Source of the DNA: Vitrella brassicaformis CCMP3155
Lineage: Eukaryota; Protista; Chromerida
Assembly (NCBI GenBank): GCA_001179505.1
Contig: CDMY01000261.1
Span: forward strand, 1-64,000
Length of the DNA: 64,000 bases
Reading direction: 5' to 3'
A program made the position numbers and the translations under genes. Below the pieces are notes generated by a model. The model ran no database searches, was not told where the DNA came from, and saw nothing but the letters and a program-made list of their open reading frames with translations. The first letter of the stretch is position 1. Every line of letters starts with the position of its first letter. This document shows, piece by piece, positions 1 through 64,000 of the stretch.

Positions 1-24
1 GTCTGTCTGTCTGTCTGTGTGCAG

Positions 25-140
25 GACGTGTCGACGGCGAGTGCCCCGGGGGAATGAAATGCTATGACGAGACGAGCTGTGGCGTCCGCCGCCTCGACGA
101 GACCAAGTCGGTGCCGCATCGTGAGCTCCAGGGTAAGTAA
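25..140 (+). CDS. 3' fragment of a gene running in from upstream; Cys-rich exon (GRVDGECPGGMKCYDETSCGVRRLDETKSVPHRELQ)
   Basis: Acceptor (GTCT)n..GCAG at 21-24; only one frame is open across the exon; donor G|GTAAGT at 133, or stop TAA at 138-140 if unspliced. Function unknown. Confidence 0.4.
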
Positions 141-1154
141 GACCACCCATCCATTCGTCCGTCCGTCTATTGATCGATCCATCCATCTATCATCCGGCCA
201 TAATGAAGGAATGGCATATATACGTATGTGCATGGGTCCATCCATCCGTACAATCCATTCGCTTATGTCCCTCTGTTGTGGGGATACTTTTCTTCAGAAA
301 TATGAGGTGGGATGCATTGGTGGCGGCAGCTGTGGACATCGCTGCTGTGGCAGCTGCTGATCCGAGCAGTTATGTGATGGCACACATTCTTCCATGGGGA
401 CGGCAGTAGAGAGGGAGGCGTCAGACGGACAGACAGACAGTTTGGTGCAAGTGAGGGATGACAGGCGCATGTATGTGTGTATGCCGTGGTTTGGTTGGCG
501 AGACGGGCCAGCACTTTTTGCATTGGCCTTTGGCGCGCTGCGCTCTTTTGTCCTGCTTTTTGCTCTCTGCTGTGTGTCTGTATGTGTGTGTGTGTGTGTG
601 TGTGGATGTAGTGCATGCAAGGGTACTGCCAGGTATGTGAAAAAGGTGGGTGGACCGCACGTCATGCGTGCGTGAGAAGAGGGTTTTGTGGGGCTTGAAA
701 CCCTAAACCCTGCAAAACTTCGAAGCAGCGCGTGGTGCATCGGGCGTACATCAGGCGGGATATCCAGTAGTTGGCCCTGGACGAACGCGTCAGACCTCTG
801 ATCTTTTGTTGGATGGACGAGATCTGTGGCTGAGTAGATGAGTGCGCGATGCTAACACCACCATCCGGGTGACCTTTGGAGGTGTGAGTGAGTGAGTCAT
901 TCATTGTTTGATGCATGGATTCCCTTCGTGCTGTCAGGCTGGTCGACGGGTGCTGCGCATCTCTCCAACCAGCTCTCTGATCCGCCAGCTGCGCGGCCAA
1001 CTGCCTGAACCACCGTGCACCAGAGGCAAGCCGGCCATCCTTCCTTTCCACAGACTCACTCTCTGCTCTATGTATCTCAGGCTGCCCCCTCATCGAAATC
1101 CATCCATCCATCCAGCCAGCCATTACCCGCACCGGCCCGTCGCCTGACTGATCC

Positions 1155-4100
1155 ATGTCACTGTTGGCTGTGCGGGAGTACTGGAGCACCTCGTGTGGCG
1201 ATGGCTCAGAGGAGTTCGACGCGGGCTGCATGTGCATCGCAAACGTCGACAACCACCACAGTGGACAGCGTGAGCGTCACGCACACACACACACACACAC
1301 ACACAGACACACGCGCGCGCACAGACAGACACGCACACAACCGCCATCCATCCATCCATCCATTCTCTCTCACTCACTCTCTGCCTGCTGTGCTGCTTCC
1401 GTCCTTGCCTGATCAGTCAAGGTGTGTGTGGGCAGCTACGAGGGCTGCCTGCGCATATATCTGCCTCGCGGCCGGGGCTACACAGTGGAGGACCTGGTGC
1501 TCGAGCAGCACCTCGATATGCCCATACTGCAACTCGCTGCCGGCAGGTTCATCAGGTGAGGCGGCCCCGCCGAGCCAAACACCTGCACCCCACTCAGCCA
1601 CCGACCATGCCATGTGTGCGTGTGCTTGTGCATGTGTGTGTCCTCACTGCAGTGGCATTCGCGACGTGGCCTTGGCGGTGCTCCACCCGCACAGGCTGCG
1701 CGTGTACGTGGTGTCGGGTGTCAGCGGCCATGACGACGGCCATGGCCATGCCGATGGCGGCGCGGCGGTGTCCTACTACTCCTTGGCGGTTGCTTATGAG
1801 CACGCCCTGACGCGGCCTGCGTACAACATGTGCTACGGGCCCTTCGGAGGGGCCAGGGGTGAGTGAGCAACCTGATGGATGGATGCATGGATGGATGGCT
1901 TCCGTGGCATGTGTTGTGTGTCTAACAAAATGTGTGGATGCGTGGATATATGTGTCAGACAGGGACCTGCTGTGCGTGCAGTCGCTCGACGGTCTGTTGA
2001 CCTTCTATGAACAGGTAGGTCAGTGAGCCAGCGAAGCAAGGAGAGAGAGCGGGGGGCGCGTGTGTCATCTGCATCTGCCTGTGTGTTACGGATGGCGGTC
2101 AGGAGGGTTTCGGTTTCGGCCGCATGCTGCCAGCGAGCTATCTCGTCCCGGGGCCCCTCGTCTACTCGCCCAGCAGCGACTCGTTCATCACCGCAAACGC
2201 AAACCTCCACGTGGAAGCATTCAAGTAACCAACCTACCCATAGCAGCCCCCACCCAAATGTCCATCCACCGCACCGGTGCACTCTCTCTCCTCGTTTCGT
2301 CTCGTCTTGTTTCGTCTTGTGTGTGCAGGTATTCGGTGTTGGGTGCTGCTGCTAGTGCTGACAGCGACCTCCGGCCCCCAGGCGATGACTCGGAGGCGGC
2401 GGAAAGGGCGAAAGCCGTGCCGAGGAAGAAGCTGCAGGTCAGGAGGGAATCCTGGAGAGAGAGGCACCGGTACGTCTGTATGTGTGTGTGTGTGTGTGTG
2501 TCAGGTGGACTGGTCGGTGAACGTCGGCGAGGTTGTCCGTCACATTGAGGTGTCGCGCTTCAGCAAGGACCTGCCAAGCAGCAGGAGGGAGATACTCGTT
2601 CTTGGTAAGTTTCCATGTGTGTGTGCATCGCTCCCTCCCTCTGCGTGTCCTGCTCATCGATTCGATCACGACTTGTGTGGTGTGTGTGTCAGGCGAGCAG
2701 ACGCTGTATGTGCTCAAGGACGACGGCGCGGTGCTGACGCAGCGCCGCATGACGGAGTACCCAATGGCCACAGCGGCGTGCTATCCCCTCCCGACACCAG
2801 ATGGTACGTCACGTCAGCTACCGTGGCTGGCTACTCACACAAGCCCCTCCACCCACACCACACCCTATATCTATCAGACGGTGGTCTGGACGCCTTGCCA
2901 GTGCACAACCTGCTGCTGGGCACCACGACGGGTCACGTGCTGGTCTTCCGCATGGCCGACGGCCAGCTTGTGTGGGCGGCCAAGCTGCCCAACCAGATAG
3001 TCCCAGTGCAGATGGCCGTCGCGCAGCTGGGGCCGGTCCCAGGCATGATCGTCGTGCTTGACGACGCTGGCCAGCTCACGGTGGGAGGGAGGGAGGGAGG
3101 GAGGGTGCGTGGGGTGGTGGGTGATGCACACACACACGATGCATCGGAGAGGGACATGATGCTGTGTGTGTGCAGGTGACATATTTGGGCACAGAGCCGC
3201 CTACGTCCGCTCTCGTCAACACTGAGATGAGGCAGCTGGACTATGCAGAGATGGAGGTGCGTCTCCGGGGTGGCCGGGCTGGATGGCCGTCGGCCACACA
3301 CGTCCTCTCCTCCCTGTGTGTGTCAGCGCGAGCAGCAGGAGCTCCTGCAGATCATCCGACAGACCCACAAAGGTGAGCGGACAACACACACACGTTCACC
3401 CCTGCCACCATCTGTCTGTGCGTGTGTGTGTGTGTGTGTGCAGCGGGACCCCCCGAGCCGTTCGACCGCCTCGTTGTCACACCAAGAGTGCCCGAGCACC
3501 TCGACCAACGGGCAAGCGGGAAGACAGTATCCGCACACCCACACACGCACCGGCTGATTTATGTGTATCTACGCACACACAGGGGCCTGGCAGCGATGAA
3601 GACACCGAAGACGACGACACTCTGGCGCGCGACGAGGGCGACCTCGTGCAGGTGACGGTGTGTGTGGATGTCTTGCTGGACGACCCGAGCGGCAGCACTT
3701 ACACCGACGGCCTCCACAACATCACCTCATCCATCGACAACGTCGCGCAGGACGGCGTCACCATCGCCTTCAAGACGCCGCCGGCAGTGGTGCCGCAGCG
3801 CCCATCAATCAACATACGCGCCATCAGTCAGTCGGGGGACGGGCACCAGAGAGGAAGACACATGTTGGTAGTATCCCTGCTTATGTGTGTGTGTGTGGTG
3901 TGTGTGTGTAGAGCCGAATGAGCCAGTGACTGCGAGGATGGAGTTTCGCGTGAGGAGGGATCTGCTGGTGCCCAACCTGGAAGGTCAGCTCAACCAACAC
4001 ACAAACAACACACTCGACAAGGCATGCCATGCGCGAAGCTGCGCCAACGAACGCGTTCGTTCAGTGGTGGTGTCCGCCTGTATGGTGACCCTCCGCGGCC

Positions 4101-6543
4101 AGCCAAGGACGGCAGTGGCACACTGCAGGCTGCCCTTCATGCTCGTAATGAAGTCACCGCACAGACCCCATCCATCCATCCATCTATCCATTCATCCATT
4201 CATTCATTCACCCGTGTCTGTCTGCAGGCGGCCGAGTTGACGCAGCCCGTTCATTCGGCGGTGTACAAGCTGGTCTTCGACTGCCCCTCCCCGCCCTCAT
4301 CCCTCCTGGCCCTCTTCGACGACATGACATACCCACAACCCCCCGCAAGCAATGGCTGGGAGCTACCGCAGGAAGTGCAAGGTAAGATAGGTGCGGACAC
4401 ACAACACATTGGTGTCCTGTCCCGCGCTATGTTATGTGTGCCTGACCTGATGTGTGTGCGGGGCGGGACACAGGGTCGTTGAATCCCCACATAGTGTCTT
4501 TTCGGTTTCGCGGTGGCGGCGAGGGGACAGTGCTGCTGGCCAAGAGCGGCAGGATCGCCATACAGACGTCGGAGTTCGCCCAGCTCGGGTTGGTGGAGTG
4601 GAAGGGTGGGGGGCCCCTGGGGGGTACGGTACACTCCACACACATTCCAATCGCACTCAGGCAGGTCCGTTCCATGCTGCTTGCAGGCTGCTGCTGTATG
4701 AGCTAGAGAGGCGACTGCAGAACCTGAGAGCGCAGGAAACAGGTGCCACATAGGCACACACACAAGGAGCACACAAGGATGTCGATCGAACACACCTGCA
4801 CGTGTCGTGCGGCCGGCTTGCCAGGTTCCGCGAGCGGGGTCCTGTCGTTTCGCGACCCGCTGCCGCTCCACGACTACTTCATACTGCTAGACGACCATTT
4901 CGCGGTAAGGATGAGAGGATGAGTAGTGAGGACCGACCGCCACGGCGGTCATCCATCATGTGGCATGATGCCCACACTGGCTGCAGCTGCGGTGCCATTT
5001 GAGAGACCTCCGAAAGGAACTAGAGGATCGCACACAGCAATACAGGTAGGCAGCCGCAGAGGGAGGGACGGACCAACGCACTCAGGCAGGCAGGCAGGCG
5101 CAGACTCCTTGGTGTGTGTGTGTGTGTGTGGGTTGGTGGGATGTGGTGACTGCATGTTGCAGGGCTGTTGAGAAGCGCCTTCTTGTCCGCTTCCGTGATC
5201 GCAACCCGTCGCCCCTCCAGCACCTAGACTTCCTTCTCAACGTGTCCTACCAACAGGTATGGACCTACCTGCACACGCCAGAGAGAAAGGACACACGTGG
5301 CTGGCTATGCTATGAGCCCATTCAGTTTGTGTGTGTGGTGTGTGGTGGTTCAGGTGTGCACCGTGTGTGACGGCATAGTCGAGGCCGAGAAGGCCCTCAT
5401 GGCGGTGGCGCAGCACCTCACCGCAGCCACGCATCTCATCACCAGACTCACCAAGTGAGCAGCCACACACACACGAAGACACGTGTGAATGATGGATGGA
5501 TGGATGGATGGTCAGGTATCGCTTCGGCTTGGACGATCGCACGAGCGGCAGTTTGTGTGAGGCCTTCAGCACGGGCATCGCCATAGAGGACACGGCCAGC
5601 TGTGGGTGGGAGGAGCGGTGTGAGGCGGCCATGCACCACCTACTCAAGACGTGCCTCTCGACCAAGGACAAAGAGCGAGATAGGGACCGGTACGCCAAGG
5701 AAGGAAATCGGTCGACCTGCTGTGTGACGTCAAGAATTTGTGTCTGTGTGCGCATCATTCGTTATTCGTCAGATCTGTTGGCGAGTTATCGATGCCCGAG
5801 GACGTGGGCAGGCTCAAGAAGCGGATAACGTCCGTCATCGACCGGCTATCGCAAGGAGGTACGCATGGCATGACGCAACCACCCCCNNNNNNNNNNNNNN
5901 NNNNNNNNNNNNNNNNNNNNNNNNNNNNNNNNNNNNNNNNNNNNNNNNNNNNNNNNNNNNNNNNNNNNNNNNNNNNNNNNNNNNNNNNNNNNNNNNNNNN
6001 NNNNNNNNNNNNNNNNNNNNNNNNNNNNNNNNNNNNNNNNNNNNNNNNNNNNNNNNNNNNNNNNNNNNNNNNNNNNNNNNNNNNNNNNNNNNNNNNNNNN
6101 NNNNNNNNNNNNNNNNNNNNNNNNNNNNNNNNNNNNNNNNNNNNNNNNNNNNNNNNNNNNNNNNNNNNNNNNNNNNNNNNNNNNNNCCCCCCCCCCCCCA
6201 CACACACACACTCCTGCAGAGCCATCAAAATGCCTTTCAATGTCCCCTGCCTGCAGTGTCGCTGCACTCTGACCTGGACCCCTCGGCCCCCGCCCTCGCC
6301 TCCCGCCCCTCGATTACACATCAGAATACGGATGCACCATCCGTCACCGCTCCCCCTCCCTCCCAGCCGGCGGTGACGCAGCAGCAGCATGCGGAGCGGC
6401 CCAGTGACAACGGCGGAGGCAGCAGCAGCAGCAACAAGGTGGCTGTGTCATCCCACCATCACCAGCTGCCGCCGGTGATAGAGGGGCAAGACGAGGGGGA
6501 GAGCATGACGAATGGGGTGGGCGTGCTTGGGTGGGAGGGATAG
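1155..6543 (+). CDS. BBS9: Bardet-Biedl syndrome 9 (PTHB1) BBSome subunit, multi-exon; last exon lies beyond an assembly gap
   Basis: Spliced translation MSLLAVREYWSTSCGDGSEEFDAGCMCIANVDN / KVCVGSYEGCLRIY / LAVLHPHRLRVY / YEHALTRPAYNMCYGPFGG / RDLLCVQSLDGLLTFYEQ / VTYLGTEPP / RLKKRITSVIDRLSQG matches the recognisable PTHB1 N- and C-terminal motifs; canonical GT-AG junctions. Confidence 0.93.
5887..6186. other. Assembly gap (300 N) flanked by poly-C
   Basis: Run of N directly visible. Confidence 0.99.
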
Positions 6544-6824
6544 CATAGCCATGTGTGTTGTGTGTGTATACGGACGGCCTGTGTGACTCTGTAGATGTTT
6601 GTGTGTGTGTGTGTGTGTGGATGGACGGATCGATTCGATGGCACATACATGGATTATATCACCCGCTCAGCGCAGCGCTGTCTGTGTATCCCACAACGAG
6701 AAGGACACGTAGACATGCACACACAAAAGTCGACATGGACGCGGGCACAGAGAGACCAGCATAGCAATGTCTCTACCAACACGGCACAACACAAGACAGA
6801 CAAGACAGCATGACACGGTGGTCG

Positions 6825-8019
6825 TCAGCTTTGGTTGACGATCCTGAGGGCGTCTTGCAGTGCCTTCGTATACGAATTCAGCGCACCCACTATCTCGTCG
6901 TCGGCAGACTCGCGCGTCTGCACCCACACACAAACCCCTTTTTAAAGCCTCACAGTCGCAGAACTAACTCCACCACCGGACCCACCTCACCTGGCTTTCG
7001 ACGACCATAGAGTTTCTAAGTGCCGACATCTCCTCCAGCACAAAGTTTTGGAACTTTTCGTCGCCCTTGAGTCGGTCCTTCTTGACATCCTTGAGGGCCT
7101 CTCTCAGTGTGTGATAGTGCTGCTCCCGCACACTCTGCAGATGGCGGACGCACCAGGGAGCAGAGCGAGGAGAGAGAGACACACAAATACTTAAATGTGT
7201 GGAGGGGTGTCTGGTCTGCGTCTCGTCGTTTCTTCTCTCGTTGGTACTGACTTTGTCTTGGTCCATCTGTGCCTCGGTGTTGTACTCGAGGTCCCCTATC
7301 CTCTTGGCAAAGACCGCCTCCCTCTCCTGACGCGATGACCGCTCGCTCTCAAAGACGTTCTGACGATCGAGTGCCGGACAAACCAATCCAAACACACCTC
7401 TGCATGTGTGTGTGCGTGTGTGTGTGTGTGTGTGTGTGCAGCACAGCATACCTACCTACCTTCAGATCAGCGAGGTCCTTTGCCACCGTGGAGTTCTGCT
7501 GCTGCACGGCGCTGTCGTACTTTTCCTTCTCTTCGGTGAGGTCCCTCTCGACGGTGGTGACCCTGTTGCCCAGCTCTTCGATGGACCGGTGCAGCGCATC
7601 CGTCCTCTCTGATATGACCGACCGCAGCTGGTCCTCCACCGCCTTAAGCTGGCTTTCAAACAGCTGCGTCAGTCAGCAGCCAACAAACAAGCAGACAGAC
7701 AAACATCCAGTCCCCGTCTGAGTGTGTGTCCGCCTGTCTGTCTGTGACTGTCTGTCTGCCACACACACACAGACACACACAGACCTACCTGTTGCATGGC
7801 CTTGTTTGACTCGACTCTCCTTTTGATCTCGGCGTTGAGGGTCTTCTCAAGCTTTGCAATCCCTTCCTTGAGCGTGGTCAGTCGGCTCTCTTCCGTCTCC
7901 CTCCGCTGCTTCGTCTCAGCCTCAAGCTGCTTCTCGAACCCGCTGAACCGGTCCTGCAGCACCGCCAGGCGGGACTTGGTGGACGGGCTGCCCGCCGTCT
8001 GATCCAGGGGCACCGCCAT
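6825..8019 (-). CDS. SFA: Striated fiber assemblin (SF-assemblin/beta-giardin family), 5 exons
   Basis: Coiled-coil translation MAVPLDQ..LQDRFSGFEKQLEAETKQRRETEESRL..LEKTLNAEIKRRVESNKAMQ..REQ..TRESADDEIVGALNSYTKALQDALRIVNQS*; the C-terminal 'RE..DDEI..ALN.YT..LQ..LRIV' motif is typical of alveolate SFA. Confidence 0.9.
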
Positions 8020-8172
8020 GCTCGTTGAGAGAAGCAGAGAGGGAAGGTTAAGGGGCGGGCGGGGGCGGGGCTTGGCTGCGGAGACGGTGGCCTTTGCTGT
8101 GCTGGCGCTCTGCTGTTGTGCTGGCTGAAGGCGAGGCTCTGCCTTGTGGCTTTCGCTCTGGAAACGAAGAAA

Positions 8173-8180
8173 TGCGAGCT
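8173..8180 (+). promoter_or_regulatory. TGCGAGCT motif upstream of SFA
   Basis: Same 8-mer seen near several other start codons. Confidence 0.45.
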
Positions 8181-8211
8181 CCCGTGTTGGGGCCCCAAGA
8201 GATGCGATCTA

Positions 8212-8829
8212 CTACCTTATACCGCTCACCTGGTGCTTTCGTGCTCCTGAATCTGGCGCAGATTCACCTTTTCGACACGCCCCACCAGCTGAAAGAGTGC
8301 CGTCTCCATCTTTGCCGTCTCCATTCACCGCTTGCGTCCCAATCGTTCTGTCGGCCAGATTGTCGTTGGATATATCGGAGTCAGGTGGCAGGCTAGACGC
8401 TACAGGGGACCCCAGGGAGTTGTTGAACGTGTTGGCTCGCCCCTTTTCGCCATTGCCATCTTCAGCGTCTGCCAGTGCTTCTGCTGGGGGCTCTCCGTCT
8501 CCTTCGAGGTCCCGTGTGAGGGCGGTGTGTAGTCGGATGTAGTCGTGTAATGGCAACGCATAGGAGGCGGGGATGAGGCCAGCAGTGTCTCCACTCATGC
8601 CATGGCCCCCACCACCTCGTTCTCTCTCCTCATAGACATTCGCCTTGAGCCACACGGCTTCATCATCACCTGAAGAGAAGCCGATGGTGTCGTGTACTTG
8701 GATCATTTGGCCCTCCTGGACGGTCAGGGGCGGCAGTGAGGCAGTCCAGTTGGTTGACACAAGGGGCGGAGGGAAGTCAAACGCGGCGACCATCAGTACC
8801 TTGCCTCCTGCAGTGGCAGAGAGCGACAT
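8212..8829 (-). CDS. Degenerate SH3-domain protein (possibly spliced onto SF-assemblin)
   Basis: MSLSATAGGKVLMVAAFDF..LTVQEGQMIQVHD..WLKANV..AGLIPASYA follows the SH3 pattern ALYDY..L.F..GD.I.V..W..G.FP..YV, then a low-complexity tail. Confidence 0.6.
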   Translation of the reverse strand: MSLSATAGGKVLMVAAFDFPPPLVSTNWTASLPPLTVQEGQMIQVHDTIGFSSGDDEAVWLKANVYEERERGGGGHGMSGDTAGLIPASYALPLHDYIRLHTALTRDLEGDGEPPAEALADAEDGNGEKGRANTFNNSLGSPVASSLPPDSDISNDNLADRTIGTQAVNGDGKDGDGTLSAGGACRKGESAPDSGARKHQVSGIR

Positions 8830-8961
8830 GCCGACGTACGGCGGTAGAGTGGCGATGGATGAATGAATGGCTGTGAGGCGGTCTGAGTGACGCGGGGGGG
8901 GGGGGATTGGCACGACGGATCGATTGGCGAGATTGCGAGGTTTTAACAACGAGCAGACCCG

Positions 8962-11385
8962 TCAGCTCGTGCTGTCTCGTTCGGTGTCTCTCTTCTGCTC
9001 TGTTGTCTCTTCCTGCTCAACCAACTCCTCCTCTATCGCCGCCTCATCTGCTCCCTCTCCCTCTCCCTCTCCCTCCCCTTTTATCTCATCTGACCCACTG
9101 CCACTATCACGCCCCTCCTCAGCACTCAGGTCCATTAGCTCTATTTCGGGAAAGTACACCGAGCCCGTCTTCCCTCCCCCCTCGCCATCTCGCCTCCCAA
9201 ACATGTGCTGCAGATCATGCTCAGCCTCACCACCTGAGTGAAGCAGATCCACCGTCCTGGTCTGGAAACCTTCCTCCGCACTGTAGGTGTGCACAAACAC
9301 TTCGCCAGTCCGCAGTGGGGAAGCAGAGGAGGCGCCTTGCGGCTGCTGCTCGGGGTGTGGGACCTGGTGCAGGTGTGCCGCCTTTCTGGGTTGCCGTCCA
9401 TCTAGGTTCCATGTGAGGAATCGATGAATGTCGCGCCATGGGTTGTCGTCGGGGGTCATGTCGGGGCTGTCCGGAGGGGGTGCGTCACGCTGGGCTGCAC
9501 ACATAACATACACACACACATAGATAGACGGATGGATGGATGCGTCAGGGTATATGAGATGGATGGTCGATAAGCTTGTCTGGTCTATTCTGTGCTGTTT
9601 GTTGTGGACTCACACACCGATAGCTTCGTATGCTGCCTGCAGGACGGTCAGACGGTCGTATCTCAGCCCCTGTGGACAGACACACATGAGGGAGTGCAGT
9701 GCACGTGACTGACGTGCACGTCGACCGCCGCGTGTGTGGTGAAGTGGCCTACTCGCATGAAGGCCTTGCGGTTCTTGAGGATGAGCCCCTCACACTGAAT
9801 GTCATGTGAATGACAGGACTCGGTCCACGCACAAACAAGATGGGAGCTGAGTGCCAGGCCCGTGTTGGAAGGCTGCGTCGGTCCGTTACCTTTGAGAAGA
9901 CCTCCGTGTCATAGATGTCCAGCTGCACAGACAACACACACACACAACATGCAATCCACACCACCACACCCACCCATCCACCATTCAGCCACCCCCACCA
10001 CCCCCTCATGTCTGCCCTCACTCACCTTGCGCAGCGCTCCAATCGTCATGACAATCGCGTCCCTGCCAGACATTCATACAGCAATCGTCGCACCCGCGAT
10101 GGCTGGGCCCTCCAGCCATGACCCTCTCACCCTCTCAAGCTTTCACCGACCTGTCGAATCTGATCTTCCTGGGCAGGTCGCTGACTACGTCTTGCGCCAG
10201 CTGTGCGGCACCCGCAGTCCAGGATGAGCGCGGCAGACGGGCCAGCAGGGACAGTAGGAGGGCGAAATCGTAGAAAGTGATGTCGTCAGCTCGCTGCCTG
10301 TGTCTGCGGGAGGAGAGAGCCGGTATGAGGTGGTGGTGCAGGAATTTAGCGTCGAAGTGATTCAGCATCATTAACCCGCGCAGGATCTGACACACGTTCA
10401 CACATTTGTAAACACGCACAGACCAACGCCGTGTGCGTTACTTACAGCCGTCCGTCCGTCCGTCTCACCTACCTGGAGGTATGATTTGAAGCTGAGCGGT
10501 CCCATGATGCTCCTGAAGCCCCGGATGATGCCGTCGATCAGCTGCCGGTCGTCACGCACCTCACCCCGACGGCTGCATGCACTGCACACACACCCACCCA
10601 GACACAGACAGACAGACAGACAGACACCCACCCTCGTGCATGGCATGGCAGACAGCATATATGTAATTGGCGCCAGTGTGCGCACCGCACTTACAGCTGT
10701 TTATGGATCTGTGCGAGCCCCACGAAGAAGTTCTTGAGCTCCACAGCGCCGAACTGCCGCAGCCGCCCCTGCACATGCCGCGTGAGGGCATCGAAGAAAC
10801 TTCTCTCGTACAGGCTCAACCTGATGGACCAGCCACGTAGACAGACGCACATAGCATAGCGCCCGTCCATAACATCCAGCCATTTCTGCACGTCCATTGA
10901 CTGACGCGGTGTGTCTCTCTGTTTTCATTGGTGGGTGGTTCCCCACCCGGCGAATGCGGTGCATACGTTGGCCAGCTTCGGTGGTGTCAGGTCCCGGAAA
11001 TACGGAGGCAGCGCATCTGAAGCACACGACAGACAGACAGCACACCACACACAACATCACATCATCGCTCCACTTGGTGGGTCCCTTGGCCGCCCGCCCG
11101 CCCGTTCATCGCTCACGTGCCACAAAGTAGAAGAGGTCGTGGTTGACCACATGCCTGCATAGCATAGCATTCACATGGAGAGAGAGAGAAAGAGCGACTT
11201 TTGCCCACTTGTCCGTCCCACAATATGGACCCCCATCATTTCATTCATGGACCCAGACAGGCCTGAGATGCTTACGTCTTTGCGAATGCGTGTGCGATGT
11301 CGGCGAGGTCTTTTGGTCGGAAGTCCGTTCGCCTCTCGTAGATCTTCGGCACCAGACGATGAAACAAACGACTGACGCACACACA

Positions 11386-11424
<39 letters not shown>

Positions 11425-12220
11425 GCGGCACACAGACAGTGATATGCCCGCTTGTCCGTCCCATCCACCGTGGGTGCTGCAATGCAATGCGGTGGAGACC
11501 ACCACGACCGTCCGCATTTACCTGTCTGCGAACTGGAATATGCCGGCCGAGTAGATGATGCGTGTGAGGTCCATGGCAGACAGCTCCAGGTGAGGATCCT
11601 CGTCAAGCTGCAGACAGACCGCCACACGCACCCCCACCGCGGCTCACATAGTGTGTGCATCCTTCGTATACCATTACCAGAGCCATCAGTCGGTTGGCGA
11701 GCTTCGTGAAGAGGTTGAAGTCGAGCAGACGCCGATAGGAATACGCTCTCAACAGCAGTGCAACGTCGGGCGCATCGAACTGGTCAGCTGTCCGCAGCGC
11801 TCGAGCAGATATCGCCTCCCACACCTCCTTGTCAAAGTTGCCTGCACTCACCCGTGCACGCACACACACACACACACGCACACCAGCAGTTCAAGGACGC
11901 CCTCGCCTCATCAGTCAAATCATCCACCAGGGGTGCCCACCGCGTTTGACGGCCAATTTCGCCACTCTTGCCAGTTCCTTGGGCGGCAATTCATGGATCC
12001 TGCCGCACGACTGAGCCATGAGCATGTCTGCTGTGGGCTGCCTGACCAGCGGCTCGTGCTGCACAGGCGGGGGGATGGGGTTGAGCAGAGGCCCGCGGCG
12101 CCGTATGAAGGGCTGTGATGCTGCTGCAGGCTGTGCAGCCAGAGAGGAGACGCTGCGCAAGGGGTGGATCACAGATCGGCGAATGAGTGGCGCTTGTGGA
12201 ATTGGCAACGACATGGGCAT
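8962..12220 (-). CDS. Helical-repeat (HPR/OPR-like) organellar RNA-binding protein, multi-exon
   Basis: Exons encode repeats such as ELPPKELARVAKLAVK, FDAPDVALLLRAYSY, LSAMDLTRIIYSAG, FRPKDLADIAHAFAK, LTPPKLANVCTAFA, FGAVELKNFFVGLAQ; N-terminus resembles a transit peptide; acidic last exon ends at TGA 8962. Confidence 0.72.
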
Positions 12221-12246
12221 GACCAGGGCACCCTCTTCATGCGCAG

Positions 12247-14946
12247 ATGCAGGCTGCTTTCATCAGATCTGCCACCCTGAAAGGGATCGCCACTTGCAAG
12301 CTTATCTCGCAGCTGAGATCGCTTGCTTTCTCCCCCAGCATGAGTGCGTCGATGCGGGTGCCGTTGTACTCCTTCTGTCATGGGCGTCGATGCTTCGCCA
12401 GCGCCGCATCTCCTCTGTCCGCTTCATTCCCTACTCCGCCCTTGCACAAGGGCGGCCGCGTGTGGTCTGTTGAGGAGGTGGAGAGCATCTTCGGCGCCTA
12501 CAGGCGGAGTCTGCAGCGGCCACACGAGGCGATAGAGACCCTCAAGCAGCTGGGGAGGGTACATGTGCGGACGCCCATCGACGAGGTCACCGAGTACAAG
12601 CCTTTCCAAGATCTGGTGGCCAAGCTGGTGGGGCAGCTGGGCGCACTCAAGGACGGCGACCTCGACTCGCTCATCCGGTGCTTGCAGCTGCTGAGGCCCC
12701 ACCACCCTGGCGGAGGGGGGAGCTGGAGCCCTCTGGGTGATCGGCTGCTGGGCTCGTTCCATCGCATGAGTGCGCTGCAGGTGGCGGAGCTGTCTTATCT
12801 GCTGGCGGTGCCCCTCAAGGTGGACCTGGACAGATTCTTCTTCTACGCTCTCAACGCTCGAATGAACCCCCTCGTTACCGCCATCACCTCCACCTCCCCC
12901 CCGGGTGGTCATCTGCGGAGGATGATCGAGCAGCCGATGTCCGCCGACTCTCAGCCTGACGCGACTCTTCCTGTGCCCCTCATGCGGCCGTCTCTGAGCA
13001 CCGTCCCTGAGGACAAGAGCGAGGCGATGCAGTACATGCGTCAGCCGTCGAGGCTCAGCCGTCTGCTGCACTACTTCGCCCACCCGTCGATGAGGCGCAG
13101 AGTGACCTTCTTCACCAACCCCGCGCTCATCGACTTCATCCACGCCCGCCTGCCAGACATGGGGGCAGACGACCAACTGAGGCTGCTGCAGCTCTACTCG
13201 ACGCTCCCTGGCGCCGCGCAGCTGGTGGAGGGGCTGCTCAAGCACCTCACAAGCGACATCAAGTCGGTGTCTGTCCCTGGCCTCGTCAACGTGGCCGAAG
13301 GGATCGCAGTGATGGCCGGGTCGAGCCATGAGGACGAGGGCGCAACGTCGCGGGGCGAGATGGTCAAGGCCGTCACGGACCGTGTGACGGAGCTGACCAA
13401 GGCCAACCAGGTGCCCCTTGACGCGCTGGCGAGGATCACCACGACGCTCGAAGACCACGTCGACTCATTCTTCCTGGACGCCATCGCGCCCACCCTCACG
13501 CAAGGCCTCCAGAGCTCCCCCTCCCTGCCGCCCACGACCATCCTGGCCCGTCTGCTGCTGCAGTATGCAGCACTACCCGACACGGCCGTCTCGTCCGCCC
13601 TCATGAGCTCACTGGAGAAGGCGGTCACACACGGCATGCTGATCGGCGCCCTCACCAACCATGCCGACCTGTTGGCGCGACTCGCCCTGACGTTCGTGTC
13701 GGTTGCTCGTGAGGAGGAGACCTACAGTGCGGTGCGGCAGGCAGCTATGACGGCGGCCAGGAAAGGCACTTTGACGCCACGGGCCTTCTCCGAGGTGATT
13801 GTGGCGATGGCTGTGGTGGGGTACCGGCCGCACGAGCTGCTCGAGGCGTACCAGCTGGATGTCAAGGTGGCCAGGGTGCCGTTGGTGAGCATGCCGACCC
13901 TTGTGTGGGGTCTGGCGCTGATGGACGCCGAGAGAGAGGGCGTGTGGCGGGACATTTTCCGGCGGCTGGCGCAGGAGGCGGACGAGTTCGGCGAGGAGGA
14001 GCTGGCGTACCTCTACGAGGGTCTCAAGGCCGCGGCCATCATGGGCATGCTCGAAGGCACACAGGACACCAAGCAGTGGAAGTCGTTCATCGAGGGCACC
14101 TGCAGGCGGGCATGGGAGAGCGTCAGAGGCGGCCTCGCCCAGCAACAGCAGCAGCAGCAGGACCATCGGTCCCCCCCCACTAGCCCGCCGTACGCCGACA
14201 TGCTGACCCACCTGAAGCTGCACTACCAGACGGACGTGCCTTGCGCCAACGGTCTGTACCTGAAGCCCTTCGTGCTGGACGAGTCGCGTGTGGTCATCGA
14301 CCCGACTCCCAACAGCCCCTACCACCTGGTCAGCAAGAACGTCCTGGGCGAGATTGCCATGCGCCACCGGGTGTGGAAGGTCCAGGGCTACAACCCACTG
14401 CTGGTCGTCAACACGCTCTTCGACGCATACGCACCGACTGCGGCACCGACAACAGAGGCAGAGGGCGCAGAGGCTGAGGGTGAGGGTGAGGGGCGCGAGG
14501 AGTGGGACGTGGCGGGTGCGGCCAAGAAGCTCAAGGTGCTGGTGGACAAACATGTCGAGAAGATCAGACGGCACGCTGAGGGGCAGCAGAGGCAGCAACA
14601 GAGGCAGCAGAGAGAGGTGAAGAAGGTGGAGCAGGGCGACAAGGGAGAAGAAGCTCGTGGGGACGAGGAGGTCGTCAGGCGGCCACAGCAGCAGCAACAG
14701 ACGCGGCAGCAGCAGAGGCAACAGCCCCAGACGCGTGCACAGCAGCAGAGGCAATTCCAGCAGCAAAGGCCGTATCAACAGCAGAGGCCACAGCAGCAAC
14801 AGAGGCCACATCAGCAGCAGAGGCCATATCAGCAGCAGAGGAGGCAACAGCCTATGGCTGACGACAGGAGAGCGGTGGCAAGCAGGCCATTTGACAGGCG
14901 ACAAGGGCCGCGGAGGGACATGGTGGAACGGGATGTTGTTGAATGA
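12247..14946 (+). CDS. Single-exon helical-repeat protein with putative RAP domain and Gln-rich tail (899 aa ORF; true start could be a downstream Met)
   Basis: Long uninterrupted ORF; Arg/Ser-rich targeting-like N-terminus (GRRCFASAAS); alpha-helical repeats; C-terminal YADMLTHLKLHYQTDV..FVL..RVVID..AMRHRVWKVQGYNPLLV resembles a RAP domain. Confidence 0.8.
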   Translation: MQAAFIRSATLKGIATCKLISQLRSLAFSPSMSASMRVPLYSFCHGRRCFASAASPLSASFPTPPLHKGGRVWSVEEVESIFGAYRRSLQRPHEAIETLKQLGRVHVRTPIDEVTEYKPFQDLVAKLVGQLGALKDGDLDSLIRCLQLLRPHHPGGGGSWSPLGDRLLGSFHRMSALQVAELSYLLAVPLKVDLDRFFFYALNARMNPLVTAITSTSPPGGHLRRMIEQPMSADSQPDATLPVPLMRPSLSTVPEDKSEAMQYMRQPSRLSRLLHYFAHPSMRRRVTFFTNPALIDFIHARLPDMGADDQLRLLQLYSTLPGAAQLVEGLLKHLTSDIKSVSVPGLVNVAEGIAVMAGSSHEDEGATSRGEMVKAVTDRVTELTKANQVPLDALARITTTLEDHVDSFFLDAIAPTLTQGLQSSPSLPPTTILARLLLQYAALPDTAVSSALMSSLEKAVTHGMLIGALTNHADLLARLALTFVSVAREEETYSAVRQAAMTAARKGTLTPRAFSEVIVAMAVVGYRPHELLEAYQLDVKVARVPLVSMPTLVWGLALMDAEREGVWRDIFRRLAQEADEFGEEELAYLYEGLKAAAIMGMLEGTQDTKQWKSFIEGTCRRAWESVRGGLAQQQQQQQDHRSPPTSPPYADMLTHLKLHYQTDVPCANGLYLKPFVLDESRVVIDPTPNSPYHLVSKNVLGEIAMRHRVWKVQGYNPLLVVNTLFDAYAPTAAPTTEAEGAEAEGEGEGREEWDVAGAAKKLKVLVDKHVEKIRRHAEGQQRQQQRQQREVKKVEQGDKGEEARGDEEVVRRPQQQQQTRQQQRQQPQTRAQQQRQFQQQRPYQQQRPQQQQRPHQQQRPYQQQRRQQPMADDRRAVASRPFDRRQGPRRDMVERDVVE
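14690..14852 (+). repeat. Coding minisatellite encoding (QQRPx QQ)n
   Basis: Imperfect ~18-nt units such as CAGCAGAGGCCACAGCAG / CAGCAGAGGCCATATCAG. Confidence 0.8.
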
Positions 14947-15204
14947 TTGGCTGGCTACATGGTGTGTGCGTGAGTTTTGCTTCTCGTGGCACGTGAGGGG
15001 AGAGGGGGTGGGGTGTGTGTGTGCATTCCGTCGGTACGGCTGAGTGACCAGCCAAAGCCGACAGACGACAGGCAGACAGACGGTGAATGGATGGGCGTGG
15101 GGTGTCTGTGCGAGCGAACACACCTGACCAATCGATGCACTAATGAATGGCTCATGTATGGCTCAGGTCGTCAGTCAGTCACACCACAAACAAATCCACA
15201 CTGC

Positions 15205-16502
15205 CTAACAGATGCACGACTTCCTTCGCCTGTGCTTCCTTCGCACAGGCGTCACCACACCCCCACCCGCACTCACAGGGTCGCCATCCACACGACGCTT
15301 TGGCGCCTGAACGTCCACCCACTCAGCAGCGGCCCGGCCCGCAGCAGTGTGTCCCCCACGTGAGGCACCTCTCCTTGGTGAGGCCAGCGCCCGGCGTGGG
15401 CTTGCCTTGTCTGCTGTTGGTTGGTGTCTGCAGACATGCGCAGCGGAGGGTGTGGACATGGGCACCGGTGGTCTGCATGTCACGTCATACAGACAGACAC
15501 ACGAGAAGCTCTCTCTGTTTGCAGACAAACACGAAGCAGCCACCCACGGCCTGTGTTGGCATCAGCGTACCTGGCGTGTCTCTCCTGATGCTGCTGCTGC
15601 CGCAGCTGGTGCGCCTCATTGACCTTCACCATGGCCTTGTCCGAGTCCATCGACGCCCCCCGCCCCACTGGAACGCAACACACGCTGCCACGTGTCTCCC
15701 TCTCCCGATGCCAAGCGCAGCACGTCTTGTCCACCTTCCTTGCCGCCTCCAGCGCGGCTGTGGGTGCCAGGCTGTGAGGTCCTCCAGGAGCGACGCGCCT
15801 GGGGCTGCTGCTTGGTGAGTCTCTCCGTCTTCTTGGCGATGGAGGTCTTGGCACCGACACTCCCTGCGGGCCAAACTCACTGCGGACAGAGACGAATGTC
15901 ATGTTGCCATGTTTCTGTTGCATGCCTTAATGTGCATACGTACTTGATTGCCTCTTGGAATCTGTCAGCCACGACGATCGGGCCCAGGTGAGGGTCGACG
16001 AGGAAGTAGCCTCTCCCCCCTGTCTCAGGCGCCCTGAAGATTCGCCGGTCTGTATTGTGGAGAATGTGCCGACACAATGGACGAAACTCCTCCAGAGATG
16101 AAACTGCAACACAACAGATCCGGGGGCGTGGCTCTGGCGCGTTTGCTTTCTTCGCTGCCCCATCTCACCGTTTCTCTGCTCCCGTGCAAGCACTTCTCTC
16201 AGCAGGTCGACGTCTCTCCTTCTCGATGGCACGGCCCTTTTCCTCTTCTTCCCCCTCCCCCTCCCCGTGGGGCCCCTCCTCATCGCACGCCTATGATGCG
16301 GCACATCAGCGGGAGGGCGGAAGTAGCGGTCGGGATTCGCTACCCACCCTTCCGCATTGCATCCCCGTGGCTCTCTGCGTCTCGATGCTGCCGTGGCCGG
16401 CGGTGGTTGCGGTGCGGATGCTTCTCTGTGCTTGGTCCTCAGGGGTGGTGGCTGCGGCGGGGCTTCTCTCAGCAGCAAGGGCCGCCTCCCAATGGCATAC
16501 AT
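15205..16502 (-). CDS. Hypothetical Arg/Pro-rich protein, about 4-5 exons
   Basis: In-phase splicing joins ..LTDSKRQS R|ESVGAKTSIAKKTERLTK..GKE V|GRGASMDSDKAMVKVNEAHQLRQQQHQERHAR|RPPVP..; no recognisable domain. Confidence 0.5.
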
Positions 16503-16549
16503 AGAGTCATACTGCAGGCTCGTCCCTGGCTTACCCAGATGCCGCTGAT

Positions 16550-16888
16550 AGCCGCTGAACCACCATGCGTTGCGGTTAGTTGGGGGCGAAGTGGGGGCGA
16601 GTCTTCATTCATTCATTCATTCATTCATCAAGCGTCTCCTATGAACGCATGAAAATGCATCCATGGAAACGGTCTAGCAGCCCTGCAAAAACGAGGCAGA
16701 GACCAGGGCGGCGAGTCCGGCTCACCGAGGTTTCCCTTGGCTACCCCTGGGTTTCGGAGAAAAAATGCCAGTCCGTTTTCACCCCGATGGCGCGGGGCTG
16801 CCCTGCTTGTATATGTCCCCCGGGCGAGGGGACAGCCGCTGAACCACCATGCGTTGCGGTTAGTTGGGGGCGAAGTGGGGGCGAGTCT
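16550..16888. mobile_element. 229-bp insert flanked by exact 55-bp direct repeats (16550-16604, 16834-16888), with a (TTCA)n tract abutting the left repeat; candidate truncated retroposon/SINE
   Basis: Both copies read AGCCGCTGAACCACCATGCGTTGCGGTTAGTTGGGGGCGAAGTGGGGGCGAGTCT; TCATTCATTCATTCATTCATTCAT follows the left copy. Confidence 0.55.
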
Positions 16889-17077
16889 CCGAGTCGGAGT
16901 TGGTGAACTTCTTCAGTTGAAGAAGGACGATGTCCATCAGCGGCACTATGCTGCAGGCTGCCCAAGGAAGCCCTCGGTGAGCCCATCCGACCTGCACTGT
17001 CGCCGCCGCCTTTGTTGAGATTGTCTCACTCACCAGAGGCGTCCATCTATCCGCTACATTCATTCATCCTTGCTGCA

Positions 17078-17942
17078 ATGATGCAGATCATCCCGATTCG
17101 CTGCTTTGGCTTCCTCTGTCTGGTCTCTCCAGTTCTAGGGGCGCATTTTCGTGCTGCCCGCCATCCAGCGAATGCGTCCATTCTTGAGGTGAAAGGGAGG
17201 AGAGCTGATGCCAGTGGTGTGGCTGTGGAGTGGACAAAGGGCAATCTGACAATTCAGGTGCGTCACATGCTGGTCATGCACATCAAAATACCCGCATTCA
17301 TGAATTCAGTTTGTTGTTTTGCGCCTGCCTCAAGTCGAAGACATTCATCCCGCCCACCGAATTTCTGAAGTCGATGTCTCCCCACCCTCCTGCCGTTGTT
17401 GCAAACACAGAGGTCCTGGTCTCTCGGAGCAACAATCCTCTCTGCGCCATCCCCGGCCCATCATCGCCGATCAACAGCACATATTACGTGGATAACTACC
17501 CGTGCTGGTTCTGGTTTGAGGAGCTTCCGTCAGATGTGCCTCACCCCTTCCCACAAGGGCAGCTGGCGTCTCAGGAGAGCGTGCGGGCGCCGGTGTACGA
17601 TTGTATTGTCTTCGGCGCTGGGCTGGCGCTGGCGTATAACTCACCTGTGGGGCGGTGCGAATATGTGAGACATACAGACAGACATACAGACACAGTGATA
17701 CAAAGAGAGAGGCAAGACGGAGAGAGAGAGCCAGCAAGCTGGATAGATGGTCTGTGTTTGCCTTTGCGTCTGTGCAGACCATCCAGAGAGACAAGAGCGA
17801 GCAGTATTGTTCACACGGCACTGGTGTCGCCCACCCATGTCACGTTATCGTAGCCCACGCACCGTTGAAGACCGTGCCCAACAGCCCACCTTTCTCTCAC
17901 CTGGCAGAGAGACCCCTCCGACCTCCGAAGCCGCCATGCTAG
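17078..17942 (+). CDS. Hypothetical secreted Cys-containing protein
   Basis: MMQIIPIRCFGFLCLVSPVLGA signal-peptide-like start; later exons ..YYVDNYPCWFWFEE..YDCIVFGAGLALAYNSPVGRCEY|TIQRDKSEQYCSHG..; phase of first intron not resolved. Confidence 0.45.
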
Positions 17943-18163
17943 CCGCGAATGCACTGCATGGATTGATGGGCTGACGCTGGTCCGATCTATGTGCAGACAG
18001 CAGAGGTGTGTCGCTGGTGTGTGACGTCGATAGGTCCATTGACTGAGTCGCAATGACGTCGTGATGTCTTGATGTCTAGTAGTCAATAGGTCTGTTGACT
18101 GTACACTTAACCTCGCTTGACACGCACGAGCGAATGTCGTCTCACGCACTTCAGCCTGCTTTG

Positions 18164-19078
18164 TCAACTCCCATCCATCAGCCCCAGCTTCTGCGCCACT
18201 GCTCGCCCCAGATTACCCACGGCGGGACCGCCGCAGAAATAGACAAGCGGCAGCCACACCGGGACACCCAGCACATCTGGACGGCTGTAGGCGTACAGGT
18301 CTGTCCAGTTGACGAGGCCCACCTCAATCAACGGCCCTCCTGCTGCTGTGGCAAATGACATGACCAGCCCTGCCGGCGTGGCCTCAAAGACAGCCCTGCA
18401 CACAAACCACAGAAACGCACACACGACAAGCACTGTGGACCATAGCTATGTGGACAGCACAACGTGGTCTCACCACGATAGGGCAGCAAGGGGAGTCAGC
18501 AGAGCCGCCTCAACAGCAGAATCAACGCCGTAGTAACTCAGTACACCACTCACCAGATAAACAGCCGCAAACCACACTATACCGAGCAAGACGTTGCCAA
18601 CCACCGCCGACCGAGTCCGTTGGGCTGCGGGCGTCTTGAAGAGCCACCTGTCGAGCAAGGGAAGCCCTGTGCCGATGATGACGCCGGCCAGGGCGAACAA
18701 AGGCGGTACCCATCTCGCTGACGAGAGGCCGAAAAACGATAGATCCGCTGGAGTGTAATGCAAGACCTCATACCGGCCATGGCACAAGGCATCCGACAGC
18801 GACCCGAGCAAGGCGCCAGCACTCGCCATTGCAGTGAATTGAAGCATCCATGCGGGCAGCTGCTTGGAGAGCTTCACGACTGATGAGGGATCTCCACCAT
18901 CGTCAGCAGCATCGGCCGAACCTGCTCGGTGCATAGAGATGATCTGCCGCCCATGCCGCGGCCTCGCAGGCCGATTGAGGCGACGAGGCGCAGTGGGATG
19001 AGGGAAGGGGCTGCAGGAGGGGGAGAACGAACATGGGGGCGGCAGTGGTGAAGCCGTTGAGCAGCCTGCCAGCGCCAT
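18164..19078 (-). CDS. INSIG-like multi-pass membrane protein (plant/cyanobacterial type), 2 exons
   Basis: GALLGSLSDALCHG..WVPPLFALAGVIIG..LVMSFATAAGGPLIEVGLV..LYAYSRPDVLGVPVWLPLVYFCGGPAVGNLGR matches motifs of the plant/cyanobacterial 'INSIG domain' proteins; phase-2 intron TG|GTGAGA..CAG|G restores Trp. Confidence 0.75.
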
Positions 19079-19109
19079 TGATGCCCTGAATGCACGTCGA
19101 TCGGTGCCA

Positions 19110-19117
19110 AGCTCGCA
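19110..19117 (-). promoter_or_regulatory. TGCGAGCT motif in divergent promoter (19078/19208)
   Basis: AGCTCGCA on + strand. Confidence 0.5.
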
Positions 19118-19207
19118 AGGGGCGATCGAATGTTGTGGCGGCAAAGCGGAAACAAAGCGGCTTTCCGAAAGCTTTTGACCGTCAGAAAGTCTTCACTGGA
19201 CAGTACC

Positions 19208-20106
19208 ATGGTGTCATTTCTCAATTCCAAGGGGTCATCCTTCGACCACGGCGACCCTGTCGGGTGGCTCTCTAAAGAGCGCGATGACGACGGCCCTGAC
19301 GATGGCCAATGTCCGGTCTCCCCGTCGCTCTCGGCGAAGACTGACCCTGTGGACTGGCTGATGGAGGAGAAGGAGGGAGGGAATTCGTCGGACGAGTCGG
19401 CAGAGTCGTTTGACATCGGAGACGATAAGGGCATCGAGGTGGTGCGGATGAGCCTCGTGCAGGTGGTGCTGGGGTGGCTGGGCTTCTTCGGGAGCTTCCT
19501 TCACCCTCTGCTGTGGTTCGTGCCGTTCCTGCCGAAAGGTAAGACACCTAGTGCCACTCAGGCGGAGGGAGATGGCAAGGAAACCGTCCGCTCGCGTGCT
19601 GTGTGTGGCGATGTGATGCAGGTGGCCGTCGGTCTCGTGAGTTGATGACCAAGTCCGAGATTCGCCGTTTCTACAAGGACAAGAAGAAGTGGGAGAAGCG
19701 CATGGCCCGTGCCATGAAGGAGGCACAGGCACTCAAGGAGATGGAAGAAGCGAATAGAGCCCGAAAGGCCTTCAGCACCACATCCACAGCCGCATCCCTC
19801 AGCTGCTCGCAGTCGTCATCGTCTGCTCAGCTCATCCTGCCCACCTCCATCAAGAACTACTACCTGACCGACCACCACGACTGCGGGTCGCCGAGCAACG
19901 CCAGCGCCACCACGGCAGCCACGCCGGTGCACCGACCCAAGACACAGGGGGGCAAGGGCAAGGGACACCAGGGGTCCGACAACGGTGGGGCGGAGAGGAA
20001 GGAGGCCAAGACCATCAAGCCGTCGCTGTCGCCCATCATGGCCTACCAGGAGAACCAGAAGAACCGCAAGGCCAACGCCAAGAAGCGGCGCAAGAACCGA
20101 CACTAG
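19208..20106 (+). CDS. Hypothetical protein with one TM segment and basic coiled-coil tail, 2 exons
   Basis: MVSFLNSKG..VQVVLGWLGFFGSFLHPLLWFVPFLPK G|GGRRSRELMTKSEIRRFYKDKKKWEKRMARAMKE..KKRRKNRH*; canonical phase-1 intron. Confidence 0.65.
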
Positions 20107-21813
20107 CTGACCACACCACACGAGACACGCCAGAGAGGGGGAGCGAGAGGGAGGGAAATGATAGGGGGATGTGAGGTCAACCGACAAGCGATGGCAGAGG
20201 CTAGCTGGCTGGCGGCTGTTGGGCTGCTGGCCTGGTCACCCTCTCCCCTCAGAGTCTTCACCTCTACCTATCCTGTCTGATGTGATTGTGGCTGCGGATG
20301 GATGAACATGCGTACGTGCGGTAAGTACAAGCATGCGGGCGTCTGGCCGACTGACTGACTGACTGACTCACTGCATGGGCTGTCCGTCAGTCAGTCAGTC
20401 AGCGAAACGACGTTTTTAAGTTGCCGATTCTGGTTGCATGTATGTGAATATCGCTGGCTGGCTGGGTGGACTGCATTTGCATTGCATTTGGTGTCGATTA
20501 GACTGGATGAATTGAATGTTTGCCTGTCTGCCCCTACGCCTGCCCTGCCTTAATTGCCCGTGTGTGCGATCTGATTGATGCATTTGCAAATGGCTGGCTG
20601 GCTCGTCCGACTCACACCGATAGATATGATATTTGTGAGGCGCGAGCAACCTATGTACTCTCTTGTCTTCCTCTGCACACACGCCCGGGTGCTGGGATGG
20701 ATGGATGGATGTGCTGCCAAGTGTCTGTGTGTGGACGGACGTGACAATTGCGATGATCATAACATAAATGCCACTTCACTCACCAAAGGCCAGCCACAAA
20801 TGGGAACACACATCAAACACATGTCTGCCATCCACCCACCCATCCAGCCAAGGACCTATCATTGCCTGCCTATCGAAGCCGAAACATCCATCTACTAGAC
20901 TCTCACTCACGATCGAAAGTCTCCGGCCGGCAGGGTTCGAGTGTGTCACTCGTTGTGTTCCTCCACTTGTTCCAGACTCGAAGGTTGGTGTTGCCGCATA
21001 GTTAGCTCACCGTCACCTAATGACACAGACCAACACACGACACAGACCAACACACAACAAGGCATGCACGCACACACACACACACAAGGCACGACATGTT
21101 TGTGCTGCCATGTCCGTCAGCGGCTGTGTGACACAGACAGAGACAGGCGAAGAGAGAGAGAGAGAGAGAGAGAGCCGTGTGAGTGGGTGTGAGTGATCGG
21201 TTTTCGGTCATGTCTCTGCGACGAGATGGGTCTGTGACGAGGGTGTGCGGGTGTGATGGTTTCCTGATGGCTGCCACATCGTGCTTTTGACGCAAGCATC
21301 GTCCATCATGCATACCATGCACAGCACGCGGGTTCAAAGGATCACACTGATATAAAATGCAGGCAACGATCTGCGCCCAGCGGCGCCCTCTCAATATGTA
21401 TTGGGTCGTGGTGTCTTTCGTGTACACGGCCGCTCCGCTGCCCTCCGATACTTCACGCTGAGCCATTCTCGCTCAAAGCCCCCTCAAACCTGCAATGGTG
21501 CACGCGAACAGAAGATGAAACAGTCACTCAAGCCCGCGGCTCCCCATATTTCATCGTACCTTTGCGATGGGTATTGACGGCCGCCTCAAGCCACCGCTTT
21601 ACCTACTCGAGAGGAGGCCGTTAGCAATGCAACACAAAGCCGTGACCCTGGCCGCCCACTGCATCCCAGCTGCGGCCGTGGCTGTCCTCGTGCTGCACAT
21701 ATGGGGGAAGCCTCCCATCGTACCGGCATGGTCGATGGGCCTCTGCTGCTGCTGCTGGTGTCGCGACACACCACGCGTCGTGTTCTGGGGTCCGAGTGCC
21801 GTCTGTGTGCTCA

Positions 21814-22807
21814 TTATGCTGCACTGGATGCCTCGGACAGGCCGCCACCTGATCCGTTGTCCTGACCATTGTAGCTGTTGTGGGTGTCCGGTGGCGGTAG
21901 GTAGCGTCCCGCCGAACTGGCCATCGATATCGCCTCCACCTGCACGCCGGCATGGTCGATGGGCCTCTGCTGCTGCTGCTGGTGGTGTCGCGTGGGAGCG
22001 CGGTAGGCGGGGCGAGAGGCGTAGTTGTGGTGATGACAGCGAGGCTCCTGGGGCCTCAAATACGGGTAGGCGTGGGCATAGATGTCGACGTATCGGTTGC
22101 TGCCCTGATAGTGTGTGCGGTTGACGTAGACGGGGAATCCCATTGGAATCGGTTTTGGAGTAGAGGGAAACGTATGGAAAAACCTTTCCTTCGGTTTGTA
22201 CCCCTGGACGCGTCCGATGAGTGAGGAAGCATACTGCCAGCCGCTGCGGGCCCTCCTCTCTGCTTGCAATGCTCATCATTCCCCCTCCGAGTCCCTCCGA
22301 CGCTTCAGTTCTTCAACTGACTCTGCACTGAGGCCACCACACAGAACAGGGGACTTACCGCAAGCGCAGGCACGTGGATGGCGGTGCTTTACCTTCTTGA
22401 CGGCGAGTCTGGTGTTGGGAGCTGCCGCCATGGCCACCACCCATTCGGACGTTCCTGCAATCTACACACAACACACACACGGACACTCTCTGATCAGTAC
22501 ACGGCAGCAGTTTTTATTTCGTCAGTCCATCACGTCTCAGCCATCCATTCCCACTCAGATCATCAGATGCAGCATGCACCAGGCCGGCCAGGCCTCTCTC
22601 CGGATGCTCACCTTCTCCCTCACGGTGAAAATGATGTGTGTTTGTCCAGGTGGGCCGTCCTGAACTCTGGCTCAAAGTTAGAGCAGAAGATGGCGGCAGA
22701 GTAGAGGTTCTGTTTTCATCCTGCAAAACCGTTGCGTCTCGGATGCGAATTCTCGCCGCGTGAAAAACCCTGCGCACACCCGAAACTGGTGATTTGAACC
22801 CCCTCAT
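21814..22807 (-). CDS. Hypothetical low-complexity protein, 3 exons; paralogous in part to the 40.0-41.0 kb gene
   Basis: In-phase splicing ..HREGE G|TSEWVVAMAAAPNTRLAVKK|GYKPKERF..YAHAYPYLRPQEP..RHHQQQQQRPIDHAGVQVE..RYLPPPDTHNSYNGQDNGSGG..*. Confidence 0.5.
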
Positions 22808-22884
22808 CGCCTTTCATCTCTCCGCGTGTGCCGCGTCCCTGTGGTTGCAGTACGTGGCGAGCATGATCTAAAGGCCGGCCATCC

Positions 22885-24758
22885 ATGCCAGGCGGCGCTG
22901 CGTGTGCGGCTGTCATCGCCCTATGGTGGTGCGCCACGTGTTGGGCCGCAGATCTGACGCACGAGGGCCACAAAGGAGGACAGGTACGCATGGCAAGCGA
23001 CCACCGATGAGTGCCCACCGCCAGAAACCACTGCAAACATGGCTCTCTTGTTCTTCTGTGTTGCAGGAGTATCGAGTGGCGCTTCTAAGCCGCAGCCGCA
23101 GCAATGCCACGTACCACAGCCATCTGCACAGCCGCCATGCCCTCAAAGTCCACAGACACGGCGCCGTGCAGACCATCAGACTCTATGGCGCCCGTCCCTC
23201 CCCCATCCCACCCGGGCCGCCACACAGCCGACACGCGGGCCACAAATCGCACGCTTTGGGAAGCAAGATCACCCCTTCCGACACCACGCAGCACCGCAGA
23301 TGGCGCTTCATGAGGTTTCTGCCCTTCCAGACGCTGCAGCTGGGCTCCTCCCGCCACCGGAGGATCTCTCTGGTGGAGATCGGCCGGAAGCCCCACCACC
23401 ACAAGAGCAATATGATCCCTGCACCGCGTCGGTTCCCCAACATGAAATCTCCGCTGAATTGCGCGGCCTACAAGAACGAGGTCAAGTGGCCATCATCGAA
23501 GCTGCTGGTGATAGGTGTGGGGACGGGCCGGTGCGGCACTCAGGCGCTGGCGCAGCTGTTCCAGGCCAACGGCATGCTTGTGACCCATGAGGGGGATTTT
23601 GGTATGGGGCCGCTGTCGTGGGATGCCCATCCCACGGGCTGCGAGGGGGTCGTGAGGCGGCTGCAGAGGCTGCGTGACGAGACGGGTATGGTGACGCTGC
23701 CGCGGGTGAACCGGTCGTCTCTGCCGCCGTTTGTGGTCATGAATGGACCCACATCGGTGGTGGGCGATGTCTGGTCCGCTCACCTGCCGTATCTCGAAGC
23801 CTACTTCTCACTGATACCTGAAGGTATCCATATATCCACACACACACACTCTCATGTGTGTGCGTATGTATGTGTCCACCATGTAGGCCAGCTGAAGGTA
23901 GTAGCGTTGAAGCGTGACCGCGACACGGTCGTCGAGGCCCTTCTCCGCTCCACTCCCCGGTGGAATCCATGGCAGCCATACAAGTGCTGCCAGGCGCCAG
24001 ATGAGTCCAACACCGACTTCAAGGACCTCACCTTGGTGCGGGCGCTCCGCCGCCGTGGGGGCATCAACAGCTACCTCGAGACCAGCGAGATCCCAAAGCA
24101 CGGCGAGCCCCTCAATAGCAACATATGGCACACTTTCAAGAAGGGCGGGAGGGGGCGAGGCAAGGAGAGACAGGGAGGGAGAGAGAGGGGCGCTGCTGGA
24201 GGGGGTGATGTGGCGCCTGCTATGGCGACGGGTGATGATGATTTGCGGCGGTGGGTGGCGCTGCCGCATGGCTGTGAGTGCCTGACGCTCACGTACTATG
24301 ACCTGACATTCCCCCACTACCCGCCGTAAGCAGCTGCACCATGCGCGTGGGGGGGATGTGTCTGTGGGAGGGAGGCTGAGTGGATGTGTGTGTCAGTTCC
24401 GTCAACAAGACGGAGGCTGTGGGGCGTTATTATGACGACTACTACAACTGGCTCGAAGCCATCCGAAAGAGACACAGCGGGTAGGTAACCAACACACACA
24501 TCCACAGCCCCCTTGTGTGTGTGTGTGGATGGATGTGTGTGGATGGATGTGTCGATGTCCGTCAGATACCTCCACCTGTTCTCGTCTCCCGAGGTGTTTG
24601 CCGTGCCGGTGAAGCAGGCCGAGATATTCTCCTTTTTGGGCTTCACATGGACGGAGCGACAGTACGTCGACATCCACGACATAGACCGTCCCGCGTCCAA
24701 GCGCCGCGTCAAAGGCATCAAGCCCGTCATGGTCGCACACAATATATTGACCGACTGA
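22885..24758 (+). CDS. Secreted P-loop sulfotransferase-like protein, 5 exons
   Basis: Signal peptide MPGGAACAAVIALWWCATCWA; 5'-PSB-like motif LVIGVGTGRCGTQALAQLF..VTHE; KVVALKRDRD..; YDLTFPHY..KTEAVGRYYDDYY. Confidence 0.75.
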
Positions 24759-26152
24759 CCCGGCCGGCCGGCCGAGCGGCATGGCATGGAGCGGAGGGAG
24801 GAGAGACTACCTTAGATTGTAGATAGCAGTAGAGCTACAGCTGAAGGCATCAGCCGAAGATAACAGACAGAGAATTCGCCAATTTTGATTGAGGCTTTAA
24901 GCTGCTTGTAGGGGCGTGTAAGCGTGTGAAGGATGGATCTGTGAGAGTGTGTCGGTCGAGACCTGTGCAGTTGTGTGTGTGTGTGTCACGGACGCACGGA
25001 GGCATACACACATTGCTGACATATGAATGATATCATTCATGATTGCATGGGACAAGGATGGAGCGGAGCGGGTGAACGGTCTTGTCTCTCCACACACAGC
25101 ACAGTGCACACGCACACGCAGGGCCTGCACTGACACACATGATACATACGGTCACTGACTGTCACTCGTGGTGTCGGTGGGGTGAATGGATGCATTAATT
25201 ATAGTGTCAGTCAGCTGACCATGTCGATCGACTAACCAAAAGGCCTCTCTCTCCCCATCCTACCTACCCCCCAACCATCCATCCATCCACCGCACACACA
25301 AACAAGCGAGCCACACCCACAGCACCCACACAGGCGAGACGGACAGCAAAAAGACCATTAATGGTGTGCAGTGCACCCCACCCTTGTGTATACTCACTCT
25401 GTGTGGGTGGGTGGGTGGATGGATGGACGCATTGAATGCATTCTCTTTGCTCTCGCACGCACACACGCACACACGCACACGCATGCCGAGAGGGACAGAC
25501 CTGTCTGTCTTTGCTCCCTCTCTATGTCTGTGGTGTGTCGTGTGGTGTCGTGTTATGTTGTGCGTAGTAACGCTTATGTGTCGTACCAGGCTGGCTACAC
25601 TTACCCTGCCCTACGCCCCTAATTTAGAATACACCCCCTGGGACCACTCCACTCCACTCAGCCCCGGTATGTTGATTTGTTATAAACACCACACAGACAG
25701 ACAGACACCACACGGGCAGGCCCGCCCACACACCGCGCCAGCCGCACACACTATTCAGAAACACCACACCGCCCACATCACATTAGACAGCCCTGCGACG
25801 CATTGCGATCGGTATCCGGCTGCTGACGACCGGCCTACAACCGCCCCGCCCAACACACGATGCGATCCACAAACCCACTACGGCCACCAGGCAGCGCACC
25901 CCTCTCTCTGTATCTGCCTGAGTGGACAGACGCACCAGCGCCGAACGAAAGTCAAAGACCGACAGACAGACAGACCCCACACGCACACACAGGTCCAGGG
26001 GACAGAGAGACAGAGAGACAGAGAGGTGGGAGAGGCGCCCACACGTACACACACATTGCATGGACACGGGTAGGCATGAATGTGATGTGCATGCGGCCGA
26101 CATGTGAAAACGGGCAGAGACAGACAAGTCAGACAAGGCTGTACAGAGACAG

Positions 26153-26308
26153 ACAGACAGGCAGACAGGCAGACAGGCAGACAGGCAGACAGGCAGACAG
26201 GCAGACAGGCAGACAGGCAGACAGGCAGACAGGCAGACAGACAGACAGGCAGACAGGCAGACAGGCAGACAGGCAGACAGGCAGACAGGCAGACAGGCAG
26301 ACAGGCAG
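26153..26308. repeat. Octamer tandem repeat (AGACAGGC)n
   Basis: Directly visible array running up to an assembly gap. Confidence 0.95.
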
Positions 26309-26319
26309 AGACAGCAGCA

Positions 26320-26619
26320 NNNNNNNNNNNNNNNNNNNNNNNNNNNNNNNNNNNNNNNNNNNNNNNNNNNNNNNNNNNNNNNNNNNNNNNNNNNNNNNNN
26401 NNNNNNNNNNNNNNNNNNNNNNNNNNNNNNNNNNNNNNNNNNNNNNNNNNNNNNNNNNNNNNNNNNNNNNNNNNNNNNNNNNNNNNNNNNNNNNNNNNNN
26501 NNNNNNNNNNNNNNNNNNNNNNNNNNNNNNNNNNNNNNNNNNNNNNNNNNNNNNNNNNNNNNNNNNNNNNNNNNNNNNNNNNNNNNNNNNNNNNNNNNNN
26601 NNNNNNNNNNNNNNNNNNN
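26320..26619. other. Assembly gap (300 N)
   Basis: Run of N. Confidence 0.99.
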
Positions 26620-26940
26620 GGGAGGGTGGGAGGGAGGGAGGGCGGGAGGGTGGGGAAGAGATCATAAAGCGACGATAACATACGTAGTATGCAATCAATG
26701 TATGTATGTTATGTGTGCAAACCTCTGACCTCTGGCCGGAAGGAAGACACCTGACTGACTGACTGACAGCACCGACTTGGCATCTATCTGAGTCTGATCG
26801 ACTCACTCTCACTCTCACCCACACCCTCATGCCATGGCGGCAAGGTAACATACTCGTACGTGGCAAAACCGCAAGACGCCGCAACAACACAACAGAGGAC
26901 AACAAATCAAAACACAACACACCGCAGTGCACCGCACAAG

Positions 26941-27897
26941 CTATGGCCTGAGGGTGTAGAAGCGCTCCAGGTGGTCAATGTACTCCCTCTCAGCCAAATG
27001 GTCGCCGGCATAACCTAGCGCGCGCACACACAGACACCGACACAGACAAACACACACACACACACACACACATGGGTCCAGTCGGTGTCTGTCTGTGTCT
27101 TTTCCCACATTCCTCGCTCACCGATGTGCGACACGTGTCTGTCGGGCCTGACCATGACGAACGCGCCGGCGTTGCCCCATGCGGGCTGCAGGTTGAGCCG
27201 CAGCTTCTTGACCACCTCGCCCTCCAGGTCCCAACACACACAGAAATCGCTCGGATGCACTTCCAGCTGGCTCCTGACACACACACACAGAGAGAGAGAA
27301 AGAGAGAGAGAGAGAGACCGACTTCGTCCATCCATCCATCGATCCATCCATCCCTGTGTTTAGCGTGTGCAGACAGCCGTACATTCCGCCCAGGCGGTCC
27401 CTTATGTGTTTGCCGATTGAGTTGAGGCTGCCGCCGCCCATGGAGGAGGGGATGATGGCGGCCTTGCCGGCCGTCAGGATGACGGCCACACTGCAGCCGC
27501 CCCACGGACACCCGGATGCGATCCCGATCCGCCCAACGGACTCACACGCAACCTGCAACAGGTCCTCAAACGTATCCGATACTGCATGGCCACACACACC
27601 GTGACGCACACACAGGGAGAATCAAAGACAGAGAGACGGGGGGAGAATGTGTGGCGTCGCGTGGTGTGCGCGTGGTGGTTGTGCGTAGTTACTGGTGTCC
27701 TGGGTGACGTCATGGTTCCTGTTGGCGGTGCATTCGTCGGTGAGAAATGCGAACCAGCTCCTGGACGGTGCCGAGGGGCCCTCGTTGCCCAGCGACACAC
27801 GCAGCACCAGCAGCAGGGTGTGGTGCGGACCGCACAGCAGCTGCAGCCAGCCATACACACACATCGATCGACACGCCGATGGCCGAATGAGTGCGTG

Positions 27898-27932
<35 letters not shown>

Positions 27933-29180
27933 TGCCTTGTTCACCTTGTGCAGCCTGGTGAATTGTGTCCGTGGGCCCCTCCTGCCCTCTGGGATCTGCA
28001 GACACAACAAACACCACACGGTCAGTCAGTCGTAGAGATCAGATGCATGCTGTGTTTGTTTTGTTTGTGGGGTGGTGGTGTGCGTGGATGGGTAGGGTCC
28101 CTCCTTCCCTGACTGACTGACCAGTCCGAGTGATGTGTCGGGGCACCTATCGCCGGGCCTCACCGCCCCTGGAATGTGCCCACTGCCGATCATCTTGCTG
28201 CAGGCAGCACACACATTATACACACACACATATGATGGATGCGAGAGGGTGACCGACTGGGCGGTGTGGTGTTGGCTGATGTGTTTTGGTCTGTCTTTAT
28301 TGACTGACTGGTCGGTGGGGTATCTCAGTGTGGTCTGCGACATGGCCCCGCTGATGTGGCGGTTCACCGGACCGCTCCCCAGCACCAACGGCAGCACATT
28401 GCGCAGCGCCCATGTTACCCACCCCTCTGCACACACACAGACATAGATAGACACACCACTCAAGACTGCCCTCCCTCACGAGCATGGTTGTTTCCCTGAC
28501 GCACTTGCTTCGATGAGGTCCTTGTATCCGATGGAGGTGTAGTTGACGATGGACTCGGCGATGGGCCGCCGCTCGTGGTCGTAGCTGTCGAGGAGGGCGG
28601 GTGCGGCGTTGCCCTTGACGACCATGGCGAGCTTCCACGCCAGGTTATGGGCGTCGCTGATGCCGACGTTCATACCCTGGTGACCCAGGGGCGGGTGCAC
28701 ATGCGCCCTGCACACCACACGGACAGACGGACGGCCAGATGGATGGATGGGTGGATGGATGAGGGTGTGGGCTCTGCGCATATGAGTGTATGTCTTACGC
28801 GTCGCCGGCGATGAATGCGTTTCCGACTCTGAATGTGGAGGCGCATCGTGAGTTGATTGAGTAGACCGAACCCCAGTAGACACGCTGCAGCACGGTGCCC
28901 GGCACCACCTGACACACACACACACACATACATACACACATACACAGATATCAACGCGGGAGTGAGATGTGCACTGACTGTTCACTTATTCTTCCTTCCT
29001 ACCGCTGATACAATGTCTTGGAGTTCGGCGTGTGATGGTGGCTCCTGTGTGTGAGAAATCAATACAATGAAGGCAGGCAGGACAGCCGACAAGAGATCAC
29101 TCACTGCATGTGCGCACCTTGTAGTATCTGTTGTCCAGAACGATATCGGGATCAGTCACGGCTGAAAACATACGCAAACA

Positions 29181-29214
<34 letters not shown>

Positions 29215-31056
29215 TTGACGCCCGTCTGCATTAGATGTCTGTGTGTGTACTGTCCCCCCCTCCCTCCCTCCCTGGTACCCATTCTCCTGATAGCGATGAT
29301 TCGCCACCTGTCGTCGCTGAGGGCCAAACAGCTCAACATGTGACCGTTGGCGGTGATCGTGTTGAACCGATTCCTGCACGACCAACCATCACCCAACCAC
29401 AACACACACCATGTGAGCCACGGCCGCATATAGCTATGCAGTGGTGTGCCTTCCTTGCCTGTCGTTGGGGACCCCCCAGACCATCTTGGTCGTCGCCACG
29501 ATGAACTCATTGGGGAGGGTCGTGCCTGCGGACAGACACGGCACCACACGACCGACACACACATTGACCAACCAGCACTCAATGCCATCCATCCAGCCAG
29601 CCAGGTGACAGCACAGCCCACCCTCAAATCTGATGCCAAGGGTTTTCCTGACCAGCGACCGCGCCCCATCACAGCCCACGAGGTACCGTCCCCTCACCCG
29701 CCGCAGCCCACCGCCAGGCGGCCTGTGGTGGTGGTGACTGAGGCTGTGGTGGCCCGCTGACGAGTGCTCCCTGTGTGTGGTGGCGCCGTAGCGCCCCCCG
29801 TCGCCCTGCCGCTCGTCGGCGATGTTCATGAGAGTGGCGATGGACTCGCTGCTGCAGTGGGACCGCACGGACGGCGTCATCTCGCGCTCCCATGACGCAC
29901 TCAGGTTCAAAGGGTCACTCGGGGAGTCGTCGGCTGAGCGAGAATCTGCACACGTACACACACACAGGGTGGGTGGTGTGTGCCAGCCCCCGTGTGTGTG
30001 TGTGGCGCAGGTACCTCTGTCGGTGAATCTGGTGGTGCATTCGGATGAGAGTGTGGTTGCGGTGAGGGGTGTGGTCTTGGGGGTGAGGAACGGCTGGGGG
30101 AACCGGAGCGACGGCGTCACCACCGCGTTGGGCTGAACCAACACCTGACTCACACACACACACGCACAGACTCACACACGTAAGATGCCTGTCCGTCTGT
30201 CTGTTGGTGCGTCACACGTACCTCGACGCCCTCGTGGTGTGCATTTCCCACTTTGATGGCGAGCACCTCGACTGGCCGGCGGATGCGGTGGCCGTACCCC
30301 AGCTGCACAATCCTCTCGGTGAGTATCCTCTCGGTCTCCGTCTGCTCGAGCGCTATCGGCAAAGCGTAGTGGCTGTCGCACTTGTCGTACGTCCAGTCAA
30401 AGGCCACAGACCCTGCCAATCAATGGGCGTGGCGTGGTGGCCACCCGCCCACAGACAGACAGACAGACAGACAGACAGAGGGACAGACACAGCACCACGT
30501 CAATGAGTGTGTGTATGTCCTTCCTCGGACCACAACCATCCGTACCATCGACGAACACCCGCTCTCCTTTCATTTTGACCCCCTCCCGTAGCACCTCGTC
30601 AATCACACCCACGTCTGCACGCACACACAGACGTGTAGTTCATGCCAGCCGAGCCGAGCGAGTCTTCGCCTGTCTGCCTGCCTGCCTGCGACTGTCCTGT
30701 CTGTCTGTCTGTCTGTCTGTCTGCGACTGTCCTGTTTGTCAGTCAGCACGTGCCTTCGAAAATCTCGAGTGTCCTGGGCTGCACGCCCAGGGCCCTGCTG
30801 GTGTCCACGTGGCGGGGCATTCGGTCGAGCAACAGAAAGTCCACTCCACGCCTATATGCCAACACCATCAACACACAAGCCGAGTGAAATCAGCGGCGCC
30901 ACACACACGAGTCGGCATTGCAGTGCGCTGGCTGCCTTGTTTTCACCTTGCAAGATCCAGGGCGAGGCTGAGGCCGGTCGGCCCTGCTCCAAGGATGATG
31001 ACGTCCGTTTCATCTGGCAACTCCACGTGCGGCGGCGGCAGCCGCAGAGACAGCAT
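26941..31056 (-). CDS. FAD-dependent aromatic monooxygenase (FAD_binding_3, phenol/pentachlorophenol hydroxylase-like), many exons
   Basis: DVIILGAGPTGLSLALDLAR (GxGxxG); SRALGVQPRTLEIFE; RYLVGCDGARSLVRKTLGIRFEG (DG motif); [48 protein letters not shown] (GD motif); C-terminal VMVRPDRHV. Confidence 0.92.
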
Positions 31057-31160
31057 TAACGCTACCGGCCGACAGTTTCTCGGGATCTTTCGCAGATCAC
31101 GATGGCATCGTGCTCAGGTCGTCACCGCACAGCTCAATTCACCATCCGCTGCTTCTGATT

Positions 31161-31168
31161 TGCGAGCT
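31161..31168 (+). promoter_or_regulatory. TGCGAGCT motif in divergent promoter (31056/31248)
   Basis: Exact match. Confidence 0.5.
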
Positions 31169-31247
31169 CAGATCGCAGACGTTCTCGAATCTGGGAAGCG
31201 GGGGGCGGGTGTTGGGCCTCCACTGCGCTTGGCTCTGCCGGTAGGAG

Positions 31248-32556
31248 ATGTGCATGGTTACATATCTGTCAATCATGCCTGCATCTACATCTTGTGCACC
31301 AAGACCCGGGATCGTTGTTCGTCTTGTGCAGCTGCTGCACGCCTCCTTCTGCTTCTACACCGCTGCGGTGGGGGCATTCGGCGTCCTCGCAAGCAAGACC
31401 AGGATGCAGTCCACTCTCACGCCCGACGCCAGCAACCCCACGCCCGCAGGAGGACGGACGCCGCTAAAGGCCTTCTATGAGAAGGTGGGTGGGGACGATG
31501 GCAACACGAACACGCTGTGACTCTGTTGTGTCCATTTCCAGGGCGCCAGTGGGTGTGAGAAGCTTCGCGCGTTGGCTGCCGAGGGTGTGGCGGCCAAGTG
31601 GAAGGACATCGGCAGCACGCACGGCATTGAGCGGTGGGTGCGGCGGCTGGCGGGGGAGCCCCTGCAGACGAAAGGCCGTGTCTTCTTCCCCGCAAAAGAC
31701 GGACTCGGACCCGCGCAGATCCTCGACTACATCTGGTATGTCTGTCTGCACATACCATATCGAGCAGGCGTGTGCGCTGCTGGTATCTGTGTATCTGTGC
31801 CTGAGTGCGTGCTTGTGTCAGGGACGAGAGCACCAAGAAGGAGTATGATCCCGAGTACGAGCAAGGTAGGCCGGCGGGCAGCCAGATAGATGGGACACTT
31901 CAAGTGCCATGTGAGTGAGTGTGCGTACGTGTGTTGCAGGTTTCCGTGTCGCCGACTATCCCGAGGAGAACCAAACGGCAGTGAAGGTCCTGTATCAGGT
32001 ATAGACCAGACCACACACAAAGCAAACGATTCATGATTCCTTCCTCTGCTACCCGTCTCTCTCTCTCTCTCTCTCTGTCGCAGGCCTACAAGACGCCCGG
32101 CCTGGGCATCCCAGGGAGAGATTTCATCATCCTGACAGCGAGGCAGGACCGCCAGCAGGACGGAGGCCGCAGCCGCGCGACCATGTCTGTCCAGTCGGTC
32201 GACTGGAGCGAGGAGCTCACCAACACGTCCAAGCACCACTGGAGGGGCAAAGCCATGGTAGGTATGTGTGCACCGCACACACACATGGCGGTGGCATGTG
32301 GCACACGCACACAGCAAACAAAGAGTATGGTGTGTGTATACGGTCTGTGTGTACTGTGCGTGCGTGCGTGTGTGCGTGTGTGTGGTAGTTGTGTGGGTTT
32401 GACTGCGAGTCGCTTCCCGATGGCGGTGTGCAGGTGACGTACATCGAGCAGATCGACGCGTGCGGGTCGATCCCTGAGTGGCTGCAGCGGCAGGTCAAGA
32501 TCAGACACCTCGACATGCTCAACACCATCAAGACAAATGTCGTCAACAAGTACTGA
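31248..32556 (+). CDS. START (StAR-related lipid-transfer) domain protein; start codon uncertain
   Basis: Exons ..WKDIGSTHGIERW..QILDYIW DESTKKEYDPEY..VLYQ AYKTPGLGIPGRDFIIL..VTYIEQIDACGSIPEWL.. follow the START fold pattern (W..RDF..T..D.GG.IP.W). Confidence 0.78.
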
Positions 32557-32928
32557 CAAGCTGCATGTATAGATCTGGATGAGTGAGTTGCTGCCGATAG
32601 GAAAGAAAGCGTCTCTACTGCATCTGCGGGGGAGTGTCGTGTTGCCGCACAGGCCGCGTACGGCAGCAGCAACACTCCCCCGTCTGTGCGGCAGCGGGAC
32701 ACTCTCTTTCCCACGCCTCATTGCGTTGCTTTGACTAGCTTGGCTAGCGAGAGACGTGAGTAGTTTTGTGCAGTCGTTGGTTTGTGTATTGGTCTCTATG
32801 TGCTTCGTCTGATCGGGCGTGGAATGCGCGCTGCTACGGCGCTGGAAGTGGTTGCGAGAGGAAGCAGAAATACATATACACAAATTAAGAACTCGGTATC
32901 GCTCTACCTCGGATCTCCCCTCAGCTCG

Positions 32929-32936
32929 AGCTCGCA
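32929..32936 (-). promoter_or_regulatory. TGCGAGCT motif upstream of adenylate kinase
   Basis: AGCTCGCA ending 36 bp before the ATG. Confidence 0.5.
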
Positions 32937-32972
32937 ATAAAATTGGGTGGGGGAAAAAAGCGGGCGTCCACC

Positions 32973-34025
32973 ATGGCATCACCTCCCCAGATCATCATCA
33001 GCGGGGCCCCAGCGTCGGGGAAGGGAACACAGTGCGAGAAGCTGGTGGAGCGGTTCGCCGCGGCGTGGTGCATCTCTCCACGGGCGACCTGCTGAGGGCG
33101 GCCGTCAAGGAGGGCACCGAGGTGGGGCTCAAGGCCAAGGACTTCATGGACAAGGGGCAGCTCGTCCCCGACGAACTCATCATCGGTGAGCAAATGGGAT
33201 GTAGTGAAGTCGGGCGATGTGGGGGAGGGGCAAGCACGGGCCATTTCTCTCTTGCTGAGTGTGTCAGACCTGGTGAAGGAGTGCCTGACGACCGAAGAGT
33301 GCAAGCAGAAGGGATGGCTGCTCGACGGCTTCCCCCGCACTGCTGTAAGGCTCGGGTGGCTGTGGGGGGTCGCAACCGACTGTCTGTCTGTCTGTCTGTC
33401 CTGTTTTTTGGCGGGCAGGTGCAAGGTGAGAAGCTGCGGGAGTCTGGCATCATCCCCGACTGTGTGGTTGGCCTGGAGGTGCCCGATGAGGTCCTCATCA
33501 AGCGCGTCGTCGGACGAAGGCTCGACCCCGAGACAGGTCAGCCAGCAGCCACTGGAGCCTGAGACGTGCAAACAACACAACACACACGGCTCTGATGCAC
33601 TCAGGCAAGATCTATCACCTTGAGTTCAAACCTCCGCCTGACGATGCGGCGATCAAGGCCCGCCTGCAGCACAGAAGCGACGACACCGAAGAGAAATGCA
33701 CAGTCAGACTGGCGGTGAGTGAGTGTGAGTCAACACAGACAGGACGGCCAAAGGAGACACCAGTGTGTGTCCTGTATGTGTTGTGCAGGCATTCCACAGC
33801 CACAACAAGGCTGTCAAGGACGGGTTCGCCCAGTGCTTCACGTCGGTCGATGGCACCGGCAAACCTGATGAGGTCAGCAAGAGACACACAGACAGACAGG
33901 GAGATGGCTGGATGGCGAGAGTGCCCACATGATGAGCGCATGGCGTGTGTGTTGCTGTGGATTGGTTGCAGGTGTCCCAGCGCGTGTGTGAGTGCATCGA
34001 TGCGGCACTTAGCAAGAAGAAGTGA
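32973..34025 (+). CDS. ADK: Adenylate kinase, multi-exon, carrying a frameshift at ~33057-33061 in this assembly
   Basis: [20 protein letters not shown] (P-loop); [24 protein letters not shown]; [10 protein letters not shown]; [26 protein letters not shown].. are all canonical ADK motifs; P-loop and remainder are in different frames. Confidence 0.9.
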
Positions 34026-34692
34026 ACGACCGACAGCACAGCACAGCAGCAGAGGAGTGAAAGAGAGCGTCCAAACGGATGTCGCCTTGATGCCTGCCCT
34101 GCCTGATTCATCACCTCACACACCCACATGCAATCCAATGAAATGCAGAGAAGAAAGAGATAGATAAGAGGTGTGTGTAGGTGTGCTGCCTTTTTCGTCT
34201 TTCAGTCGTCTGTCTTTCGGTCTGTCTTGTCGTGATCGTGACTGCAGTCCTCTGCTATGCATAAGACCTCGTGTGCTGAGTGCTTTCGTCTTGTTTGGCA
34301 ATGCGGAGAGGGAGGGAGGGAGGGAGGGAGGAAGGCTGGATTGGCTGGCTGCATTGGCTGGGATGCGTGGGTGATGCCGACTGAGTGGGTGTGTTGCTTG
34401 ACGGGAGGGAGGGTGACAGAGAGACAAAAAATATTCAACAGTCACACACAGTTATCGATCCAAAACTGAATGGAATGAGCCGCGAGTCCATTTCCCGACG
34501 CACCCATTCACCCATTCCTTGTCAGGTCCACCGACCCGCACACCATGCAATGCAATGAGCCACAGGTAGCCAACTAGATAAACGCCCCCGCACTGCACCC
34601 ACCCACCCAGTCACAGACTAGCACAACACACAACACACACATGTCAGGCTATCTGTGTGCATCAATCACATCAGCACGGTTGTCGGTCTTCC

Positions 34693-37663
34693 TTAGACAT
34701 TGAGGTTCAATGTGCAGAGGAAGTCGTCTATCTTGGAGGCGCACATCTCATACACCGCCCTCTGCGACTCACGATCCTTCGTCCCCCCTTCCCTCTCCTG
34801 CACGTCCTCTTCATCGTCTCTCTCGCTACTCGCCGCTCCTGCCGGCTCTGTCGGTCTCTCTGATGGCTGCGATGGCGGTTGCCTTTCGTCTTTGCTCGAT
34901 GCTGCCGTTGGTAGTGGCGGTGCTGATGACGTGGATGGCTCACTGGGCAGTGAGTCTGTGGGTGCGGCCTCCCTGGCGTCCTTGTCGGCCGCCGGCCTCT
35001 CCTTCTTGCCTCTGCGTGTGCTGCCGCCGCCCTTGGCCCGCTGTCGGTTGCCGGCCGTGGGTGAGGTCTCCTGCTGCTCCTCTTTGCTGATGCCATAGAT
35101 GTCAGCCAACGCCTCCTGATGGGCGGGCACACACACATACGCACAGCATGAGCCAAATGTGGTCGGTGTGTCCCTCTCTGTGTGGTGGTGGGGGTGGCGT
35201 CACCGATGCGTCCTCACTTACCATGATGTCGTCAATCACGGGGATCGTATCGACGTCTTCTCTGTTCTGGATGGTCGCCGCAGATGCCCTAACCAGACGG
35301 ACAAAGTCCTGGTGGCACGTGAGACGCCCCTCAGCACTGGAGGGTGATGCTGTTGGCAGGGCGGAGCTCTCGGGGGCCGAGGGGTACAGCAGACTGTCCA
35401 GATTGAGGGCCATGAACCGACTGGCCTGATGCAGAAGACGGTCCACCTGCAAACAGACAGGAACGAAGGAATGACGTCAGGAGATATCGGCTGGGTGGAT
35501 GGGTGGATGGCCGTACTCGAAGTAGGTCTGAGAGGTGATACAATGAACACACATTTCCGAGGGTGATGTGGCACGCCAACACGCTGCCACACGTCGCTTT
35601 CAGACCTGCAGACATGGTCAAGCGTGTTTCCATGATGCGGGGTGCACACGCGCCTTCCTTCCCGCACCCACCAGGCAGCATGTATAGGCTTGCGATGTCG
35701 AGCAGCTCAATCAGTGCCGTGTCGCACTTGCGGAAGGCCGCCTCATTCAGCTCACAACGCACCTCGTGGTGCAACACCGTGTCCGTGTACAAATACTGAC
35801 AGACAGACAGACAGACGGACGGACAGGCGGCCACCGCGTCGTCACAAGACGTCTCCCGCCTTTCTCCTTTGAGCGTCTTCACCACGCACCTCAAGCAGCA
35901 GAGAGAACCCCAGCAGTGAGACGCTAGAGAGATGGACAGTGAGCATCGGCCGCGCCGACCACTTGTCCGCATCTACCGCCAAGCGGCTGTCTTGTGTGGT
36001 GTTAGATGAGAAGCTCCCCGACTGTGAGCTGCCGGCCGACACGTTAACACCCACCGCCCCCGCGGCCCCCACCTCGCAGAAATGTGACGCAAACAGTGTC
36101 TGGAAATACTCAGCACGGGACTGCACAACAGAACACAACACCAGAGGCACCGTCCACACAGGCAGTCAGTCAAGTCGTCTGTGGATCGCCCTGCCCTCTG
36201 CCGTACCTCAAACATCAATCTGTGGCATCTGAATCGCATCGGTTTCTCCAGCTCATTGTGGACCTCCACGGTCAGATCGCAGGTCGACAGCAGGTCACCG
36301 TGAAGGGGTGGCGAGCGGGGGCTGCCGCGGTGCTCGTGGCTGGCGTGGGTGAGGATGGCCTTGACCACTGGCCGCATGGCCGATGCCATGGAGAAGGGGT
36401 AGGCGGGGGAAGGATCCAGGACTACAGACACCGGCCGGTGTAGAAGCTTCTTCTGTCATATGGGCACACGCACACACACACACAGCCGCCATGAGTGAGT
36501 GTGTGCCCGGCGAATGGATCATCCATCTCATCTCCCTCACCATGTGGCCTTTCTGGAATTTCTCCCCTACTTGCTGTAAAGGCACACACGATAAACGCAC
36601 CTTAAAGGCATGCAGACACGCCCACCAATCAGTGTTCAGGGCCTCGTTCTCACCTTCTCCTCGAGGACGGCCTTTTTGAGTGCGTCGAGCTTCATGATGT
36701 TGGCGGCCTTCAGCACCTCGGGCACACTCGCCAGCGGCACCTCCAGCCTTTCAGTGTACAGCCACTTGATGACCTCTGCACACACACATACAATACAATA
36801 CAATACAGCACACACCGAATCCATTTGGATGCACTGCGCATCCCAATTCTTGCTCCACCTCACCGAAGTAGGTCGACCAGGATATGCTGTACCTGCAGCA
36901 ATCCACCCACACAGGCACAGCAACTTCATAGGCGCACCAAACAACCGGCCAGACAGCTCCGTCTTGGCTCACTTTGAGAGGACGTTGATGACGCATCGCC
37001 TCCTGTGCTGCTCCTTCTGCAGCGTGCGCCTGAGGTAGTGGCTCCTCGCCATGAGCACCAGCTTATGCGCGTGGATGAGGCCCCTCTCGCCCGCCCCGCT
37101 CTCCCATCCATTCTGGCCCTCCAGCTCCTCCACATGAACGCGGAACGCCTCGGACGAGGGCGACGCGCGTGCGAGGAAGGTCGGCACACCTTGACCGGCG
37201 ACGGTGAAGTGCAGATCTGCCAGCGGCGACCTCTCGAACAGCTCTCGCCAGGTCTCCGAGTATCGATCCCGCTGCGCCGACGAGGTCGTCTGCTTGTACT
37301 GGGCAAGCAGGTTGCGGATCTGATCCGTCAGGGCGCCATACATGCATCTCTCGCCGTCAAATGTGCCCGGCTGACACTTGGCGCCTTTCTCCAGAAGATA
37401 CATGACGGTGTCCAGATGGCCGGCGAAACACGCATAGTACAAAGGCGTCGCATCCCATTGGTCACGCACCTGCAAACAAGCAGCACACAACGGGCAACAA
37501 GTGTGTTCGGTTCGGGCTCTGATGTGGCGTGTGTGTTTGTGCGGTTACTTACATTGATGTTGTATTTCTCCTCCTCCACAAAGTGGCGGACCAGCTCCAT
37601 GTTGCCGGTTCTGCAGGCGATGCAGAAGTCATCGAGTCTGTGCGGCTTCTGTTGCTGGACCAT
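34693..37663 (-). CDS. ABTB1: Ankyrin-repeat and BTB/POZ domain protein (ABTB1/BPOZ-like)
   Basis: DDFCIACRTGNMELVRHFVEE..NVRDQWDATPLYYACFAGH..YLLEKGAKCQPGTFDGERCMYGALTDQIRNLL matches the ABTB1 N-terminus; two BTB regions (AHKLVLMARS; FRCHRLMF..RAEYF). Confidence 0.88.
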
Positions 37664-37806
37664 CGCCACTCACAAACTCCTGGCCCAAAAATGCTCTCTT
37701 GCCCCATCTACGTATACACGGCAGCGATGTTTTCCCTTTTGCCGCCGAATACGACGACACAACACCTTCCACGCCGCCCCTGTTGCGAAAACCTTTTGAT
37801 CTGGGC

Positions 37807-37814
37807 TGCGAGCT
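37807..37814 (+). promoter_or_regulatory. TGCGAGCT motif upstream of ABTB1
   Basis: Exact match ~144 bp upstream. Confidence 0.5.
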
Positions 37815-38236
37815 TAGAACAGCGAATCTGGCCTCTAGGGGTTCTCCCAAAGAACAGGTGGGGGAGAAGCGGAGGCACTGCGTCCAGCTTTGCGTGTGAT
37901 GGGTGCACGTTCCGGCTGCCAGATCAACTCAGCTGCAGTGCAACAGCGACGGGAGATGCCCCCAGCACTCAGTCGACAGCAACCAATGAGGCGCTGAATT
38001 CGCGCTGACTGTTTGCAATGCTTCCCAGAAAGCATGCATAGACTTATGTAATTGTCCGAGCGCTCTATGTGTCCATAACCGTCCACACAAACACAACGGG
38101 CACGGCACTCCGTCAGACGGCCAGCCGGCCAGCCATGAACACACACTTCTTATCACTCCCGCACTGTCTGTTGGAGCGGCCGGCACTCTATGGCCTCAGT
38201 GCGATGGCTGGCGGCGTCGTTGGTGGGTGCGGTGTC

Positions 38237-39701
38237 TCATTCATTCGCCGTCGCTCCCGTGTGATGTGAGCTGTGAGTCGACGAGTGCTCCGGGTGGTCG
38301 GATGGCGGCGGTGCGGCGCTGTGTGTCTGGGCGGCTCCGGCGGCGAACCATGGATGTGCCAACGCATCGGACGCTGAGGGCATTGCACACACAGACACAT
38401 AAGCGGCGATCGACAAATGGCCTGGGTGGGTGGGTGTGTGTGTCTACCTGATGGGATGCGTTTGCCTTTGTCGGCCGTCAGCAGCCGACGGACAATGTCC
38501 GCGGCCTCCGGCGACACCTCGTCAGTCGAGAGGAAAGGCACTCCCTGACCCACACGCACATTGGCGTCGGTGGATGGATGGCCAATCTATGTGTCCTTCC
38601 CTCTGTAGCCTGCCAACTGACTGACCTGCCTCATTGCACTAGTGACCTGCCTCATTGCACTAGCGGAGATGCTGCCGTCGCCCCGCACATTGAAGGGGAA
38701 TCGGCCGGTGAGCAAGAAGTATCTGAAAGAGGGAGGGACACACACGCGACAGACATCCACACACGTACATGAGTGTGTGTGTGTGTTTGTGGTTGCTGTC
38801 CGCACATGGCGACTCCGACGGCCCACAGGTCGCTGGCCGGACTGTAATCCAACGACGCAAAGCACTCTGGCGCCTACCGATGGATGCAACACACATGAAT
38901 GACACACAGACATATATAATCTTTTGTGTATGTGGCAGTGTGTGTGACAGCTGAGAGTGTCAGCCAGCTTACAAGGTACTGACGCGTGCCGGCCAGACCC
39001 CTCAACTTTGGGCTCTCGGGCGTCAGTATGTTGTCGAAATCGACGAGCATCACGCGGCCATTCTCACCCTTGACAATGTTGCCCAGCGAAACGTCGCCAT
39101 GTGTTATCTGCACACACACACACACACACAGCCACACGTGTGATCCATATATCCGACCCTCTGCCTGTCAAGGTACAATCGTTCACTGACCCCGTGTATG
39201 TGCAGCACATCGAGTCCCCTCAGCGCCCCCTCAGCAATGTGCCTGGCGTCCTCCTCGTCCACTCGCCCTCTCTCGCAGTCTTCGCCCCTCGCCCATTCCA
39301 TGATGACATAGAAGGACTGGGCGTCTTGTGCCATCTCCATCACTCGGCAGAGGTGGCGACAGGGGGGCAGCCGCATGACGTGCTCGTAGTTGGAAAAGAA
39401 CTCACTCTCCGTGAAGAGCGAAGTGGGCTGCCTGCACACACACAGACAGACGCAGAGGGACACATAAATGGATGGATGGAGGATTGAGTGGATGGACGGC
39501 TGGCTCACCGGTAGTCCTTGCGCAGGGCCTTGAGGGCCCATAGGTCGCCGGATAGAGTGCTCCGCACCTTGAAGATGTACCCATTGCTGACCCACACACA
39601 CAAGTAGAGTCACACTGGATGGATCGATTCTCGCGGCTCTGACTGACTTACCCGCCTTGGTCGACCGGCGCGACAAACTGCAGCGCATTGGCCGCCAGCA
39701 T
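38237..39701 (-). CDS. Ser/Thr protein kinase (CAMK-like, divergent); 5' end uncertain, frame stays open upstream to ~39880
   Basis: DQGGNGYIFKV..WALKALRK; YVIMEWARG; HGDVSLGN; VDFDN; GLAGTRQYLAPE; SDLWAVGVAMYFLLTGRFPF; DIVRRLL..RIPSASDALAHPWF. Confidence 0.85.
38622..38663. repeat. Exact 21-bp tandem duplication spanning a splice donor of the kinase
   Basis: TGACCTGCCTCATTGCACTAG at 38622-38642 and 38643-38663. Confidence 0.95.
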
Positions 39702-40005
39702 TTCCCAGCAGCCCGCAAACGTTTGGATGCCCCCCAAGATCCCATCCCCTGCCGCGTTGCCACTGGCGTCTCCTTCAGCCACTCTGGGTGCCTCCTGCGC
39801 TCCTTCAGTTGAGGTCGAGGGGACGGTGTCAGAGGTGGTCTTCTGCTGCTGGTTGTCTGTCGTCTCGGTGTCGCTGGTGTGGCAGCTGCTGCAGCTGTTG
39901 GTCGATCTCCTTCTGTTCCTCTTCGAGCTCCTGTTCTTTGCGGCGCATTTCCTCCTTCTTGGCCTCCAGTCTGCGCCACTCACGGTCCATACTCTGCTGC
40001 TGTAG

Positions 40006-40995
40006 TCAGTGGAGGCGCTCTATTCTCTTCTCCCGCTCCGCCGCCCGCTCCTCGAGTTGAAAGCGGAGCCGCTCCTGGATCTCCGAGCGCTCCTGGAGCT
40101 CCATTTCCCAGAAGCCCTTCCAATTGTCCAGCTCCCTCGCGTAGGCCTCAATGTCCTTCTGCCTGTCGACTCGGGGGAATGGCCGGTAGCGGGACTCGTA
40201 CGGCCCACCCTGACGAAAGAACGAAGAGACAGACACAGTATGCATGACTCGGCTGAACAGAATACCTCCGACGGATCGGATCGGCGTACCGTACGTATGT
40301 GGCTGACTGTGTTGGTGAGACTCACCTGGGCACCATAGGCGTAGCGGTCATCGTCCTTCTGTCGGCGATTGGTGCGGCGATTCAGCGGGGACTCTCGTGT
40401 CTCCTCTCGCACCGCTGACACAGACAGACAGACAGACGTGTCGATGATGTGCCAGTGAGTGACAGAGAAGGGCCATGTGTGTCTCATCCCACCACATCCC
40501 TCCTCACCTCCAGCGGCCCGGCCCCCACCAAGCAACGATCCCAAGCCCGAGAACATGCCGCCGAACAAACCACCTGATCCGTTGTCCTGACCATTGTAGG
40601 TGTTGTGAGTGTCCGGTGGCGGCACGTAGCGGCCCACCGAACTGGCCGTCTCCTCCACCTGCAGGCCGGCATGGTCGATGGGCCTCTGCTGCTGCTGCTG
40701 CTGGTGTCGCGAGGCACCACGTGTCCTTTGGGGCCCGAGTGGCGTCTGTGTGGTCATGACGCCGCACTGGTTGCCTCGGAACACCACCGGACCGGGTGTC
40801 TTCCTGACAAAGCTGGGAGCTGGGTCGGCGAGACGAGGACGGTGAGGCTCCTCGGGCCGCAAATACGGGTAGGCGTATTCTAATGCGTAGGCTGCGGGCT
40901 GAAAGGTGAGAGAAAGCAGAGAGAGCAATGCATGGATGTATGGGTCGCTGCCTGAGGAGTGAGCCACTGACCTCATAACGGTAGCTGGCCATCAT
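40006..40995 (-). CDS. Hypothetical low-complexity/coiled-coil protein, 4 exons; coiled coil continues in frame past the TGA
   Basis: MMASYRYE|PAAYALEYAYPYLRP..RHQQQQQQRPIDHAG..|AVREETRES..YGAQ|GGPYESRY..ERAAEREKRIERLH*; all junctions in phase. Confidence 0.6.
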
Positions 40996-41089
40996 CGCTG
41001 AAAACTCAGCTCGAATCTGCAGTAGTAAAGGCTTCAACTTGAACTTTGAAGTTTGATGTTGCAATCTGGGGGGGGGGGGGGGGGGGGGG

Positions 41090-41389
41090 NNNNNNNNNNN
41101 NNNNNNNNNNNNNNNNNNNNNNNNNNNNNNNNNNNNNNNNNNNNNNNNNNNNNNNNNNNNNNNNNNNNNNNNNNNNNNNNNNNNNNNNNNNNNNNNNNNN
41201 NNNNNNNNNNNNNNNNNNNNNNNNNNNNNNNNNNNNNNNNNNNNNNNNNNNNNNNNNNNNNNNNNNNNNNNNNNNNNNNNNNNNNNNNNNNNNNNNNNNN
41301 NNNNNNNNNNNNNNNNNNNNNNNNNNNNNNNNNNNNNNNNNNNNNNNNNNNNNNNNNNNNNNNNNNNNNNNNNNNNNNNNNNNNNNNNN
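41090..41389. other. Assembly gap (300 N) flanked by poly-G
   Basis: Run of N between G tracts. Confidence 0.99.
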
Positions 41390-41539
41390 GGGGGGCTGCC
41401 GAGGGTTTGTACCCTAGACCCCTTGAACCCTGGCAATCTGAGTATGTCAAATAGGCGGAGAGGGTTGGTGGAGAGGGAGTCGTTTGCATAGTGAAAGATC
41501 CATAGTCGACGTCGTTCCCCGAAGTACTTGATTGTCACG

Positions 41540-44500
41540 ATGGGTGCCGGGTGCTGCACGATGCGGCACAAGGACAAAAGGGAGCGCTTCCAACCATCGG
41601 TGATCGAGCCAAAACCCCACCGAAACGCACAGCCCTCAATCTGTGTTTATCCATGGGTCTTGACGTTTGATGCCATTGGTGTGTTCACTCAGTTCCTGCA
41701 CACCCTGGTGGTGACGTATTCTTCCCAGGTGGACTTCGTGCCGTACTGGATGGACTTCGCTCCTCTGTGGCCGGCCCGCAGCGACACTCCCAAGATGCTC
41801 GTGGTCGCAAACAGACAGCTCATACAGACATTCAAGTGAGTGCTGGAGAGGGAGGGAGGGAGGGAGGAGTCGTTGTGTGTGTCATGTGTTTTGATGCATG
41901 GCATGGACCGGCAGGCTTGAGTGCAATGGTGGTGACGAGAGCGACTTGGAGGACATGTCTGCCTGCCATCGGCGTGTGCTGGACGACAACGAGGGCCTCA
42001 CCGCCATGGCCTTCTCGGACCCTGACAACTCCAGATACCTCATTGTGAGTGACCACTCACACACTCATAGGCAGGCACTCAGGAAAGGCGAGCGTGCTGG
42101 TCAATCGCTTGTCGTTCGTGTGTCAGTTGGGTGTGTCCGTGACGGGCGAGGCGAGTGAGAGCGACCTGGTGCCATCATCCAGCGTATCGACCACACCCTC
42201 AGACGAGGTACGGCTGCCTAACCCTCACTCAACATACAGACAGACAGAGATGCGCCGCGCCCTCTCTCTCTTTCCCCGACAGGTGCCCAAGACCGTTTAC
42301 GTGCGTATGGTAGATTTGCAGAGCGGCCTGACCACGGTGAGCAGTCACGTGGGCCACAAGGCCGACGTCCGCTGCATCGCTGGGGGATACTTCCGCGTCT
42401 TCACGGCCGACGAGGACGGACACTGCTGCGTAGGGGATGGAACACCATACGCCACCCAACACCGTGCAGCACTGCCTCGTGTGTTGTGCGCGCGCGTGTG
42501 TGTGTGTGTGTGTGTGTGTCAGTCGTGGCGTAAGGAGCGCAGGCACAGGTCGTCCAAGGACTCCAAGCAAGGGGCGGCCGATCTGCAGACGGCCCATCCG
42601 TACACCCTGCAGCCACACGGCTCCAAGAGGCTGCACCAGGCCGCCATACTCGTAAGGGAGAGGGCATTCACACACACACACACACACACATACATACGGG
42701 CGGAGGGGGGATGTGATGTGTTCTGATATCACTTGCACCTCACCTTCCTCTCTGTTCTGTCTGTTTGTGTGCCGTGCGTGCAGCAAATGGAGGTGGATAC
42801 GCAATTTCTCTACACTCTTAGCTCCGACCAGACTATTGGCATATGGGTACCTGACGAGTGTGATGGAGTCCGCTGTCGTATTTGTGCATCTTTCTTCCGC
42901 CCTTTGTTTGTATCAGCACGTGCGCGACATGCAGGCCCACACGCTGCTGAATGTGGTGGTGGGCTTCAACAGACAGCTGAGCGCACAGGGCCTGCTCGCA
43001 GACACGGAGGATGACCATGCACTAGGAGCGGCGGCTGTCTGCATGAAGAGGCACACCGACGCTGTCCAGGCGCCAGTGAGTGGACACACACACACACACA
43101 CACACACACAGCAGAATGAAGGCAGGAGAATGGGTATGGTGTGGATGTTTGGGTGTGGCTATAATGGTGCGTGTGCGTGCGTGCGTGCGTGCGTGTGGCA
43201 GGTGACGCGTCGATCCCAGCTGGTGCGTCCCAAGTCTCGTTGGGGCTCCAGCAACGGCTCCTGTAGAGGACAGGCCTTCCCTATGGGCCCACTCTATGTG
43301 GTAAGAATGCGTCTTAGGTTAGCCGATGGACGAGATGATGCATTCCTGCACGAGTGAGTGGTGGTGTGTCTTCCTCCCTCAGACGGTAGAGACCAAGTTG
43401 GGTGACGGGTGGCTGTTGGTGTACTACCTGGACCAGAGAGAGCCCTCGCCCCACCAAACCGCGGCAGACGACGTGGGTGAACGGGCGGGCGAGTGGGGAC
43501 GGGCAAGCCGCGTGAGAATCTTGAAGGGATGGATGTATGGATGGATGGGGCGTCATGCGTCTGTGTGCGTTGTCTTAGGATGAGGGCGAGAGCTGGGAGG
43601 AGGTCGACGACGCGTCGTCTTCGCCGGCCAGTGACACGGGCGCATCCCCCACCCTCCCACCATTCTTAGACAGTAGCAGCAGCGGCAGCAGCAGCGGGGC
43701 CACGGTCGGCATTCAGGTCGACATGGAATACGACCCCTCATCGGTCTCACTCGGACGGCCCAAACCCGCAGCCGCGGCAGCCGCTGACGAGACGCCATCC
43801 TCTCCCTCTCCCTCTCCCTCCGCCCTGAGGGACCACAGCCAGAAGAGCGTCTCCACCCAGGCATCATCTGCCGACATTGCATCCTCATCCGACCCATCGG
43901 TCCCATCACGCGACCGCTCATTCGTCCCCGGCTCGGCCACGTCGCGGCGAGTCATATCGGCGGGCAGAGAGGCCTCAGAGGAGCCGCCGAGCGACGCCCA
44001 GTCCTTCGATCGTGCGAGGCGTGTGCGGGGTCCGTTGCATGTGCCGGTGACGGACGACGATGTCAAGTGCCGTGCGCTGCGGGTGCATTCGGGCGCCATT
44101 ACTGCCATGGTGTACGGCCCGTACGACAATGGCCCGGTCATCACTGCGTCGGAGGATAGGAGCGTTCGCGCATGGGTGGGCCCGTGACGGACGGACACAG
44201 ATGGGATGGCCTCTCATCGGAGAGGCGTCTTGCGCATCTCCATCCATCCTCCTTGTGTCTGTTGGTTTGTGTGGTGTGTGGTGTGTGTATGTTGACTGAC
44301 TGACACAGGAGGCTACCAGTCTGATGTGTCAGGGGTCTCGCGAAGATGCACTCGTCAGTCAGCCAAGAAACACCTGACTGATACTTACTGGACACACACT
44401 CCCTGCCTGTCTGTCTGTGTGCGTGTGTGCCCGTCCGTCCGTCCATCATTCATGACTGCCTGCAGGATCGGATCACGGCGATGCGCACCAACCCGCCGTT

Positions 44501-44834
44501 CAACATCATCACCTGCAGCCCTTCACGTATACGGGTACGGTACACCCAACCACCCACACAGCCAGCCAGCCACGCATCCACACACAGTAGTGCTGATTGA
44601 TTCGTGTGTCTGCTGTGTCTGCGTGTGACCCATAACTATCAGTTGTGGACGTTGATCAACTCGAGGAGCCGTCAGTTTGACGTGACGGACGAGGAAATGG
44701 TCCGGCGCCGCGAGGCACGCGCCCACGGACACGGCGATACTAAGGGGGAGGGAGGGGCAGAGGGCGAGGGGGCGGGGGTGGATGGGGGGAGGCCCAAAAG
44801 GGATAGGCGGACACAGTACCTCCTGCACGACTGA
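41540..44834 (+). CDS. WD40-repeat protein with N-terminal MGxGCC acylation motif, multi-exon; 3' exons approximate
   Basis: WD signatures GHKADVRCI..VFTADEDG, LYTLSSDQTIGIW, VHSGAITAMVY..VITASEDRSVRAW; start MGAGCC. Confidence 0.72.
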
Positions 44835-45000
44835 CTGACTTACTCCATCAGAGGCGGGCAGCCAGCAGTGCGTGCAGACGGTGTTCTTCTGTTGTGTAAA
44901 GGGTAGATGAATGCATTGATTGATTGTCCGTAAGACTCTCTTGATTAGCGGGCCTGTTGCCTAGGACAGACAAATCAGTTCAATCCCCCTTCCTCGTCCC

Positions 45001-45030
45001 TGCGAGCTCGAAAAAATCCGCCTGCGAGCT
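45001..45030 (+). promoter_or_regulatory. Two TGCGAGCT motifs upstream of the glycosidase-like gene
   Basis: Exact matches at 45001-45008 and 45023-45030. Confidence 0.55.
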
Positions 45031-45081
45031 TAGCCAACGGAGAGAAGGCAAATCGCGGAAGTGGAGGCGTAGAAGGCAGAG

Positions 45082-47902
45082 ATGCCGACACACGGCCTCG
45101 AAGACGAACAGCAAGAGGTATGGACAAGAGCGGTCCACACACATATGACGCGTGGTTTCTTCTTGTGCTGCCTGCCTGCCTGCTGCCTTGCTTGCGGAAG
45201 TAGCCTTGGTATCTTATCTGCCCTTAATTGCGTCCATCCGTACGCACAAGTGTACTGGCTCACACTTGCTGTTCGCTGCTTTGGTTTTGCGTGAGCTGCT
45301 TGTTGGCTGCGCAGCTTCTTCCTTCTTCCTGGGCCGAATGAACAAGTGAAAGGCTGTCGGCTGCTGACTGTCCATGGTATCCATGTACGCGTGTTCTTCT
45401 TCATGTGGGCTGAAAGATAGCGAAATATGTGTGGGTGGGTCGTAGCCAGCTATGAGTGAAGGTGACAGTCAGCTAATTCTGTGATCCGAACATTCATGCG
45501 CACATACGGAGCGGCATGCATGCATCTTCACACACATGACGACACACACACATGCACAGACATCCCCTCAGTTGTTTTCTTTCTCTCTCCCCGTGTCTGT
45601 TTGCATGGTGTACGTGTCAGGCGGCTCACAAGAACAGCCTCAACCCATTGCACCACCCCCCCCACCACCCCATCGCCCCTCAGCACTTCGTCGACGGCAC
45701 CCCAGATGTGCCCGACAACATGGTCGTGCACGTCAAGGACTTCGTCGAGCAGGCACCCACGACGCCCCTCGCACGCACCAACTCGTTCGGCCAGATCGTC
45801 CGGAAAGAGGAGCCCCTCTCCCGGACCACACAGTCCGGCCCCCCGCCCCCCTCCCTCTGGGCCGACTTCCCGGCCGCCGACTACGTCACCATTCTGACAG
45901 ATGACGGCAAGCAGTTCCACCCGACGGTGCGGCAGCGGGTGCTTCACAGCGAGAGCGAGACGGTCTACGCCCTGTGTCCCTTGCGCGACACCAAGCTGCA
46001 GATCACGGAGCACTGCATCCTTCGCACGCCGGGTGTGCTGGAGTTCGGCGTCCACTTCCGGGCCGTCGAGACGGTGCGATTCTCGTTCAACCGCGAGGTG
46101 CGGGTGGAGGGCCAGCACGATAAGTTCAGCGAGTGCGACTTTTTGCTGCCGGGGCTGTGGTACAAGCACAACCTCGTGGCGGGCATGAGCGACGAGACGC
46201 AGAACATCGTGCTATGCCCCAACCCCGCCACCAACAAGATGCTCTCGTCGTTCGCCTACAACCTCTACCCGAGCGTGCGCGTGGGGACCTGCTGGACGGT
46301 GCGGGAGGACAAGGTGGCGTACCCGGTGGCGGCCGTGTACCACCGCAAGAGCGGCGAGTTCACCTTCATCCAGCGGATGGATGTCTTGGAGAAGGACTCG
46401 CTGCTGCCGGGCTTCCCCAGGGGCGAGGTGGTGCTCGAGGGCGACACAGACATCGGATCACTCGGCTTCAAAAACAACAATGGCAGCCCTTCGCTGGTGC
46501 TCAACTTCCCTTGGTCAGCTCAGCTCACCTGAATGACCCCCTGTGCTGTCTTCACTAAGCCATCCATCAATCCATCTGTGTGTGTGTGTCTGGCAGGTAT
46601 GAGCGTGACTTCGCGTATCAGCGTAAGGGCACCATTTTGCCTCTGGAGGAGCAGGGTCCCGTGCAGTCCTTTCTGGAGCTCAAGGCCGGCGAGTCCAAGA
46701 CCGTCAGCTGGCGGCTCGTCTACGGCAGGTGCGACAGCTACCACGAGCTCGTCTGCACCACCTGGGAGGCGTCATACGCACACCTGCAGCCCAAACTGGT
46801 GCCCACATCCCTTCTCGATGACGAAATACTCGACCTCCTCTGCCACTACTTCGTGTACTCACTCACGGCCACACACACGGCATGCTGTCTGTGTGTGATG
46901 TGATATGTGTGTGTGTGTGTTCAGGGATTCGTATCTGTCGACACCGACGCTGCACGGCTTCAAGTGCGTCAACATGAGCCCCCGCACGTGTGAGGTGGTC
47001 GAGGAGGACGTAGCCTTTGAGGTGGGCTTCGTGGGCCGGGTGCTGATGAATGCCACCAACTGCTACACCTACGGCCAGAAGAAGGGCCGGCAAGACCTCA
47101 TCGAGATCGGCACCAGCGTCCTCACCTCATGGTTCGAACACGGGTTCACCGAGAATGGACTTCTCAAGGTGAGTCAGTATAGTATAAGTAGCTGGTGCCC
47201 GTGTCATCATTCTGTGTGGTTCTTTGTGTTGTCATGTGTGGCATGGCCGGCTGCAGGAGATTTTCCACGCCAATGAGCAGCAGCAGGTGGAGCTCTTCAC
47301 CAGCCGACGGCAGGGAGAAGGTATGCTGACCCTTCCCCCTCCCCCTCCTCTCACCCACACCCACCAGGGACACCAGAGACACCACAGACACACACTCTTC
47401 CTCTCTCTCCTGTGCTGCATGCCATTCAGCTGCCTTGGCGTTGATCCAGTATTTGGAGTTTGAGCGTCACAGCTGTCGGCCGCCCCCGGCCGAGTACGAG
47501 AGCAAGGTGAAGCGGCTGTTGGAGACCTGCATATCGCTGCAGCAGGTGGACGGCAGCTTCCCCCGGGCGTTCGACAAGAACCTCGCCATCAAAGACGCCA
47601 ATGGGGGCGGCACCTCCTGCATGGTCCCCGCTCTCATCCACGCCTTCAGGTCGTTGACCGTTCCCCCTCTCGATGGATGGATGGATGGATGGGTGGGTGT
47701 GGCATGCCGGCAGGTATTTCGATGACCCCAAGTATCGCGACATAGCGATTCATGCGGGCTACTATATTGTGAGTGAGGTGGTGGAGCAGGACAACTACAC
47801 CTCGTCCACCATCGATGCCAACTGCCCTGACAAGGAAGCCGCAACATACGCCGCTACGGCCATGTGGTACCTCGCAGGTCGGTCAGTCACACCCAACACA
47901 CA

Positions 47903-47937
<35 letters not shown>

Positions 47938-48721
47938 GCTTTCGTGATGGCTTGTGTGCTGTGTGTTCAGGTGTGACCGAGGTGGAGCAGCTTCGCCAGC
48001 GGCTGACCAAGGTGGCGGCCAAGGCGTGCGACTTTGCCCTCAGCTACTTCATGCTCTACGACACACCATTCGCTGCAGGACACATACTCAAAGACCAAGT
48101 GACATGACAGACACCATCCACCCCACCCACCACACACACGAACACCACACCCATCTGTGTGTCTGTGTGTGTGTGGTGCAGGTGCCGCCCCACGGCCTGC
48201 ACACCCGTGGGTGGGGCTTGGTGTCTAGCGAGAACAACCACATCGACTGCTATGCCTTTGACTTCCTGGATGTGCTGCGCTGGGTGGGCGACGAGGTGCG
48301 GCCGGCCAGCCAAGGGTGGAAGTACCACACGATGGCCAACCTCATCGCCAGCAGCCTCAGGGAGCAGCTGCTGCCGAGGCCGGGGCGCATGTGCGGCATT
48401 GGAAAGGTCAGGCCTATAACACACACACCACACACACAGAGGGAGGGAGGGAGGAAGGAGGAGCCATCCATCCATCCATCAATCCATCCACCCACCCCTG
48501 TGTGTGTGTGTGTGTGTCTTCAGGTGGGCTACATGCCGGAGGTGGTGCAGCAGACGTTGTGGGACTACGGCAAGAACGGCAAGGGGACGTACAACTACTT
48601 CATGGCCTTCGGGTGGCCGGTGGCGTCCATCTGGCGCATGCTAGAGCGGCGCGTCTTCGGCTTCCACCCCGACCTCCTCCCAGCAGACCACCCACACGCA
48701 CCGCCACTCGCACGCACCTGA
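45082..48721 (+). CDS. Uncharacterised protein resembling Bacteroidetes six-hairpin-glycosidase-like proteins, about 9 exons
   Basis: Long coherent spliced ORF with DFLLPGLWYKHN, REDK, FEVGFVGRVLMNA, DGSFPRAFD, SSTIDANCPDKEAA, HTRGWGLVSSENNHID, GYMPEVVQQTLWDYGKNGKG; family assignment from recalled motifs only. Confidence 0.75.
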
Positions 48722-49657
48722 CTCACCTGACTCACCAGTGGGACGGAGGGAGACAGGGAGGGAGGCAGGGAGGGAGAGTTGGAGTGGGATGCATGCCTGC
48801 AGGTTCTCCCGGTTTGTTTTTTGTTTGGCAATGCAATGAAGGTCGTCGGGTCGGTGGAGGGTTTTTTGCTTGCTGGCTTGCCTGCCTGCCTGCCTGCTCG
48901 CGCCAAACATGTGTGTGGGTATGCATGCGTCTCAAGCCGCTGCGCGTTCGTGTCGTGAAGCGCAGCCCTCCGTCGGTCTGTGTCGGTCTCTCGCAGCCAG
49001 CCAGCAGGGGTTTTTGCTATGTCGGTCGGGATGTGTGGAGTGACTGGGTTGGGGGTGGGGCGTGTTTGTTGTGTCTGTGGTGAGTCTGCGAAGGAAGGCC
49101 GCATGTGCGCTGAACGTGCATCAGATCATGCACGCCTGCCTAAATGCGCGGAGGCCGGTGGGGTGGGTGGGTGCGGTTTGTTTGTGTTGCTGTATTGCTC
49201 TGTTTCTGTGTCAGTCAGGTCAGGTGTGATCTACTGGTGTGTGTGGTGTGTGTGTACATCAATCAATCTGTTGAGTGAATGAATTAGCTAGGTGCACCCA
49301 CTACCGAAGACAGACAGACAGACAGACGGACAGACATCTGTCAAAGTGACAGTCACTCCATTGTACAGTCAGAGTTAGTTGATTGAATCCAACACAAGCC
49401 TCACTGCATTCTCAACGTAGACCGGACAATGCAGGGGTCTGGGGAGACCGAGCAAGACAAGCCCACGCACAAGGAGATGAACACATGCCTGGGTCCATGG
49501 AGATGACCCACACACGCGTACACCTCGATCGCCTCAGGCTCGTCCTGCCCTGCCCTGCCCTGCCCACTCACAAACCAAAAGAGTCAGTCAGTCCGTCACA
49601 TCATTCGACAGATCGATCAACGAACACACACACGGGTCAGCCCTTCCTCCCTCCCAT

Positions 49658-52600
49658 TCACTGCGCAGCACTGATGCTCTGCGTGTGGCTGCCGCCATCC
49701 AGATCCACCCATCCGCCATCATCGCCCCCACCACTACCGCCTTCCTGTGCACCACTCAGGCGCAGCGGTAGTATCGCCTTGGTGTGGTTCCAAGGCCCCC
49801 CCGTCACCTCACTGCTAATGCTGCTGCTGCTGCCAATGGTGGGATGATGCACCTGCATACGGAGTGGGGGGAAAGATACACAGCATACGTGGCTATACTG
49901 CTGTCCGTTGCGGTGACTTACCGCCCCGCCTGTGGTGGGTCGTGGGTGTCCCTCTGTGTCGTCATAGAACTCAATGGCATCACGTGAGTCGATGCCCAGC
50001 TGCCGACACAGCTCCTACACACACACAGCAGCACAGCACAGCACAGCACATAGAGCGATGATCTGGCTCCCTTGCTACCGTCTAGCTACATGGTAGACTG
50101 CACAGACACCAGCGTAGGTACCTCAAGGTGCTGGTGCTTGGCCCATGACTTGAGCTCATTTCTCCTGACGCTCACCAGCAGTGACAGCTTCTCCATCGCC
50201 CACTCCTCGCGGAAGTGCTGCGTGACGAACAACCGCAGCACGCTCACCAGGTCGTCGGCACTCAAGTCGCCCGCCCGCTGCACCAGCGACCTGCAGAGGT
50301 CCCTCGGGGCCGCCAGGTCGAGTGCAGTGACGGCCTGCAGCGCCCTTGCCATCTGCTTGGCGGTCCCCTCCCCCCTCTCCCTCTCCTCGACCCCATGGCC
50401 ATCAGGGTAGGGGTAGAAGAAGTTCCGTACCAGCTCGCCGCCCAGCTGGGCCACCAGCTCTTCCATCGTCCTCCTCTCGTGGCCGCAGAGGCCGATGCGG
50501 CCCTTGGGGTCACTCCAGTGCATCTGGAGGGCACGAAGCGCGGCCGTCGTGGCGTCGAGAGAGAGGTACTCGCACACCAGGGGAGTGTCTGTGTCGGTGT
50601 CTGCGTGGGTGGGGTGGCCTGTGTGGGGAGAGGGGGAGGGAGTGAGGAGGTGGGCGGCGATCTCGCGGTAGAGGTCTTCGCATTCGGCTGGGGTGAGGGC
50701 GTCTTGTTGCTCTCCGTCTTCCTCGTCAGCTGTGGCCTGGTCGCGGGCCTTGATGACCTCAATCATCAACGCAGGCAGCAGCTCGGCACGACACGCTGAC
50801 ACCACACACACACACACACACACGCAGAGAGAGAGAGAGAGAGGGAGAGAGAGGGAGAGATCACACAGAAAGATCTCGCACACCGACAGCAAGGTCACCT
50901 GTGACATGTGGCCTCAATTGTCGCTGCCACTGGGGTCTGGCAGAGTCGGCCGGGAAGGAGCAGATCGCCTGCACCAATGCGTCTGCGGGCGCCTCGGGCA
51001 AGATCCGCATCAAGCCCCCATAGGTAGCACAGGCGCTCTCCCTATCCAGCAACACATCGCTCTCGCCACCCTCCCCGCCTCCTTGGCTGCTGGCGGCCGC
51101 CGACTCCAGCAACGACGGCTCCTCTTGGACAATGCGTCTGCCGATCTCAGTGCCCTCAGCTGGTGGGGGCGCCTCGACACGCATCGGCCGATCCTTCACC
51201 GTGACTTTCGTCTCGTCAGGTGCAAAGGACGCCTCGTTGCCGTCACCTCTGTTCCTCTTGTCGCCACCCTCTCTCTCCCAGGCAAACTCCACCTGCTGCG
51301 GGGCCTTGCGGACGGTGTGCTGCTGCTGCTTCCTCGCCGGTAGCTCGCCCCACATGTCGGATTTTGGCTCCTCAGATGCCGCATCTTGCTCCGGCTCCTT
51401 CTTTAGGTGGGGCACCGGCCATGTGCCCCTCGGCTGCTGGTTACCATGCTCGCCCCACGCACCCCTCCCTGGCCCACCGCCGGCGTGGTAGAGGTCCGGC
51501 CGCTTCAGCCGTCGCGGCTTGGTGCCACCAGACGCCAGCGAGCTGTCTGGTGGGTAGACGAGGAAGTCGGCCGTGGCGTCGGAGAATGTGTTGCACTGGT
51601 CGACGAGACCTGCCTCTTCCGACTTGTACTGACGGATGGGGCGCGGAGAGGGCTGCAAGGGAGACGGCGGCTCAGTGGCGGGGGCGGGGGCGGGTGGGAT
51701 TGGGATGGGCGTCTTGGGAAGGAGGGGTGGGTCACCCGCCTCCACTGCTGACAGCCACGAATCTGCCAAGAAGCATCCGTAGACATGCACCGACCGATTC
51801 ATGGTGAGTGTCTGGCTGTCTTCCGTGTGTGAGCCTGTGTAAGTAACCTTCATCTGGAAACATGCCTTTGACCACTTTATCGACAACAAGCCATCCAGCA
51901 GGGGCCATCGCACCCCTAACACCCTCGCCATCGTCTCCCAGCCGCTTCACAGACGGCACCACCCCCTCCCCCACCACACACACCCCTCGCCCCTCGTCGC
52001 TCCCTCCTTCCTTCATCCTCACCCACGCCCAAGGGTCATAGTTCACCCGATGCAGCCCGAGTGCGCGCAGACACCGCACCACGCCGGCCTTGAAGTCCAG
52101 CGCCGCACATGCCAAGATGCATCGGAGGAAGAGCGTGTCGTCCATCTGTGTGCGGTCGGCGAGGGCGTCCCCGAGGTAGGTGGACGCGGGTGATGAGAAG
52201 GACTGCATGATGGCCGTAGTCATGAAGGCGTCGGGGTTGCCGCTGGCAGCGTAGCTCTCCAGCATGCCGACCCGCTCCTCGATGAGGGTGGACCGCAGTT
52301 TGTGCGGCACGGCGGTGGCGGCCGTCTCCTCCAGAAGGGTGTCGCGATACCCAGCCGTCTGAAGCGCTTGCAGGATCTGACAGACAACCGTCCATCCGTC
52401 CGTCCCCCCATGTGAAGTGAAGCATCAGCCCGGCCCATTCATTGGTGCGCTCACTGCACTCACTGACCTGTCCAATTTCCTTTGGTTTGAGGTGTCTGGG
52501 TGCCCGTATGACCATGAACGACAGCCGGCGGTAGAAGTTGAAAGCGCGGTGTCGCATGCGGCTGAATGATGACAGCAGGGAGGGAATGTGGTCGAGTGGG

Positions 52601-53662
52601 AGCTCCAGCAGACGGGTGGCGAGGTGCTCCTCCAGCGTCATGGCCAGGTCCCGCTGGTGACACCCCAGGCGAGATAGGGACTCGGCTATCGCCACCACCT
52701 GACACACACGGACAGGGATCATGGTGTGTGAGGATGGTGTGGTGTGGTGAGAAGGTTTGGTCACACACATCATCCCTACCTCTGGCACTGAGAAGTGTAG
52801 GATTCCGAGCTTGACCTCCTCCGCAATGACATTGACGAGCGCCTCATCGACGATGTTGAGCCGACTGAAGGCCCAGGCCACCTGACACAGCTCCTGCACA
52901 CACACACACACACACACACATGCCCGCCCCCGCGACACACAATGCAGTCAGTGCAGAAGAACTGTTGTCTGTCTGTCTGTCTGTCTGTCATCTTTTTCCC
53001 CCCCACACACAGACCTGTGGCGGGTAGGTGTTTGACTTGTCGATGACCTCTCTGGCGACGGCGTCGAATAGGTGCTTGCGGTAGATGTCCACCTTGGCGT
53101 AGTGGAAGGCCACCGATGCCACACCCTTGGCAGCCATGTGGGGCAGTCGATGGAGCAGTTCCTGGGCCAGCACATCGAAGAGCGGCTCATGGCGGATCCC
53201 CAGCCGCCCATATCCCGCCACAATCACGGCCATGTCGGTGTGCGTCAGCTCCGTAGCCTTCAGAGCAATGTACTTGGACAGGACGTTGAACAGCTTTGGG
53301 TCTGCATGGCTGCCCTTGGAGAAACCGATGACGGCACGCGCGAGTTCCTTGGTCTTGAGTGACGAGGCGAGGTCCATGAGTGCAGTGGAGCAGCGCTTCC
53401 AGAAGTTGCGGTTGGAGAGAGTGAGCTGGCCGGCGGTTTCGATGGTGTCGATGAGTTGCCCGGCCTCCATGTGGTGGATGGGGGTGCGGACGAACGTCTG
53501 GTAGGGGATGCGCTGGGGGTTGACGGTCTGCTCGTACTTGTCATACTCCGACAGACGCTCCCGCTTCTTGGCGAAAGATCTCCCCTGATGCTTCACAGAT
53601 GCGGCTGCGGGCAATGAGTTTCTCAAGGCAGGCGGCCTTGCAAAGGCCCTGTTTGGCAGCAT
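49658..53662 (-). CDS. Helical-repeat (HPR/OPR-like) organellar protein, multi-exon
   Basis: Transit-like N-terminus MLPNRAFARPPALR..RSFAK; ~37-aa repeats LKTKELARAVIGFSK, LTHTDMAVIVAGYGRL, MAAKGVASVAFHYAKV, YPPQELCQVAWAFSRL, FSVPEVVAIAESLSRL, LKPKEIGQILQAL. Confidence 0.82.
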
Positions 53663-53718
53663 CTTCCTTGAGTTGAGCCAAGCTTGCAGGTGGAATCCAT
53701 GAAACTGCTCACCCGGCT

Positions 53719-54040
53719 TGTTGAGAAACCAATTAGACTATAGCCGAGGTTATCCATCTGCAGGCCGACAGATCATTTCCTCAACACCTCCCTTCGGACC
53801 GCAGAGTTAGGGTACCCCCCTTTCCGCTCCTGCCTTTCCAAGGTTTCCGGTGTTGCTCCAGGAATGGAACTCGCGACCCCTCCGCAGCTGCTCAACGGGA
53901 TTGTTTTCCGCCCGGCTTGACTCCTTTAGGGTGCTAACCGGGGTTCGAACCGAGGTCAGTGGGCACATGACCTGTTGAGAAACCAATCAGGCTATAGCCG
54001 AGGTTATCCATTTGCGGGCCGACACATCATTTCCTCAACA
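53719..54040 (-). mobile_element. Non-autonomous miniature LTR retrotransposon (TRIM-like, Ty1/copia-type signals), 322 bp
   Basis: 68-bp LTRs (53719-53786, 53973-54040; 5 mismatches), each TGTTGAG...CTCAACA; TSD CGGCT at 53714-53718 and 54041-54045; on the minus strand CA|GGTCATGTGCCC directly after the 5' LTR (PBS-like) and GAAGGGAGG directly before the 3' LTR (PPT). Confidence 0.9.
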
Positions 54041-54640
54041 CGGCTGAGGGCGATCCCGTTCATTTTTTGAGCAGTAGGCCCCCTAACCAAGAGCGTCTTA
54101 CGCACAATGAGTGCGTCCATCCCTTTACAGAAGAACACCGCCGCAGTTATCGCCGAACGTCAAGATTGACCACCAGCCCTCCACTTGAGAGAACGCTCAG
54201 AGACACAGCACACACAACATCGACTGCACAGGTCCTCCATGTGTCCATATCTGATGCATCCATGCGATAGACACATGGGCCATGGGTCAACTCATACAAG
54301 CACCCACTCCTCTACAACCATCACGATGCGCGTGCACACGAGGGGCTGCTGCGATATCACGACTGACTGGATGATGGGCGTAATTGTCGCCGTGCTTCTT
54401 GCGTGCGCCCGTCGACTGCCGTCCACGGGCGCACGCAAGAAGCACGGCGACATAATGGATGGATCGACGCCCTTGCTTGACCCATCGGGGTGCATTGCAT
54501 GGAGGGCTGGGATGGATGGATGGACTACAGTAGGAGAGGGAGAGTAACAGGCCTGCCTGAGAAAGAAAGCAACCAAAAGCCAAGGAGAGGCTGTGCTGCT
54601 GGCAGCCGACTTCCACGTCTTTCTTTCTTCACGCACATGC

Positions 54641-55141
54641 GTGCCGCTGGAGATAACCTACGACGGCCAGGAGTGCTACTGGCTCGACCCGCGGCGCGAC
54701 GGCAAGGCGGACGGCCCGGGCACTGTGGTGACGCGTGACTGCGAGAAGAAGCTGTACGTTGGCGACATGAGGGAGGGGGTGCCGCACGGCCGGGGGATGC
54801 ACACCGAGGACGTCTCTGACGCCCACTTCTGGTACGAGGGCGGGTGGAAGGAGGGCAAGATGCACGGCAAGGCGGAGGTGGAGCTGCAGGAGTTCGGCAT
54901 TGAGGGCGAGCACCCCCCCATGCGTGCGACGCTCTTCAGTGGCGAGTTCGAGGGCGGCACGGCCACGAAGGGCACCCTCTTTCCTGGCCCCCCAGTGGCC
55001 ATCCCGCTGAACGTCAAGTGGGAGGCTGGCGGGAAGCTCGATGACGCCGCACGTGGTGAACTGTCCAACATGTATGAGAGACGGAGTAACGATGATCTGC
55101 CCAACTGGCTGCCTTTGTTTCCAGCCGACGACGACGAGTAG
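54641..55141 (+). CDS. MORN-repeat protein; no in-frame ATG found at the expected start
   Basis: LYVGDMREGVPHGRG, WYEGGWKEGKMHGKA and LFSGEFEGG fit MORN consensus YxGxWxxGxxHGxG. Confidence 0.7.
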   Translation: MPLEITYDGQECYWLDPRRDGKADGPGTVVTRDCEKKLYVGDMREGVPHGRGMHTEDVSDAHFWYEGGWKEGKMHGKAEVELQEFGIEGEHPPMRATLFSGEFEGGTATKGTLFPGPPVAIPLNVKWEAGGKLDDAARGELSNMYERRSNDDLPNWLPLFPADDDE

Positions 55142-56347
55142 AGATGGATGACACGTCGTCATCTGACACGTGCCAGCCATCGGATTTTGCCCCACGGTGC
55201 CCCGCCACACCCGCCCCACTATGCCTGCGTCTCTTTTCTATGGAATGTCCGGCTGGCTGGCAGCATGACAGACAGTGTTTCCACCTTTGCACACTGGCTG
55301 GCCCCCCTTCTCCAATGGCCAACGCACCCGGCCTTCCCTCGAGTCAGATCGCTCTCATGTGCCTTTCATGTCGACAGACAGAGGCGTGAGTCCACCTGCA
55401 TTGATTTGATCGCATGTGTGTGTGTCGGACGATACGTGGCGGATGCGATGCGCGTGGCGACTGTACAGAGATGTGGGCTGTCCCATGGCATGATGGGGCG
55501 GAAGGCTTGTCCCATCCAAAGGGTGGGCTCACGACTGTCTTGCTGTCCATTTGTTGATGGATGGATGGATGGATGGGCCGGCGGGGTGCGAAGCGTGTAC
55601 GTGTGAGTCTGCCCGTGTGTTCGTGTTCGTGTTCGTTTTCGTGTGCTTGTGCGTGTGTGTGATGACATTTTTGGTCCTGATGGATGGATGGGCGCGTGGC
55701 GTGCAGACACACCTGCTTCATTTCCTGCCTCCGTGACATCTGTGCATGTGTGTTTATAATGGTCAATTTGCATTCATGTGTCTCGTTGAATTGTCTTAAA
55801 CGTCAGTCGAGCAAGACCGTCAGCCCATCCATCCGGTCCAAGCAAGCAGCCAGTCAGTCAGTCACACCGCCACCCATACACACATATCAGCCAGACCAAC
55901 CAAGAGGGCCATCCATCCATCCATCCAGTCTGCCTGAGGTATCATTAGACCCCATGCCATGCCAGGGCCATGTGTGTGCTCTTAACAAGCGAGAGCGAGT
56001 AGTGTTGGAATCCCCCTCCCATCTAACCACACCATCCGATTCAATTCGATTCTCCCTTCTAGAGCTCGCCTGCCTGCCTGCCTGCCTGCCTGCCGTGACA
56101 CGTGTGATGTCATGGCTGACTAGCCCTCCTTCTCGCCCTCTCAAATCTCTCTCTCTCTCTCCTTCTCTCTTGGCAGTGCGATCCGTCACAGGCTAGCTAC
56201 CCCCCTTCTCTCTCTCCCTGTAATCGATACGATCACCAACACACCCACACACGCGCGCACACATACGCATGGCAGCGGGATCATGAAAGAAAGTATGCAC
56301 ACCCTTTCCACCCACCCACCCTCTGCCCCAACCCCGCCGTCCTGTCC

Positions 56348-59300
56348 TTAATTCTGCTGCGATGCACGGTGGTCGTGCCCATGGTCCCTCTGCCCGCCCG
56401 TCACTGCTCCTCCGATGCTACGGCTATTGTCTGCCCCCCCATGCACTCCCGACATGCTGCTGCTGGGCGAGGGCGGTGACAGATGAGGCGGCAGGTGCCA
56501 CTTGGCCCCTGCACCCGACTCGCCATCGACACCTGACTCGCTGCCGTCCCTCTCATCCTGTTGGTGATGCTGATGCTGCCACAGGAGCTGATGGGTGTCC
56601 TGGTGCGGCAGGGCGTTTGGGTGGTGTGGGCCGAACGACCACATGGTGCCGTTGGCCTGCTGCTGTTGCTGTTGCTGGTGCTGCTGGGCGTGGCCCTTGT
56701 TGGTGGTGGATGGTGTCTGGTGGGCGTACACGGACGGCGAGGCGGGGTCGGTGATGCTGTCGTTGTTGCTGGGGGAGGTGCCGGGGTGCAGCATGGGGCT
56801 GAAGGGAAAGCAGAAGAGCGACTGCGACTCGTACCCGTTGGCCGGGTGTGTGTCTCCCCCGTCTGTCGACTGGTTGGTGGTGCCGCTGAGTGTGGCCGAG
56901 GCCACGTGCATCGGCCGGTAAGTCCCCGTCAGAGTGGGCTGCACCGTCATCCCCGGGGGCGGGCCCGTGACTACTGATCCTGACGACGATGTGGTGGTGG
57001 TGACGGCCTTCCTGCCTCCCTGCTGCTGATGCTGCTGGTACTGGTGGTGGTGCGATGGGCCTCTGCTGCTGCTGTGGCCGTGGCCTCCAGCGCCCCACGC
57101 ACTGGGGGCAGGGTATTGGGTGTTGTCGTCAAGTAGTGGGGGTAGGGGGCTGGAGTGAGTGCGGCTCGGCTGCTGCTGGGTGTTGCTGTTGGGGTTGCTG
57201 GCCAGCATGCTGTAGAGGTTGTTCACGAGCTCGGGGCCCACCTTCATCGTCAGCGTGCCGCCCGATGCACCACTGCACACACAGGCAGACAGCAAGCAAG
57301 GGATACGATCCATCCATCCATCGATCCATCCAATAATGTGTATCTATCTATCGGTCGTTCGCGTACCTACTAGCCTCTTGGACCTTCTGTCTAAGCAGCT
57401 CCACGAACTCGCCAGTGCCGTTGACCGCCACGGGGGCATTGTCTTCCTCACCACTGAGCCCCATGCCTACGCCCACCGCCACCCCATCCCCCTCCTGCCC
57501 CTGCTCATAGTCCTCCACATAGCTGCTACCCTGCTGGCCGTCGTCCACATAGTCAGGCGGCATGTAGATGTCCACCTCGCCCGCCTGGTTGACGTACACC
57601 TCGCCCTCGTGTGCACACCTGGGGTACCCCTGCGATGGGGGCGGGGAGGCCGGGGACTCCCTGCCCTCGGTGGGATGGGTATACTGCTGCTGGCCATCAC
57701 TGGCAGGCTGGTAGTCCGGGTATATGGGGGCTGCGGAGGCATACCCATCTCCCACACCCGCAACCGCACTCTCCTGACCCAGCCGCTGCTGCGTGCTCTC
57801 TACCTCCCCACCTCCCACACCACCCATCACCCCTCCCCCACCGCGACTGCGACCAGCCCCGGCTCCCTCTTTCCCGTTCTGGTGCCCGTAGTGCCCCGTC
57901 TGGCCCTGGCGGTGGCCATTGTTGTTGTCATCCTCATTGTCGTCTTCTACAGGTGCCATGGTTTCACTCATCGTGGCCGCGCGGGATGGGGAAGGTTTCA
58001 GCGGCGGGAAGCCGATCGCCGGCGTGGCGGCGGCTGTCGCGCCGTTGGTGGTGGTGCTGTGCAGGGTGGTGCCCCAAAGACTGCTGCCTTTTTGCTGCTG
58101 CTGCTGCTGGTGTGGGAGTTTGTGTGGCTGTGAGACCAGCGGGGGCGGGCCCGTGTTGATCTTGGGCTTGTGGGGCGCGAGTGTCTGTATCTGTGGGGGA
58201 GGGGGGCGTGGGCCCCCGAGGGAGGGGGTTGGCGATGGCGATGGGCTCTCGGGAGGGCGGTAGGGGGTGCGTGCGAAGGCGGCGGCCTCGGCGTGACGGA
58301 ACTCCAACTCCGAATGCGCTGCACACACACAAAAAGGTGGAGGGAGGGAGACGAAGGGGCTGGTGTGCTGCTTTGTGGTTTGTGTGTAGGGGCGCTGACC
58401 GAACGGGCAGAAGTAGCGATGACAGTTGGGGTAGGTGGCACACGCCTTCTGCACACCGCAGAGCAACAGACAGCACAAAGAAGAAAGACATCAAGGGGGT
58501 CGCTGTGTCTGTCTGTCTGTGTGCGTGCGTGCGTGTGCGTGTGTACCGACCATTTTGTATGTGAGTGGGTGGTACAGCTGCTCCTCCTTCGTATGGGCAT
58601 ACTTGCACTGAACGAGGAAACGACAGACACACGTACACCCGTCGATGCATCCATCAATCCTTCTGGCCGTGTCTGTCGTGGTATGTGTATGTGTGTGTGG
58701 TATGTGTACTTTGCGTTTGTGGATGCACCGGTTGTTGAGGGCCATCTTGCCGTCCCGCTCCTTCGAGAAAGAGATGTTGGGACACAACTCAGGCCTGACA
58801 CACACCACAACACACCACACCACAGGATGAATGCAGACGGCATCTTCCCATCCCTCCCTCCCAAGCCCCCTCCCTGTTCGTTAATGTACCAGTACGTCAC
58901 CTGCAGAGGATTGCGCCTCTGCAGAAACACACACAAAACATCATTGTCATTTTGTGCAGTGCGTTGCGTGGTGATCTCTCCATGCAAAGACGGGTACCTG
59001 CCAGGCCAGGCAGTGGCTATCGGGGCATCTGTCCGGCCCCCGGTCGCAACGCCGCCGCTCCGCAAACAGCCTGCAGATCCGCGTGCGGAACACCGCCAAC
59101 TCGTCCTCCGTCAGCATCTTATGCGCCGACTCTAGCTGCGAGCCCCCCTCCCTGTTGGTGCCATTGTGCGATGGCGATCCCCCACCGCCGTTGCCGTTCC
59201 CCCCATCCCTCTCCCTGTCCCTCTCCCTCTCCCGCCCCCTCGGGCCCCGATGCTTATCGTCTTCTCTCCGCCACGAAGGCGGGCTGTGGGTTTTGGGTGC

Positions 59301-59719
59301 GGTGAATGGGATAGATGTGAGGGCGGCGGACGACGGCTGGCCATTGAGGCGGCGGGGCTGTCCATCGCGGGGCCCGCCATCCCTCAGGATGCTGCGGTGG
59401 ATGGACATGTCCTTGCTGGACCGGAGGGTGCCGCTGCCGCCGCTGCTGCTGTCGTTGGGATGCATCGGGGAGTGCGGCTGCATCCGGATGGTGGTCGTAT
59501 GCGATGGGGTCAGCGGGTCATCTATGAACGGCACCTTGACAGTAGTATATCCGACGGATGGCCTTGGCCGCCTTGCTATGGTAGAGGAAGAGGTTGGAGC
59601 GATCCGATGGGCGTTGCTGATGTGCCAAGAAAGGGAACTAGCGAGGAAAGGGAGATCCTCGTAAATGCTGTTTTTCGGGAAGGTCTCTGCGTTTCTGAGG
59701 AGACACCCGTTTGCTCCAG
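56348..59719 (-). CDS. Tandem CCCH zinc-finger RNA-binding protein (Unkempt/TZF-like) with long disordered regions; 5' end uncertain
   Basis: FRTRICRLFAERRRCDRGPDRCPDSH..RRNP; LCPN..C..; C..CKYAHTKEEQLYHPLTYK; CATYPNCHRYFCPFAHSELE across in-phase exons. Confidence 0.78.
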
Positions 59720-60294
59720 CTGGTGCCGAGTGTTTGCAGATCCATCCATAATTCCATCGATCCATTATGCTACAGGCCTTTGTGGTCCTCCCTCCCCGTT
59801 TGCCTCCCTCCCTTGCAGCATTCATTGCATTCATTGTACACCCGCCTATCGTCAGTCAGCCATGCAGCGCAGCCACCCATTCCTTCTCGTAGGTATGTAT
59901 ATATGTAGGTGTCGACGTGCATGTGTATTTGTACAAGGACCGGCCCCTCAAAAAGCAAATGGATGGACAGCGTCGAAAACCGGTCAGCCACCCAAGCCAA
60001 GCCAAAACCCTCCCCCACGCCCTCCAAATACACACACAACCAACCAGCCATGCACGCAGCCAGTCAGCCATCCATCCATCCGTCCATCTTGATAAAACAA
60101 TGTGACACACGACGAGCGGTCAATCATGCCATCCATCCATCCATCCATCCATATACACACATACAACGACAAGCAAGTCAGGGTCACTCACTCAGCCAGC
60201 CAGCCAGCCGTTCGGTCGGTCGGTCGGTCGGTCAGTCAGTAGTCCACCAATGGCTACCTACCCGCTACCCTATCTGTCACTTTATCTCTCTCAT

Positions 60295-61998
60295 TCATGC
60301 GCTCTTCTTGAGGTGTGCCGGTGCCGAGCTCAGCTTCGCGCCCCCCTTCCCTCCCTTCTGCTGCGCCTTGTCCTCGCTCGTGATGACCGTCTGGGCCGCC
60401 ACGCAGGGGTCCTTGGGCGCCACCACTACCAACCCCATCCCCATCCCCAGCCCCCCTTCCACCTCCTTGCCCGCCCCTGCCATGGCGCGTGTGGTCCGCA
60501 CGGTCGACACCGTCGGGGCCGTCTGCTTGGTGCTCTTGGCGGCGACGATGGGCTCCGGCTCGCAGGGGAGGGGGTTCTCCCAGACCTTGCGGTTGTCCTT
60601 GTCCACCATGACCCACTTGTTGCCCTCCACCCGCAGGAAGTGGCCCGAGTGGCCGGCTATGTCGTCCCTCATGGGCTTGGTGAAGGAGGACACCTCGTCG
60701 GGCGAGGCGGGCGGGTCCCACCAGTCCTCCCTCTCGTCCATCGCCTCTCGCACCACACGCCTCTGCTCGGCCGCCTCGTGCGCCCGCTGCTGCCGCTTGT
60801 GGAGGTGGTCCAGCACAAAGTACACGGCCGCAATGGCGATGAAGACGCAGCGGACGACGCCAGTGAAGGTGCCCGGGTGTGCATATGGTGAGATGAGGTA
60901 GACGAAGTACTCGGCGGGGTCGCCCGTGCGGTCGTCTGTCGGGATGCGGGTGGCTGCGTAGTGCGTGTAGTAGAAGTTGTTCATGGGCTCGAGGATGAGG
61001 GCGTACACGGCCCACCAGATGATGAAGCGAGGGTTGTAGTAGTGGATGGGCAGGAGGGCCAGGAAGAACAAGGCGACGTAGAGGAAGTAGGAGCCGCGGC
61101 TCATGACGTGCAGCACCTTGTCGAAGCTCATGAGGACCGAGTCGGTCTTGCCAATGATGTTGTCCATCTTGTCGTTGAGCTGCCCCAGATTTTGGCCCTG
61201 CCGGCTGGCGAAGGCCTCCATGCCCTCCATGATCTTCTCGTCGCGTTTCTCATTGCTGGCCATGATCTTTTGCTCGCGCTCCTCATGGTGCCGGCGCAGC
61301 TGCTCCTCCCTGGCCATGCCGGCCTCCAGGGTCCTCTGGTGGTGCTGCTGGAACTCGTCGTACTGCTGCCGGGAGGTCTCGTGCATGTGCTGCAGGAACC
61401 TGGCCGAGTAGTCGAGGGCGAATGACATGCCCTGGAGGTTTTCGGCCAGCTCCCGCTGGTAGTTCTTGTGGGCGAGGAAGTAACACATGTTCTGGATCTG
61501 CCCCTCCATCTGCAGGAAGTTGCTCTTGTCGAGATTGTCCAGCTGCGTGCGGCACCGCGTGATAAGCGCCGCCTTGTCCTTCCCCTCCTGCAGGTTCGCG
61601 TCCCAGCACTCCTGCCTCATCAGATTCTGCCTGTGTCTGTCGTCAAGGTTGAAGCAGTGGAGGGCCCGAAACGTGAGCAGGTGCCGCGTGTTCCATGACA
61701 TGTTCTTGCAGTCGACCGTCCTCATCCGCGCCACAAACTGGTTGAAGCACTCCCCCGTTTTCGACTGCGCCTCGGTAGTATCGCCCGGCCTAATGCGCTG
61801 GATCAGCTTCTCGAACTGCTGCTTGCCCGCCTCCATCGCCTCTTTCGCCCCGCCGCTGCCGCCCGCCAACTCGACGGCCGACTCCCAGTGGACAATCTCT
61901 CCACCAGATGGATCGGTGGACGGGCCCTCATCGGTGGTCGATGTGCCGTAGCAGCGGGCGGCGGCTAAGAAGGTCAGAACGACAGCCAAGAGCCGCAT
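60295..61998 (-). CDS. GEX1: GEX1/KAR5/Brambleberry-like nuclear membrane fusion protein, single exon, 567 aa
   Basis: Signal peptide; six-Cys domain (CF..C..LL..C..C..C..MCYFL); long coiled coil; hydrophobic segments YFLYVALFFLALLPI, FIIWWAVYALIL, VVRCVFIAIAAVYFVL; this is the GEX1 architecture. Confidence 0.72.
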   Translation of the reverse strand: MRLLAVVLTFLAAARCYGTSTTDEGPSTDPSGGEIVHWESAVELAGGSGGAKEAMEAGKQQFEKLIQRIRPGDTTEAQSKTGECFNQFVARMRTVDCKNMSWNTRHLLTFRALHCFNLDDRHRQNLMRQECWDANLQEGKDKAALITRCRTQLDNLDKSNFLQMEGQIQNMCYFLAHKNYQRELAENLQGMSFALDYSARFLQHMHETSRQQYDEFQQHHQRTLEAGMAREEQLRRHHEEREQKIMASNEKRDEKIMEGMEAFASRQGQNLGQLNDKMDNIIGKTDSVLMSFDKVLHVMSRGSYFLYVALFFLALLPIHYYNPRFIIWWAVYALILEPMNNFYYTHYAATRIPTDDRTGDPAEYFVYLISPYAHPGTFTGVVRCVFIAIAAVYFVLDHLHKRQQRAHEAAEQRRVVREAMDEREDWWDPPASPDEVSSFTKPMRDDIAGHSGHFLRVEGNKWVMVDKDNRKVWENPLPCEPEPIVAAKSTKQTAPTVSTVRTTRAMAGAGKEVEGGLGMGMGLVVVAPKDPCVAAQTVITSEDKAQQKGGKGGAKLSSAPAHLKKSA

Positions 61999-62140
61999 CG
62001 TCTTCAGAAAAGACAGGACGTCTTGTTGGCCTCGCTGTTCATGGCGTCATCATCTCAGCCTTCACACGCGATGCTCAAGACCGCCGAAAGGCCTCGGTAG
62101 GGTGGTTTTTGACGCCTGGGCGATGTGCGATCGGCAAACA

Positions 62141-62148
62141 AGCTCGCA
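62141..62148 (-). promoter_or_regulatory. TGCGAGCT motif in GEX1/TPS divergent intergenic region
   Basis: AGCTCGCA ~143 bp upstream of the GEX1 ATG. Confidence 0.5.
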
Positions 62149-62657
62149 ATTGCAAGCTCACAAGTGTCACGAAGGCGTGCAGCACGGGACGGTGTGTGGC
62201 GAGAGCGTTTGCTGCAGGCAGCGAAAAGGAGGCGTATCTTGGCGTCACATGTGAATCAAGCGTGAGGCTGCTGCCAGAGTGACAGGGCAAACAGCGGCTG
62301 ACCAGTGAAGAGGAGCATACGTGCCGGCGGCTCCTGAGCGAGTTGGGCTGAAGATCTCAGCCAGAGAAGCGCATCAGGTGCGAGCAGACAGGCACAGCCA
62401 GCAGTCGATGGTGCACTGACTGTTGTGCGTGGGCGCCAGGGGTCAGCCAGCCGGGGGAACCGTGTCAGTGGAGCAGCCAGGCAGTCAGAGGCCCGCGCCT
62501 GTGTCATGCGAGTGAATCGTTTTCTGCGTCTGAGACACACTGCACTTACCTGCTGCGTCTGTCTGTGCGTCTGTCTGTCTGCGTGTGTGTGTGTGTGTGT
62601 GTGCAGGGCAGGGAGGGGTGCATTCATTGCCCGTCCCAGATTGTGTGCGGACGGCCG

Positions 62658-64000
62658 ATGATGAAGCTGTACACTAAGGTGTTCTTTCGGGCGGTCTTCA
62701 ACACGGACTTCGGGGAGCGGGTGCGGGTCGTGGGCGACTCACCGCTGCTCGGTATGCTCGATGGATGGATGGATGTGTCTGTGTGTGTGTGTGTCATCCG
62801 CTGTCTGTGTGTTTGTTCTGTGTGGCAGGTTCGTGGGATCCCAAGAAGGGCCACGAGCTCAAGACCAGCGAAGAGCTGTAAGCACCGAGCCAGCCAGTCT
62901 ATCTATCTGCTTCGTCGAGTCCATCCATCCACCGATGCATGTCATGTGTGTGGTGTGTGGTGTCTGTCAGGTTTCCATCATGGTTTTCGCTGGAGCCGAT
63001 CTTGCTGCCGATAAAGGAGAAGGTGCAGTACAAGTATGTGATTGTCGACGAGACCGGCAAGCTCATCAACTGGGAGGAAATCGAAGACAACCGAGAACTC
63101 GTGCCCACCGGTGAGAGAGGGAGGGAGAAAGGGAGGGAGCAAGGCAGGCAACAGGAAGCGAAGCGAAGCGCGCAACCAGCGGTCTGTTGGCTGGCTGGCT
63201 TGTAGGTGTGGAGATGACTGTGGAGGACGACAATGGGCTGTATCGCGAGCAGACACAGAGCCATCTCGAGAGCTACTCGATGGCACTCGACGCAGAACAG
63301 GTGCACACACAAAGCACACACACACACACACGCACGCACGCACCAGATTCACCACACAAAGCACAGACACGTCAAGAATTTATCCGTGGACTCATTTCAT
63401 TGGTGGCTGCAGCAACTGGTGACGGATTCCAAGCAGCGCGAGGACCAGGTGACGCAGGCGCGTGTGACGTACGTGCACCAGCAGGAGATGGACTCCATGA
63501 TCGACGAGAACGACACCCTGCTCGTCGTCAGCTTCGAGCTGCCCGTCAAGGTCTCCAAGTCAGAGGACGGACAGTTCGTCGTCACCCCGGGAAAGGTCAG
63601 TCAGGGTCTGCCTATACGTCTGTGTGTGGATGGATGGGGTGGCTGGCTGCGTGTGGTGTGGTGTGGTGTGGTGTGGTGTGTGCAGACGGCTTTGTTGCCG
63701 ACGTTGTATCAGCAGCGGAAGAAGACCAAGATCCCCGTCAAGACCATCGGGTGGCCGGGCATACACGTGGAGGACCCGAGAGATCAGGAGGAGGTCAGCA
63801 GTGAGTGCATCCATGGGTGTGGGGTGTGTGTTGGTGTCCATCCATATATTGCATTGTCTCGTGTGTGATGTGAGCAGATAGAGCGCTTGTTGGCAGACTA
63901 CGACTGCCACCCGGTGTTTCCCCCCAAGAAGGAGCTGGACGAGTACCTGGCCTTCTGCCACAGATTCCTCTGGCCCCTATTCCACAACGTCGTCATACTC
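62658..64000 (+). CDS. TPS: CBM20 + trehalose-6-phosphate synthase (GT20) protein, truncated by window end
   Basis: CBM20: VFFRAVFNTDFGERVRVVGDSPLLGSWDP..L..FPSW..QYKYVI..WE; GT20 start: LLVVSFELPV..IGWPG..CHPVF..YLAFCHRFLWPLFHN. Confidence 0.9.

Follow-up and report, generated by a model that had tools for sequence, protein, structure and literature searches.

The window, a stretch of 64,000 nucleotides from Vitrella brassicaformis CCMP3155, contains a divergent intergenic region of roughly 900 bp. On one side of it, the first long open reading frame (ORF; 52988..53662, minus strand, ATG-initiated) may encode a FASTK/RESC6-like helical-repeat protein. This ORF had no match in Pfam, and in a protein-language-model feature search its nearest named clusters were FAST_1/RESC6 (scores 0.91-0.94). 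As a lead only, the 'HPR' label that the first-pass annotation gave to this gene would fit the FAST_1/RESC6 organellar RNA-binding cluster. On the other side, a MORN-repeat ORF (54593-55141, plus strand; Pfam PF02493, E 5e-5) is divergent from the FASTK/HPR-like gene. Two repeats lie between these genes: a miniature LTR retrotransposon (TRIM) and a palindromic repeat. The latter is a near-perfect 68-bp palindrome at 54385-54452, about 340 bp from the TRIM, with 28-nt arms (TGTCGCCGTGCTTCTTGCGTGCGCCCGT) and a 12-nt loop. About 10 other genome loci contain the palindrome or its 40-bp arm, and a strong depth spike was seen over the palindrome in all four public runs that were consulted (contigs of unrecorded type, from four studies). 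Its appearance is that of a small foldback or MITE-like repeat.

Direct reading of the sequence gave the TRIM a total length of 322 bp, made of two 68-bp LTRs and a 186-bp interior. The direct repeats (53719-53786 and 53973-54040, start-to-start spacing 254) are identical at 63/68 positions, and their five differences (T/C, A/G, C/T, A/G and G/C) correspond to four transitions and one transversion. Both repeats have the termini TGTTGAG...CTCAACA, which form a 7-bp terminal inverted repeat. The whole unit is flanked by the 5-mer CGGCT (53714..53718 and 54041..54045) as a target-site duplication (TSD); other copies are flanked by different 5-mers. The structure initially noted (the short LTRs with their mismatches and inverted ends, the duplication and the size of the interior) was thus recovered to the base.

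Because the purine tract adjoins the repeat at 53719-53786, the sense strand of the TRIM is the minus strand. Read on this strand, the element consists of the 5' LTR (53973..54040, 67/68 identical to the family consensus), the primer-binding site (PBS) GGTCATGTGCCCAC (53959..53972), an interior ending in the polypurine tract (PPT) GAAGGGAGG (53787..53795; family consensus GAAGGGGGG) and the 3' LTR (53719..53786, 64/68 identical to the consensus). The junctions between these parts are direct. The 186-bp internal region as a whole (53787..53972) is non-coding and conserved in six copies, and no ORF was found anywhere within the TRIM. The motif GGTCATGTGCCC (53961-53972, minus strand) lies directly against the 5' LTR, so the purine tract and this motif do occupy opposite LTR junctions, as had been described. 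When the plus strand was read, neither LTR/interior junction resembled a PBS or a PPT. Altogether, the element displays the architecture of a TRIM, with direct TG...CA terminal repeats, a short interior and a total length below about 1 kb, and also its signals, with a PBS adjoining the 5' LTR and a PPT of the form GAAGGG(A/G)GG adjoining the 3' LTR.

Further copies were searched for in the Vitrella brassicaformis assembly (72,700,666 bases, or 72.7 Mb, in 1064 contigs). Six full-length TRIM copies were found: the window copy and those on contigs C340, C307, C269, C477 and C515, by which they are named here. These other copies are 303-335 bp long, lie on separate contigs and are 87-90% identical over matched spans of 306-335 bp. 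In five of the six full-length copies, the whole unit is flanked by a perfect 5-bp TSD, and these are all different (CGGCT, AGAGC, GCCTC, GAACC and CCCCT); the sixth, C515, is degraded. The LTR also occurs alone. Among at least 18 complete solo units that were examined, about 12 are independent and have a perfect 5-bp TSD, and two more have duplications matching at 4/5. A 32-nt LTR core gave 33 genome matches at up to 3 mismatches and 0 for the reversed control. When the more diverged matches from similarity searches are included, the total of solo LTRs is roughly 25-30. Solo LTRs with identical flanks were seen on two pairs of contigs (C448 and C133, loci L021/L022; C365 and C585, loci L016/L023), which are probably duplicate or allelic contigs, so that the insertion counts are slightly inflated.

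The family is thus mobile: it is found, far beyond chance, at independent loci that each have a separate 5-bp duplication. The dispersed copies and solo LTRs with independent duplications that the first-pass annotation proposed to look for, and that are expected of a TRIM, do exist. No pair of 68-bp LTR matches in the genome encloses more than an interior of 186-198 bp, indicating that no autonomous element carries these LTRs; the 68-bp LTR was also absent from all 30 reverse transcriptase (RT) loci searched (±1.5 kb). Loci L007 and L024 were considered as longer elements and rejected, being diverged or truncated TRIM fragments. The number of differences separating the LTRs of a single copy is lowest in C340 (1-2) and highest in C515 (8-12); the window copy has 5/68 (7.4%). 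Given this divergence of its LTRs, the window copy is one of the older insertions. Finally, no tRNA gene was found within 1.5 kb at 30 TRIM-family loci, and Ty1-like targeting of Pol III genes was rejected on this basis.

The candidate primer is the nuclear initiator tRNA-Met(CAT), whose gene lies on contig C378 (G000:C378, about 53625-53706, minus strand; locus L120, 66-147) and is the only gene of its form detected in the assembly. It has three G-C pairs in the anticodon stem and a T-loop reading ATCGAAA, with A54 and A60, which are hallmarks of eukaryotic cytoplasmic initiators; its first pair is C1-G72, not the usual A1-U72. The gene is interrupted after position 37 by a 9-nt intron (tgcagggac), and after splicing the mature anticodon arm reads GTGGG-CTCATAA-CCCAC. 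Searches with contiguous patterns missed this gene because the intron splits the anticodon arm. Indeed, the pattern GGGCTCATAACCC for the initiator anticodon arm had no match in the genome, and GGGCNCATNACCC, GGG..CAT..CCC plus T-loop, and CAT..ATCGAAA gave only a tRNA-Met on contig C467 and non-tRNA sites. An Rfam tRNA scan scored 63/599 candidates, and none of the 20 nuclear matches fetched was a Met tRNA. The 11-mer GTGGGCTCATA gave 27 genome matches (5 for the control), one of them being the C378 gene. Contig C467 (71 kb, locus L065) is tRNA-dense and is probably the plastid genome; the anticodon arm of its tRNA-Met reads GGGCTCATGACCC. This tRNA-Met and the plus strand of the TRIM have the 11-mer GAGGTCAGTGG in common, which was taken as chance because the common pieces are not collinear.

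Positions 27-40 of the spliced initiator tRNA (GUGGGCUCAUAACC) are the exact complement of GGTTATGAGCCCAC, the 14-mer that forms the PBS of TRIM copy C307, and the pairing spans the splice junction. The PBS therefore complements the anticodon stem-loop of an initiator tRNA, and not its 3' end. Since the pairing crosses the splice junction, the primer would have to derive from mature tRNA by a cut within the 3' strand of its anticodon stem. Half-tRNA priming from the mature initiator tRNA-Met is a well supported reading of this complementarity.

Comparison of the PBS with the host anticodon arm, already suggested as a check on the element, gave 14/14 in C307 and in the copia family described below, and 12/14 in the window copy, whose variant GGTCATGTGCCCAC, with mismatches opposite A37 and U33, is also found in C340 and C515. 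The PBS of C477 (GGTCATATGCCCAC, 11/14) has the same two changes and a third, and that of C269 has one substitution and one inserted base. Three copies with two mismatches and a fourth with three, all relative to the only candidate primer, count against the priming model. A variant primer tRNA for the 12/14 site was considered and rejected, as the assembly holds no gene with a matching anticodon arm. Because three independent insertions, including the youngest-looking, C340, carry the same two changes, the 12/14 variant was probably present in a transposing source element, where it would have been tolerated.

Copia-type reverse transcriptase (RVT_2) had at least 63 matches in the genome. The sequence downstream of RT genes was scanned for a purine run followed by TGT, and Vitrella copia elements were found typically to have GA(G/A)(A/G)GGGG directly before an LTR start TGT(C/T). 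One family, with its type copy on contig C902 and relatives on C703, C536, C861, C89, C416, C832, C1037 and C622, has junctions resembling those of the TRIM. In the C902 element, RVT_2 (4.5e-46) is encoded downstream of a retroviral integrase SH3-like domain, in the gene order of Ty1/copia elements. The two pol ORFs of this copy are in different frames and overlap, and its contig ends before the 5' LTR; no fully intact partner copy was recovered.

At the PPT and LTR start, C902-type copia reads GAAGAGGGG followed by TGTTGCGGAATGAT, and the TRIM reads GAAGGGGGG followed by TGTTGAGGAAATGAT. In a longer form of the tract these become GCGAAGAGGGG before TGTTGCGGAATGAT for the copia and CCGAAGGGGGG before TGTTGAGGAAATGAT for the TRIM, and with more of the LTR included, GCGAAGAGGGG before TGTTGCGGAATGATACGCCC and CCGAAGGGGGG before TGTTGAGGAAATGATGTGTCGGCCC, respectively. 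By our own count, 23/26 aligned columns are alike, the closest agreement among the families read. The resemblance is also seen just upstream of the PPT (CCTAG...GCGAAG). Directly after the LTR, GGTTATGAGCCCAC is present at seven 5' LTR junctions of the C902-type family, identical to the 14-mer of C307, and the base that follows it is also common to the copia and the TRIM. The LTRs themselves are less alike. They measure 228-229 bp in C902-type copia and 68 bp in the TRIM, and they end in ...GTTACGCAACT and ...GTTTCTCAACA, respectively; this difference between CAACT and CAACA counts against the partnership. It also explains why the pattern CAGGTYATGNGCCC, used to search for a shared PBS, matched TRIM copies only: the copia LTR ends in CT, not CA, and its family was missed. 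In shuffle tests of LTR similarity between C902 and the TRIM, the counts were 25/2000 for the first 34 nt, 79/2000 for the last 40 nt and 185/2000 for the whole LTR, and a control copia LTR (C515) had no similarity to that of the TRIM. Outside the first ~35 nt and the last ~40 nt the likeness is weak, and common descent of the LTRs is only suggested.

Thus the TRIM and the C902 family have their cis signals in common, the usual situation in pairs of a TRIM and its partner. A search for an autonomous copia with the same LTR ends and PBS had been proposed as a check; the C902-type family matches in PPT, LTR start and PBS, and the LTR bodies are weakly alike. Both the 5-bp TSD with TGTTG...CAACA termini and the sharing of cis signals with a family that encodes RVT_2, with the integrase upstream, are features of a Ty1/copia-dependent element.

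A second copia, located on C515 (G000:C515:46957-56800; loci L042, L032 and L073), has 315-bp LTRs and internal duplications of 2.4 kb at 94% and 0.75 kb at 98%. It was rejected as a partner, having other LTRs and a PBS for a tRNA 3' end. In this family, TGGGCGCAGCAA lies directly after the LTR and, by our own reading, would pair exactly with the C378 tRNA 3' end plus CCA (...UGCUGCG-C-CCA). This match cross-validates the identity of the initiator tRNA. Moreover, with the C902 PBS on the anticodon arm and the C515 PBS on the 3' end, two priming modes on one initiator tRNA-Met coexist among the copia families of a single alveolate genome.

On these grounds, we consider it very probable that the window holds a complete, non-coding, non-autonomous TRIM of 322 bp, mobilised in trans by the C902-type Ty1/copia family. 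The first-pass view of a non-autonomous Ty1/copia derivative with very short LTRs is supported by the TSDs, the C902 cis signals and the tRNA complementarity. Directly observed were the element's structure, its family of copies with their TSDs, the signals common with copia and the complementarity to the tRNA; packaging, tRNA cleavage and possible present-day activity are what we infer. RNA running from the 5' LTR to the 3' LTR would be packaged by copia proteins. The primer for minus-strand DNA would come from the cytoplasmic initiator tRNA-Met in its mature, spliced form: a 5' fragment with its 3' end at C40, in the anticodon stem, would pair with the 14-nt site directly after the 5' LTR. 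Plus-strand synthesis would start from the purine tract adjoining the 3' LTR, and copia integrase would recognise the TGTTG...CAACA ends and generate the 5-bp duplication. Most insertions would later have collapsed to solo LTRs. Against this model, U3, R and U5 would have little space in a 68-bp LTR, no promoter was identified in the TRIM LTR, and neither a transcript of the element nor a tRNA half was seen in the contigs of the public runs.

The solo units might also be read differently, the 68-bp unit being a MITE with 7-bp inverted repeats and a 5-bp TSD, and the 322-bp form being two MITEs around a captured sequence. Indeed, the unit bears the terminal inverted repeats TGTTGAG/CTCAACA, it is about five times commoner alone than paired, each time with a 5-bp TSD, and comparison with the family consensus showed that solo units are slightly less diverged than the interiors. 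However, recombination between LTRs normally leaves solo LTRs with TSDs, which have been reported even for 85-bp LTRs (PMC3281118). In all 6/6 paired copies the units are direct and enclose the same interior in the same orientation, and the TSD flanks the pair, not each unit. The junctions consist of a purine tract and a 14-nt complement of the initiator tRNA, and the same two signals are found in a coding copia family. The MITE explanation is thus effectively refuted, with a very small probability left to it. The idea of a local tandem duplication or an assembly artefact, for which only the bare direct repeat in the window speaks, is refuted and hardly conceivable given a multi-copy family with independent TSDs on many contigs. 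In the contigs of the four public runs, moreover, the locus was present with the element, and no joint skipping it was seen.

Another question is whether the TRIM is mobilised by a different copia lineage or by a gypsy element, its PBS being a convergence on a popular primer. The weak similarity between the LTR bodies of the TRIM and C902 is in favour of such a partner, as is the fact that element ends were examined at only a few of the at least 63 RT loci. Against it, C902 is the closest of the families read at the PPT and LTR start, with further likeness immediately before the PPT. The 14-nt PBS and the base after it are identical between C902 and the TRIM, whereas the C515 family uses the tRNA 3' end; the 5-bp TSD also fits a copia. 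A partner other than the C902 type is therefore quite unlikely.

Most plant TRIMs have a PBS that matches the tRNA-Met 3' end. Closer in this respect to the Vitrella element are the fungal Helenus TRIMs, whose PBS complements the anticodon loop region of tRNA-iMet and which have Copia partners and 5-bp TSDs (Kojima 2024, PMC10886601). The tRNA-iMet genes of their hosts carry introns, so that the mature tRNA is implied as the primer; their partners were deduced from Copia families with an identical PBS, and siblings of these Copia families have a PBS for the tRNA 3' end (PMC10886601). The Vitrella TRIM is likewise a short, non-autonomous element with an anticodon-arm iMet PBS, an intron-bearing tRNA gene, a 5-bp TSD and a likely copia partner, and the same split between anticodon arm and 3' end separates the Vitrella C902 and C515 families. 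Anticodon-arm priming would need a spliced tRNA in Vitrella, as in fungi. However, Helenus is defined by tRNA-like sequence in the LTR, and the 68-bp LTR of the Vitrella TRIM is without one; the two T-loop-like motifs of this element are in the interior only. Moreover, Vitrella is an alveolate alga, not a fungus. Fungal TRIMs with an anticodon-arm iMet PBS and copia partners mean that the element is already known in kind.

Drosophila copia and yeast Ty5 are cited as known cases of half-tRNA priming (PMC10886601). As in these elements, the 5' LTR of the Vitrella TRIM is immediately followed by a PBS for the anticodon stem-loop of the initiator tRNA-Met, and the LTR ends TGTTG...CAACA and 5-bp TSDs are also alike. 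Whereas copia and Ty5 are autonomous and about 5 kb long, the Vitrella element is a 322-bp non-coding passenger. With plant TRIM/SMART elements, it has in common the architecture, the size class, the 5-bp TSD, the occurrence of solo LTRs despite tiny LTRs and the proximity to genes. The SMART element FRetro129, for instance, is 292 bp long with 85-bp LTRs (PMC3281118), and has only the LTR ends, PBS and PPT in common with its partner FRetro64. The ratio of solo to complete copies differs, being about 5:1 in Vitrella and 1:3.4 to 1:50 in grasses (PMC3281118). The Vitrella TRIM is not a size record, as the smallest reported TRIM, CcaRetroS9, is 233 bp long with 52-bp LTRs (PMC4717578).

In the chromerid genome paper, a supplementary table gives, for Vitrella, 93,233 bp as 'putative TRIM/LARD' and 213 kb as Copia (PMC4501334). 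The earlier remark that no TRIMs had been described in chromerids thus stands as far as a described family is concerned, but not for the bulk category, which had been tabulated. The LTRharvest and LTR_finder settings published with that genome (100-1000-bp LTRs, 1-15-kb spacing; PMC4501334) do not include 68-bp LTRs around a 186-bp interior, so that structure-based finders would miss this TRIM. Solo LTRs of 68 bp and an initiator tRNA gene split by an intron are both easily mis-annotated. What is new is a fully dissected TRIM family, with ends, TSD, PBS, PPT, primer tRNA and likely partner, for Vitrella and the chromerid/apicomplexan neighbourhood.

The interior of the TRIM contains two T-loop or B-box-like motifs. 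One, GTTCGAACCC (53941..53950, minus strand, 22 nt downstream of the 5' LTR, consensus position +23), is intact in 5/6 copies; the other, with consensus GTTCGATTCC at +102 (53861-53870, minus strand), is mutated in the window copy (GTTCCATTCC). At least two such motifs occurred in mononucleotide shuffles with a frequency of 2e-5, a significance that is overstated since the motif was chosen post hoc. They could represent a Pol III element, a packaging signal or the remnant of a tRNA-derived ancestor. A tRNA-like interior was rejected by four approaches: Rfam/Infernal, run at E up to 10 on the six copies, found no tRNA and no other RNA family; ARAGORN called no tRNA in the element; relaxed ARAGORN calls were no more frequent than in shuffles; and BLAST of the interior against 22 host tRNAs gave matches at the T-loop motifs only.

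An A-box-like sequence, TAGCCTGATTGG, was nevertheless read by us at LTR positions 47-58. The perfect B-box GGTTCGAACCC starts 43 nt after the start of this A-box, which is the spacing of a tRNA gene, and the second B-box is ~80 nt further. It is conceivable, though unlikely, that a tRNA-gene-like Pol III promoter extends from the end of the 5' LTR through the PBS into the leader. The element would then be an alveolate 'TRIMp3', in which a tRNA-like module would span the LTR/interior boundary with the PBS in the place of the anticodon arm. Against this reading, no tRNA fold was detectable, the A-box is without the conserved A and there is no T-run terminator. Moreover, no tRNA- or 5S-derived sequence, as found in the LTRs of Helenus and TRIMp3 elements, is present in the LTR of the Vitrella element, the B-box-like motifs being confined to its interior.

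The position of the TRIM relative to the neighbouring gene is also as first annotated: the ATG of the HPR-like minus-strand ORF, at 53662, is 56 bp downstream of the element and in the same orientation. In run X7, which is possibly RNA, depth was zero on the TRIM interior and the next 100 bp, and a contig over the gene reaches 53767, 49 nt inside the 3' LTR. For the influence on the promoter or 5' UTR of the neighbouring gene that had been suggested, this contig end is a weak hint, and only that because contigs break at repeats: transcription of the gene could start in the 3' LTR. Should this gene, for a putative organellar RNA-binding protein, really take its start site from the LTR, that would make a minor case of transposable element co-option.
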